The notes under the pieces were generated by a model. The model did not search any database. It saw only the letters and a list, made by a program, of their open reading frames with translations, and had not been told where the DNA came from. From Octopus sinensis (taxonomy: Eukaryota): a stretch of DNA of 64,000 nucleotides. Of the stretch, positions 1 through 64,000 are shown piece by piece. The stretch covers positions 82,088,001 through 82,152,000 of the forward strand of contig NC_043001.1 in the NCBI RefSeq assembly GCF_006345805.1. Reading direction: 5' to 3'. Position 1 is the stretch's first letter; each line of letters opens with the position of its first letter. A program made the translations under genes and the position numbers.

Positions 1-215
1 AGTATATGTTTGTGTGTCTGTGTTTGTTCCCCAACATCGCTTGACAACCGATGGTGGTGTGTTTACGCCCCCCGTAACTTAGCGGTTCGGCAAAAGAGAC
101 CGATAGAATAAGTACTTGGCCTCCAAAGAAGAAGTCCTGGGGGCGATTTGCTCGACTAAAAGCGGTGCTCCAGCATGGCCGCAGTCAAATGACTGAATCA
201 AGTAAAAGAGATAAA
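1..215 (+). mobile_element. 3' part of tRNA-derived SINE, family B (working name)
   Basis: Same body (gacaaccgatg...gtttacg.ccccgtaacttagcggttcggcaaaagagaccgatagaataagtact...ggtgctccagcatggccgcagtcaaatgactga) recurs at ~19050, 30500, 31830, 34630, 35500 and inverted at 23270, 42830, 57380. Confidence 0.85.
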
Positions 216-254
216 AGAGACAAATATATAAAGGAAATTGAAAACGCAAATCAT

Positions 255-500
255 AGGCAGTCAAACAGATTCCCGAACGTATAAATGAAGGTATTCAATG
301 AATGAAACTGAAGCATATATATTTATACATATCAACATAAATTATGTATGTACAGGCGTAAAGATTCTCCAAGGGTATAAAGAATAAAACCAAACATACA
401 TAAAAATATAGAAGAAATATAAAATAAGGAAGCTATCCTCATTGACAGACTAGGGCCCCAAATTAACAACAGGCTGGAGGTTGGCAATCAATATATTATT
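255..500 (+). pseudogene. Degenerate GIY-YIG endonuclease remnant of a Penelope-like element
   Basis: With frameshifts the DNA reads IG(Q)SNRF-PERINE at ~260-290 and EAILIDRLGPQINNRLEV at ~429-482, resembling the YIGxT..R..EH and EA..I...P.lN motifs of PLE GIY-YIG domains. Confidence 0.5.
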
Positions 501-771
501 TAGCTACATCTGGATGCGTGTAGGTTCATTTTAGATGACATGCTCATGTATTATATATAAAACAAAAGAAACCGCACGAAAAAGTACATAACTTAGAAGC
601 AACGCTGTGGGTGTGCCAACACAGACGAGCTTAAGACATAGCCGCTCTCACGCACTTCTCATGAGGAATTCCGGAAGGAACTTCGTGAGACAACTGCAGA
701 GACGCTTCTGGGGGTAAAAAAATTCAGTAACCGTTGGAAACCGTTTATAGCAGTGACTCGATCAGTTCCTA

Positions 772-815
772 ACTATATCTGAAGAAGGAATTTTTGTATT
801 CCAAAATATTATCAT
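772..815 (+). ncRNA. Degenerate hammerhead-like motif (probably inactive)
   Basis: CTGAAGAA (779-786), stem II GGAA/TTCC (787-790/799-802), then AAAA where GAAA is required; stem I pairing is poor. Lies downstream of the GIY-YIG remnant. Confidence 0.3.
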
Positions 816-1017
816 TATATCAGACTATGGATAATTGAATTATGACTTATTATAATAGTCCACTCTGCATTGTTGTGCTATTCAAGACACATTATATTTT
901 ATATAAAAATACATATAAAATTACTCAGTAATTTTTCTACTCTGTATTTTTTTTGCATTGGCTCCCTATGAGCACTCCGTAAATAGCCCATAAATTTCTA
1001 TACGTACTTAATATTAT

Positions 1018-1056
<39 letters not shown>

Positions 1057-1168
1057 GTGTTGTGTGTGTGTATATATATAAACATATGTATATATATTTA
1101 AATTTAATTTAAAATGAGGGTGAGAAATTAGATATTAATTTGATTTGAAGGTTCAGTAAAATTGTATT

Positions 1169-1773
1169 ATATACATATTAGAGGGAAACCACTATGTGGA
1201 GACCCATATGCTAGAAATAGATCCGCTATGGTCTTACCACTAAGAAATGTTCTCAAGAAAAATTTAGCAAAACAACCAAAGCGTAATCGAGCAAGACAAA
1301 AGAAAAAGCAATAAAAATATGGATTATTCACATACATGTTTCACTATTAACGTATTACGTAATTTACTTACGTAAATATCCGTAGATCATCGGTGTGACC
1401 GTCCAAATGAATATAATTTGCCGGACTGCATACTAGGACGTCCGCACAAAGTCAGATTTGCAAACAGTTCTACTCATTGCACTCGTGGTTACTATTTCAA
1501 ATGTCTCGTGCAGACGTCCTAGTATGCAGTTCTGCAAATTATATTAATTTGAGCGGTCACACCGATGATCTACGGACATTTACGTAATATGTTAATAGTG
1601 AAACACGTATGTGAATAATCCATATTTTTATTGCTTTTTCTTTTGTCTTGCTCGATTACGTTTTGGTTGTTTTGCTAAATTTTTCTTGAGAACATTTCTT
1701 AGTGGTAAGACCATAGCGGATCTATTTCTAGCATATGGGTCTCCACATAGTGGTTTCGCTCTAATATGTATAT
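1169..1773. repeat. Fold-back (inverted repeat) element, ~270 bp arms and ~60 bp spacer
   Basis: 1169-1447 is the reverse complement of 1508-1773 (e.g. ccatatgctagaaatagatccgctatggtcttaccactaagaaatg vs catttcttagtggtaagaccatagcggatctatttctagcatatgg); flanked by TA/TG microsatellite. Confidence 0.95.
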
Positions 1774-1778
1774 GTGTG

Positions 1779-1831
<53 letters not shown>

Positions 1832-1834
<3 letters not shown>

Positions 1835-1950
1835 TAAAAATTTATATATAAAGAACGTGAAAAACACGAAGGGACGAACACAGAAAACAGACAAGTCATT
1901 CGAAGCCTTCAATCTTCAGTCAGAAACCGAATCATCATGGCAAATTTCGG

Positions 1951-1951
<1 letters not shown>
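1832..1951. repeat. ~120 bp dispersed module embedded in (TA)n
   Basis: gaagggacgaacac...ttcgaagccttcaatcttcagtcaga.accgaatcatcat.gcaaatttcggct also occurs at 30911-31044 and 31645-31778. Confidence 0.9.
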
Positions 1952-1986
<35 letters not shown>

Positions 1987-2160
1987 TAAATATTAGGGAA
2001 TAAATCCAAATTTACAGGGAAAAAATCAGATTTAGGATTAAATCCAATTTTATAGTAAAATATTATAAAATATTATTAGAGACAAAACCACTATTTTGCA
2101 AAACAAACAAGGAAAGACTTAATCAATACATAAAATTTTAATAAATAGTCAAAAAAACCG

Positions 2161-2203
2161 CCACTACAATTGTTTCTTGTCTTGATCGACAATCTTCAGG
2201 TGG
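2161..2203 (-). ncRNA. Minimal type I hammerhead ribozyme
   Basis: Minus strand reads CCAC CTGAAGA TTGTC gatcaa GACAA GAAA C aatt G TA GTGG: full core, 5-bp stem II, 2-bp stem III with palindromic loop, GUA cleavage triplet, 4-bp stem I. Confidence 0.85.
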
Positions 2204-2627
2204 ACTTCCAATCTAAAATATCAATATTTTAAAATATAAAAATAATAATTTTAAAATAATTAAAGTATGAATGAAAAAATATAAAATATAATCCATATAT
2301 AACCTATATATAATCCATATATAATCAATATATAAACAATATATAAACTAAAATAAACCTATCAACAATTAAATATAAAATATAAAATATAAACAAAACA
2401 AAAAAATAATAATAATATAATAATAAATATATATACACCCATACACATATACCTAATTATATATAACCATATCTAACTACATACACTAAATCACACACCT
2501 ATATATATATCCCTATACATACACATAAAAACGTCTAGGCAACTATAAATAAATAAAATAGCTAAATACTTCAACACAATACTTATTCATACTCCCACAC
2601 ACACACACATTACAACCCACATTCACG

Positions 2628-4370
2628 CTCTAGAAACGGACATCACTTAAAATTATGAACGGAGAAATGGAATAAATGAATTAAAAATTATATTCACTGG
2701 TTTAAAACGAACACTACTTAAAAATTATGAATGAAACAATGCAATAAAACAACAGACATCGCAAATAGACACAAATTACTACGAATTCCTTAACAAACCT
2801 ACCATGATAAACCAAAACTCATAAAAACATATAATGATAAAATCTCCCTTACTAAACTCTATAACATACCTATATAGCAATCCCCCTAACCTAAACATTC
2901 ACACACAAATACACACACGTAAACCACACACCCACGACATATACAAATACCCACACCACTTACACATACCTATACATACATATAAACCTCAACATATACT
3001 CCAAAAACCCACCAACCCCCCAGACACATAAACACAAAAATTATGAATGGATTCTTTATATAAAACTCCATGATAAGCTTAAACTCACAAAACATAAATG
3101 ATAAAACCTCCCTTTACTAAACACTAAACATACTTATATAGCATCCCTTTAACCTATACATTCACACACAAATACACACACGTAAAACACACACCCATAA
3201 CAAATACAAACACCACACCCCACTCACACACACCCCAAGTACATATAAGCCTCAACATATCACCAAACAAAATTACTTTACCAAGGAACTAACATATGTA
3301 TAAAAAGTATAACCGCTCTGGAAACGAACATCTTTTAAAATAATGAATGGAGAAATGGAATAAATGGAATTAAAAATAATATTCACGTGGCAAAACGAAC
3401 ACCACTCAAAAAATTAGAATGAAACAATGTAATAAAACAACAACATCGAAAATAGACAAATTACCACGAATCCCTAAAAAAAACCATGATAAACCAAAAC
3501 TCTTAAAAAACATATAACGATAAAATCTCCCTTTGCTATACTCTATAAAAACCTATATAGCAATCCCCCTAACCTAAACATTCACACACAAATACACACA
3601 CGTAAACCACAGACCCACGACTTATACACATACTTATACTAACTTATAAACCTCAATATACACCAAAAACCCACTCCCTCCCCACACAGACAATTTACAA
3701 CTTTAGCACAGTAGCAAGCTGGCAGAATCGTTAGCATTCTGGACAAAGTGCTTGGGGACATTCTCTTGGCTCTTTACGTTCCGAGTTCAAATGCTGCCGA
3801 GATCAAGTTAACGTTCATTGTTTACCTAAATAACAAACCCATATACACATTCACACACAAACACACACACACGCAAAACACACACACACAACAGATACAT
3901 ATACTCCCTCACATATACGCATATACATACTCACTAAACTCGATATATACAACAATATTTACACACCCACACTCATACAGATAAATAAATATACAACTAA
4001 ACTCACAACACAATCTCATATACATAAACACTCCTATGAAAAACCACATTAAAACTACATCGTAATTAACCAGAATATCAAAAATAACAATATGACATAA
4101 GGAGAAATAAAATACATACTTACAAGTCAGTTTCAAATTATGAAGTGAAATTAAATCTTAGCCGTTAAAAAAATCAAACCAAAAGTACGTTACCTAGAAA
4201 TATAACTTATGTAAAAAAAAGAATACGCGCCATGGAAAGTAAACGTCATTTAAAATTATGAATGGAGAAGTAGAATAAATGGAACTAAAAACTATATCCA
4301 CGTGGCAAACCAACACTACTTAAAAAAAAATTTATTATGAATGGATTCTTTAAAATCTACCATGATAAAT
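2628..4370 (+). repeat. Hierarchical degenerate tandem repeat inside the left arm (mirrored at ~7570-9330)
   Basis: Unit heads ctct(a/g)gaaacg..cat..ttaaaat.atgaa.ggagaa at 2628, 3316 and ~4230; sub-unit ccatgataa... at ~2802, 3068, 3484, 4360; strongly A/C-rich on the + strand. Confidence 0.85.
3711..3812 (+). mobile_element. SINE family A head fragment within the left arm (mirror copy at 8136-8237, minus strand)
   Basis: gcaagctggcagaatcgttagca...tttacgttccgagttcaaatgctgccgagatc matches the 5' part of family A. Confidence 0.8.
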
Positions 4371-5105
4371 TATTATATACATTTATGAGCTTTAGCTCAT
4401 CTTAGCAGCTCTAACAAACAACTTGCAGTAACCCAAATCTATTCTCGATGCCTGCCTTACTACTACACTATTCCATTCCCAATTCCAAGCAACGCTAGTC
4501 CACCACCCGGTTACAATTCCAACTCCACCCATTCATTCACAATTCAACGACGTTCGCCTCCACAGCGCTACATATAAGCCTCAACATATACACGGAGATT
4601 CACTTTCACATCCGTGCGGATGGGTGAGAGTATACATTGAGTGTAGTGATGGGGCTCCCATTACTATACACATTTGTACCTGTGTGGTAGTCTCCATGTG
4701 TATATTCACCGCACGGGTATAAATGCAGGGGGTACACGCGCACGTCATGTGCGTGTACCCCCTCACATGTACATATGCATGCCTATTGGGCTCGATATGT
4801 GCAACAATGTAATCGCGCCCGCATACATGCATATGGGCGAGTTGCACAATCAAAATACGCACACGTGTGTGTGTGCGTTCCCTGGTTGTGCAATTCACCC
4901 ATCTGGGTGTGAGTGGGTGTAAGCGTATTGCTGTGGATGTCGAGCTTGATACGTATGTATATGAGTGTGTATTGGGGGGTTGTACGTATTTATTGTGTGC
5001 ATGTGCTTCACGCACGTGCGTCCATGTATGGATGAATATATTGGGATTGCTATGTGGGTGTAAATGGGTATGGAGGGGGGAGTTTTGTCATTGTATTGGT
5101 GTGGG

Positions 5106-6144
5106 ATAAAGATTTAATTGATAATTTTCGAGATACTTCTAATAATAATTATAAATTTGTTAGGTTTAGTGGTAAAAATAATAGATATTATAAAAAAATA
5201 ATAAAAATGATAAAATATAAAAATAATAATAATCATAATAAATAATAATAATAAATAAATAAGAATAATAAAATAAAAATAAATTTAATAATTATTATAA
5301 TAATTATATTGATAAAATTAATAATATAATAATTCCTTAAATGCTGTACATAGATATAATTCTGATAATAATTTTAATAAAATAAAGAATTATAAATATG
5401 TTTATAATAATGATAATAATAATAAGGTTAATAAGAATAAAATTTGGTTATAGTTCCTTATGGAGATCAAGTAAAAACGAATATTATTAAAGAGATTTTA
5501 GATGTTATAGAACTATTTATTAGAGATAATCGTAAATATAGAAACATTTTCTCTTTTAATAATTTTGGAGTTGGTTACTCTACCACTAATAATGTTGGTA
5601 ACATTATTTCTTCATTTAATAAATATAAACTGAATAATTTTTATAAAAAGAAATTATTTGATAATAATATTAATAATGATAAGACTTATATTAATTGTAC
5701 ATGTAGAGATAAATCTAATTGTATATTAAATAATAATTGTGATATAACGATGTAGTGTATAAATGTATAGTTACATTACATGATAATAACTTTAAGAATA
5801 ATAATTACCCAAAAGCGGTTTATATAGGTTCTACTTCCTCAAAAATAAAACTAAGAATCGCACAACATATGAATTCTTTTAAAATAAAAACTTAATCAAC
5901 TCAACCGGACTTAGTAAGTACATTTGGAGTCTTAAATCACTAAATATTAATTATAGTTTAATTTGGGAAATAATTTGTAAAACTAAATCATATACTATAG
6001 GAGCTAATTGTTGTTATTTATGCTCTAATGAGTTTAAAGAAATTTTATTTTAAGTATGATAAATTACTTAATACTGGTGAAGAGCGCAAAATAAAATGCA
6101 GACATAAGTTACTTTACCTATATAATAAGTTTCATGATAAATAG
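5106..6144 (+). pseudogene. Frameshifted PLE-type linker + GIY-YIG endonuclease reading frame with Asn-rich N-terminal part; no RT motifs seen
   Basis: Joined over 4 frameshifts: NKNKIW-VPYGDQVKTNIIKEIL...YSTTNNVGNIISSFNK...CTCRDKSNCILNNNC-DVVYKC...VYIGST (YIG at 5821-5829)...KLRIAQHMNSF...STGLSKYIWSLK...WEII...CCYLCSNE...LLNTGEERKIKCRHK; stop at 6142-6144. Matches the WxxPPYSxxVxTN / CxC..C..C / VY..YIG / LSxYIW / LC..E / LN...CRH pattern of PLE endonucleases. Confidence 0.88.
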
Positions 6145-6844
6145 CAATAATAGTTCCCTTTTAGGTTACTTTAGTTTAGTTTAAATTAGTTTAGATAATA
6201 TATTTTTTGGTTATGTAGTCTAGGCTTTAATTATAGTTAGTCTTTATTGATATTTCTTTGTTTTAATTAGTTCATTTTTAATGTATATTAATATAACAGT
6301 TTATGGTATGTTAAAACTTTAATAATTTATATTAGATTTTTTTATTTTCTTTATTTATATATTTTTTTTTTTTTTTATTTTTATTTTATTTTATTATGTA
6401 TTTTTATTATGCATTTGTTATATGTATTTTGGAGGATATATATATATTTATATGTTGATGGGTGTTATTTAGTGGTGTTTTTATTGAGTTTTGTATGTAT
6501 GTGTGAATGTTTACGATCCCTTTGTTTTTTGTTTTTTATTTGGTATGTTGAATTGACAGATTTTATTTGGGTATTGTCTGTTATAATAAAGTAAACACAC
6601 CCATAACAAATATAAGTGCCCACTTCATTCGCGCGTACCTGGAATTGCATGTGAGCCTCAACATATACACCAAACGGCCACTCCCGCCCCATACGGACAA
6701 ATAAACACATACATCCCCAAAAATGGGTTAATCCCACTCACACCAATCATATGTATACAATTATACACACTAGAATAATACATAACTAACCCAAATATAC
6801 AGAACATACCAAAAATCACCAACTAACCACCTTCACAAATGAAA

Positions 6845-9800
6845 CCCACACCAATACAATGAAAAACTCCCCCCTCCATACCCAATTTACACCCACATAG
6901 CAATCCCAATATATTCATCCATACATGGACGCACGTGCGTGAAGCACATGCACACAATAAATACGTACAACCCCCAATACACACTCATATACATACGTAT
7001 CAAGCTCGACATCCACAGCAATACGCTTACACCCACTCACACCCAGATGGGTGAATTGCACAACCAGGGAACGCACACACACACGTGTGCGTATTTTGAT
7101 TGTGCAACTCGCCCATATGCATGTATGCGGGCGCGATTACATTGTTGCACATATCGAGCCCAAAGCATGCATATGTACATGTGAGGGGGTACACGCACAT
7201 GACGTGCGCGTGTACCCCCTGCATTTATACCCGTGCGTGAATATACACATGGAGACTACCACACAGGTACAAATGTGTATAGTAATGGGAGCCCCATCAC
7301 TACACTCAATGTATACTCTCACCCATCCGCACGGATGTGAAAGTGAATCTCCGGTGTATATGTTGAGGCTTATATGTAGCGCTGTGGAGGCGAACGTCGT
7401 CGTGAAATTGTGAATGAATGGGTGGAGTTGGGAATTGTAACCGGGTGGTGGACTAGCGTTGCTTGGAATTGGGAATGGAATAGTGTAGTAGTAAGGCAGG
7501 CATCGAGAATAGATTTGGGTTACTGCAAGTTGTTGTTAGAGCTGCTAAGATGAGCTAAAGCTCATAAATGTATATAATAATTTATCATGGTAGTTTTTTA
7601 AAGAATCCATTCATAATAAATTTTTTTTAAGTAGTGTTGGTTTGCCACGTGGATATAGTTTTTAGTTCCATTTATTCTATTCTCCATTCATTAATTTTAA
7701 ATGACGTTTACTTTCCATGGCGCGTATTTTTTTTTACATAAGTTATATTTCTATGGTAACGTAATTTTGTTTGATTTTTTTAACGGCTAAGAATTTAATT
7801 TCACTTCATAATTTGAAACTGACTTGTAAGTATGTATTTTATTTCTCCTTATGTCATATTGTTATTTTTGATATTCTGGTTAATTACGATGTATTTAATG
7901 TTGTTTTTCATAGGAGTGTTTATGTATATGAGATTGTGTGTGAGTTTTTAGTTGTATAATTTATTTATCTGTATGAGTGTGGGTGTGTAAATATTGTTGT
8001 ATATATCGAGTTTAGTGAGTATGTATATGCGTATATGTGAGGGAGTATATGTATCTGTTGTGGTGTGTGTTTTGCTGTGTGTGTGTTTGTGTGTGAATGT
8101 GTATATGGTTTGTTATTTAGGTAAACAATGAACGGTAAACTTGATCTCGGCAGCATTTGAACTCGGAACGTAAAGAGCCAAGAGAAATGTCCCCAAGCAC
8201 TTTGTCCAGAATGCTAACGATTCTGCCAGCTTGCTACTGTGCTAAAGTGTAAATTTGTCTGTGTGGGGAGGGAGTGGGTTTTTGGTGTATATTGAGGTTT
8301 ATAAGTTAGTATAGGTATGTGTATAAGTCGTGGGTCTGTGGTTTACGTGTGTGTATTTGTGTGTGAATGTTTAGGTTAGGGGGATTGCTATATAGGTTTG
8401 TTATAGAGTTTAGCAAAGGGAGATTTTATCGTTATATGTTTTTAAGAGTTTTGGTTTATCATGGTTTTTTTAGGGAATTCGTGGTAATTTGTCTATTTTC
8501 GATGTTGGTTGTTTTATTACATTGTTTCATTCATAATTTTGAGTGGTGTTCGTTTTGCCACGTGAATATTATTTTTAATTCCATTTATTCCATTTCTCCA
8601 TTCATTATTTTAAGATGTTCGTTTCCAGAGCGGTTATACTTTTTATACATATGTTAAGTTCCTTGGTAAAGTAATTTTGTTTGGTGTATATGTTGAGGCT
8701 TATATGTACTTGTGGGTGTGTGTGAGTGGGGTGGGTTTTGTATTTGTTATGGGTGTGTGGTTACGTGTGTGTATTTGTGTGTGAATGTATAGGTTAAAGG
8801 GATTGCTATATAAGTATGTTATAGTGTTTAGTAAAGGGAGGTTTTATCATTTATGTTTTGTGAGTTTTAGCTTATCATGGTAGTTTTATAAAGAATCCAT
8901 TCATAATTTTGTGTTTATGTGTCTGTGTGGGGTTGAGTGGGTTTTTGGAGTATATGTTGAGGTTTATATGTATGTATAGGTATGTGTAAGTGGTGTGGGT
9001 ATTTGTATATGTCGTGGGTGTGTGGTTTACGTGTGTGTATTTGTGTGTGAATGTTTAGGTTAGGGGGATTGCTATATAGGTATGTTATAGAGTTTAGTAA
9101 AGGGAGATTTTATCATTATATGTTTTTATGAGTTTTGGTTTATCATGGTAGGTTTAAGGAATTCGTAGTAATTTGTGTCTATTTGCGATGTCTGTTGTTT
9201 TATTGCATTGTTTCATTCATAATTTTTAAGTAGTGTTCGTTTTACCAAGTGAATATAATTTTTAATTCCATTTATTCCATTTCTCCGTTCATAATTTTAA
9301 GTGATGTCCGTTTTCTAGAGCGTGAATGTGGGTTGTATGTGTGTGTGTGTGGGAGTATGAATAAGTATTGTGTTGAAGTATTTAGCTATTTTATTTATTT
9401 ATAGTTGCCTAGACGTTTTTATGTGTATGTATAGGGATATATATATAGGTGTGTGATTTAGTGTATGTAGTTAGATATGGTTATATATAATTAGGTATAT
9501 GTATGGGTGTATATATAGTTTATTATTATATTATTATTATTTTTTGTTTTGTTTTATAGTTTATATTTTATATTTAATTGTTGATAGGTTTATTTTAGTT
9601 TATATACTGTTTATATATTGATTATATATGGATTATATATAGGTTATATATGGATTATATATTTATATTTTTTCATTCATACTTTAATTATTTTAAAATT
9701 ATTATTTTTTATTTTTTAAATATTGATATTTTAGATTGGAAGTCCACCTGAAGATTGTCGATCAAGACAAGAAACAATTGTAGTGGCGGTTTTTTTGACT

Positions 9801-9880
9801 ATTTATTAAAATTTGATTGTATTGATTAAGTTTTTCCTGTTTGTTTTGCAAAATAGTGGTTTTGTCTCTAATAATTTTTA
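6845..9880 (+). repeat. Right arm of the large inverted repeat
   Basis: Reverse complement of 2065-5105; G/T-rich on + from ~7350 to 9720. Confidence 0.95.
9744..9786 (+). ncRNA. Minimal type I hammerhead ribozyme
   Basis: CCAC 9744-47, CTGAAGA 9748-54, TTGTC/GACAA stem II, GAAA 9771-74, C-aatt-G, TA 9781-82, GTGG 9783-86; predicted cleavage after A9782. Confidence 0.85.
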
Positions 9881-9954
9881 TATATATATAATATATATAT
9901 ATTATTATTTAGCAGAAGCAACCGAGTAATTCAACATCAAAGAGTTTCGTCCGT

Positions 9955-10350
9955 TGGCACTTTGATAAACGTTAGCACGCCGGGCGAAATGAGTAGCCGT
10001 ATTTCGTCTGTCTCTACGTTCTGAGTTCAAATTCCGCCGAGGTCGACTTTGCCTTTCATCCTTTCGGGGTCGATTAAATAAGTACCAGTTACGCACCGGG
10101 GTCGATATAATCGACTTAATCCGTTTGTCTGTCCTTGTTCGTCCCCTCTGTGTTTAGCCCCTTGTGTTTAGTAAAGAAATAAGTATTTCGTATGTCTTTA
10201 CCTTCTGTGTTCAAATTCCGCCGAGGTCGACTTTGCCTTTCATCCTTTCGGGGTCGATGAGTTAAGTACCAGTTGTGTACTGGGGTCGATCTATTCGACT
10301 GCCTCCCTCCCCAAAAATTTCGGGCCTTGTGCCTAGAGTAGAAAAGTATG
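9955..10350 (+). mobile_element. SINE family A (tRNA-derived head + conserved central domain), head plus second body
   Basis: gttagcacgccgggcgaaatg...gagttcaaattccgccgaggtcgactttgcctttcatcctttcggggtcgat.aaataagtaccag; B-box-like gagttcaaatt; many copies in the window. Confidence 0.9.
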
Positions 10351-11789
10351 CAATAGTTAATAGAATAGAAGTTAAAAATTTGTTCTCTCTGTGCGGCGCG
10401 GTACCAAACGATCCGCGACCCGGTGGTTGAGGATTCCTACTCCAAAGGCGGAGAGACAACCAAATCCCTCGATAAATTTGTTTCGACACATTAAAATTTG
10501 ACATAAACCCACTCTAAACTGATAATCTTTGCTCGAAATCCTTTAATCTAAAAAGCACAATTGTTTGTTTGTATGTTTTTAGAAAAAGACATACTTTCTG
10601 AATCGTTACTCTATATTCTACTGGGTCAACTTGCAATATCATAAGCCACACGATTCCTTGTCTTACATTCTAGCACCACACTTATCACATGTTTTGCATA
10701 CGAAGCCCAGAGACACAATTTTTTTAGATAAACAATCGTGGTTAGGATCATAATTATACGCTGTACACCGCCATTACATTTGTCCAAATTATTTCTGTAG
10801 ATTTTTTCTCTACAAAACTTTTAATCTTATATTTCAGTTTCTTTCACTCTCTTGTGCTTTTTTTTTTCTTTTTACCTATCATTCTTTTTCTTTCTTTTTC
10901 TTTTGTTTTTGCATTCTTATTTCTTTGTCCTTTTTATTTTCTTATGATATTTTCTTTCTATAATTTTCTACCATTCACTGCAATCTTATTTCTCATAATC
11001 ACTTGATTTTTTCTCGTCTTTCTTGCATATTTTCTCATCTTTTTCTTTTACAGTCTCATTTTTCTAATTCTTCCATTTTGTTTTGGTATTTTCTTACTGT
11101 GGTGTTATGTTAACTTTTCCAGTCTCATTTTCTCTTTTGTTTTCACTGTCTTCTGATGTGAATTTTCGTCTATGTATCTCTAACGCTGATGACTGTTTTC
11201 TAAAAATCTTTTAGTCAAGAGAGAAGACAATTCTCATGAACCATTTACAGAGGGCCTCCGAAACTTGTGGTTGAGATGGAAGGCAGAAAGTATTCTCAGG
11301 ATGGAGGAGACCTGACCCGAATGCTTACAACAGAGTGGACTCGACTAGACGTACCCAAGGTGCTACCTGATGGTGTTAAACCGGGCGACAGGTTAAGTAT
11401 ACAGCTTAAGATCATGGTAGGATTTGAATTCAGAACGCTAAGAGTCGGAACAAGAAATACCATGAAGCATTCTAACGTCCGACATTTTAACGACCTCACA
11501 AAGTCACTACTTTGACTGTGGGAAAGAGATCAACGTAGTTGTCAGTTAGACTCCTCTATTCAATAATGCTATTTTCCTTTTCGTAAGCGTTCGACTGCTC
11601 TCGGTAAACCGACGAACAATAATTTAACCGCCATTTTTACAATGAACCTAAATTGCTACAATGATATGGCAACCAATTCAAACGTTAACACCGCACGTTC
11701 AATATCTACTCGTCTATGCTTAATATTAATGTTTTGGGCTGCTAAGAATAAAAATAAAACGAAAATGGTTTCTTAACGGAGAGAACGGC

Positions 11790-12635
11790 AACTGATATTG
11801 TATTCTAATTTTGGCAGAAAACCAGCAAGTTCATGAGAAGGAACAAATCGATTACGATGACCCCAGTGCAAAATTGGTACTTATCTTATCAATCCTGAAA
11901 GGGATGAAAATCAAAGTCGACCTCGGCAGAATTTGAACCCAAAACGTAAAGACGGAAGAAATACCTATTTCTTTACTACCCACAAGGGGCTAAACACAGA
12001 GAGGACAAACAAGGACAGACAAACAGATTAAGTCGATCATATCGACCCCAGTGCGTAACTGGTACTTATTTAATCGATCCCGAAAGGATGAAAGGCAAAG
12101 TCGACCTCGGCGGAATTTGAACTCAGAACGTAGCGGCAGACTAAATACGGCTACGCATTTCGCCTGGTATGCTAACGATTCTGCCAGCTCACCGCCCTCA
12201 GTACAGTTAGTTATTGGTTTCAAACATTGGCACAAGTTCAGCAATTTCGGGAGAGGGTGTAAGTCGATAACATCAACCCCAGTGCTAAACCAGTACTTAC
12301 TTCATCGACCCCAAAAGTGATGAAAAGCAAAGACCGCCTCGGCGGAATTTGAATTCAGAACGTAAAAACGGACGAAATGCATTTTTTCCGGAGTGCTAAC
12401 GATTCTTATTTCTTTATTGCCCACAAGAAGCTAAATATAGAGGGGTAAACAAGGACAGATAAAGGGATTAAGTCGATTACGTCGACATCAGTGCGTAACT
12501 GGTACTTAATTTATCGACCCCGAAAGGATGAAAGGCAAAGTCGACCTCGGCGGAATTTGAACTCAGAACGTAACGGCAGACGAAATGCCGGTAGGCATTT
12601 CGCCCGGCGTGCTAACGAATTTGCCAGCTTGCTGC
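11790..12635 (-). mobile_element. Tandem cluster of four family A SINE bodies
   Basis: Repeated gtcgacctcggc(a/g)gaatttgaa motif at ~11915, 12100, 12330, 12540. Confidence 0.9.
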
Positions 12636-13092
12636 CTTCAGTACGGCAACTAATATTTCCATCAAGAAAGTGTGATAATACACTAAACAAGCAATTATCA
12701 TCGCTCATGTTTATTTAGCGATGAAATCTATCAAAGAGATAAGTTCATTTGATTTTGTTAATGATTTTACAATGAGTTTAGCAAAATACTCTTAACTTTA
12801 CAGCTTACTTTAGACAGCTTCTTCGCGAAGATTATGGTAATTGCCATTGTCATTAATCAAAAGTAATAAGTCTCTAAACAAATAATTACCGTTTCTCATT
12901 GTTAAATGTTATCTGCTAAAAATTGAAAAGACGGTGCCGTTCTGCGTTACTGTTTCCTTCCTCTGCCATTCATTTCCATTTTTATGGCTTTCTTTTATCC
13001 TCGTTCCCGACTTGAACGCTAACTCCTTCCTCTTTCTAACTTCGTGATAAATTGGTAGATAGCCAAATTAAAGTTTATATGTAGTTAAATGT

Positions 13093-13402
13093 GGAGGCGC
13101 AATGGCCCAGTGGTTAGGGCAGCGGATTCGCGGTCGTAGGATCGCAGTTTCGATTCCCAGACCGGGCGTTGTGAGTGTTTATTGAGCGAAAACACCTTAA
13201 AGCTCCATGAGGCTCCGGCAGGGTGTGGTGGCGATCCCTTCTGTACTCTTTCGCCACAACTTTCTCTCACTCTTTCTTCTGTTAGCCTGCTCGCTTAGCC
13301 AGCGGGGTGGCGTCATTGAAGGCTGAAACAATGCGAAGCGTATTGTGACCAGCGATGTGTTGCAACATCTGATAGCCTGGTCGGTCACGTATCACGGTGA
13401 TG
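13093..13402 (+). mobile_element. SINE family C (tRNA-like head), short-tail variant
   Basis: ggaggcgcaatggcccagtggttagggcagcgg...gtttcgattcccagaccggg (A/B-box-like); tail also found inverted at 28078-28167. Confidence 0.85.
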
Positions 13403-13429
13403 TAGTAAAATATTCATGCTTGTACAAGA

Positions 13430-13870
13430 AGAAAGATAACTCAATATTTCGTCACAAGGCCGGCAATTTCAAGAGAAGGAATAAATCGATTACATTGACC
13501 CCAGTAATAGACCAGTGCTTCTTTTATTGACCCCGAAAGGGATGAAAGGCAAAGTGGACCTCGGCGGCATTTGAACTCAGAACGCAAAAACGGACGAAAT
13601 GCCTCTAGGCATTTTGCCCGGCGTGCTAACCATTCATATTTCTTTATTGCCCACAGGGGGCTAAATATAGAGGGGACAAACAAGAACAGACAAAGGTATT
13701 AAGTCGATTACATCGACCCCAGTGCATAACCGGTACTTAATTTATCGACCCCGAAAGGATGAAAGGCAAAGTCGACCTCGGCGGAATTTGAACTCAGAAC
13801 GTAAAGACAGACGAAATACCGCTAAGCATTTCGCCTGGCGTGCTAACCATTCTGTCAGCTCGCTGCCTTA
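13430..13870 (-). mobile_element. Two family A SINE copies in tandem
   Basis: Central motif at ~13530-13590 and ~13745-13800. Confidence 0.9.
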
Positions 13871-14039
13871 TTCTCAGAAAATATTCTAACGCTACTGAAC
13901 TTTTAGTTGTCCAAACGCAGTAAGGCAAATAGATTTGTAAGTTACTAAGGTTTCCACTTGGGGAGGGAATAATATAAAAAAGTAAAATTATGTCCTCTGG
14001 ACATTACTGTGTCAAGCCTTAGGATTCAGAGTACTGGTT

Positions 14040-14250
14040 ATTCGGTTTCCATGTCGTATCTAAGTGACCGAGGTTAGGCTATTCTCTTGGACGGTACGCC
14101 AGTTAGTCGCAAGGTTACGCATTTGCAGAAAACTGAAGTGGGGCAACGTAAATGAAGTATTTTGCTCAAGAACATAAGGCATCGCCCAGTTCCGGAATCG
14201 AAACCACGATGTTGTGATTGTGAATACAACATTCTTACCACTAGGCCACA
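14040..14250 (-). mobile_element. Diverged tRNA-derived SINE (family D-like)
   Basis: gcaacgtaaatgaagtatttgctcaagaaca...ggaatcgaaaccacgat...accactaggccac is the reverse complement of the head seen at 33053. Confidence 0.6.
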
Positions 14251-14499
14251 CACTTTTACGCCAGGTTGGGTGGGACAGTTTTCTCCCTATTTTTCTTGCT
14301 ATAACCAGATTAACCCGCTACGATCAAGCGAAACTTTTAAATGAATTTATGTTTTTCCTGTATTTTTTTATCATTCTTGTTTTATAAGTAAAGTCAGTCT
14401 TCATTTTCTATCACACGTCACGCTTTTCTAATCATGTAATATTAATTGCACAGTGTAACAAATTTTTTATTATTTATTTTTTTTTGTATCTTTGGTCAG

Positions 14500-14738
14500 T
14501 ATGTGTTATTTTCAATTTGATTCTACCTAGAAATCAAAGGAAATGACTACCATTCCCTTCAAACTTTGCTTCTGTGACCTAGACATCAATGTTTTGAAAC
14601 TGACCTATTTTCCATTATAATTCAGACATTCAGCGCTGAGTTGCTTAGCAGAAATATCGTTATAGCAATTATTCTGCTCACTACCACAGATTTACTTGTC
14701 AGTTGCTTGACCTTAACCATTTGAGCTGGTCCCTAAGT
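14500..14738 (+). repeat. Dispersed repeat related to family E; further copies at 47515-48055
   Basis: ctagaaatcaaaggaaatgact...attctgctca.taccacagattt.cttgtcagttg.ttgaccttaacc is shared with 47525, 47730 and the reverse complement of 41680-41745. Confidence 0.75.
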
Positions 14739-14739
14739 G

Positions 14740-14855
14740 CAGTGGTTCTCAACCGGGGGCCATATGACCCCTGAGGATCTATATAAGACTTTTGGGCTCC
14801 ATGTAACATAATAGTAAAATGAGGATCCACAATAGTGTTTTAAAGGCCCCTGAAA
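14740..14855 (+). mobile_element. hAT-like MITE fragment (single TIR)
   Basis: Starts with cagtggttctcaacc, the same TIR type as the element at 19407; no matching right TIR seen. Confidence 0.5.
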
Positions 14856-15084
14856 AAATATATATCTTTTTCTTTCTCTCTCTCTATCTATCTGTCTGTC
14901 TCTTTTTATTTTCACTTTATCTCTTACTTCAACAAGTTTTTTAATCACATAATTCTCCTCTTCTCATCGCAAACATTTATATCACTTTCTCGTCATCTCA
15001 CATTTCCACTAACCGCATGAATAATAGCGCTATGCACCGGCTAGCTAACCGTTGTCAAATTCACTCCACTCCTTTTCTCTTACC

Positions 15085-15316
15085 TGTTTCTTTACTACCA
15101 ACAAGGGGCTAAACACAGAGAGGACAAACAAGGACAGACAAACGGATTAAGTCGATTATATCGACCCCAGTGCGTAACTAGTACTTATTTAATCGACTCC
15201 GAAAGGATGAAAGGCAAAGTCCACCTCGGCGGAATTTGAACTCAGAACGTTGCGGCAGACGAAATACTGCTAAGCATTTCGCCCGGCGTGCTAACGTTAC
15301 TGCCAGCTCGCCGCCT
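15085..15316 (-). mobile_element. Near full-length family A SINE
   Basis: Complete tail, central domain and head (gctaacgttactgccagctcgccgcc). Confidence 0.9.
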
Positions 15317-15733
15317 TTTTACTCCCTTTCTCTTACCGTCACACTCATTTTTCCTCTCTCGCTCTCCTTTTCCTTTTGCCACTCTCTCCCCACCTTTCTC
15401 ACTCACTCCACCTCCTCATCTCTCTAACAAACTAAAGCGTAACGTGTGAACGAACGAACAAACAGAATTATAATATAAATATTCTTCTTAAGGCAGCCGA
15501 ACAAAATGCTGAAGCAAATTTCGTCCGTCTTTATGTTCTGAGTTCAAATTTCGCCAAGGTCGATTTTGCCTAACATTTTGAATAGATATTGCTATACGTA
15601 TAAATACATCACACACACACATGTATGTATACATATACATATATATATGCATATGTACACAAATACATGTGTGCACATATATATATAAAAATATGTGTGT
15701 ATGTATATACACGTTGTATATATATATACATAC

Positions 15734-15764
<31 letters not shown>

Positions 15765-16129
15765 ATATATTATATATATGTGTGTGGTGTGTGTGTGTGT
15801 GTGGTGTAGGTGTGTATATGGGTATGTATGCACACACGAACACACGCATATATATATATATAATATAAGCTGTAGTAAATTTAGAAACAAAAACAAGATT
15901 TTGTATGTAAGTACGTAAGTATGTGTTTGAAATATTTTCATGTGTACAAGTCCCTCGTGGTTAACGAGCTATCCCCGTGCACCTGTTCCTATATAAGGAA
16001 GGAATAAAATGCAATTTCATCTCAGCATGTATGTTAGTGTGTATGAGTGTGTGTGTACATTGGTGTGTATAGAGTTGTATTGCTGCGTATAAGACAAAAG
16101 CTGGAACGAAGCAGCGTCAACAGTAACAT

Positions 16130-16240
16130 TGACAACGTCATCTACAACCACGACAACATCATCTACAACTACGACAAGATCATCATCATCATCATCATCA
16201 TCTTCATCATCATCATCATCATCATCATCATCGTCATTAT

Positions 16241-16271
<31 letters not shown>

Positions 16272-17840
16272 AGCAGCACCGTCATCATCATCTTCATCAT
16301 CGTTATCATCGGCAATACCATCTTTATTATCAACGGCATTATGATCATAATCTTCATCATTATTACCATCATCACCATCCCCATAATCACCATCATCACC
16401 GTCATCCCAATCATCATCATCATCATCATCATCATTCATCACCCCACCACCACCACCACCACCCCTCCACCACCTCCTCCTCCTCCTCCTCCTCATCCTC
16501 ATCATCATCATCATCACCACCAACAACAACACTACCACCACCACCACCATCCTCCTCCTCCTCCTCCTCACCATCATCATCGACATCAAAATCATAACCA
16601 TTATCAAACAAACAAGATTATCAACATGAGCAAAATCGTCGTGAATATCATCAAGGTATCATCATCATCATCATCATCATCAACAACAACAACTACAACA
16701 ACAACAACAACAACAACAACACCAACAACAATAATTGTTGCTACAGCCACAATTCTAACTTCAATAACAACAACAATAACAACTATGACCAAGACCGCTC
16801 AACCTGCTAGAAACAACTGTCAAAACTGCCTCGAACTCTTTCCCATCGTTTTTGTACACAATACCCGAAAATATTAGGCGGTGTGGTCATTGGTGGAATT
16901 CTTTTGGTCATAAGTCTGTGAGATTAGGACAAAGCAACAACAGCAACAATAATAGTCACAAGACCATAATGATAGCAACAACAGCAGCAGCAGCAACTGT
17001 AGCTGCAGGAACGACAGCAGCAGCAATAGCATCAGAAAGAACAGCAGCAGCAACAGCAGTAGCAGCGATAACAACAACAATAACAACAACGACAGCAAGC
17101 ACAGCAGCCGGCATCAACAACAGCAGCAACAAGAGCAGTAGTCGGCAGCAACAACAGCAGCAAGTAACAACAACAGCAGCCGGCAATAACAACCGCAGCA
17201 GCAGCCGGCAACAACAACAAAAATAACAGCAGCAACAACAACAGCGGCCGGCAACAACAGCAGCAGCAGCCAGCAACAACAGCAGCAGCCGGCAAGAAGA
17301 ACAGCAGTAACAATAACAGCAGCCGGCAACAACTGCAACAGCAGCAGCGGCCAGCATCAACAACAGCGGCAGCAGCAGCCAGCAGCAACAACAACAACAG
17401 CAGCAGCAACAACAGCAGCAGCCGGCAATAAGAACAGCAGTAACAGCAACAGCGGCCGGCAACAACAACAGCAGCAGCAACAGCAGCAGCAACAACAACA
17501 ACAGCCTGCAACAACAGCATCACCCGGCAGCAACAACAGCAGCAACAGCAGCCGGCAACAACAACAGCAGCAGCATGACATCCACAGCAACAAGAACAGC
17601 AGTATCAAAAACACTTGAAGTAACGGCTACAGCAGCAGCGGCAGCAGCAGCAGCAGCAGAAAAAGGCAGCCACAGCAACGATAATAACAACAATAACAGC
17701 AGCGGCGATAGCAGCAGCGACTGTAGCAGCAACAGCAGCAGCAGAAGCAACAACAGAAATAACAGCAACAACAGCAGCAGCAACAGTATCATCAGTAGCA
17801 GCAGCAACAACAGCAGCGGTAGCAGCAACAGCAGCAGAGG
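16130..17840. repeat. Compound trinucleotide microsatellite (CAT/CAC/CCT, then CAA/CAG)
   Basis: Directly visible; explains all poly-amino-acid ORFs here. Confidence 0.97.
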
Positions 17841-18345
17841 GGAGGCGCAATGGTCCACTGGTTAGGGCAGCGGACTTGCGGTCGTAAGAACGCGGTTTCG
17901 ATTCCAAGACCGGGCATTGTGAGTGTTTATTGAGCAAAAATACCTAAGCTCCACGAGGCCCCGGCGGGGGGGGGGGCGCAGGGGTGAACCCCGCTGTACT
18001 CTTTCACCACAACTTTCTCTTACTCTTTCTTCCTACTTCTGCCACAAAGCAGAGGAACCATGGTGTAATACACTATGGTTTGGTAAACTTTCAAACCCTA
18101 GTCTAGATTGAGAATCCTTTGTACCCCTGGATGATTCAGCCCTCCACCCGTTAAAAGCCACCGTTTACGGAATGAGGATAACAACTTAGCTTTCGCGCCC
18201 GTGCAACCGCCAGTCTATCGCGTGTGGTGGCTGGTTCTTCAAGTTGCCACACGCAATCTTAGCAGCTTAGAGTAGGCTCGAATTAGAGATTATTCTTTGT
18301 GGTTAATGGTGTGAGTACTGATTGGAAGAAGTAGAAGAAGACAGC
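17841..18345 (+). mobile_element. SINE family C, long-tail variant (~500 bp)
   Basis: Same head as 13093; tail gccacaaagcagagga...taggctcgaattagagattattctttgtgg matches the inverted copy at 56610-57122. Confidence 0.88.
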
Positions 18346-18358
18346 AGCAGAAACTGTA

Positions 18359-18389
<31 letters not shown>

Positions 18390-18688
18390 CAACAGCGGTA
18401 GAAGCAACAGTAGCAACAACAACAATAACAACAGCAACAACAGCTACAGAAGCAACAAAGAATCAACGTCAATTACAGTCACAACAGCAACAGCGAGACG
18501 ATAGAGAAAGTGAAAGTATAAAAAATAAAAGAGGGAAAAATAAATGTTTTTTTCTTTTGGTTTTTGTTTGTTTATGTATATCAATTGAATCTGATCATTT
18601 TTTTCACGTCCTAAGTCGCAAATAGTATTCAAGAATCCATTTTTTTTTGCTTGCTTCAGTGGCACATATATACGCTAATATATATGTA

Positions 18689-18878
18689 GGCGTAGGAGTG
18701 GCTATGTGGTAAGTAGCTTGCTTAACAAACACATGGTTCCGGGTTCAGTCCCACTGCGTGGCACCTTGGGCAAGTGTCTTCTACTATAGCCTCGGGCCGA
18801 CCAAAGCCTTGTGAGTGGATTTGGTAGACAGAAACTGAAAGAAGCCATTCGTATATATGTATATATATACGTATATTA

Positions 18879-18927
<49 letters not shown>

Positions 18928-18971
18928 ATATATATATATTATATATAGATAGATATATATATATATATATA

Positions 18972-19047
<76 letters not shown>

Positions 19048-19215
19048 ATGTGGTGTGTTTACGTCCCCGTAACTTAGCAGTTCGGCAAAAGAGATCGATA
19101 GAATAAGTACTAGGCTTACAAAGAATAAGTCCTGGGATCGATTTGCTCGACTAAAGGCGGTGCTCCAGCATGACCACAGTCATATGACTGAAACAAGTAA
19201 AAAAGTAAAAGAAAA
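18689..19215 (+). mobile_element. Full-length family B SINE with internal (TA)n expansion
   Basis: Head ggagtggct.tgtggtaagtagcttgctt...gggttcagtcccactgcgtggcaccttgggcaagtgtcttctactatagcc, then (TA)n, then the body seen at 1-215. Confidence 0.9.
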
Positions 19216-19224
19216 GAGTAAAGA

Positions 19225-19400
19225 TTCAGTAATGTGGTGAGTTGGCAGAATCATTAGCACGCCGGGTGAAATACTTCGCGGTATTTCGTCCGTCTTTACG
19301 TTTTTGGGGGGTCAAATGCCACCGAGGTCGACTTTACCCAGGATCCTTTTGGGATTGATAAAATAAGTATCTGTTGAACACTGGGATCGATGTAACCGAC
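19225..19400 (+). mobile_element. Diverged family A SINE
   Basis: ggtgagttggcagaatcattagcacgccggg...gccaccgaggtcgacttt. Confidence 0.8.
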
Positions 19401-19406
19401 TCAGAC

Positions 19407-19609
19407 CTGTGGTTCCCAACCCGGGGTCCGCCACACCTGGTAGTCCACAAAGGTAGTACTGGGGGTCCGTGAACAAAATTCAAAATTTCATATATATATA
19501 TATATATATAAGTATAAGCAGATTAAAAGGGGTCCGTGGGAAAACTCATTTAAATAAAAGGCCTGGGAACCATTGTTGGGAACCATTGTGAAAAGGTTGG
19601 GAACCACTG
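19407..19609 (+). mobile_element. hAT-superfamily MITE with TIRs and degenerate 8-bp TSD
   Basis: TIRs ctgtggttcccaacc / ggttgggaaccactg; flanks actcagac (19399-19406) and acttagat (19610-19617), 6/8 identical. Confidence 0.85.
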
Positions 19610-19879
19610 ACTTAGATCCTCGCACGAAATTGCTGGTCTTCTACCAAAATTTGAAACCAAAGTGTGTATTCAGTTACATATGCAGACTTATACACACGTA
19701 CACACATTTATTCAATTAATGTATGTATTAATAAAATTACACGAAGACTTACTTCTAACCCACACGCACACCTGTATCTTTACTCACATTACTATGTGTT
19801 TATAAATACATATGTATACTTATCTAAATTTCTTATTGGTTTCAGCCAGTGGCTGTGGTCATCCTGAGGTACCACCATT

Positions 19880-20140
19880 TACTATGTATGTATGTATGTA
19901 TGTATGTATGTATGTATGTATGTATGTATGTATGTATGTATGTATGTATGTGTATGTATGTATGCATGCATGTATGTATGTATGTATGTATGCATGCATG
20001 CATGTATGTATGTATGTATGTATGATGTATGTTTGTATGTATGTATGTATGTTTGTATGTATGTATGTATGTATGTATGTATGTATGTATGTATGTATGT
20101 ATGTATATGCAGGTATGTATGTATGTGTATGTGTTTGTAT
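19880..20140. repeat. (TATG)n tetranucleotide microsatellite
   Basis: Directly visible. Confidence 0.97.
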
Positions 20141-20539
20141 TTGTGAGTGTGAGTACGTATGTACGCATATTTAATAAACATACGTTAGCAATGGCGAAAA
20201 GATAACGTGAAACAAGAATAACATCAACCATGTTCCACCACCACTACCACCACCACCACCACCACCACCGCCACCACCACCACCACCACCACTACCACCA
20301 CTACCATCACCTCATCTTTCTTCTTTTACTGGAGTTTCTACTAATGATAACGTTTTCTTTATTAGTCACAAGGGTTCGAAGAGCTACAGAAAAAATATAA
20401 GATAGCGTTAAACCAGAAGCTTACAAAAATGTGTAGGGTGAGACGGAGAAATTGTACAAACATGAGGGGTGGAGATGAAAGACATACGATACGTAGTTGG
20501 ACAAATCAAAAATAAGACACAAACGTTGACACAATAATT

Positions 20540-21300
20540 AAAACAAGATATTTATATTTTTTACTTGTGTCATTATTTTTACCGATAATGAGGACGGTGT
20601 AGTCTCATTTGCCGATTCATGAGTTGTGACTGTTGTCGCCCTAGAACCGACATCCTCTGCGATTTGCTGTTGGTGCCTTTGTTCTGCCCTTTTAGATTTT
20701 TGTACAGAAAGTTTTAAGATGGCTTTTGCTGCCACATATGTAATAGCTAGGTTGTCTATCTTACACGTTGAACTTTGAGATTTTCTCCTCGGCACCTTCT
20801 ATATATACAGTCCTGATATTGTTTTGCGGTCTTGCTGGATCATGAGAACATGCACGTCATTGGTGGTCCCGCTTGGCTACATATTGCCGAAGGTTACATA
20901 TCTACAGTTCAAGTATCCATATTGTGTCACGAAAGTGATTGCTAGCTTGTCACCGATGTCCTTGAAGGTGATTCTTTTGTTCTTCCTTTCTAAATACTCC
21001 AGAGCAAACGCAGATGTATTGTGTAGTATTTGGTTTTCAGCTTTTGTCCCAGCTTCTGTTTTAAAGATGACACATGTAAAACATATATATTTTATTTCAT
21101 TTACACTCGTTATATTGTCTCCAACTCGTACTTTGATGAAAAGTAAGCCTTCTGTGTTCTTGACAAGGCAGAGATAAGCTACTTTTCTTCTCTTATCTGT
21201 CTTTAAAGGACTGGTGTCAGTCCGATATACAAGATATTTGCAAGATTTCGATCTTCCAGCAAAGTGCTCCATATCGAGAACTTTTTGTTTAGCAAGGAAA
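20540..21300 (-). pseudogene. Degenerate gag-like / LINE ORF1-like sequence with zinc knuckle
   Basis: Minus strand 20745-20704 encodes Y-YI-C-GSKS-H-LKTF-C (CX2CX4HX4C spacing, first Cys to Tyr), downstream of a 131-aa open stretch (20877-21272). Confidence 0.55.
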
Positions 21301-21729
21301 AAATATTGCGACGGACAGCCTTGGTACGTGCATTTTATACTGTTGTTGTGGCTGCCAAATTGGTTGTTTATTATGCTATATTTTCCTATTGAAGTGATAT
21401 ATTTCTGTTTCTGTTATGCTTGTGTGTTCATTAATATGTTTTTTGTTTACAATATGTTTTCTTTTGTTTAGTAGTTGTTTTGCATTGTTTACTATAATCT
21501 GAGAGACGGATCCGAAGAAAGAGAAGGCCAATTCTACATTAGCATTACACTGTTGATTAAAATGAATATATTAACAAAATAACCGACTTTTTTTGGAAGG
21601 ACTACTCTTACTAGTGAAGACATTACAGAAGATTTATCAAGCATCCCTGTGTGAAATAAAATCGAAATTGAAAATTACTTTTTCCTGTTATACATGTAAA
21701 GCATCAAGCAGACCTGGAGTAAGATTTTA

Positions 21730-22082
21730 TTCACGCATTGCAAAATGTAAACGGAACAACTACGATGAATTGAAGTGGGAAATACGCAAGTTTTGGGCAA
21801 TGAAGAGAGTGGACGTGATACCAATAGTGATTTTTCCGCCTAGAAGTATCAACACTCAACTACCAACACGACTCAAAAAGATTGGTACAAATGTAAAGAT
21901 AGAACAGCGACAAAAAAAGTCAGCATTGCTTGGAACTGCAAGAGTTCTCCACAGGGTTCTTGAAGCATGATCAGTAAATAAATGCCACCTTAGTCTGCTG
22001 GCTGTGGGCAGCTGACATTTTCCATTCATATACAGCAAAATAAGCTGAGAGTTTTCATCAATAATAATAACAACAACAGCAA

Positions 22083-22129
<47 letters not shown>

Positions 22130-22152
22130 ATAATAATAATAATAATAATAAT
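21730..22152 (+). mobile_element. 3' end of an RLE-type (R4/Dong-like) non-LTR retrotransposon with AAT/ACT tail
   Basis: YDELKWEIRKFWAMKRVDVIPIVI...KIEQRQKKSALLGTARVLHRVLEA* resembles the C-terminus of restriction-like endonuclease ORFs; trinucleotide tail at 22060-22152. Confidence 0.8.
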
Positions 22153-22159
22153 CATCTTT

Positions 22160-22370
22160 TCTACGAAAAGTACAAGGCCTGGAATTTTGGGAGAGGAGAC
22201 TAGTCGGCTACACCGACCCCATTGTTTCACCGGTAATTAATTTATCGACTCCGACAGGGTGAAAGGCAAAGTCGACCCCAGCGGAATTTGAATTCAGAAC
22301 GTAGCGACAGGCGAAATACTACTAAGCATTTCGTCCCGCGTGCTAACAATTCAGCCAGCTCGCCACCTTT
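22160..22370 (-). mobile_element. Family A SINE
   Basis: gaaaggcaaagtcgaccccagcggaatttgaattcagaacg...gctaacaattcagccagctcgccacc. Confidence 0.85.
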
Positions 22371-22770
22371 GAAATTGAACCCAACTTGATATGCTATCAA
22401 GGTCGCTGTTCACAAGTCTTTATCAACAAGACCACTAGGACACCAACACAATAACAATAATAATGATGATAATAATAATAATAATAATAACAATAACACC
22501 AACAACAACAACAACAATGATAATAATAGTAATGCCAAAAAAAAAAAACTGATATGGTCCCTCTTTTGCCTTGTTGGAAGCCTTGAATCAGCATTTCTTT
22601 TAAAAGAAACTATAAACCACTCGGAGGCTTTTTTTTTTGCAGTATTACTTCTCAAAAGATGGTTTGAAAAGTATTCTTATGCGGAAGGAAGGAAGAAAGT
22701 TCATGTTTTATATCGATGTTATAATAATTGAATTGAAAATAGGTTCGGAACACAGCTTCTGGGTAAACGT

Positions 22771-22804
<34 letters not shown>

Positions 22805-23444
22805 GAGATAGGAATAAATACTTAACGAAGCACTTTTATAATTAGACGATTTTAGATATGTTGTTATAGCTTACAGTATTGAAGTCAGACATCAAGGTCT
22901 GACCTTTGTTAATATAACTTAAGGGTTTTCATTTTACATTGATGTATTGAAATAATACAGAGTTTAATCAGTGTGAAAATTTAGTAACCTGGAGCTTAAG
23001 CTATGTTTGAGTTGGCTTCTGAAATGAAATAGATAAATGTCTAGATATCATAACCTTTGATGTATGTGATCAGTTTTTCTTTTTGCGCAATACGGCTAGC
23101 TTAGGGATAGAAGGAACAAGCCTCTGTTAAACATATCTAGCGTAAAGAGCCATTGAATCAGATTCTACGTCAGGGCTTCTCAAGGTTCTTTTTTGTGCTG
23201 TTTTGTTTTAATATCACTTGCTTCCTTTTACCAACGAGCTCTTTATTGTTTTTTTTTAATCATTTGTTGCAGTCATTATATTGCGGCCATGCTGCAGCAT
23301 TGTATCAAAGAGTTTAGTCGAGCAAATCACCCCCAGAAATTATTTTTTTTAAAGTCTGGTACTTATTCTATCGGTCTCTTTTGCTGAACCACTAAATTAT
23401 GTTGGTAGAGGATAGATACATGAGCACACACACACACACATGCG

Positions 23445-23740
23445 ATCGTGAGGTTGTGAGCTCGAATCCCGGACCAGGCTGCGTGTTGTGTTCTTGAGAA
23501 AGACACTTTATTTCACGTTGCTCCAGTTCACTCAGCTGTAGAAATGAGTTGCGACATCACAGGTGCCAAGCTGTATCGGCTTTTGCCTTTCCCTTGGATA
23601 ATACTGGTGGCGTGGAGAGGAGAGACCGGTATGCATGGGCGACTGCCGGTCTTCCATAAATAACCTTGTCCGGACTTGTGCCTAGGAGGGTAACTTTCTA
23701 GGTGCAATCCCATGGTTAGTCATGACCGAAGGGGGGTGTC
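23445..23740 (+). mobile_element. SINE family D (tRNA-like head, CORE-like centre); second copy at 33935-34262
   Basis: gagctcgaatcccggacc...ttcttgagaaagacactttatttcacgttgctccag...ggtgccaagc.gtatc...tttcccttggataat...gcaatcccatggt shared by both copies. Confidence 0.8.
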
Positions 23741-23959
23741 TCAGAGATACATATACATATATATACAGACATACATACACATACATATACATGTATAAAT
23801 ATACATATATACGACGGGCTTCTTTCATGGCTTTGGTCACCACAAACCACAACTACCAACATACTGGTCACCATTAAAAGACTAGTTTACCCATAAGTCA
23901 TTTCATCTATATAATCTGGAATACAAAAGCAAAGTTAGGACCGTTAATACTCATATTAC

Positions 23960-24420
23960 AAGAAGATTCTCTCACAGGATAAAAATTTAAAATTTCTTTG
24001 AAAATTAGGGCAATTAAAAATACCTCTATCGCTCCACTTTTTCTCGAGTACTCGAACAGAACTCCCCAACATCTCTTTTGTAAAACAGAACACTACATGG
24101 TTTGTTGAACTATTAAAAACACAGAGTGCGGCATAAAAACCTTCTGTATTCTTCACGGCTATTGGTGTGGCGTTCATAAGGTTAGGCAGATGATAATGTA
24201 AGCTTCCTATATATAATCTTTTGCTGTTCCTTTATAGTAGCTTGAAGTGGTGAACACTGGACGTTTATTGTTAAGTTCAAACGTTTTCTATAAATGGTAA
24301 GTTGAGGACTTTGATTTTGGCTGGGGGCATACTCTGTTGTAATCAAATTTTCCTACTGTCTTTAAACCTCTTTGGATAATAGAATCTTGTTTGTGGTTGG
24401 ATAATAGACAGGATGTTCAT
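23960..24420 (-). pseudogene. Highly degenerate PLE linker/GIY-YIG remnant
   Basis: Minus-strand fragments LLSNHKQ, DYNRVCP, RLYIGS, PYERHTNS, LSCERI occur in the order expected from the 5106-6144 frame. Confidence 0.5.
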
Positions 24421-24619
24421 GGGAGGAATGTGCTCCTGTCCACTTCATTTCCGCCCACTCCAGTCCAAAAGTAAGTAATCCTGCGACGGACCAGCTTCCC
24501 GTCCAGGGAGTGAATATATACGCCACAGAAACTTGGAAACAGGTCTAATGAGTTTATATGAATCGGGAAAGCGCTTTTCCTCTTCTTATGTATATATGAC
24601 GGGCTTCCACATAGTTTCT

Positions 24620-25035
24620 TATTTCTTTATTACCCACAAGAGGCTAAACATAGAGGGTACAAACAAGGACAGATAAAGGGATTAAGTCGATTACATCGAC
24701 CCCAGTGCGAAACTGGTACTTAATTTATCGACCCCGAAAGGATGAAAGGCAAAGTCGACCTCGGCGGAATTTGAACTCAGGACATAAAGACAGATGAAAT
24801 ACCTATTTCTTTACTACCCACAAGGAGCTAAACACAGAGATGACAAACTAGGACAGACAAACGGATTAATTCGATTATATCGACCCCAGTGCGTAACTGG
24901 TACTCAATTTATCGACCCCGAAAGGATGAAAGGCAAAGTCCACCTCAGCGGAATTTGAACTCAGAACGTAACGGCAGACGAAATACCGCTAAATTTTTCG
25001 CCCGGCGCGCTAACGATTCTGCCAGCTCGCCACCC
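24620..25035 (-). mobile_element. Family A SINE, head plus duplicated body
   Basis: Central motif at ~24730 and ~24915; internal junction gaaatacctatttctttact at ~24796. Confidence 0.9.
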
Positions 25036-26854
25036 TTACATAGTTTCTGCCGATCAATTCACTTACAATGCATTGGGACTGAACCCAAAAACGACGTCGT
25101 TGCAAAAGCTAGCTTCTTAACCACACGACCATGCATGCACCTATAATGAAGAATTTGGGGAAAATAAAATTTTATCATGTATGTTTAGAACATAAATTAG
25201 CTTTTTATTTAAATTACTTTAAAAGAGGAAGTACTTATGATGGAACCAAGGATGTCAAGCGGGTTAAAGAAGTCAATCACCGATATTCCTCATGTTTTGG
25301 TAAATGTGGGTGTGTACAATACAATATGAACGATGAGAAACATAAACGCAATTAATGGTTATGTGGTTGGATAGAAGCCAGCAATGTGGTGCCAGAAAAG
25401 TGTAAATATACTAAAGGCATGGTATCCTTTATAGGTAACAGGAGAAGAACAAATTATTTGGGGCTTTAAGTGGGTGACTGAAATGTTTTATTACATAAAA
25501 GGTTCATCTACCTGGAGACTGGAAAAAACGAAACGAAATATTCCGTGATGTTTTGTTGCCTTTATTGTTTTTAGTGTAGTAATAGGAGAAGCTGATAATA
25601 GTTTCTTAGCTATTATTTATAGATGTTTTCACAAAGATCATTTTCCTTGTTATAGATCGGATTCAAGACGTTTAAAATATCGGAAATATAACTAGATTGG
25701 TTGACGCTAGTCTCTTTATCTCATTTACCTCTAACACCGTTGAAGTGTTTGCTGTGTTTGCTTGAAATGTCAAATAGTGTTGTAGGGATTACAACAGGAT
25801 GAAAAGCAATAAGCATATCTTTTCTTGTTCATGACATAGTTACAACTATTTCTGAATTTGCATACATCGCCTTGTTCTATTGTTATTGTTTTTCTCGCTG
25901 TTCTTATTTTTGATCTTACTTTTTATGCTGCTAAGCACAAGGTTATACTTAATTGGGGAAATAAGGCGGCGAGTTAGAAGAATAGTTAGCACACTGCTGC
26001 ACAAAAATACCTAGCAGCATTTTCCCGGCATTTTTGTTTAAGTTCAAATTTCACTGGTGTTAACTTTGCATCTCATCCTTTTAAAGTCGATGAAATAAGT
26101 ACCAGGTGAGCATCGTGGTCGATGTAATCAACTTTCCTCAACCCCGTTTCATCGAAACTTTGAGACTTTGTGCCTATAGTAGAAAAAAATTTATAAGATG
26201 GCGAGCCGACAAAATTGTTATTCCGTTGGACGAAATGCTTGGTTGCATTTTTTTGGCCTTGCATTCTGAGGTCAAATTCTGTCAGGTTGGCTTTGCTTTC
26301 ATCTTTTGGGATCGATAAATTAAGCTTCAGCAATCGACTAGACTCCTGCGTCATAATTTCAGATCTTGTGTCTATAGCAAAGAGAAATTTAGCGGTGGAA
26401 AAGGTTTAGCTAACCCGAATCAACTTCAGCTTATTGTTTTTAATTTTATTTATCTTCGAACGACAAAGTCTATTCAAGCGAAATTTCGCTTCGAGACCGT
26501 GAAGATAGAAATTACAAACTGTGTTGTATTTAGTCAATCGACTTCAAATGCTCACCATTTCAGCCGTCCTATAATTGCTGGAACGAAAAGTACTAAGATG
26601 AATATGTGATGATTATGCCTTTCCTCATATAACTCAACTCAGTAAAATGGTTGTTGCCAGGATCCGTTTGTCAAGAGTTATGGATACCTCACCATCAAAG
26701 ATTACTTCCGTTATATGGTCCTCAAGGACTTGTTCAGACTTAAAAGCTTGTTGGAGTTTTAGTTCGTTTGTATGGAGAAATGTCACTTTCTTCTATAAAG
26801 GAAGCATAAAAAGTCATTTATCCTTTTTCGTTTCTTATTTCTTTATTCTTATTT

Positions 26855-27482
26855 CTTTATTTCTTTATTGCCCACAAAGGGTTAAACATAGAGGGGACAA
26901 ACAAGGACAGACAAAGGGACTAAGTCGATTACATCGATTCCAGTGCGTAACTGGTACTTAATTTATTGACCCCGAAAGGATGAATGGCAAAGTCGACCTC
27001 GTCGGAATTTGAACTTAGAACGTAACGGCAGGCGAAATACCTATTTCTATTTCTTTATTACCCACAAGGGGCCAAACACAGAGGGAACAAACAAGGACAG
27101 ACATAGGTATTAAGTCGATTACATCGACCCCAGTTCGTAACTGGTACTTAATTTATCGACCCCGAAAGGATGAAAGGCAAAGTCGACCTCGGCGGAATTT
27201 GAACTCACAACGTAACGGCAGGCGAAATACCGCTAAGCATTTCGCTCGGCGTGCTAACGTTTCTGCCAGCTCGCCGCTCAGTTTGTATCGCATGTAAGTG
27301 ACCGAGATAACAACATACTCCCTGAACGAGATGCCTATCCTTTTCAGGACTCAAGACCAGCAATTCTGGGGGAAGGAGATTAGTGGATTAAGTCGATTAC
27401 TTTAACCCTAGTTGATGCATTATTTTATCGACCTCGCAGGGATGAAAAGCAAAGTTGACCTCAGCGGGATTTGAACTCAGAA
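26855..27482 (-). mobile_element. Cluster of family A SINE bodies
   Basis: Central motif at ~26970, 27160, 27430. Confidence 0.9.
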
Positions 27483-27904
27483 TGAACCTATGCCATTGAC
27501 GATATTTTGCTGTTTAGAGAGACGGCTATCGTAGAGTACAAATAGGTATTTTGGTTAAGAAAGGGAAAATTAAGCTGTTAATATCCAGTTGAAATGGTTT
27601 CACTTCAAATACTTTGCCTCTATATTTATGAAAGACGTCAATCTCACAAACTACAATTACCACACCGTTATACGTGTCTCAGTGAGAAATCAATAATTTT
27701 CTCATTAGAGAAAGGAGTTTTTACAGCTGAATACCTTTCCTTACAATCAAGATTTTGTAGAAAAGAAAAGAGCCTGAAGTGTTTGAAATTAAGATTTCAT
27801 GCTCAACAGGAAAAACAACAACAACAAAATAAAACCCAAAAGAAATCCTTATATTTGTTTTACATCTGATACATTTGAAGTTCAGCTCTCTGTACATATA
27901 TGGT

Positions 27905-27929
27905 ATCTATCTACCTGTATGCCTATCTG

Positions 27930-28021
<92 letters not shown>

Positions 28022-28163
28022 CCTCTGCCTGTTTTTGAATCTCCCCCCCTCTCTCTCTCTATATATATATATATCACGCGATATTGCTACACATCGCTGG
28101 TCACAATGCGCTTCTCATTGTTTTAGCCTTCAATGACACCGCCTCGCTGGCTAAGCGAACAGG

Positions 28164-28209
<46 letters not shown>

Positions 28210-28764
28210 ACAGGTTGAACTTTCGCCGTATAGATCTCGTATGCCACAGTTTGATGAATCTTCTTCTTCTTCTTCTTCTTTTCCTTCTTCTTCTCTTCTT
28301 CTTCTTTCTTCTTCTCTTCTTCTTCTTCTTTCTTTTCTTCTCTTCTTTCTTCTTGCTTTCTTCTCTTCTTTTCTTCTTCTTCTTCTTCTTCTTCTTCCTC
28401 TTCTCTTCTTTCTTTCTTCTTCTTCTCTTTCTTCTTCTTCTTCTTCTTCTTCTTCTCTTCTTCTTCTTCTTCTTCTTCTTCTTCTTCTTCTTCTTCTTCT
28501 TCTTCTCTTCTCCTTCTCTTATAGTTAGCAACATCATTTCGTCATTTTTCTTCTTTTGCCATCCAACGTTCGCGATATGAATCTTTTTGATGAATCATCC
28601 AGATTTTCCTTGTAATAGCTATACCGTCGATGTTATCAGTAATATTGGCGTCAAACACTCCACCTTATATACTAATGTCTAAAATTTGCGTTGACACACT
28701 ACATCTTCTGGTTATTTTATGCTTCCCTGGTTTTGTCTTACTGATTAGATTCTGATAGCATCTC

Positions 28765-28834
<70 letters not shown>

Positions 28835-28836
28835 CA

Positions 28837-28903
<67 letters not shown>

Positions 28904-28905
28904 CT
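27905..28905. repeat. Microsatellite cluster: (TATC)n 27905-28020, (TA)n, (TTC)n 28255-28520, (TAT)n 28765-28900
   Basis: Directly visible. Confidence 0.97.
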
Positions 28906-29427
28906 GCTGACGTTTGTTGTTGTAAATATTTATTTATGATTTTTATCTACAGCTATAGAAAAGAAGTAAGAGTTAAGATTTCAGAGTTCCGCTCGTTTCT
29001 CATTTCTCAACCAGCAACGGCAGACAATATCTTCTTTACGTCTTTGTTTTGATACTCCATACATCAAACGCTGTCGGTATTTGGCATAGAAGAGTGAACA
29101 CAAATTCTGTATTGGCTCCGCACAGGAAACGTCAATAGTTTGCCGTGTATACAAATCAACAAGCGAAACGAAACGCTAACTAAATAAATAGATCATAAGC
29201 AACCTGAAGAGTAATTGAAACGGATATGAACCCTATATAAATTAGTACCCCATTTAGGGTTGGCATTTGTAAGGATTTTGATGGGTTTTATTTAAAACAT
29301 ATATACGGGGTTATTGGGTGTAAAATGTTGAGACGGGTGTGGAAACCCTATATATATGTCGGTCACTGATATGGACATAGAATTTGCTAAGGTGTTTCGA
29401 ATATAATTTGTTAGGAGTCTGACACGT

Positions 29428-29429
29428 TT

Positions 29430-29527
<98 letters not shown>

Positions 29528-29549
29528 GTCTGTCTATCTGTCTGTCTGT

Positions 29550-29586
<37 letters not shown>

Positions 29587-29835
29587 TGTCTGTCTGTCTA
29601 CCCCTCTCTCTACATATATGTATATAATATAATATATATATAAATAGTGTGTGTGTGTGTGTAATATATACACACATATATATATGTGCATGTATATAGA
29701 TAGTACTGCTATTTATTTTATCGACCCCGAAAGGATGAGAGGTAAAGTCGACCTCGGCGGAATTTGAATTCAGAACGTAAAGAAGGACGAAATGCCGGTA
29801 AGCATTTCAACCGGTGTGAGAACGATTCTGCTAGC
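29428..29835. repeat. (TATC/TGTC/TGCC)n microsatellite followed by a family A SINE fragment (29712-29835, minus strand)
   Basis: Directly visible; SINE central motif at 29720-29775. Confidence 0.9.
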
Positions 29836-30239
29836 GCACAGCCTTTAAAGCCATAAATAATAGCATGCCAAAGATCGTTTATTGCACGATATACAGCAAT
29901 ATCTGAAAAGGTGATTTGCATATTTGATCTTAATATGTCCTGGCAGATTCGAACGCAAAATATGTTAGTCGCTGTTGTGTACATCAGAAGAAGACAACTT
30001 CTCTTTTTTACGACGACAATGTGTTCATATCACACTCGGATCAATGGCGCAAGATATTCTGGGGCACCGGCGTTTCGACATGTATTTCATTCGCCGGAGG
30101 TACCCGGAACTTTGAGCCTAAAGAAGACCCAGTGGATTTGTTTATAATTTCAACAAGCTGTTTGCTGATCAGTGATTATGTGTAGCAACCGGCAGAACAA
30201 ACATTATTTGCACTGTGTGCAGTGAGATATGAAAAGATT

Positions 30240-30900
30240 GGAGTGGCTGTGTGGTAAGTGTAGGCGTCGGAGTGGCTGTGTGGTAAGTAGCTTGCTTACG
30301 AACCACATGGTTCCGGGTTCAGTCTCACTGCGTGGCACCTTGGGCAAGTGTCTTCTACTATAGCCTCGGGTCGACCAAAGCCTTCTGAGTGGATTTGGTG
30401 GACGGTAACTGAAAGAAGCCCGTCGAATATATATGTGTATATATACATATGTATATATATATGCATGTGTGTGTGTATATATGTTTGTGTCTGTGTTTGT
30501 CCCTCCAACATCGCTTGACAACCGATGCTGGTGTGTTTATGTCCACCGTGACCTAGCGGTTCAGCAAAAGAGACCGATAAAATAAGTACTAGGCCTACAA
30601 AGAATAAGTCCTGGGGTTGATTTGCTCGACTAAAGGCTGTGCTCCAGCATGACCACAGTCAAATGACTGAAACAAGTAAAAAAGTATATTTATTCTGAAA
30701 ACGACTTTAAATATTGGGTTAAAAACCGTTTTGAGATTTAAAAGAAATGGTGTGGTAAGTAGCTTGCTAACCAACCACATGGTTCCGGATTCAGTCCCAC
30801 TGCGTGGCATCTCGGGCAATTGTCTTCTGCTATAGCCTCGGGCCGACCAAAGCCTTGTGAGTGGATTTGGTAGACGGAAACTGAAAGAAGCCTGTCGTAT
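30240..30900 (+). mobile_element. Family B SINEs (full copy 30261-30680 with duplicated head start; 5' half at 30746-30900)
   Basis: Head ggagtggctgtgtggtaagt occurs twice at 30240/30270; body as at 1-215. Confidence 0.88.
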
Positions 30901-30910
30901 ATATGTATAT

Positions 30911-31778
30911 ATATAAGAATGAATGTTTTTATATATAATGAACGTGAAATACAGGAAGGGACGAACACGGAACACAGACAAATCATTCGAAGCCTTCAAT
31001 CTTCAGTCAGACACCGAATCATCATAGCAAATTTCGGCTGTTCAATTCTGATATTTGCTCCAACTCGGCCAGCCCCAAGAAAAAAAAAAAAAAAAAAAAC
31101 TAAGCTGTAAGCATTAGATTTCTTGGTAGAAGACAGGAATGTGAACGCATAAGCCGGATGTGAATACAAGAGACGAAAACGAAATTGAAAACAGTAATGA
31201 ATAAACAAAATATATAACGGTGGTTGTCATACGACTTTAGACCAAATGAGACAAAAACAACAACAACAACATAGCTGCGTAGAAATAATTACCGTTCGGT
31301 AGCGGGGACACATGTTGGTCGAGATACGAAGCCCAACAGAATGGTTTTAAGAAGCAGCAGGTCGCAGGAGAGAGAGAAAGAGAGACAGAGAGAGAGGGAA
31401 TCAAAGAGGGTGGAAGCAGGGGACAGAATCAGTGACCAAGAGAAAAGGAGAAAGAAGGGATTAAGGAGGATGGAAGGAAGAGGGGAGGAGGATGGGAGGA
31501 AGAGAGGGGAAGAAACGGAGGGCGCCAAAATGTTTGGTGAAGAAGCAATGGCGGGTAGGAAAGACAGTGTGTATAGAAGTCGTGCAGGGTTTAAAATTGG
31601 ACAAACAAACGTGGGGGGGGGGGGGTGCACGTAACGCCGCAATAATATAAGAATGAATGTTTTTATATATAATGAACGTGAAATACAGGAAGGGACGAAC
31701 ACGGAACACAGACAAATCATTCGAAGCCTTCAATCTTCAGTCAGACACCGAATCATCATAGCAAATTTCGGCTGTTCA
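30911..31778. repeat. Two apparently identical 134-bp direct repeats (30911-31044, 31645-31778) flanking ~600 bp
   Basis: No difference found when compared by eye. Confidence 0.92.
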
Positions 31779-32114
31779 TATATATGTATGTATGTGTGTG
31801 TATATGTTTGTGTGTCTGTATTTGTCCCTCTAGCATTGTTTGACAACCGATGCTGGTGTGTTTACGTCCCCGTCACTTAGCGGTTCGGCAAAAGAGACCG
31901 ATATAATAAGTACTGGGCTTACAAAGAATAAGTCCCGGGGTCGATTTGCTCGACTAAAGGCGGTGCTTCAGCATGGCCGCAGTCAAATGACTGAAACAAG
32001 TAAAAGAGAGTAAGGCTGTCTATATATAGCCCTATATATGCAGTGGTATTGCTTATAAGACGTAACAGGACATATGTGAATTCTATATACGTTGGTAAGT
32101 GATTTAGCACTAAA

Positions 32115-32530
32115 CCAGTCCTATTATATGGCGGTGACCCATGGACTCTGACAAATAAATGAACACTAAATGAATGCTACACAAGGATGCTACGAATGGC
32201 ACTAAATGTGAAATAGAAGTAACATATGACAAATGGATGCCTTTATGGAGACCTGCCGAAAGTTAGCGAGAAGATCAATCAAAGACGGCTGTGATTATCT
32301 GGCCACTATGTGCGCCACCCGGGGTGGAAGCATCCAAAGTAATCTTGTGGAACCAACTTCATGGCAATGTAAAACGGAGAAAACGTCGTCACATTTACAT
32401 CAACAACTTGATTGCAGACACAGACCTGGAATCTATCCAGGTCAATGAGGCATTGATGATAGATTGAGAAGTATGGCAAACTGACTTTGTTGCTGCGACC
32501 CGGGTTGAAACCCGACCATGATAATAATAA
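32115..32530 (+). mobile_element. 3' end of an RTE-clade LINE
   Basis: PVLLYGGDPWTL...CYTRMLRMALNV...HMTN..LYGDLPKVSEKI..RRL.LSGH.VRH pattern with stops; short (AAT)n tail at ~32520. Confidence 0.85.
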
Positions 32531-33052
32531 GTGATTAGGGGTTGAAGATTTTCAAGAGGTCTCAAATATAATTTTGTTTTTTTACAGGTTCTAAAATTAG
32601 ACATTTAATTCTAGAATTGGTAATAGATCTTGGAAAGTTTGTTTCACACCTTTTTGGAATGTACTGGTTTAGGCTATTTAATTTAGTGATGATAGTTTTT
32701 AGGTTAGAGGTATGGCATACCTTGCTGATCTATCGATATACAGGTAAATACATTGCATATGGCGGACTCTCCTATCATAAACGATAGGTGAGGATTCCAC
32801 AATTGCTTACAAATCGTTTGATTAAAGATATCAAATGTTTATGGTGTACATTAACTTACTCCTCTCAATGAATCGACATTGCCTGTTCAGTACACAGTAT
32901 ATCATTCGTCAGATATAGAAATGATCGCATAGCAATGCGAAATAAAATGCTTTGATCAAGAAGAGAACACATTAATATTAATATATATGTGTATGTGTGT
33001 GCCTATATATCTATATCTCTCTATATATATTTGTATCTATACATCTATATCT

Positions 33053-33300
33053 GTGGAGGCGCATGGCTTAGAGCTTAGGGTGTCAGCATCTTGATCGTAA
33101 GATTGTGGTTTCGATTCCTAGACCGGGCGACGCGTTGTTTCTTGAGCAGAACACTTCATTTCACGTTGTTCCAGCCCACTCAGCTGACAAAAATGAGTAA
33201 CGCTGCGATGGACTGGCGTCCCGTCCAGCTAGGGAACACAAACGCCATTGAAACCGGGAAATCAGGCCCATGAGCCTGGCTAGACTTTAAAAGGGCGCAT
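33053..33300 (+). mobile_element. tRNA-derived SINE with V-domain-like segment
   Basis: Head ggaggcgcatggctta...gtttcgattcctagacc; contains gcgatggactggcgtcccgtccag, which resembles the V-SINE central domain (from recall, unverified). Confidence 0.65.
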
Positions 33301-33314
33301 TTATATATTTTATA

Positions 33315-33416
<102 letters not shown>

Positions 33417-33503
33417 ATTCTTTTATTGTTTTATATGTTCAGCGCTAAGGCCCTGGCCATGCTGGGGCACCACCTGTATATATATATATATATATATATA
33501 CAT

Positions 33504-33552
<49 letters not shown>

Positions 33553-34293
33553 AGTGCATACGTACGTACGTATGTATGTATGTGCATGTGTATGTATGCA
33601 TGTATGTATGTATGTATAAAGACACTTGTTGTGTAAGGCTGGAACAATGCGAGAAGTGCAAATTAAACTGCAAAATGAAAAGTAAAAGAAAACAACAAAG
33701 CTGCATTTTTACTTTGCATTTTTATATTTCGGGGTTAACAACTCTTCTTCAGGACATTTAGAATTCACGAGGAATGGAAAATTCGTTACTCAGATGTGTG
33801 GGGGAGGAAGAAGAAAGAAGACATAAACAGACTGGTGTTGCTACAGCAACCAGTTTGTTTCAAGTAGTTCCTTCCTGTTGTTAATGGCTGGTTTTAATGC
33901 GGTTATAAGGAGGACTCGAAGATTCTGCGATTGCCCCTGGCTCAGTGGCTAGAGTGTCGGGATCACAATCAAGAGGTAGTGAGTTCGATTCTCGGGCCGG
34001 GTTGTATGTTGTGTTACTGAGCAAGACACTTTGTTTCACGTTGCTCCACTTCCCTCAGCTCTAGAAACGAGTTGCAAAGGCACAGGTGCCAAGCAGTATC
34101 AGTGTTTGCCTTTCCCTTGGATAATATTAGTGGCACGGAGAGGGGAAGCTGGTATGCATAGGTGACTGCTGTTCTTCCATGAACAACCTTGCCCGTACTT
34201 GTACCTCGGAGGGTAATTTTCTTGAAGCAATCCCATGGTAATTCATGACCGAGGGGGTCTTTACTTTTATGGTAGTATGTTATATATATATAT

Positions 34294-34328
<35 letters not shown>

Positions 34329-34856
34329 AATATATATATGTGCCAAGGGGTTGGTAAATTGTCCGAACTCGCTATCTTCAAACTGGTTTTCGTACTTCTC
34401 ATATATAGTCAAGAATGTTGGGTTCCTCCCAAGGACATCTGAAGTAACGTTATTCGTCAGGCTGTGTCGCTAGGAGATTAGGGAGTCTTTCCAGATCGAG
34501 CCGTTACTTTTCCTCATTGGGAGGTTATAGCTCCAGTACTATGGATATGTGATTAGAGAGTCGCAGTAAAATATCGCAAGACAGGTTCTTCAAGTTTGGC
34601 CAACCGGCAAGAGACCTTGAGATAAACAACTGATGCTGGTGTGTTTACGTCCTCGTAACTGAGCAGTTCGGCGAAAGGGACCGATAGAATAAGTACTAGG
34701 CTTACAAAGAACAAGTCCTGGGGGTCAATTTGCTTGACTAAAGGTGGTGCTCCAGCATGGCCACAGTCAAATGACAGAAACAAGTAAAAGAGGTAAAGGA
34801 GTACACACACACACACACCACACAACCACACACAGATATATATATATATATCATAT

Positions 34857-34887
<31 letters not shown>

Positions 34888-34965
34888 TATTATATATATA
34901 TATATATATATATATAATACATACATATATATATAAAGTCTAATGTAGGATAAAAATTCCGGTTA

Positions 34966-35024
34966 TTACCGTATTGGTCCCAATTTCAGAGTTAATTCAT
35001 AAGAATTCTCCTCCTCAGCGATAA
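34966..35024 (-). ncRNA. Type I hammerhead ribozyme
   Basis: Minus strand: TTATCG CTGAGGA GGAG AATTC ttat GAATT aa CTCT GAAA TTGG ga CCAA TA CGGTAA; 6-bp stem I, extended stem II, 5-bp stem III, AUA triplet; predicted cleavage after 34972. Confidence 0.88.
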
Positions 35025-35191
35025 ATACGTAAGACATAAATGAAATACTCAACTTTTCCTTTTGCCCTTATTTTATAAGTTATTTATAAATTTTCTATTC
35101 TGGATATATTTGGGGTACTTAGGTCTGCTCGGGACTTAGTGCTTGCTTTTTCAATGAGTATGAGTAAGTATTTCATTTATGTCTGACGTAT

Positions 35192-35245
35192 TTATCGCTG
35201 AGGAGGAGAAAATTCTGATGAATTTACTCTGAAATTGGGACCAAT
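35192..35245 (+). ncRNA. Inverted second HHR copy, truncated at the predicted cleavage site
   Basis: TTATCG CTGAGGA GGAG...CTCT GAAA TTGG ga CCAA T, then unrelated sequence; H17 and the 3' strand of stem I are missing. Confidence 0.8.
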
Positions 35246-36199
35246 GCTGATGGAGTGTTGGGTGGTTCCTAACCTGTAAAGATAAGCTTGGTGATTACGG
35301 GAGTAAACATACATACATAACGGAATTTTTTAGAAATTTCTATCGGTTTGTTTCGAGACGCATAAATTATAATGATTGTTGACAATTTGTCTATTTTCGG
35401 CATATTTGGCATCAGAATTTTTCTTTTGCCCTTATTTTATAAGGTATATATATATATATATATATACATACACACACATATCTGTGTGTGTGTCTGTGTT
35501 TGTACCCCCATCACTGCTTCACCACCGGTGTTGGTCTGTTTACGTCCCCGTAAAAAAGCGACTGATTTGTTCGACTAAAACTCCACCAAGGCTCTGCTTC
35601 AGTATGGCCGCACTCAAATGACAGAAACAAGTAAAAAGTAAAAAAAAAAGAATAAAAAAATATACGCACACCTTTTTATTGAGTATGAATCATAAACAGA
35701 CGGATGTGAACCACCTACAATTTGACCAATAATTTAGTGTATAAAATTTACTGAGTTTCAAATATAATTTATTAGGAATTCGAAGATGTTGCCTAAAAAA
35801 ACATCTACAAGGTTATTGTGTACAAAACGTAAAGAGTTTCTTTACAGAGTGCAACTAGTTTATCTAGAAGTGAAAAATAAACATAGAGTCTCATGAAAAA
35901 TTACTAGAGACCATGGAAATGAAAATAACTTCAATGTTATTATGTAAACAACAAATTTGTGTTATTAGGTTGGTGGTAAGTAGCCGATGAAGATCTGGGT
36001 TATATAAATCATATTACCGTGATTTGATTAGATTTTGTTCAGCCTTATCTTTACTCTGTATGGGTGTGGTGCGTTCAGGTAACATTGCAAATGATATTTT
36101 ATAACATCAGCGCGGTCTTTATTCGCCCTCCACTTCACTGCTCTCTACTATCAGTCGTCATCAACGCCGCCGCTATAGCGATCTCTGTATCACGATAAC

Positions 36200-37240
36200 G
36201 ACGATCACGACGATCACGACGGTCATCACCGCCACCACCTCCACAATTAAGAGCAATACCACTACCACAAACATCAACACCACCACCACCACCACCACCA
36301 CACTACCAACGCAACCACCAACACCATCACCATCTTTAACAGCGCAGCTAGATCAATAATACCACCACCAATACCACAATCAATACCACCACCAACACCA
36401 CGTAAATCAATACCGCTAACACTACCACCACTACCATCACCACCACAATACCACCACCATGATCACCACCACCACTGCCGCTGCCGCTGCCACTTCCGCC
36501 ACCACTGCTTCCCCCACCGGCGCCGCCGCCGCTGTCGCCAACTATATCAAGAACGACGACACAAATATCCCCATCACCACCGTCACCAAAACTATTACTG
36601 TTGCCACCATCAAGAACAATCCCACTAACCTCATCTTTACCACCAATACCATCACCACCACCAACAACAACACTAACATCACTACCATCATCACTATCAC
36701 CCACTACCACCACCACCAAGAATAATATTGACATCTCTATCACCATCATCGTTATAGCACTACATTACTATAAGCACTGCCCCCCCCAGCCACCGCCGCC
36801 GCCGCCACAACCACCACCACCACCACCACCACCATCACCTCTAGCAGCAAGGGCACTACTTGCTGTAGCAGCAACAACAGCAACAACAAGATAAACATAA
36901 ATAGTAACCACGCCGTCCTTGTTGCTATTATTTATTTTGACAAAACATATCTTTATATCTCCACTTATGAATGCTGATGGAGTGTTGGGTGGTTCCTAAC
37001 CTGTAAAGATAAGCTTGGTGATTACGGGAGTAAACATACATATATACATACATACATACATACATACATACATACATACATACATACATACATACATACA
37101 TACATACGTACATACATACGTACGTACATACATACGTACATACATACATACATACATACATACATACATACATACATACATACATACATACATACATACA
37201 TACATACATACGTACATATGTACATACGTATATATGTAAT
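36200..37240. repeat. (CAC/CAT/CCG)n compound repeat and (CATA)n microsatellite
   Basis: Directly visible. Confidence 0.95.
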
Positions 37241-38105
37241 TATGTATGTGTAAATGTGTAAATATATATATGTTTAGATAAATATACATTTATAAGTATG
37301 TATATGTGTATATATGTTATTGATAACTATATATACGCGCATACACAGACATATAAAAAATATATATATACACACACATATATGTATGCATATGTATATA
37401 TGTTTATATAAATATATACTTATAAGTCTTGTATATGAGTATAAATATATGTAAGTTTATATATACATATACATATATTTGTTTATCTACACAAAAGCGT
37501 GCACACATATACACACATACACACATGCATATACATATGAGTACACGCGCATGCGGCCCAATTACGCATACATGCACAGAACCACGCACGTTAAAACTCA
37601 ACAACACCGTAACGGGTAATGGTACTCCAAGATGTTGATAAGTATTGATAGGGAGTTTTTACCACTATCAGTCACTAGTAATGACCACAACTGGGTCAAC
37701 ATCACTAGTGCCAATGATAAACAAAAGAACAATCTAATAATAGAAACTTGACTTTATTTACATCCACCTTTGCTATCGTTTCGAGTTCATCGGTCACGTT
37801 TCGTAGTTTAGCTATTAATACATATATAGATACAAATACATATATACATATGTATATACATATATACATAATACATACAGACACACATACATGCATATAC
37901 ATAACACGCACACACACATATATGTATATACATACAGACAGATACATACACACAGTTATACATACATGCATACATTACATACATGGAGACAATGCTTCAA
38001 ATAAACAGATAAAATATTGTGTTTAAATGTACAGAATATACATACGCGTACATATGTAAAAACAGAAGGGAGACTCAAAACTTTCAGATGATAAATTATC
38101 ATATA

Positions 38106-38149
<44 letters not shown>

Positions 38150-38324
38150 ATATATATAATTTTTCGTGAACAATCATTAAAACTCAAGATACACAAAGAA
38201 TTCACAATGTATCGGAGTACTTATTTTTTTAATTTTTGTACATATTTATGATTATTCTTTTGCAAAAAACAATGCAACTTTCTTTATTCCCCTTTCTCAC
38301 TTTAAAAATTTTTTTTTACCTAAC

Positions 38325-38366
38325 TATTCTTGATAAGTCACATTATGACGAAAACCGTTTTGAATA
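38325..38366 (+). ncRNA. Hammerhead-like motif with U3-A8 core variant
   Basis: TATTC TTGATAA GTCA catta TGAC GAAA A ccgt T T T GAATA: 5-bp stem I, 4-bp stem II, 2-bp stem III. Confidence 0.7.
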
Positions 38367-38500
38367 AATATATATTTATATATTTTATCAATTTCTCATT
38401 TCATTAGAATTTTCTTTCAATTTAGCATTCTGCATTTTTACAATTTTTCCTTGCTTATCATTTCTCCACGTGCGGTCAACACAACCCCACCATTTATTGA

Positions 38501-38551
<51 letters not shown>

Positions 38552-38630
38552 ATCTATATATATATATATATTCAGGATTAAATAGAAAGACAACAATCTG
38601 AAAATATGATATATATAATATATATATATG

Positions 38631-38911
38631 TAAAGGAATACAAAAAATGGGACAACAACGCAAAACATTCAATTAGATGATACAAAAAAAGGGATAACAA
38701 AACATCAATGCAGATGATACAAAAGAGGGGCAAGAAATAACAAGGACGGGTCATTCGGAGTTTTCAGTCGTATTACCAGCCAAAATTGCAAAGATAATCT
38801 GAAACTCCACTGAGAAAAGAAAACTCCGACTGACCCGTCCTTGTTTTTTCTTGTTCCTTTTTTGTATCATCTGTCTGGATGTTTTGCGTTCTTGTCCCAA
38901 TTTTTGTATTC

Positions 38912-38916
<5 letters not shown>
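38631..38916. repeat. Short fold-back repeat
   Basis: 38631-38765 vs 38819-38916 (acaaggacgggtca.tcggagttttc / gaaaactccgactgacccgtccttgt); the left arm has a ~40-nt internal duplication. Confidence 0.9.
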
Positions 38917-38951
<35 letters not shown>

Positions 38952-38979
38952 CGGCGTAGTACACTTTGGTCTCTCTCTG

Positions 38980-39019
<40 letters not shown>

Positions 39020-39035
39020 ACACACACACACACGC

Positions 39036-39088
<53 letters not shown>

Positions 39089-39119
39089 TATATATATATA
39101 TATTAGAGAGACAGAGACA

Positions 39120-39322
39120 GGCAGAAACAAGAGAAATGCCTCTTGTATTTGAATAGTATGGAAATATTTTTTAAAAAACTTTACATTTAATTTTTACACA
39201 ATTTAATTGTTTTTCATACTTTACTCTAAGTTGAAAAAGTCTCAATGGCTGAAACCGGTACTAAAGTGTTTTTCATAATAAAATTATTTTAGCATTTTTT
39301 ACCTTGTCTTATTTCCCTTTTA

Positions 39323-39330
<8 letters not shown>
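39120..39330 (+). mobile_element. ~210-bp TA-embedded module containing a U3-A8 HHR-like motif (39218-39267); inverted copy at ~61090-61290
   Basis: TTGAAAA AGTC tcaat GGCT GAAA C cg G TA; the copy at 61170-61219 has AGTC gcaat GACT. Confidence 0.75.
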
Positions 39331-39396
<66 letters not shown>

Positions 39397-40129
39397 ATAT
39401 ATAGTAACAAAACACGTGTAGTAAATAAACAAACGAACATATACTAAATACACAGGCGAACAGAAAGCACAGAAGTCACCAACTCCTCATTAGTTATCGA
39501 CCAGAGAGAGGGAAAATAATTTCAGCGATTATCAATAAGATTGCTTCCACTTGGAGGGAGGAACCGTTTCATGCCGGGAATGGGACCAAAACAACGAAAC
39601 AAGACCGTTAGTGGACGGTCGAGGGACACGACAATAAACAGAATAAAGGCTTAGGACCGGACGAAGACAACGTTTAATAAAAAAAATAATAATACGTTGA
39701 CAAAAAAAGAAAAAAAAAGCCTTAGGGCTGCAAGACAGACAAAAGTGGGTTACGTGAAAGAGAAATGAAAACTGTCCTAAAGGATTATAGACAGCGAGCA
39801 AACTTACTCAAATTGCACACACTCAGAGAATTGGAGGGGAGAAGATGTTACAAGTCGAACAGCTGTTTCTGAGGGCTCGGAGTTACTTCATATTGTTTGC
39901 AGCCGTTAATGGAAGCAAACATTAGTAAACTCCTGGGCCTCTTCATCAAGATGGACAGGGCAAGTGTTTAACGTAACAGATCAGTATGCAGGGAAATTTC
40001 TGCTCACATGGATTCCCCTTGTAGCTACTCTTTATCCTGCTGACTTGCTTCGGTAACAATATCGGAGTAAGTGTATATATATATATATATATTATATTAT
40101 ATATATATATATATATATAATATATAATA

Positions 40130-40516
40130 CTAGCAGTATCGCCCGGCGTTGCTCAGGCTTGTAAGGGAAATAACTATAAAGCATTTTTAGAGAGTTATAG
40201 CCAAAAAATAGCCAAAAAATGGAAAAAAATGATGGTAAATTTTTTTTGAGAGTTAAAAAAGGTGGAGTTGCGTCCCCTAGACAGTTTGCAGTTTGTGTTT
40301 CTGATTCTCGACCCCATGTCGAATTTATCGATCTTTTTCAGAACTGGGGGAACTTTACAAAATTTTCGCTGCGTTAGTTTTGAATTATGACATTGGGCTA
40401 TGTGTGTGTCAAGTTTCATCAGAATCGGTTGAAAGCCGTGGTCAGGGTGAGGGTACAAGCAAAACAGACACACAGAAACACCACAGACAAACTGCCGTTT
40501 ATAATATATATATAGA
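40130..40516 (-). mobile_element. Non-autonomous Helitron
   Basis: Minus strand starts with TC (40516-40515) and ends CTAG (40133-40130), preceded by the GC-rich subterminal hairpin cctgagcaacgccgggc; A/T flanks. Confidence 0.85.
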
Positions 40517-40525
40517 TATATATAT

Positions 40526-40561
<36 letters not shown>

Positions 40562-40595
40562 CATGTTTGTGTGCGCGCCGCGAGTATACATACAT

Positions 40596-40640
<45 letters not shown>

Positions 40641-40701
40641 CATACATGTATATGTGTATATATATATATATAACATACATAATATATATCTATACATATT
40701 A

Positions 40702-40743
<42 letters not shown>

Positions 40744-40785
40744 ATGTATGTATATGTATAACACATACATACATACATACATACA

Positions 40786-40816
<31 letters not shown>

Positions 40817-40859
40817 CATACATAATACAATGCGGTGGACGAAAACGGCCTGGAACAGG

Positions 40860-41116
40860 ATAACGAAAAAGAGAATACCTACAAACGGAGTTAACCATAT
40901 TTAGACCGATGGGTCAAAGGAATATTGGCGCAAACACAACAGGCCAGATATGGTTGCGTGCGATTACAGAGAAAAGAATCGTTCCCTTTCGGAAATCAGT
41001 TGCCCTCTGGACACGAATATGGTTAGAAAAATACAAGAGAGAGAGGACATCTATGGACCATTCATAAGGAGTTTGCGGAGCCTGTGCTCAAGATACACTT
41101 TCAACTTCATGCATAT
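40860..41116 (+). mobile_element. RLE (PD-(D/E)xK) fragment of a non-LTR retrotransposon
   Basis: KHNRPDMVACDYREKNRSLSEISCPLDTNMVRKIQEREDIYGPF matches the RPD...E..CP.D.N...K..E pattern; interrupted by (TTC)n at 41117. Confidence 0.75.
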
Positions 41117-41286
41117 TCTTCTTCTTCTTCTTCTTCTTCTTCTTCTTCTTCTTCTTCTTCTTCTTCTTCTTCTTCTTCTTCTTCTTCTTCTTCTTCTTCT
41201 TCTTCTTCTTCTTCTTCTTCTTCTTCTTCTTCTTCTCTTCGTCTTCTTCTTCTTCTTCTTCTTCTTATTATTATTATTATTATTAA

Positions 41287-41845
41287 TTGAGTGAGAGAGC
41301 AGTTCATGCCATCAAAGTGACACTGGGGTAAAATATACGAAGCCCAATATACCCATCATGACTACCCGTCTGATAAAGGTACACCAGGCACATGCTCACA
41401 AACCATATGTGCGCGACATGGTGATCTCATATCATGATTAAACAGCACATGACCTTGCAGGTGGGCCCGCCCGTTAGAATTTTCTTTCAGGTTGAGTAGC
41501 CCATCCCGCTCAAAAGGTCCTGAATAAGGGTTGTTTAGGATGTTGAAAGAACCACCCATGTTTCCAGAGGTGAATTATTCAAACCCCAAAGACTCCCTCT
41601 CAACACATGGCTATGATGCTCCCCCACTACTTCCGCTCGTGATCAGAGATGCACATATTGTCAGCCACTAAGGGACATGCTCACACTGGTTAAGGTCAAA
41701 CAACTGACAAGCAAATCTGTGGTATTGAGAAGAATATTTTCTGTAGCCCATCTTTTATACCAAGACCAAAACAATGTACATGATAACACTTCCAATCAGT
41801 TAAGATCAGAAGCCATGAGAGCCACTGCCTGGTACTGCATCAGGC

Positions 41846-41879
<34 letters not shown>

Positions 41880-42255
41880 TTATTATTATTATTATTGAGT
41901 GAGAGAGCAGTGCATGCCATCAAAGTGACACTGGGGTAAAATATACGAAGCCCAGTATACCCATCATGACTACCCGTCTGATAAGGGTACACCAGGCACA
42001 TGCATCACAACCATATATGCGTGACATGGTGATCTCATAACAAGATAAACAGCGCATGACCTTGCGGGTGGGGCCCAGTTAGAATTTTCTTCTGGTCGGG
42101 TAACCCATCCCACTCGAAAGGTCCCTGATTAAGGGTTGTTTAAGGATGTTGAATGAAACACCCATGTTTCCAGAAGTGAATCATTCAAACCCCAAAGAAT
42201 CCCTCTCAACACATGGCTATGATGCTCCCCCACCATGGCTATGATGCCCCCCCAC
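41287..42255 (-). mobile_element. Two head-to-tail copies of repeat family E in (TAA)n tracts
   Basis: 41287-41848 and 41895-42255 share gagtgagagagcag..catgccatcaaagtgacactggggtaaaatatacg...; both end in (TAA)n on the minus strand. Confidence 0.9.
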
Positions 42256-42276
42256 TTATTATTATTATTATTATTA

Positions 42277-42318
<42 letters not shown>

Positions 42319-42320
42319 GG

Positions 42321-42720
42321 AAAGGCGGCGAGCTGGCAGAATCGTTAGCACGCTGGACGAAATGTTTAGCAGTATTTGCACCTGTCGCTCCGATCTGAGG
42401 TTAAATTCCGCCGAGGTGGACTTTGCCTTTCATCCTTTCGGGGTCGATTAAATAAGTACCAGCTACCCTCTGGAGTCGGTGTAATGGACGTAATCCCTTC
42501 CATTATTGGACAGCCGGCGAGCTGCCAGAATCGTTAGTACGCTGGACGAAATGCTTAGCGTCGTTCTGATCTGAGTTCAAATTCCGCCGTGGTCGACTTT
42601 ACCTTTGATCCTTTTGCGGTTGATAATATAAGTACCATTTCAACACAAGGGCTGATGTAATCGACTCATCCTCTCCTCTAAAATGGCTGCCCTTGTGGCA
42701 AAAATTGAAACCATTATTAT
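42321..42720 (+). mobile_element. Two family A SINEs in tandem
   Basis: Heads at 42321 and ~42512. Confidence 0.9.
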
Positions 42721-42799
42721 TATTAGTATCGGAGCACAGGATACACACCAACCAGTCTAGAACAAACTATGGCTGAACTTGGGATTTTGGCGAGAGAAT

Positions 42800-43040
42800 G
42801 AATGAATCGACCTCAGGTCTTTTTTAAAGACTGGTATTTATTCTATCACTCTCTGTTGCTGAAACGCAAAGTTACGGGGACGCAAGCACACCAACACCGG
42901 TTGTTAAGCGGTGGTGATGGGAAGGTGGTAAATAGGCACATAGACACACACACATAGATATATATTCATAAATGCATGTATATATATACATACATACATA
43001 CATACATATAATATATAATATATATATATATATATATATT

Positions 43041-43102
<62 letters not shown>

Positions 43103-43245
43103 TATATATATTTATATATATATATACGACGGACGGCTTTGGTCAGCCCGAGGCTATAGTAGAAGACACTTGCCGAGATACCACACGGTAGGAGTGAACC
43201 CGGAACCATGTGGTTGGGAAACAAGCTTCTTACCACACAGCTACG
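42800..43245 (-). mobile_element. Family B SINE with internal (TA)n
   Basis: Reverse complement of the body (42830-42915) and head (43135-43245). Confidence 0.8.
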
Positions 43246-43889
43246 CCTGTGCCTTTATAAATATTTGTGTATTTGTGTTCAGACATATACATAATACAGA
43301 GCATTTAGATCATTTAATATTTTCACAGCATTATCACCTGACCGAAAACTGGGTCTTTCGACTGACATACACCAACATCTAATATTCTCCACAACGTCAT
43401 ATCACATGCTATTGTTGCTTAACCCTTAATCTGCCTCGTTGAATCAGGTTTATACTCAACGACATTCCACCCATAACCATCCCGCCTTTTTATATATCAA
43501 GGATTACATTATCCAATATGTTCTTCATTTTTCTCTTTTTAATATAGCTGTAATGTGTGTGACTTGAAGGAGTTTGGTTGCTATTTCTAATGTATCAATT
43601 GAATGACCACTTAGAGATACCTCTGATGCCCTGGCAAAAAATATTACTTTGCTAAGTAGGGGTTCCTGTTATCCCCTAATTAGAAATGTCAATATGTTAT
43701 GCTTACTCAGCGTGATACAGCATTTCGCCGCTAGATGTCCTAGTTGAAACAGTTTAGCCAATCAGCTGTTTCTCCTTTCAGAGCTGTTTTTCACTCATTC
43801 TGGTAGCTATGGTTACTACACTGGTCTGCAATCAATATCTCTCCTTGAAAGCTACAACCTATCACTAAACCCGCTTGATTTTGTAGGCA

Positions 43890-45230
43890 TAGAGAAGGAA
43901 TGTAAGGTAGAGAGGGAGAGAGAGGGGAGGAAAAGAGAGAGACGAGAGAAAGAGGGAGAGATGGAGAGAGAGAGAGAGAGAAGGAAAGAGGAAGAGAGAA
44001 GGAGGGGGGGAGAAATGGAAAAAAGCGAAACAGAGAGAGGAAAGCGGTAGAGAGAGGGAGAGAGATAGAGAGGGGAGAGAAAGAGGAGGAGGAAAGAGGG
44101 AGAGAGGGAGAGAAAGAGGGAGAAGGAAAGAGGAAGAGGGAGAGAGAGGGAGAGAGAAAAAGAGGAAGCGAGACAGAGAGAAAAGAAGAGAGAGAGGGAA
44201 AGAGAGCGAGAGAGAGAGGAGAGTGGGGGAGAAAGAGTGTGAGAGAAAGAGGGAGAGAAAGGGAGAGAAAAAAGGAGAAAGCGAGACAGAGAGGAGAGAA
44301 AGAGGGCAAGAGAAAGAGGGAGAGAAAGAGGGAGAGAGGGAGAGAGAGAAAAAGAGAAACGAGAGAGAGAGGAGCGGGTGAGAGGGGAGAGAAAGAGGGA
44401 GAGATGGAAAGAGAGGGAGAAGGAAAGAAGAAGAGGGAGAGAGAGGGGGAGAGAGAAAAGAAGAAAGCGAGATAGAGCTAAAGGGAAAGGAAAAGATTAG
44501 GAGGAGAGGGAGAGCGAGAGAGCGAGAGAGGGAGAGGGAAAGATGGGAAGAGAGAAGGAGAGAGAGGGAAAAATAAAAAGAGAAGGAAAATTAAAGAGAA
44601 AGGGAAATTAAAGAGAGAGGGAGGGAGGGAGGGAGAGGGGAGAGGAAGAGGGTGAGATTGAGAGACATAGTTAGAGAGAAAGAGAGGGAGTGAGAGCAAG
44701 AAAGAGAATACGAGAGAGAGAGCGGGAGAGAGAGAGCAAGAGAGACGGAGTGAGAGAACGAGGGCGAGAGAGTTAGAGGGAAAGATGGAAAGAGTGAGAG
44801 GTGAGAAATAGAGAGAGGGGGAGAAATAGAGAGAGAGGAGAGATATAAGAAAGGGAGAGAGAGTGTGCTAGAGAGAAGGAAAGAAGGAGGAGAGACAGGG
44901 CAGAGAGAGAGAGAGAGAAGGAGAGAGAGGGGAAGGAGAAAGGGAGAGTGGGAGAGAGGAGAGACCGAGAGAGAAAGAGTGGAAGAGCTGGAGAGAGGTA
45001 AGATCGAGTGAGAGAGAGTGAGAGGGAGAGAGGGAAAGAGGGAAAGAGATGGAGAGAGAGAGGGAGAGAGGGAAAGAGAGTGAGAGAGAGTGAGAGAGAG
45101 AGTGAGAGAGGGAAAGAGAGGGAGAGAGAGTGAAAGAGAGAGTGAGACAGAGAGAGGGAAAGAGGGAAAGAGAGTGAGGGAGAGAGAGTAAGAGAGTGAG
45201 AAAGTGGATGAAAGAGAGGAAAGAATAAGA
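43890..45230 (+). repeat. ~1.3 kb polypurine (GA-rich) low-complexity tract
   Basis: Almost exclusively G/A on the + strand. Confidence 0.97.
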
Positions 45231-45379
45231 TTGAGGATGAGGTATTGTACACGAATACAGCAACAGCAACAACAACAACAACTGCATCACTACAATAAAG
45301 GCTGCAACAAGACTAAGAACTATAAAAGGAGCAGGAACAGTTGCAATAACAACTAGTGTTGATCAACAATAACAACGAC

Positions 45380-45415
45380 TACTTCTGCTGCTGCTGCTGC
45401 CACTATTACTACCCT

Positions 45416-45453
<38 letters not shown>

Positions 45454-45566
45454 TTACTGTTGCTACTACAACTACTACTACTACTAATGGTGGTGGTGGT
45501 AGTGGTGGTACTACAACAACTATTACTATTGCTGTTGCTGCTGCTGTTTCTACTACTACTACTCTG

Positions 45567-45615
<49 letters not shown>

Positions 45616-45710
45616 AACTGCTACTACTAATGGTGGTGGTGGTGGTAGTACTACAACTATTACTATTGCTGTTGCTGCTGCTGTTTCTACTACTACTACT
45701 ACTGCTGCTG

Positions 45711-45760
<50 letters not shown>

Positions 45761-45779
45761 GCTGCTGCTGCAGTTGCTG

Positions 45780-45811
<32 letters not shown>

Positions 45812-45830
45812 GATGCTGCTACTGATGCTG

Positions 45831-45879
<49 letters not shown>

Positions 45880-45887
45880 AGTTGCTG

Positions 45888-45925
<38 letters not shown>

Positions 45926-46090
45926 GCTGCTGCAGTTGCTGCTACTACTACTACTATACTACTACTACTACTACTACTACTGGTGGTGGTAGTACTACAA
46001 CAACTACTATTACAATATGGGGCTGATAGGGGGTGTGATGGTGGTTGTGCTGCTGCTGCTGCTACTACTACTGCTACTACTACATAGTTA
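45380..46090. repeat. (CTA/CTG/GGT)n compound microsatellite
   Basis: Directly visible. Confidence 0.97.
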
Positions 46091-46219
46091 CGATAAAGGC
46101 TGCAACAACAATCTACAGCAATCGCAAAGGCAATATCATCACAAATATCTTCGTCGTCACTGGCAAGCGAGTTTCAGCTGATAGCTTGTACCACGACTTC
46201 TTTATTTGATTAAGGTACC

Positions 46220-46513
46220 TGCGTGGTGGCATCAAAAGTTTGTCGGATTAGTAATGTTTAATCCAATTTTAACTCAAAGTTTCAAGTTGGCTCTTTGTTC
46301 CAACTTCCTGTCCGTGACCAAAATTGCTGACTACAGCTTACACGTGATAACAAAAACACAAATTTCACAACTTGTGAAGTAAACACAGTGATATCACTCG
46401 GCACACTGCCTCATGAAGATCACAAGCGAGCTCTGAATGCGCACGCCACCATGTGCTGGCATTTGTTGGCGTGCTACAGAAATAATCCCGGAACTTTTTG
46501 ATACCACCTCGTA
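46220..46513 (-). mobile_element. Internally deleted mariner-like element
   Basis: TIR-like ends tgcgtggtggcatcaaaagtttgtcggatta and (revcomp) tacgaggtggtatcaaaaagttccgggatta; minus strand encodes DRKLEQRANLKL*VKIG, like the mariner transposase N-terminus. Confidence 0.75.
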
Positions 46514-46568
46514 TGTATACATATGCACAAACACACACGCACTCACACGCATACACACACATATATAT

Positions 46569-46620
<52 letters not shown>

Positions 46621-46623
<3 letters not shown>

Positions 46624-46903
46624 ATTGCAGCGTGGAAGGGTTTATAAGCCATTTAAGAAACACACAAAAGCCGTTCGATTCACTCCAACATTTAAGTTTA
46701 ATTTGTCAAAATATTTTCGTCGCTAAAATCCGCGACCTGTTCACTGACAAAGTCCGTGATACAGCACGGACTTTGTCAGTGAACAGGTCGCAGATTTTAG
46801 CGACGAAAATATTTTGACAAATTAAACTTAAATGTTGGAGTGAATCGAACGGCTTTTCTGTGTTTCTTAAATGGCTTATAAACACCTTCCACGCTGCAAT
46901 TGT
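46621..46903. repeat. Near-perfect 283-bp palindrome (6-nt loop at 46759-46764)
   Basis: Arms of ~138 bp with only a few mismatches seen. Confidence 0.97.
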
Positions 46904-46961
46904 TTTCGTTTCAGCACACGATCTCAGATCAAATTACTTGCTATGCGAGTACATCTCCTAA

Positions 46962-47022
<61 letters not shown>

Positions 47023-47136
47023 TATATATATATATAACTATATAATATATAATGAGAAATGACCCTTTTCATGCTGAATTCTACTTAGTGAAGATTGATT
47101 ACTAGTTAATCAATTTTACTCTTTGTTATTATTGAA

Positions 47137-47214
<78 letters not shown>

Positions 47215-47384
47215 TATGTATATATGTGTGTGTGTGTGTATACATGCATCTCAACCACATGGTTCCAGGTGCAGTCCCACTGTAATATCACATCGGAAAG
47301 TGTATTCTACTATGGCTCCGGACAAAAATCCTTGTCAGTGGAGTTGAAAGACGGAGACTGAAAGAAGTCCTCAATGTGTGTATC

Positions 47385-47419
<35 letters not shown>

Positions 47420-48437
47420 GCGTGTGACGATTGCGAGATCGTAGTTTCACTTTCAATTACTCTGTGTCACAAAGCTTTCATTTATTTTTGTTTTTTCTTT
47501 GGTCAGTAAGAGCTATTTCCTATTTGCTTCTGTCTAGAAGCCCAAGGAAATGACTTCTATTCCCTTCAAACTTTTGCTTTTGTGATCTGGACCTCAATGT
47601 TTTGAAACTGACCAATTTTCCATTACATTTCAGATAGATTCAACGCTGAGTTGCTGAAACAGAAATATCTTTATGGCTAATATTCTGCTCAGTACCACAG
47701 ATTTGCTTGTTGCCTTTGATCAGCAAGTGTTTGCTTCTATCTAGAAATCAAAGGAAGTAACTACTATTCCATTCAAACTTTTGCTTTTGTGATCTGGACT
47801 ACTTCCCATTACATTTCAATGTTTTGAAAATGACCTACTATCCATTACACTTCAGATATATTCAACGCCGAAATGCTGAAGCAGAAATATTGTTATAGCA
47901 AATATTCTACCCAGTAACACAGATTTTCTTGTCTGTTGGTTGACCTGAAGCACATGAACATGTGCCTTAGTGGTTAACTATATTCGCTACTCATGAGAAA
48001 GAGTAGTAGGGGAGCATCATAGCCGCGTGTTGAGAGGGATTCTTTGGGGATTGAGCGAATGTGACAAAAGCAAAGTTTGAAGGAAATATTAGTCAATTCT
48101 TATATATTTTCTAGTGGTAAGCAAATAGGAAATAACAGTTGTTACCCAAGAACAACAATCGTGTTACGCTGTGCTGTTTCTTTAGCAACTTACTGTATTG
48201 CGTTGCAGTATTTTGGGATGTTCAGTTATTACTTTCTGCTATTTTGAGATATTGGAATTTTTCACGATTCCTGTGTGGAAGCCATAAATGTTATCTTGTA
48301 TCCACAAAATACAATGAAATAGATTCAGGTGAGATTTAGACTTAGAGATCCTAATACAATTGAAATTCTTCACTTTCTGACAGTAAATACCCAATTTTTG
48401 CATACTTTTCTACTTTCTGCTTTCTTAGACAAAGCAA

Positions 48438-48473
<36 letters not shown>

Positions 48474-49436
48474 TATCTTTTTCTTTTATTAGCTCCAGGA
48501 ATTGCACTGCGGCAGTAGAAGACACTTGCCCAACGTCCTCCGTAGCGGGACTGAACCTGGAACCATGTAGTTGGAATGCACCACACACACACACACACAT
48601 ACACGCGCGCGCGCGCACACAAACACACACACACACACACGTTTATTGAGATTTAGCAGAATTAATAGAGCGACTCATGGTCCAAGTGTTTCGTGCATTG
48701 GCAGTAATCAAACTAATTCTATAAGTGCCAACGCACGAAACTCTCGGACCTTGAGTCACTCTGTTGCGTCTGCTAAGTATTAAAAAAACTATACATATAC
48801 TCATATTTTGAGTTCTACTTTACCTGTTTACAATCAACACACTTATATGTGTGTGTGTGTGAGTAGGCGTGTATGTATATATATGTATGTATCTGACGAA
48901 AGAGAAACCCGATCTTAATCCCATTTAAAATAATTGCCGTTATAATACTTTATAGTAACAATTGAAATGATAGTGATAATGACGATGATGAAAGCTATAT
49001 TGATGGATATGTTGATGATAATGATGTTGATGCTACTGCTGCAGCTGATGATGATGTCGAGGACGACGACGACGACGACGACAATAGAAGCGATGACGAT
49101 AACGATGAGGATGATGATCAGAAGTATGGGAATGGTATAAAATGATAACGCTAGATAATGCAGTATCATTGAAAGAAATCATCTGAAAAAGCAAAAAAAA
49201 AAAGCAAACAAAACAAAATAAAACAAAAAACCCGACAGGTTTTAGGAATTTATTAGAGAACCTGCGAAAGAAAAAAACTAAAATTGAGATAAAGAATCAA
49301 TTAGATTCAAATGAGAATACGAGAATATAACTGATTGTACTCATGATAAGAACAATGGAAGAACTATAGTATTGGAGAGAATGAAATGTAGACTTGAAGA
49401 CATGATTACGGAAAGGTACCAATGCAGTGTGCGATC

Positions 49437-49642
49437 TACGAGGGAGTGCTAAAATGTACCTGGCTTTGGGTAAAAGAAAATACAGAAGAATAGGTTAATT
49501 GTGATTTTATTCAACATATCCTCCTTCCAGATTCATACACTTATTGTAGAGGTTCTTCAGGTTTTCTAAGCCCTGTAACAGAACTCAGAACAAGGCCTTT
49601 CCTCATACCCTTAAAGCCAGGAACTTTTCAGCACCTCCCCTA
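49437..49642 (-). mobile_element. Internally deleted mariner-like element
   Basis: TA-flanked TIRs cgagggagtgctaaaatgtacctggcttt / aaagccaggaacttttcagcacctcccc; minus strand encodes LQGLENLKNLYNKCMNLEGGYVE*, like the mariner transposase C-terminus. Confidence 0.8.
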
Positions 49643-49788
49643 GAATATCCTTTTGAGTGTACCTTTATGTATATGTATGTATGTACACACACACACGCAT
49701 TCAGGTACACGCGTACACACATGTATGCACACACACATTTTATTTCTCTCTCTATCTCTCTATCTATCTATCTATCTGCCTGCCTATG

Positions 49789-49850
<62 letters not shown>

Positions 49851-49949
49851 TCTATCTATCATCTATCTATCTATCTATCTATCTAGTAGTAAGTCTCCAG
49901 CGTTAGAAACTATGCAAAGACAATAGAATAATAATAACAATAATAATAT

Positions 49950-50272
49950 TACTCCTTTGGAACTTTACTGTTCAAACTGACAGAAAGATAGATGCAAATA
50001 AGTCAAACATTATACTGAAGGATTTCAGACAAAAATCATGCCTTCTCATCGATATGACTGTCTCAATCAACATAAATGTATCTGTCATGACCTACCGAAA
50101 ATACTGAGCAAGTATAAAGATCTTGAAATAGAAGTTGGCTAATTGTGGAACCTCAAGATTAAAACAATACCTGTTGTCATAGTCACAATACCAACTTGAA
50201 CTTCGAACTTGTCACTTGAGGTTTGCGGGTGAGATTTGGAGTCATCTTGTACAAATACAAAGCAAAAGCCAA

Positions 50273-50323
<51 letters not shown>

Positions 50324-50714
50324 TAATAATAATGATAATAATGATAATAATAATAATAATAATGATGATAATAAACTAAAACAATACCTGTTGTCATAGG
50401 TGCCCTGGGAATGATAGCGAAAGGGGCTGATTGCTACGTAACTCAGATACCAGGAAACCCCAAAATGGCAGAAATTCAAGAGGTAGTGCTCATGGGAACT
50501 GCTCATATCCTACGCAAAATACTTTCTATGTAATCTCAGGGTTTAAAACAAACATAATTTCCGTTTTTTTTGGGACATTCACTAGTACAACCCCCCCCAA
50601 ATATATGGCACACTAGGCATAACAACAACATGAACTTCCAGCCTGTTGTCTCTTGAGGCCTCTGGGTGAGACTTGGAGCCAACTTGTACAAATATAAAGC
50701 AAAAGTCAAACATA

Positions 50715-50770
<56 letters not shown>
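49950..50770 (+). mobile_element. Two tandem 3' fragments of an R4/Dong-like RLE retrotransposon in (AAT)n
   Basis: WNFTVQTDRKIDANKSNIILKD..LLIDMTV...SKYKDLEIEV...KTIPVVI (copy A); KTIPVVIGALGMI...VLMGTAHILRKILSM* (copy B); shared 3' UTR; (AAT)n tails. Confidence 0.85.
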
Positions 50771-51950
50771 TTTCATTGGTATCGAGCCTGTAACCACTGA
50801 GGATACCCACAGTAAACATCTCATTGAGAGGGCGTATAGATTTGAGTGGCGTCTGTGTATAAGTGTGCACGTGCTTGTGTGCATATACGTGTATTGTAAT
50901 GAGAGTTCAGTTGTTCTCTAGGTAACTCCTTAACAATAAATTATCACTGATAATGAGTACACAGTGTTTGACCTTTCCAATCCACCATTTTCACATCCCG
51001 CCGCTTGTCAAAGTCACAAGGTCACCAACTGATATGCGCTGCTTCTTATGAAATACAGTCTTGACACAAACATTTACTGTTGATAAGATAAATCTCCTGC
51101 TGTCTATGGAACTGTGACTCTTGGACAATGGTTGGGCGTAGTTGTTTGCTGGTGTCTTTATCAGCAATATTACAACAGTCACGTTTATCTGTTTTATCAT
51201 TGGAGGTTTGTGCCAGTCAAGATAAATTTTATACTAGCACACAACTATCATCTTACTTAAAATATTGTGGCCATCAACAACAAACACGTGTCACAGTTAA
51301 CCTGACAGCGATGCGATAGGACCGGATAGGTCTGATTTTCTTTCGTTTCATTGCATTTTTTAATGATTTCGTCAGAGATGCAAAACAGCGTCTCTGACCC
51401 TTTTTAGGGCTCCAAAATATGTGGGGAGAGAGAGAGCGAGAAAGAGAGAGAGAGAGCAAGAAAGAGAGAGAGAGAGGGGGGGAGGGAGGGAGGGAGAGAG
51501 AATGTGTGAGCGTGCGCCTGTGATTGTCAGACATGAGATCGAGTCTGAATGTTTGCAACAGAATCAACGAATCAACTCTGCTAAAGCATGAAAGAGCGGG
51601 TGGCGGTAATAAACCGGATGATGGATTAAATTTATTACTCAAGAACTGGAACAGTGCCCTGACAAGTTTACGCAAAGATTCCGCTTTCTTTTACTCACAG
51701 ATCTTCAGAAATAATTGAAGACATTTTTCTGGGATCGAACTCGAAAGCTGCTAGTTGCGAAACGAACTCCTTATCCAGACAGTCATGTCTGCTTAAATCT
51801 TCATCGTTCACTGTAAATTTCTAACATTATACTGAAGACAAATTGCAGTGGTGACCCCTACAGAAGACTCTTTCCTGAAGCTGCGACAACCCAGTAGTTA
51901 TCTGAGAAATGGGATAATTACCAGAGATTTGATATCTGAATTTATTACAT

Positions 51951-52244
51951 AATAAATAAATTAAGGCAGAGAACTTAACAAGAAAGAAAAGAATTAATAA
52001 TGTATTAATTCCTCTTTCGGGTGACTCACTCGTCTACAAGAGGAAAACAGTCAGCGAATTATAGAAGATCAGAGGTTAGCCAAGCGTAATCTTTGGCCAA
52101 CATTACACATAGTCGGTCTTCGAGATATTCAATATTTCATTGTTTTCCTCTGCAGATGGATGACTCACCCGAAATATAAAGAATTTATAATTATTAATTC
52201 TTTCTTTCGCATTGTAAGAAGTTCCTCACCTTACTTTATTTATT
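51951..52244. repeat. MITE-like imperfect inverted repeat (~100-bp arms)
   Basis: 51951-52049 vs 52141-52244 (gaaagaa..gaattaataat...tttcgggtga.tca....tct.ca.gaggaaaaca). Confidence 0.75.
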
Positions 52245-52619
52245 TTCTTACATGACAATTCTTCAAGCGAACTACAATGCTCCTCTGAATTATAATTCTT
52301 CAAGAACTAATACTTTATTATCTTGTTTCCTTTTAAGTTAAGCAGAAGAAAGAAATATATTCTCATGGATAGGAACATAGTTCATCTCATATTGCAGATA
52401 CTTAATATTTATTTCTCACTTTCTACAAGAACTGAGGATTCAAAAATACATTAAAATGTTTAGAGACGTAACGAAACCCTTGTATGCGGAACTGGTAGTC
52501 CAAAACATTAATAGCTTCGACAATTTCATATCTACTAAGATCTAATACAATGGAGTGTCGTTTATAGAAATCTCTTTGGGCAATTGTCTTTTCCCATAAC
52601 CTCCGATTAATTCAAGCCA

Positions 52620-53540
52620 TGTAAAGTGATGTTGAATAGAGAGAAACTGTGTGGAAGCCGGTGTTAGACCACCATCTGGCCAAACAGGCTGAGTCCCGCC
52701 ACTTAATACGACTCATCACATCATCTGGATGTGTTAGCAGAATAACATCACGTGTTCGAACAGAGCTGATCGACGAAGGATCTTGCCAGACCATCGACCC
52801 TACATATCCTGTCGAGGTGCCCATAGGAATGTATCACTCATGAGATATTGCTTCGCTTTCTAGCATTGTCTTGAAGAACGCATGTCTCTCTCTTTCTCTG
52901 TCACCTCCCCTATTTCTCGGATGATATAGGTGATTGCAAGGAGACTGCTTTAGAGATTTTGTTCGCAAACTTTCTCCACGGGATATTCAGAACGGCCTGT
53001 AATATACGTCAGTAACTACCATCAAAACTTGCTCTAAAAGTTTGGCGAGTGGCCAAACAGTAGACCTGTACAAGAGCATTGATTCCACAGTAGCACGAAA
53101 AAAAAAAACCTTTTTAAGATCATCAAGTAGTTATGACTTTCAAATGACAGTGAGGCTATCAAGTACAGCTCATTCTTTCGCAAGACAAATTTTTAAATCT
53201 TTAAGGGTGGATGTGATGTTATTTCCTAAGTTTTCAAAGGAGTCTACAAGTTTTAAAGTTTTTTTTTTGTTTCCATTGAGCCCTTCTTATTGTAGCAGAT
53301 GCATTTAGTCTTTGAGGCATTGGCATAAAGACCAACATCTCCTTTATGAAGGTGATGTAGACGTGTTGTAGTTTTCGAAATGCTGTCTGCACGGACAAGG
53401 GGAGGTGGATTATGTTACAGTAAATCGCGTTCAGTAATTCCATCAATTGCCAAATAGGTAAAGTGGTATGATTTCGTTTACATGTCTCCTGGATCAAGAG
53501 TGACCCGGGGTCAAACAATAACAACATCAGCATGTACAAC
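52620..53540 (-). mobile_element. Degenerate RTE-clade LINE RT/3' fragment
   Basis: Minus-strand fragments GLYANASKTKCICYNK, YLG-like LGNNITST, FFRATVESMLLY and ILQAVLNIPW occur in RTE order. Confidence 0.8.
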
Positions 53541-53559
53541 GTTATCAATTAAATCAACA

Positions 53560-54632
53560 AGGCGGCGAGCTGGCAGAATCGTTAGCACGCCGGGCGAAAT
53601 GCTTAGCAGTATTTCGTCTGCCGCTACGTTCTGAGTTTAAATTCCGCCGTGGTCGACTTTGCCTTTCATCCTTTCGGGGTCGATTAAATAAGTACCAGTT
53701 ACGCACTGGGGTCGATATAATCGACTTAATCCGTTTTTCTGTCCATGTTTGTCCTCTCGGTGTTTAGCCCCTTGTGGGTAGTAAAGAAATAAGTATTTCG
53801 TCTGCCGCTACGCTCTGAGTTCAAATTCCATGGAGGTTGACTTTGATTTTCAGGGTCTATAAATTAAGAATCAGTGAAACACCGGGGTCGCTGTAACCTA
53901 CTAGTCCCCCTCCCCTCATATTTTAGGTCTTGTGCCTTTAGTAAAAAGGATTATCAATTGCATCACTCTTTTACCTTAGTTAACTTCAACGTGCTATTCC
54001 ACCTCATGTAACTAATTAACTATTATAATAATTCTTTCTGCTGTAGACATAAGGCCTGACACTTGGCGGGAGGGGATATGTTGATTACATTGGCCCCAGC
54101 GCACAACTGGTGGTTAGTTTATTAACTTCGAAAGGATCAAAGGTAAAGCTGATCTCTGTGGAATTGTAGAATGTCAACTCAGAACCTAAAGCCACAAGAA
54201 ATGCCACTGAGCATTTTGCCCAGCGTGCCAACGATTCTGCCAGCTCGCCGCCAAAATAACAATCTTTTCTACTATAAGCACAAGGATTGAAATTTGAGGA
54301 GATGGGATTTTCTGTAGGGGATTTTTCACCAAAAGAATGAAAGCAAAGTTGACTACGGTGGAATTTTGAACTCGGAACGCAAAGCCGGATAAAATACCTA
54401 TTTCTTTACTACTCACAAGGTGCTAAACACAGAGTGGACAAACAAGGACAGACAAACGGATTAAGTCGATTATATCGACCCTTGTGCGTAACTGGTACTT
54501 ATTTAATCGAGTGCGAAAGGATGAAAGGCAAAGTCGACCTCGGCGGAATTTGAACTCAGAACGTAGCGGTAGACGAAATACCGCTGAGCATTTCTGTCCG
54601 CTGGCGTGCTAACGATTCGGCCAGTTCGGCAC
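53560..54632. mobile_element. Family A SINE cluster: + copies 53560-53945, minus copies 54030-54632
   Basis: Consensus-like copy at 53561-53790. Confidence 0.9.
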
Positions 54633-55328
54633 CTTTATAATAATGATAATGATGCCGATGGTGTTGATTTCTTTTATTTGCCACAGGGGCATCAGATGCA
54701 AGAACAGTTTACAGTTTAGTGTGGGGGGAAAACGTTAAAGGAGTATAAAATGATATAAAAGTATACGTAGTATACAAAATAGGTGAACACATGAATGATG
54801 ATGATGATGATGATGACGATAACGACGACGATGATGATAAAAGATATCATTTATGCGGTGTTCCTATTTCATAAAGAATAAACATTGACCAAGTAATTGT
54901 CAGAAATGCGTAGCTACACCCATCTCTACTTGGTTTAAATATTGCTGAATTAAGAGATTAATGAACTGTAAAGTAATCTGACTGAAGACAGCACACAGAT
55001 ATATATACACAGAGAGAAGAGAGATGTCGTAATTAATGCTATCAGTTTTATTCAACCTGACCTATCTCATACAATTGATCCCACATCTTATTTATCATTG
55101 TCTACTAGTCTTTCATTTTATCAGCGCTCCTATAATAGTTTTCAGCTCTCAGAAGATTTTCTATATTAAGTTTAGTGAGACCAGACAGAGGAAGGCTTGT
55201 CTCTTATACTTCAGTTCTGACATCAAAAAGGACTGCAGCATAACTTCAAAATTTTTGTCTTCTATGTGTGACACATTCTGTCTTTCTGTCTGTTAGTCTG
55301 TGTATCTGTCTGTCTTTCTATGTTTGTC

Positions 55329-55428
<100 letters not shown>

Positions 55429-55459
55429 CTATCTAGCTATCTATCTATCTATCTACCTA

Positions 55460-56040
55460 TCATCCTTGTGGCTATGGCGAAAGAATGTATCTGGTGGATG
55501 CGTCTGAAAGGATTGGAGACAAACACTTTCCTCTCTGGTCAATCTCTCATCAACTTCTTCAAGTACCACTTGAAAAGGAAAGTGAGAGTAGAGAGGCAAG
55601 TTTTGTCTAGCGAATGTTTTAAAAAAAGATGGGTGAATGTAGCAAGAATGGCACGTATGAATGACGAAGCCACCTTGAGCATAGTCCTATGAACCCAGAA
55701 ATCGAAAACAGAGAGTTGCTTATTTGCAAAAAAAAAAAAAAAAAAGAAATATAAAATGTGACTTCATTGACCGAGGTTACCGTGGTCTTTTCCGTAGGCT
55801 TTTCTTTCCACGGGTAAACCTCACCTGTCCTTCCCTTTACACTTCATATGACATTTCTGTGATAACGATCCTATTGATCAATTTTTTTCCTCTCCCCCTT
55901 TTTTTTTTTTTTAACCCCCCCTTTCTTTTGTCCTCTTTCTCTCCTTTTACGATCCCTTTTGATCGAAACTCCCCCTTCCTTTTTTTTTTTTTTTTTTTAA
56001 ACCTTCAAAAGAAAAGCTCTACCTTGTAATTTGTTCTATC
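55460..56040 (+). mobile_element. 3' end of an L1/Tx1-like LINE (ORF2 C-terminus to stop at 55692, T-rich 3' UTR)
   Basis: ILVAMAKECIWWMRLKG...LINFFKYHLKRKVRVERQVL...FKKRWV resembles the AK..IW..R...F...L...E...F...W end of Tx1-type ORF2; no stops within. Confidence 0.6.
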
Positions 56041-56609
56041 TGTGTGCAGCCCTGTGTGGCTAATAAAGAAACATATCTACCTAGCTAGCTATCTGCCTGT
56101 TTACCAGCCCATCTCTCTATGTGTGTATGTATCTATCTGCCTGCCTGCCTACCTACCTACCTACTCACGTACCTACCTGCGTGCCTCCATGCCGCCTGCC
56201 GCCTGCCTGCCTGCCTGCCTGCCTGTCTGCCTTCCTGTCTGTCTGTCAGTCTATTTATCTACGGAGAAAAAGTGTTGTTTTTTTCTTCAAATTATCACTT
56301 TTATATTTCATTTAATTTCAACTATGACTTATATGAAATATTTTATCATTTTTTCTCCGCCATGTTTCTCTTCCCCTCCCCGAATTGCAGCATTTTCATT
56401 TTATTTTGTTATAAAATAAATAAATAAATAAATAAACAGAAGACAATTATTAACAAATATTATTATTGATTAAAAAACACTAATGGCGAAGGCGCCTGCA
56501 GAAAAGGCTGTTATTTAGCACAACTGCACAGTTTGGAAGGAGGTTTAGTGGTTAAAGTTGATTGCTCGTGTTGTTATTGTTGGTCTTAAATCGGTTATTG
56601 TTATACATG

Positions 56610-57122
56610 CTGTTGTCTTCTTCTTCTTCTTCTTCTACTTCTTCTTCCAATCAGGACTCGCGCCATTAGCCACAAAGAATAATCTCTAATTCGAGCCTAC
56701 TCTAAGCTACTAAGAATGCGTGTGGCAATTTGAAGATCCACCCACCACACGCGATAGACTGGCGGTTGCACGGGCGCGAAAGCTACGTTGCTATCATCAT
56801 TCCGTAAACGGTGGCTTTTAACGGGTGGAGAGCTGAACCATCCTGGGTTACAGAGGATTCGAAATCTAGACTAGGGTCTGAAAGTTTACCACACCATAGT
56901 GGGTTACACCATGATTCCTCTGCTTTGTGGCAGAAGTAGGAAGAAAGAGTAAGAGAAAGTTGTGGTGAAAGAGTACAGTGGGGTTCATCCCACCCCCACC
57001 GGAGCCTCGTGGAACTTAGGTGCTTTTGCTCAATAAACACTCACAATGCCTGGTCTTGGAATCGAAACCGTGTTCTTACGACCGCGTGGCCGCTGCCCTA
57101 ACCACTGGGCCATTGCGCCTCC
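56610..57122 (-). mobile_element. SINE family C, long-tail variant
   Basis: Reverse complement of 17841-18345. Confidence 0.88.
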
Positions 57123-57184
57123 ACTATATGCTGTTGTAGTAGATATTGTAGTTTTTGGTGCTTTTATTGCAGTAGAATTAGTAG

Positions 57185-57620
57185 ATTCTTGGGTTCAAAT
57201 TTTGGCACAAGACCAGAAAATTTGGTGGAGAGATAAGTCGATTACATCGGCTCCAGTGTTCAACTGGTACTTATTTTATCGATCCCGGAAGGATGAAAGC
57301 CAAAGTCGACCACGGTGGAATTTGAACTCACACTGTAAAGACGGAAGTAATTCCGATAGGCGTTTCGTCAGGCATATTCTTTTACTTGTTTCATTGATTT
57401 GGCTGTGGCCATGCTGGAGCACTTCAGTCGAGCAAATCGACCCCAGGACTTATTCTGTGTAAGCCTAGTACTTATTCTATCGGTCTCTTTTGCCGAACTG
57501 CTAGGTTACGGGGGACGCAACACACTAGTATCGGTTGTCAAGCGATGTTGGGAGGACAAACACAAGACACACAAACGTATACACACAAACACATACACAC
57601 ACACAAACAAACACACACAT

Positions 57621-57653
<33 letters not shown>

Positions 57654-57806
57654 CATTAAAACGACGGGCTTCTTTCAGCAACGTGAAATGAAGTGCTCGA
57701 GCACACAACGCATAGCCCGGTTCAGGAATTGAAACCACAATCTTACGACCACGAGTTCAACAACTTTAACCACTATGCCACACGCCTCCACATATATAAT
57801 ATATCG

Positions 57807-57869
<63 letters not shown>

Positions 57870-58235
57870 TGTATGTATGTATGTATGTATGTACCAAATC
57901 CACTCACAAGGCTTTGATCAGCCCGGGGCTATAGTAGAAGGCACTTGAGCAAGGTGTCACGCAGTGGGACTGAACCCGAAACCATGTGGCTGGTAAGCAT
58001 ACTAGAAATTCTGCTAGGTCGTCGCATTAATTGTAGAATTAATAATCCTTTCTATTATTGGCACGAGTCCTGGAATTCAGAAGATGTGACCTGTGGATTA
58101 CATCGACCCCTGTGCTCAATTCGTACTTATTTTATCGACACCCACGAGGATGAAAGCCGAAATCGTACACATCGGAATTTGAACTCAGAACGTAAAGCAT
58201 TTTACCCGGCATGATAACGATTCTGCAAGCTCGCC
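57185..58235 (-). mobile_element. Nested cluster of SINEs A, B and D fragments
   Basis: A at 57185-57372 and 58030-58235; B at 57378-57675 and 57890-57996; D-type head at 57675-57790. Confidence 0.8.
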
Positions 58236-58249
58236 ATTTTGATTGTAAC

Positions 58250-58283
58250 ATTAACAATAGTATTAGTAACAGCAACAGCAATT

Positions 58284-58323
<40 letters not shown>

Positions 58324-58377
58324 CAGCAGTAGTAGTAGTAGTAGCAGTATCAGCAGTAGTAGTAGTAGCAGTATCAG

Positions 58378-58422
<45 letters not shown>

Positions 58423-59674
58423 TAGTAGTAGAAGCAGCAGCAGTAGTAGTAGTAGTAGTAGTAGCAGCAGCAGCAGCAGTAGTATTAGTATTAGTAGTCG
58501 CAGCAACAATAGTAGTATTAGTAGTAAGAGTAGCTGTGGTGGTGGTACTGGTGGTGGTAGTTGTCGTTGTTGTATAAGCGTTGTTGGTGTTGATTTTTGT
58601 TGGTAGTGAGGGTAGTAGTAGTAGGAGGAGGAAGAGGAGGAGGAGGAGGAGGAGGAGGAAGAGGAGGTGGAGGAGAAGGACGACGACGTGTAACTGCAGC
58701 AGCAGAAGGAGCAGCAGCAGTGGTAATAAAAGTAGATGTGGTGATAGTAATGGTGATGGTAACAGTAACAGCATTTGTAGCAGCAGCAGCAGCAACAGTA
58801 GAAGTAGTAGTATTGGTGGTAGGGCTGGCGTTATTATTATTATTATTATTATTATTAGTAGTAGTAGTAGTAGTAGTATTGGTGGTGGTGCTGGTTTTAG
58901 TAGTAGTAGTAGTAGTAGTGGTGGGGCTGATATTAGTAATAGTAGTAGTAGTAGTATTGGTGGTGGTGGTTGTGGTTGTGGTGGTAGTGGTAGCAGCTGT
59001 AGTATTTATTGTTCTGGTGTTTATTCAATATTTCCAAATTCCCTTTTCATATTTTACAAAGATAACGAAAAATGTTTTCTTTACAATGAGAATTTTTATT
59101 TTATTTTCATATCATTTTGCTCCTTTTTATTTATTTTTTTGATATTTTACATTTTTTATTTTAATCTTTGTCTTTTTAACTCACTCATCACAATGTTCTT
59201 AGCAAATTAATATTTATAGTGAAAAAATTGCATCCGGTACTGAAAAGATGACGTCAACAAAGAATATGGCCGTCTTATCGATGATGATTATGATGATGAT
59301 GATGGTAGTGGTGACGATAATGATGATGGTGCTGATGGTGATGATGTGAAGGTGATGGTAGCAGTGATGGTGGTGTTGATGATAGTAGTGGTGGTATTGA
59401 TAATGTTGGTGATGTTGATGGCAGTATTAATACTAGTAGACGATGACAATGGTGATGATGATGACGACGACGACGTTGTTGTTGTTGTTGTTGTTGTTGT
59501 TGGTGGTGGTTAAGGTCGTGGCGATGGTGATGGTAGTGGTGATAGTGTTGGGGTTCATGATGGTAGTGGTAGTAATGATATTGTTGATAGCAAAGGCAAT
59601 GATGATGATGATGATGATGACGACGACAACGACGACGACGATGATGATGGTGATGCCGATGATGGAGACAGTGG

Positions 59675-59716
<42 letters not shown>

Positions 59717-59800
59717 CGACAACGACAACGACGACGACGATGATGATGTTGATGCCGATGATGGAGACAGTGGTGATGATGATGATGATGATGATGATAA
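58250..59800. repeat. Compound trinucleotide microsatellites (TAG/CAG/GAG/GGT 58250-59000; GAT/GAC 59270-59800)
   Basis: Directly visible; ~97-bp higher-order duplication near 59618/59715. Confidence 0.95.
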
Positions 59801-60114
59801 AAACGAAGTTTAACACTGGCACAAATCTAATACAGTTTAATAGACAGTTTAATCGTTATATCGAACCCAGTATTAAACTGTTTATTTTACCGATACCAGG
59901 AAAAAAAAAGGCATAAAGGAGAGGAAGGCGGAAAAGGGAGGCAGAATTGACCTCCTTTAGATCTGAACGCTGTACGTATAAAGGAGTGAAACTGTAAATA
60001 CGATAAATCCGATTTTTATGTTTTTCAACAGTTCAGGAAACTCAAAACTATTGTTCATCGTCACTTGTAGAACAGGAGAGAATTACCATATATATCTATA
60101 TACACACACACACA

Positions 60115-60156
<42 letters not shown>

Positions 60157-61169
60157 AATAAAATAGAACATATGCATATATATAAACATATATGTACGTA
60201 CCTACCTCTACATGTACATATACACGCATATATGTGTACAGGACACCAAAAAGACGTCGAACACATAGAGAGACGAAAAACATAGACACAAACCAAGAAC
60301 AGGACAAGCAAAAAAGGAGAGATACAGGACAATAACCACAACGAAAATCCCTTCTTCAGTCGCTAAGGTTTCATCTACTCTACGTTTCGAAGGATAAAAG
60401 CGAGACGTATACTTCGAAGAAACTTCCTTCCTGCGAAAAGCAAATCAATTAAAATTCTGAGATCTTTTCGCAGAGGGTAAAAAATGGTAAAAAAAGCAAG
60501 ACGGTAACGACAGTACAAACAATAAACAGTAAAAAAATATATATAACAGTGGAAAAATAAATATATAACAGTGAGAGACAGGACAAGGAGAACAAGATAA
60601 GAGGGCTGTTTACGCCAGACGAAAAAAGTATTGCAAACGCTGGATTATAGTGGACGACGAGAGAGAAAGAATGTCGACCAGTAGCCTTAGAAGGCGGGCG
60701 AGAAAGACAGGATAGCAGTTACGACGGAAGTATCGTCGCAGATGGACGACGGGAATGGGGGAGGAGAGCAAGAGGAAGAGAGAGAAAAGGGAATGGTGCG
60801 AGGAGACCATGAAGAATGGTGAGGGGGAGAGAGAGAATGAAGAATGAGAGAGAGAGGAAGAGACAAGTTAAGTGAGGGAAAAAAGACGAAAAAGGAATGG
60901 GAGAGAAAGAAAATGGGAGATATATATATATATATATATATATATTCCCACTATATATATATTATATATATATATAATATATATATATATATATACATAT
61001 ATACATATATGCATATATAATACATACATACACACACACATACATACACACACACACACCACACACACATATATATATATAAGGTTTCTGAAAAGGAACA
61101 CACGAGTTGATATATATAAAGAAAATAAGACAAGGTAGAAAATGCTAAAATAATTTTATCATGAAAAAC

Positions 61170-61219
61170 AGTTTAGTACCGGTTTCAGTCATTGCGACTT
61201 TTTCAACTTAGAGTAAAGT
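61170..61219 (-). ncRNA. Hammerhead-like motif with U3-A8 core variant
   Basis: Minus strand: actttactctaag TTGAAAA AGTC gcaat GACT GAAA C cg G TA ctaaac. Confidence 0.7.
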
Positions 61220-62499
61220 ATGAAAAACAATTAAATTGTGGAAAATTAAATGAAAAGTTTTTTAAAAATATATATTTCCATAGTTTTTAAATGCAAAAGA
61301 CACCCTTACACACACACACGCACACACACACTCACACACACACACACACGACCACACACACACACTCACACACACAGACGTTTATTAAATGCTCTTAATC
61401 ATATATTGTCCACCTTTTTCTCATCTACATGCTTGAAGCTTAGTAACTTCCTAACTGTGTATATATGTGTATATAATAACTGTGTATATAATATATATAT
61501 GTGTGTATGTGTGTATGCTTGTGTGTGTGTGTGCGTGCGTGTGTGTGTGTGTGCCTGTGTGTGTGCCTATCTGTGTTTGTGTGCGCGCACGTGTATGCAA
61601 TATATGCCTGTGTATAACTGTCTCCTGAAAATTTTATGAAATAAAATTTAAACTTTTAACATAAAACCAAAAATCTTGGGGTAGATATCGAATATTCCAC
61701 AATCATGGACGGATGCAGAACAAACCCTATTCAGGCGATGGTTAAAGTCAGAAGATAAACGGACGCAACTAAAAATTCGTTTTAAAATTACCATGTCCAC
61801 TGCAGCACCATTTCTGACATTCATTAACGACCTACCTCTATTCATTTCTATATTTACTATCTCCTTTCTTAATTTACCTTCAATAAAGCAAAGTTATCTA
61901 TTCGCTAACACTTATCGCTTTTTGGCTTTTCTTTTCTTTCTTATCTGAACGTCTTTGCTGCTTTCAACTGCTCTTCTATCTCCAAATGCTCTTCGTCCTC
62001 CATCATTTTCCTTCTTATCCCTCTCATCCCCTCATAACTATATTTGCTCTCTTCTTAACTGTTTACAAACTCATAAATCCCATCCATGGAAATCTTCCAT
62101 GTATTAGCAATTCACTTTTCTATCGCTTCCCTCGGAAATCAATTCACAGCGAAAGGAACTGAGGGAGAGGTTTGATTTACTTACTACGAAGCTGTTTAAA
62201 CAAACCATATCGCTCAACTTCTTCATCACATCGTAGCCTTGATGGAAGATCAACATTTTCACTTGCACATCTTAAGTGTCTTAACATAATATCTATTTAT
62301 TTATCAACCTCTCTGTTTATCTTTTGACACACACACGCACACAAGCATACATAAACACACATAACTTCCTAAGACGTGTGTATATATGCCTGCGCGTATT
62401 TTTGTGGATATGTAACATGAAAAAAAAAATCAGAAGTCCTTCCCGAGCCATAAGCTCAAAGGGTTGGTTTCATGGAATCTGTGCCGTATATATTCTCCT

Positions 62500-62687
62500 T
62501 CGGGGCGGGATGCCTGTCTGTCGCGCGATTATTGATTTTTGCCGGCTGAGTAGACCGGAGCAACTTGAAATGAAGTGCTCGAGCACACAACGAATCACCT
62601 GATTCAGGAATCAAAACCACAATCTTACGACCACAACTACAACAATTTTAATCACTATGCCACACGCCTCCACATATATATATATCG

Positions 62688-62765
<78 letters not shown>

Positions 62766-63030
62766 AAAGAGAAAGATCAAAGGTCCTTCCCGAGCCAGAG
62801 GATCATAAGTCCGGTTTCCTGGATTCAGTGGTGTATATGTTTCTCCACTTGCAAGGAACACCGATCCGCCGCGTGATTACGTACTTTTGCCATCTGAGTG
62901 GACCGGAATAACATGAAATGAAGTGTATCGCTCAAGAACACAGCGCATCACCCGGTCCGGTCTTGGAATCGAAATCGTTATCTTACGATCATGTGTGCAG
63001 CACCCTAACCACTAAACCACGTGCCTTCAC
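62500..63030 (-). mobile_element. Two family D-type SINE 5' halves separated by (TA)n
   Basis: gagcaac.tgaaatgaagtg.tcg...ggaatc.aaa.c...atcttacga.c...aaccact.....cac.cgcct.c at ~62555-62671 and 62900-63030. Confidence 0.75.
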
Positions 63031-63071
63031 GGATGTGTAGCATAAATCCATTCTGCTAAAAGTGTATAGTC

Positions 63072-63161
<90 letters not shown>

Positions 63162-63176
63162 CACACACACACACAC

Positions 63177-63401
63177 TTTTGGGAACAGTAAATTCCGAAG
63201 TAGATAAAGCTGCTGTAAATATTTGGTTGAATATATTTGGACAGAAAAAGTCGAAGACTAACTCGGACTTGCACCAACATCTGTTAATATGACAGGCGAC
63301 TTTTAGCCCAAAGAGTTTCTTTTAATTGCAAGGATATTTTGAACCAAAAGTTACACGTTACAGTTATAGCTTTATCAACTTCAAGATTCACTGTTCCAAA
63401 A
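63177..63401. repeat. Diverged MITE-like inverted repeat (~60-bp arms)
   Basis: ttttgggaacagtaaattccgaagtagataaagct vs revcomp ttttggaacagtgaatcttgaagttgataaagct. Confidence 0.65.
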
Positions 63402-64000
63402 GAGAATTATTTCATGTTCTCGAATTTTAAAAGATTTTTATCGTGCTATTTACATCTTGTCGTAAATTAAAAAAATAATAGATGACAATTCTGGAAGTAG
63501 AAGACATAAGAATATAACTTTTAGAGAAGCCATTTCTTGATATTGTGTAGAATTTTACACTATGTCAAGAATCAAATGCTTCAGAAAAATATGCAATTGC
63601 GTCTTACAATTTTCAAGATAATCGTGGTATTTCTAAAGGGTGCTGTTTGTATGTAATTATCTAAACACTGCTAATTATATCTGAAGGAATTCTTCACTAA
63701 ACTGCAATTCTTTCTTGCAGATCTCATAATTGGTTGATCAACTGAGATGTAAATGATTGTGCACTTTCTTTTATTTCGCTGAGTACTTTGAAGAAATGCT
63801 GTTTTGTAACGAATGTTCTGGTCAGTAACTTTAACATTTTGATGATGTAGAATACTTCATTTTAGAGAAGGGAGGAGTTATAATCAATTGGATCGATATT
63901 GCTGTCTATTACTGATAATTATTTTATCGATCTCTGAGAGAAATAGAACCGATTTAGCTATGGTGTGAATTGAACACAACAGGAGAGACAGGTGCGTTAT

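What the first reader, a model, noticed from the sequence alone, without database searches (positions are those of the whole stretch)
1981..9880. 7.9-kb fold-back element: ribozyme-capped 3-kb inverted arms around an RT-less Penelope-type GIY-YIG nuclease
Seen: arms ~2065-5105 and 6845-9880 are reverse complements, each has a complete HHR ~100 bp from its outer end, the 1.7-kb spacer holds a PLE linker + GIY-YIG frame, and the unit is bounded by (TA)n. Established: Penelope-like retroelements carry GIY-YIG endonucleases, have HHRs in their pseudo-LTRs, and can form inverted 5' duplications. Unusual here: arms of kilobase length built from their own tandem repeats, and no RT. Inference: a non-autonomous endonuclease-only PLE lineage, or a TIR-like element built from PLE parts, whose transcript would be cut by the ribozyme and fold into a ~3-kb dsRNA hairpin with the nuclease frame in the loop.
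Basis: partly seen in the sequence, partly recalled or inferred. Interest (0 to 1): 0.92.

Follow-up and report, generated by a model that had tools for sequence, protein, structure and literature searches.

The report
Head-to-head truncated Penelope-like retroelement copies
The 7.9-kb fold-back is real, but it is best read as two 5'-truncated copies of one octopus Penelope-like retrotransposon (Hydra clade) inserted head-to-head in a (TA)n microsatellite, a layout already described for these elements, not an RT-less nuclease lineage.

Summary
Every sequence observation holds. The arms 2060-5105 and 6845-9887 are reverse complements (96.8% identity). Each has a complete type-I hammerhead motif 101 nt from its outer end. 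The 1.74-kb spacer carries a Cys-linker plus GIY-YIG frame, and (TA)n flanks both sides.

The frame is the C-terminal ~340 codons of a ~700-760-aa RT-EN protein. It has 2,567 relatives, and a full-length relative folds like telomerase RT. Its motifs (CxCX5C linker, no CCHH, CxxC and CxH, (TA)n target) match the published Hydra clade of Penelope-like elements (PLEs). The frame starts exactly where the left arm ends, so the RT is missing through 5' truncation. A diverged Octopus vulgaris copy reaches further into the RT and shares the terminal ~80 nt next to (TA)n.

The unit is therefore an inverted 5'-truncated copy abutting a longer 5'-truncated copy, which is a documented PLE arrangement. Two things are unusual: the 3.7-kb 3' region, which contains ~675-bp repeats and a SINE fragment, and the apparent youth of the copy. 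Each strand carries only one sense ribozyme, and the long hairpin would sequester it. Copy number and read support could not be tested.

The parts
1952..1993 (.). (TA)n microsatellite, left half of the insertion target
   Evidence: TRF period 2, 21.5 copies; sequence read
1994..2059 (-). About 65-nt extension ('tail') present only at the outer end of the left (inverted) copy; contains a 21-nt motif x3
   Evidence: The arm alignment ends at about 2060 while (TA)n ends at 1993; TRF 1995-2052. An optional one-sided tail is a described PLE signature (PMC8557442, PMC11167929); the assignment here is inference
2060..5105 (-). Left arm: inverted, more severely 5'-truncated copy (3' region only; equivalent to 6845-9887)
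   Evidence: 96.8% identity to the reverse complement of 6845-9887; the terminal ~80 nt are shared with the independent O. vulgaris copy L001 (z=5.9)
2161..2203 (-). Type-I hammerhead motif of the left copy
   Evidence: Descriptor match; identical to the right copy
5106..6144 (+). 5'-truncated RT-EN ORF remnant: post-palm RT C-terminal region, low-complexity N/K-rich stretch, CxCX5C linker (about 5696-5740), GIY-YIG core (VVY 5752-5760, YIG 5821-5829, R 5854, H 5866), CxxC (6012-6023), E 6030, N 6070, CxH (6097-6105), stop 6142-6144. 1-nt indels at about 5450, 5750, 5889 and 6050
   Evidence: Three-frame translation; 2,567 relatives, best E 8e-23; alignments A1 and A3; the ~265 codons from 5334 carry no substitution-type stop (P about 1.6e-13); the upstream stretch 5106-5333 is a TAA-rich tract with in-frame TAA codons
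6145..6844 (+). ORF-proximal 3' UTR unique to the longer copy: AT-rich 6145-6590, then CA-rich 6595-6844 holding an old inverted fragment of the arm repeat unit (6595-6709)
6845..9887 (+). Right arm: distal 3' region of the longer, direct copy. GC-rich hairpin segment 6845-7560; ~675-bp repeat units (8247-8632 / 8911-9322 and partial copies); SINE fragment 8128-8235; AT-rich PLE terminus 9322-9887
9744..9786 (+). Type-I hammerhead motif in the sense orientation of the ORF; predicted cleavage between A9782 and G9783, 105 nt from the element's 3' end
   Evidence: Descriptor match, 0/300 simulations; hand-mapped core C3-A9, G12-A14, A15.1-U16.1, H17=A; helix III of 2 bp with an AAUU loop fits the metazoan type-I description in PMC4209133
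9879..9902 (.). (TA)n-like tract, right half of the insertion target
   Evidence: Sequence read
3693..3800 (.). Fragment of the tRNA-derived SINE inside the left arm (mirror of 8128-8235); full SINE copies lie at 9967-10300 and 11899-13847
   Evidence: BLAST 8128-8235 vs 12528-12633 and 13759-13864; inverted pairs I1, I4, I8

Best explanation
The unit 1994-9887 is one insertion of a Hydra-clade Penelope-like retroelement (PLE) into a (TA)n microsatellite of an octopus-type genome. It consists of two 5'-truncated copies joined head-to-head. The direct copy (5106-9887, + sense) keeps the last third of the RT-EN ORF plus a 3.7-kb 3' region. The inverted copy (2060-5105, with a ~65-nt tail at 1994-2059) keeps only the distal 3.04 kb of that 3' region. 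Both 3' ends, each with a hammerhead motif ~100 nt inside, face outward into the microsatellite. Shown: the geometry, the homology of the frame to RT-EN proteins, the clade-diagnostic motifs, the shared terminus with an independent copy, and the absence of RT by truncation. Inferred: the two copies arose in one retrotransposition event by target-primed reverse transcription from both nicked strands of the target. The one-sided tail would then reflect alternative RT start sites. The insertion looks young, roughly 4 My if the published O. vulgaris TE clock applies. The 2.7-kb CA/TG-rich block with a SINE fragment was already part of the template RNA's 3' region. The locus is a dead copy: it cannot move by itself, and its nuclease frame is broken as assembled. 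If read through it would form a long RNA hairpin, but the ribozymes would not 'cap' that hairpin.
For: Geometry. Frame homology: 2,567 relatives, and full-length ones (about 700-760 aa) match at their extreme C-terminus; alignments A1 and A6 show invariant FDIxxFYPSI and YRDDG upstream. The AlphaFold model of the full-length relative P0030 (pLDDT 87) hits telomerase RT structures first (E 8e-8 to 1e-6), then R2, LINE-1 and retron RTs. Clade motifs as listed by Craig et al. 2021 (PMC8557442): CxCX5C = CTCRDKSNC; no CCHH; CYLC...E...N...CRH; (TA)n target; DKT and RW[KR] in the relatives. GIY-YIG: the Y/YIG/R/H/E/N pattern; Pfam GIY-YIG is the top recurring family among relatives (8 of 32, best E 2e-4); the EN model (pLDDT 88) has beta-beta-alpha-alpha-beta-alpha order; the weak viral fold hits that carry names are GIY-YIG proteins. 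Truncation point: the frame is traceable to 5106, exactly at the arm boundary. Independent copy: L001 (O. vulgaris OX597831.1) is 78% identical over 5173-6075, extends into RT motifs, and has the same terminal ~80 nt in inverted orientation next to a long (TA)n. Literature: an inverted 5'-truncated copy adjacent to the unit is typical of PLEs (PMC8557442, Fig. 2 text); a PLE protein cleaves and extends both DNA strands in vitro, and tails arise from two RT start sites (PMC11167929); opposite-strand hammerhead pairs are reported (PMC4209133). Youth: no substitution stop in ~265 codons at 81% A+T; arm divergence 2.8%; clock from PMC13282606.
Against: Hydra-clade elements are described as short (<3 kb), whereas this copy has 3.7 kb downstream of the stop codon, largely non-PLE-looking repeats plus a SINE fragment. 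No second locus with the same arm sequence could be found or searched for. In L001 only the ORF and the terminal segment align significantly, so its 'same architecture' is suggestive only. The hammerhead segment is not conserved in L001, no Rfam model recognises it, and position 10.1-11.1 is U-A rather than the usual G-C. The arm differences show 21 transitions against 65 transversions, which is odd for real mutation. There is no microhomology or other junction signature at 5105/5106. Raw reads were not available.
Confidence: 0.66

Rival explanations
1. A single 5'-truncated PLE copy (5106-9887) inserted normally. Later, a replication or repair accident (fold-back or template-switch inverted duplication) copied its distal 3 kb to the left side.
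For: The arms are much more alike (97%) than the two family copies are to each other (78%). Identity is highest next to the centre (99-100% at 4290-5039), as in palindromes shaped by DNA-level processes. The direct copy already contains an older inverted repeat-unit fragment at 6595-6709, so the region is prone to inversion-duplication.
Against: The left arm ends at the element's own 3' terminus next to (TA)n, not inside flanking DNA, and no right-flank sequence beyond (TA)n is duplicated. The left end carries a private ~65-nt tail. The inner end of the arm coincides exactly with the 5' truncation point of the ORF copy. A random duplication would need all three coincidences.
Confidence: 0.15
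2. A single TPRT event followed by snap-back self-priming of the first-strand cDNA: its 3' end folded back onto itself near position 6845 and copied the distal part, giving arm-loop-arm in one step.
For: This produces exactly the observed order, rc(9887..6845) followed by 5106..9887, from one cDNA (geometric inference). The spacer would be the loop.
Against: There is no complementarity between the sequence at 5106 onward and that just left of 6845 (ATAAAG vs the TTTCAT needed). The left outer end has a tail absent from the right end, whereas snap-back copying should reproduce the right end and run on into the primer DNA.
Confidence: 0.08
3. One reading: a recurrent, non-autonomous fold-back element (long arms made of repeats, EN-only ORF in the loop) that is mobilised as a unit, or whose stand-alone GIY-YIG nuclease is expressed.
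For: Long arms containing tandem repeats resemble Foldback-type elements. The frame has no substitution stops. The only close relative came from a Nanopore-based assembly; if the window's source assembly, which is unknown, was also Nanopore-based, its four 1-nt indels in A/T runs could be assembly errors.
Against: The frame has no start of its own and begins in mid-RT at the arm junction. Relatives always place this domain at the C-terminus of an RT. No other copy of the arm sequence was seen in the remaining 56 kb of the window or in 45 kb of L001, and arm ORFs have no relatives in the protein collection. The arrangement is fully explained by known PLE behaviour.
Confidence: 0.05
4. An assembly artefact (chimeric fold-back long read).
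For: PLE tandem/inverted structures are noted to cause assembly problems (PMC8557442). The platform of the window's assembly is unknown. The transversion excess among arm differences is unusual.
Against: Fold-back read chimeras give near-perfect palindromes with no unique spacer. Here there is a 1.74-kb unique centre, 86 substitutions, 49 indels, a private tail at one end, and unrelated flanks on the two sides.
Confidence: 0.04

Closest known systems
Hydra clade of C-terminal-EN Penelope-like elements (Craig, Yushenova, Rodriguez, Arkhipova 2021, PMC8557442)
   Same: CxCX5C linker; no CCHH motif in the GIY-YIG core; CxxC and CxH around the conserved E and N; insertion into (TA)n; a hammerhead motif in the terminal region; relatives with DKT and RW[KR] motifs and a telomerase-like RT; aquatic invertebrate host (Mollusca are listed for the clade).
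   Different: This copy lacks the RT through 5' truncation. Its 3' region is 3.7 kb against whole elements of <3 kb, and carries ~675-bp repeats and a SINE fragment. The family is extremely AT-rich (about 19% GC in the coding part).
Canonical PLE insertion architecture: pseudo-LTRs with an adjacent inverted 5'-truncated copy (Penelope/Poseidon, Neptune, Naiad; PMC8557442 Fig. 2; PMC11167929)
   Same: An inverted 5'-truncated copy abuts the 5' end of a longer copy. 3' ends face outward. A tail is present at one end only. The target is a microsatellite. There is a hammerhead in each terminal repeat.
   Different: No direct pLTR or partial tandem copy is present. The longer copy is itself truncated, so no complete ORF exists. 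The arms are unusually long (3 kb).
Metazoan type-I hammerhead ribozymes of PLEs and retrozymes (Cervera & de la Pena 2014, PMC4209133; bioRxiv 10.64898/2026.07.22.740005)
   Same: Complete catalytic core; helix II of 5 bp; helix III of 2 bp capped by a 4-nt palindromic loop (AAUU); located in the PLE terminal repeat; opposite-strand pairs are reported.
   Different: U10.1-A11.1 instead of the usual G-C. Helix I has only 4 contiguous pairs. No Rfam model scores it. It is not tandem (retrozymes are direct tandem arrays), so no second sense copy is nearby for dimer formation.
Foldback (FB)-type transposons with long repeat-built inverted termini
   Same: Kilobase-scale inverted arms that contain internal tandem repeats around a central segment.
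   Different: The termini here are PLE 3' ends, and the centre is a truncated retroelement ORF. There is no transposase and no evidence of recurrence. The resemblance is geometric only.

Membership tests
Penelope-like elements (PLE) | Reverse transcriptase of the telomerase-related type in the same ORF | tested here: not met
   Absent from this copy: the frame starts after the RT palm, at the arm boundary 5106. It is present in the family. L001 extends into the post-YxDD RT region. Full-length relatives have FDIxxFYPSI and YRDDG, and the P0030 model hits TERT structures first (E 8e-8). The copy is a truncated member, not an RT-less lineage.
Penelope-like elements (PLE) | GIY-YIG endonuclease domain | tested here: inconclusive
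   The motif pattern Y...YIG...R...H...E...N is present. Pfam GIY-YIG is sub-threshold but is the top recurring family in relatives (8 of 32, best E 2.2e-4). The model has the canonical beta-beta-alpha-alpha-beta-alpha order. Foldseek finds no PDB hit and only weak hits to viral GIY-YIG proteins (E 0.02-0.1). The window frame itself gets no Pfam hit.
Penelope-like elements (PLE) | Terminal repeats (pLTRs), direct or inverted, formed by partial copies; frequent 5' truncation | tested here: met
   Inverted 3.04-kb partial copy abutting a 4.78-kb 5'-truncated copy.
Penelope-like elements (PLE) | Hammerhead ribozyme motif in the terminal repeat | tested here: inconclusive
   The structural descriptor is met, with 0/300 chance matches. 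Rfam hammerhead models are silent. The motif has decayed in the only independent copy. Cleavage was not tested.
Hydra clade of PLEs | Linker CxCX5C instead of CX2-5CxxC | tested here: met
   CTCRDKSNC at about 5696-5722. C5, C7 and C13 are nearly invariant in 32 relatives.
Hydra clade of PLEs | No CCHH motif inside the GIY-YIG core; CxxC and CxH flanking the conserved E and N | tested here: met
   The core VVYKCIVTLHD...YIGST has one Cys, and the relatives' consensus has none. CYLC (6012-6023), E, N and CRH (6097-6105) are present. C114, C117, E120 and C143 are invariant and N134 and H145 nearly invariant.
Hydra clade of PLEs | Insertion into (TA)n | tested here: met
   (TA)n on both sides of the window unit and at the L001 terminus.
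Hydra clade of PLEs | DKT (for DKG) and RWK motifs in the N-terminal/RT part | tested here: met
   Met in full-length relatives only: ADKT and RxRW[KR] in the A1/A6 consensus. That part is missing from the window copy.
Hydra clade of PLEs | Short element (<3 kb) | tested here: not met
   The truncated direct copy alone is 4.78 kb, with 3.7 kb after the stop codon.
Foldback / TIR DNA transposons | Recurrent copies with the same inverted termini, target-site duplication, and a transposase (in autonomous members) | not testable with these tools
   No eukaryotic genome search was available. There is no other arm copy in the window or L001. No transposase-like ORF is present. A TSD is undeterminable in (TA)n.
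Non-LTR retrozymes | Direct tandem repeats, each with a sense hammerhead | tested here: not met
   There are only two motifs, on opposite strands and 7.5 kb apart. The ~675-bp arm repeats carry none.

The most novel reading that the evidence does not exclude
The long-armed arm-EN-arm unit is not a one-off. It would be a recurrent PLE derivative whose 3-kb 3' region (repeats plus a SINE fragment) travels with an active, very AT-rich octopus Hydra-clade family. Such head-to-head insertions would then act as hairpin-RNA loci feeding small-RNA or ADAR pathways in cephalopods. A related reading is that the four 1-nt indels are assembly errors and a stand-alone EN fragment is expressed.
Probability: 0.07. 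Interest if true: 0.6.

Novelty: new member of a known kind. Interest (0 to 1): 0.27.

Why it matters
This is mainly a result for annotation. It shows that a striking 'ribozyme-capped fold-back with an orphan nuclease' resolves into the documented head-to-head insertion pattern of Penelope-like elements. It also gives motif-level criteria (CxCX5C, CxxC, CxH, no CCHH, (TA)n) that place an octopus family in the little-studied Hydra clade.

Two points may interest TE specialists. First, the stop-free frame and the 97%-identical arms suggest this clade was active in an octopus lineage within the last few million years. Second, the template carried an unusually long, repeat-laden 3' region.

Long near-perfect inverted repeats like this one are also candidate sources of dsRNA in animals known for heavy RNA editing, but nothing here shows that this locus is transcribed.

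Tried and rejected
- Rfam at gathering and permissive thresholds found no hammerhead family. The mir-like hits are simple-repeat or local-hairpin matches far below gathering scores.
- MFE folding of the ribozyme region does not recover the hammerhead fold and has z about 0. This is expected for a minimal helix III and was not used as evidence either way.
- Pfam and PDB sequence searches with the stitched frame gave nothing. The profile of 32 relatives against the PDB also gave nothing.
- The word-indexed protein search failed three times to return close octopus relatives, so copy number and recurrence of the arms could not be assessed.
- Foldseek of the EN model against the PDB found no significant match.
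- The metagenome scan for the ribozyme core plus helix II gave two hits, both in coding-like context without helices I or III. I rejected them as chance.
- I tried to show that L001's inverted segment equals a short ancestral UTR. Only the terminal segment aligns above composition-matched noise (z 5.9, all others |z|<1.5).
- The left-flank ~125-bp repeat (1836-1960) was examined as a possible second ribozyme element. It has CTGAAGA but no complete core.
- A bacterial promoter/terminator scan was run once and is irrelevant for a eukaryotic locus.

Full report
**Observation**

The window holds a large inverted repeat. Positions 2060-5105 and 6845-9887 are reverse complements at 96.8% identity over 3,082 alignment columns. 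A global alignment gives 86 substitutions (2.8%) and 49 indel events. Identity is 99-100% near the centre (4290-5039) and lower toward the AT-rich outer ends. The 1,739-bp centre (5106-6844) is about 19% GC. (TA)n tracts lie at 1952-1993 and about 9879-9902.

**Ribozyme**

Reading the right arm on the + strand gives CCAC-CUGAAGA-UUGUC-GAUCAA-GACAA-GAAA-C-AAUU-G-UA|GUGG (9744-9786). The identical sequence lies on the - strand of the left arm (2161-2203). All core positions are canonical: C3-A9, G12-A14, A15.1-U16.1 and H17=A. Helix II has 5 bp, helix I has 4 contiguous bp, and helix III has 2 bp capped by the palindromic loop AAUU.

A descriptor requiring the core plus all three helices matched three times in the 64-kb window. 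Two of those are the arm copies and one is an unrelated site. It matched 0 times in 300 composition-matched simulations and 0 times in 45 kb of octopus DNA, L001. A short helix III with a 2-4-nt palindromic loop is the published description of metazoan type-I hammerheads. Those are thought to act as dimers and cleave poorly as monomers (PMC4209133).

Caveats:
- No Rfam hammerhead model scores the site at any threshold.
- The MFE fold is uninformative.
- Positions 10.1-11.1 are U-A.
- The two copies are one observation, and the segment has decayed in the only independent family copy.

I accept it as a complete hammerhead motif whose activity is untested.

**Nuclease frame**

The + strand of the spacer carries a frame that can be followed through four single-base indels, at about 5450, 5750, 5889 and 6050, to a stop at 6142-6144. 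Word-indexed searches and Pfam/PDB sequence searches found nothing. A full HMMER scan of 1.8 billion representatives found 2,567 relatives, with best E 8e-23 at 35-45% identity.

In the full-length relatives (about 700-760 aa) the match always lies at the extreme C-terminus. Upstream they share invariant FDIxxFYPSI and GLYRDDG motifs. An AlphaFold model of one of them (P0030, pLDDT 87) hits telomerase reverse transcriptases first (E 8e-8 to 1e-6), followed by R2, LINE-1, retron and group II RTs. These are therefore RT plus C-terminal EN proteins with a telomerase-like RT, which is the hallmark of Penelope-like elements.

The GIY-YIG assignment rests on several lines:
- the Y/YIG/R/H/E/N pattern;
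- recurrent sub-threshold Pfam GIY-YIG hits in relatives (8 of 32, best E 2.2e-4);
- a confident EN model (pLDDT 88) with beta-beta-alpha-alpha-beta-alpha order;
- weak Foldseek hits to viral GIY-YIG proteins.

The PDB fold search was negative.

**Clade**

Craig et al. 2021 (PMC8557442) define the 'Hydra' clade of C-terminal-EN PLEs by the following features:
- a CxCX5C linker;
- absence of the CCHH motif;
- DKT in place of DKG, and an RWK motif;
- canonical hammerheads;
- near-universal insertion into (TA)n;
- short length (<3 kb);
- aquatic invertebrate hosts, including Mollusca.

The window frame shows CTCRDKSNC, a single Cys in the core, CYLC...E...N...CRH and (TA)n flanks. The relatives show ADKT and RxRW[KR]. 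Every testable clade feature except 'short' is met.

**Why there is no RT**

The frame does not begin in the spacer. It can be traced in broken form back to position 5106, where ...DLIDNF... aligns with ...DLESF... of a related copy. That is exactly where the left arm ends.

The closest relative, P0146, is an Octopus vulgaris gene-model fragment (CAI9735836.1). Its locus, L001 (OX597831.1), contains a copy 78% identical to window 5173-6075. That copy continues 5' into RT sequence...NYLDVNFNL...PYHK.N...NHPPSIKK.... L001 also has the same terminal ~80 nt (...TGTTTG.TTTGC..AATAG..GTTTTGTCTCTAAT) in inverted orientation next to a long (TA)n, about 1 kb to the left of the ORF copy (z=5.9).

The EN is therefore fused to an RT elsewhere, both in distant and in close relatives. 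The window copy is simply 5'-truncated.

**Model**

The unit is an inverted, strongly 5'-truncated copy (2060-5105) joined head-to-head to a longer 5'-truncated copy (5106-9887). Both 3' ends point outward into the split (TA)n. [quoted passage not shown]

A purified PLE protein cleaves and extends both target strands and starts reverse transcription at two internal sites, which explains the tails (PMC11167929). Here a ~65-nt extension (1994-2059) is present only at the left end.

I infer two TPRT reactions in one insertion event. Three facts favour this over a later DNA-level duplication:
- the arms stop at the element terminus rather than in flanking DNA;
- the inner arm end coincides with the ORF truncation point;
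- the tail is one-sided.

The lack of junction complementarity and the one-sided tail also argue against snap-back self-priming. Neither alternative is excluded.

**Age and state**

Between 5334 and 6144 the stitched frame (about 265 codons) has no substitution-type stop, although about 10% of random codons at this composition are stops (P about 1.6e-13). The upstream stretch 5106-5333 is a TAA-rich low-complexity tract that does contain in-frame TAA codons. L001, by contrast, has several substitution stops.

The coding sequence therefore left a functional source recently. The published O. vulgaris TE clock is JC 0.09 for about 25 My (PMC13282606). With it, the 2.8% arm divergence corresponds to roughly 4 My. 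This is a rough inference, and gene conversion or assembly error would change it. All four frame breaks are 1-nt indels in A/T runs. Their density matches the indel density between the arms, and some could be long-read assembly errors.

**What is unusual**

The direct copy has 3.7 kb after its stop codon. Its layout is:
- an AT-rich proximal UTR (6145-6590);
- a CA-rich stretch with an old inverted repeat-unit fragment (6595-6709);
- a GC-rich segment with two very stable local hairpins (7047-7116 and 7179-7224; z -6.0 and -4.3);
- about 2.3 copies of a ~675-bp unit at 80-88% identity;
- a fragment of the local tRNA-derived SINE (8128-8235);
- the AT-rich PLE terminus.

Under the preferred model this block belonged to the template RNA. 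Whether it is a family feature or a peculiarity of one source copy could not be tested, because no tool here searches eukaryotic genomes.

**The proposed function**

The two ribozymes are on opposite strands. A + strand transcript has only the right one in sense, 105 nt from the end. A - strand transcript has only the left one. There is no second sense copy for dimer formation, and in a fold-back transcript the ribozyme would be paired with its antisense partner. A 3-kb hairpin RNA would form on read-through, as for any inverted repeat, and transcription is untested. The nuclease frame has no start codon of its own and is frameshifted as assembled.

**Verdict**

This is a new member (an octopus family, apparently recently active) of a known kind of element in a known kind of arrangement, with an unusually long 3' region. 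Interest is modest.

Noticed in passing
window 34966-35024 (-): Third match to the type-I hammerhead descriptor (UUAUCG-CUGAGGA-GGAG...CUCU-GAAA-UUGG.GA.CCAA-UA|CGGUAA) with a more stable helix III. It lies inside a long hairpin-like region (34984-35233). The Rfam hammerhead models are silent and the MFE z-score is -2.1. Probably a chance match in a palindromic repeat.
   Followed up: partly
window 1836-1960; also 30915-31040 and 31660-31790: A ~125-bp repeat (~90% identity among three copies). The copy next to the element is flanked by (TA)n on both sides. It contains CTGAAGA on the minus strand with some similarity to the arm ribozyme region, but no complete core. It may be a short fragment of another (TA)n-targeting element.
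   Followed up: partly
window 7047-7116 and 7179-7224 (mirrors at 4833-4902 and 4723-4768): Two very stable local hairpins inside each arm (dG -42.5 and -33.9 kcal/mol; z -6.0 and -4.3). The first has an AC-rich apical stem (ACGCACACACACACGUGUGCGU). A PLE was reported to start reverse transcription in an AC-rich stem-loop (PMC11167929), but these hairpins lie 2.7 kb from the 3' end.
   Followed up: partly
window 9967-10300, 11899-12180, 12448-12617, 13523-13847: Several copies, in both orientations, of a tRNA-derived SINE typical of octopus genomes lie immediately right of the element. A fragment of the same SINE sits inside both arms.
   Followed up: partly
window 2060-5105 vs 6845-9887: Differences between the arms show 21 transitions against 65 transversions and 49 indel events. 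That spectrum is unusual for point mutation and may reflect low-complexity misalignment, slippage or long-read assembly error.
   Followed up: no
L001 21390-22400: A non-LTR (LINE-type) RT fragment directly follows the 3' region of the O. vulgaris PLE copy and may have removed its right terminus.
   Followed up: no
window 21593-21970 (+): An ORF whose C-terminal sequence (...VIPIVIFPP...LKKIG...ALLGTARVLHRVLEA) looks to me like the tail of invertebrate non-LTR retrotransposon ORF2 proteins. It is unrelated to the finding.
   Followed up: no
window 16000-17500, 28150-28580, 45630-45990, 58130-59900: Long low-complexity trinucleotide-type tracts give spurious ORFs of 120-276 aa on both strands. 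The window is dominated by microsatellites and repeats, and no convincing host gene was seen.
   Followed up: no
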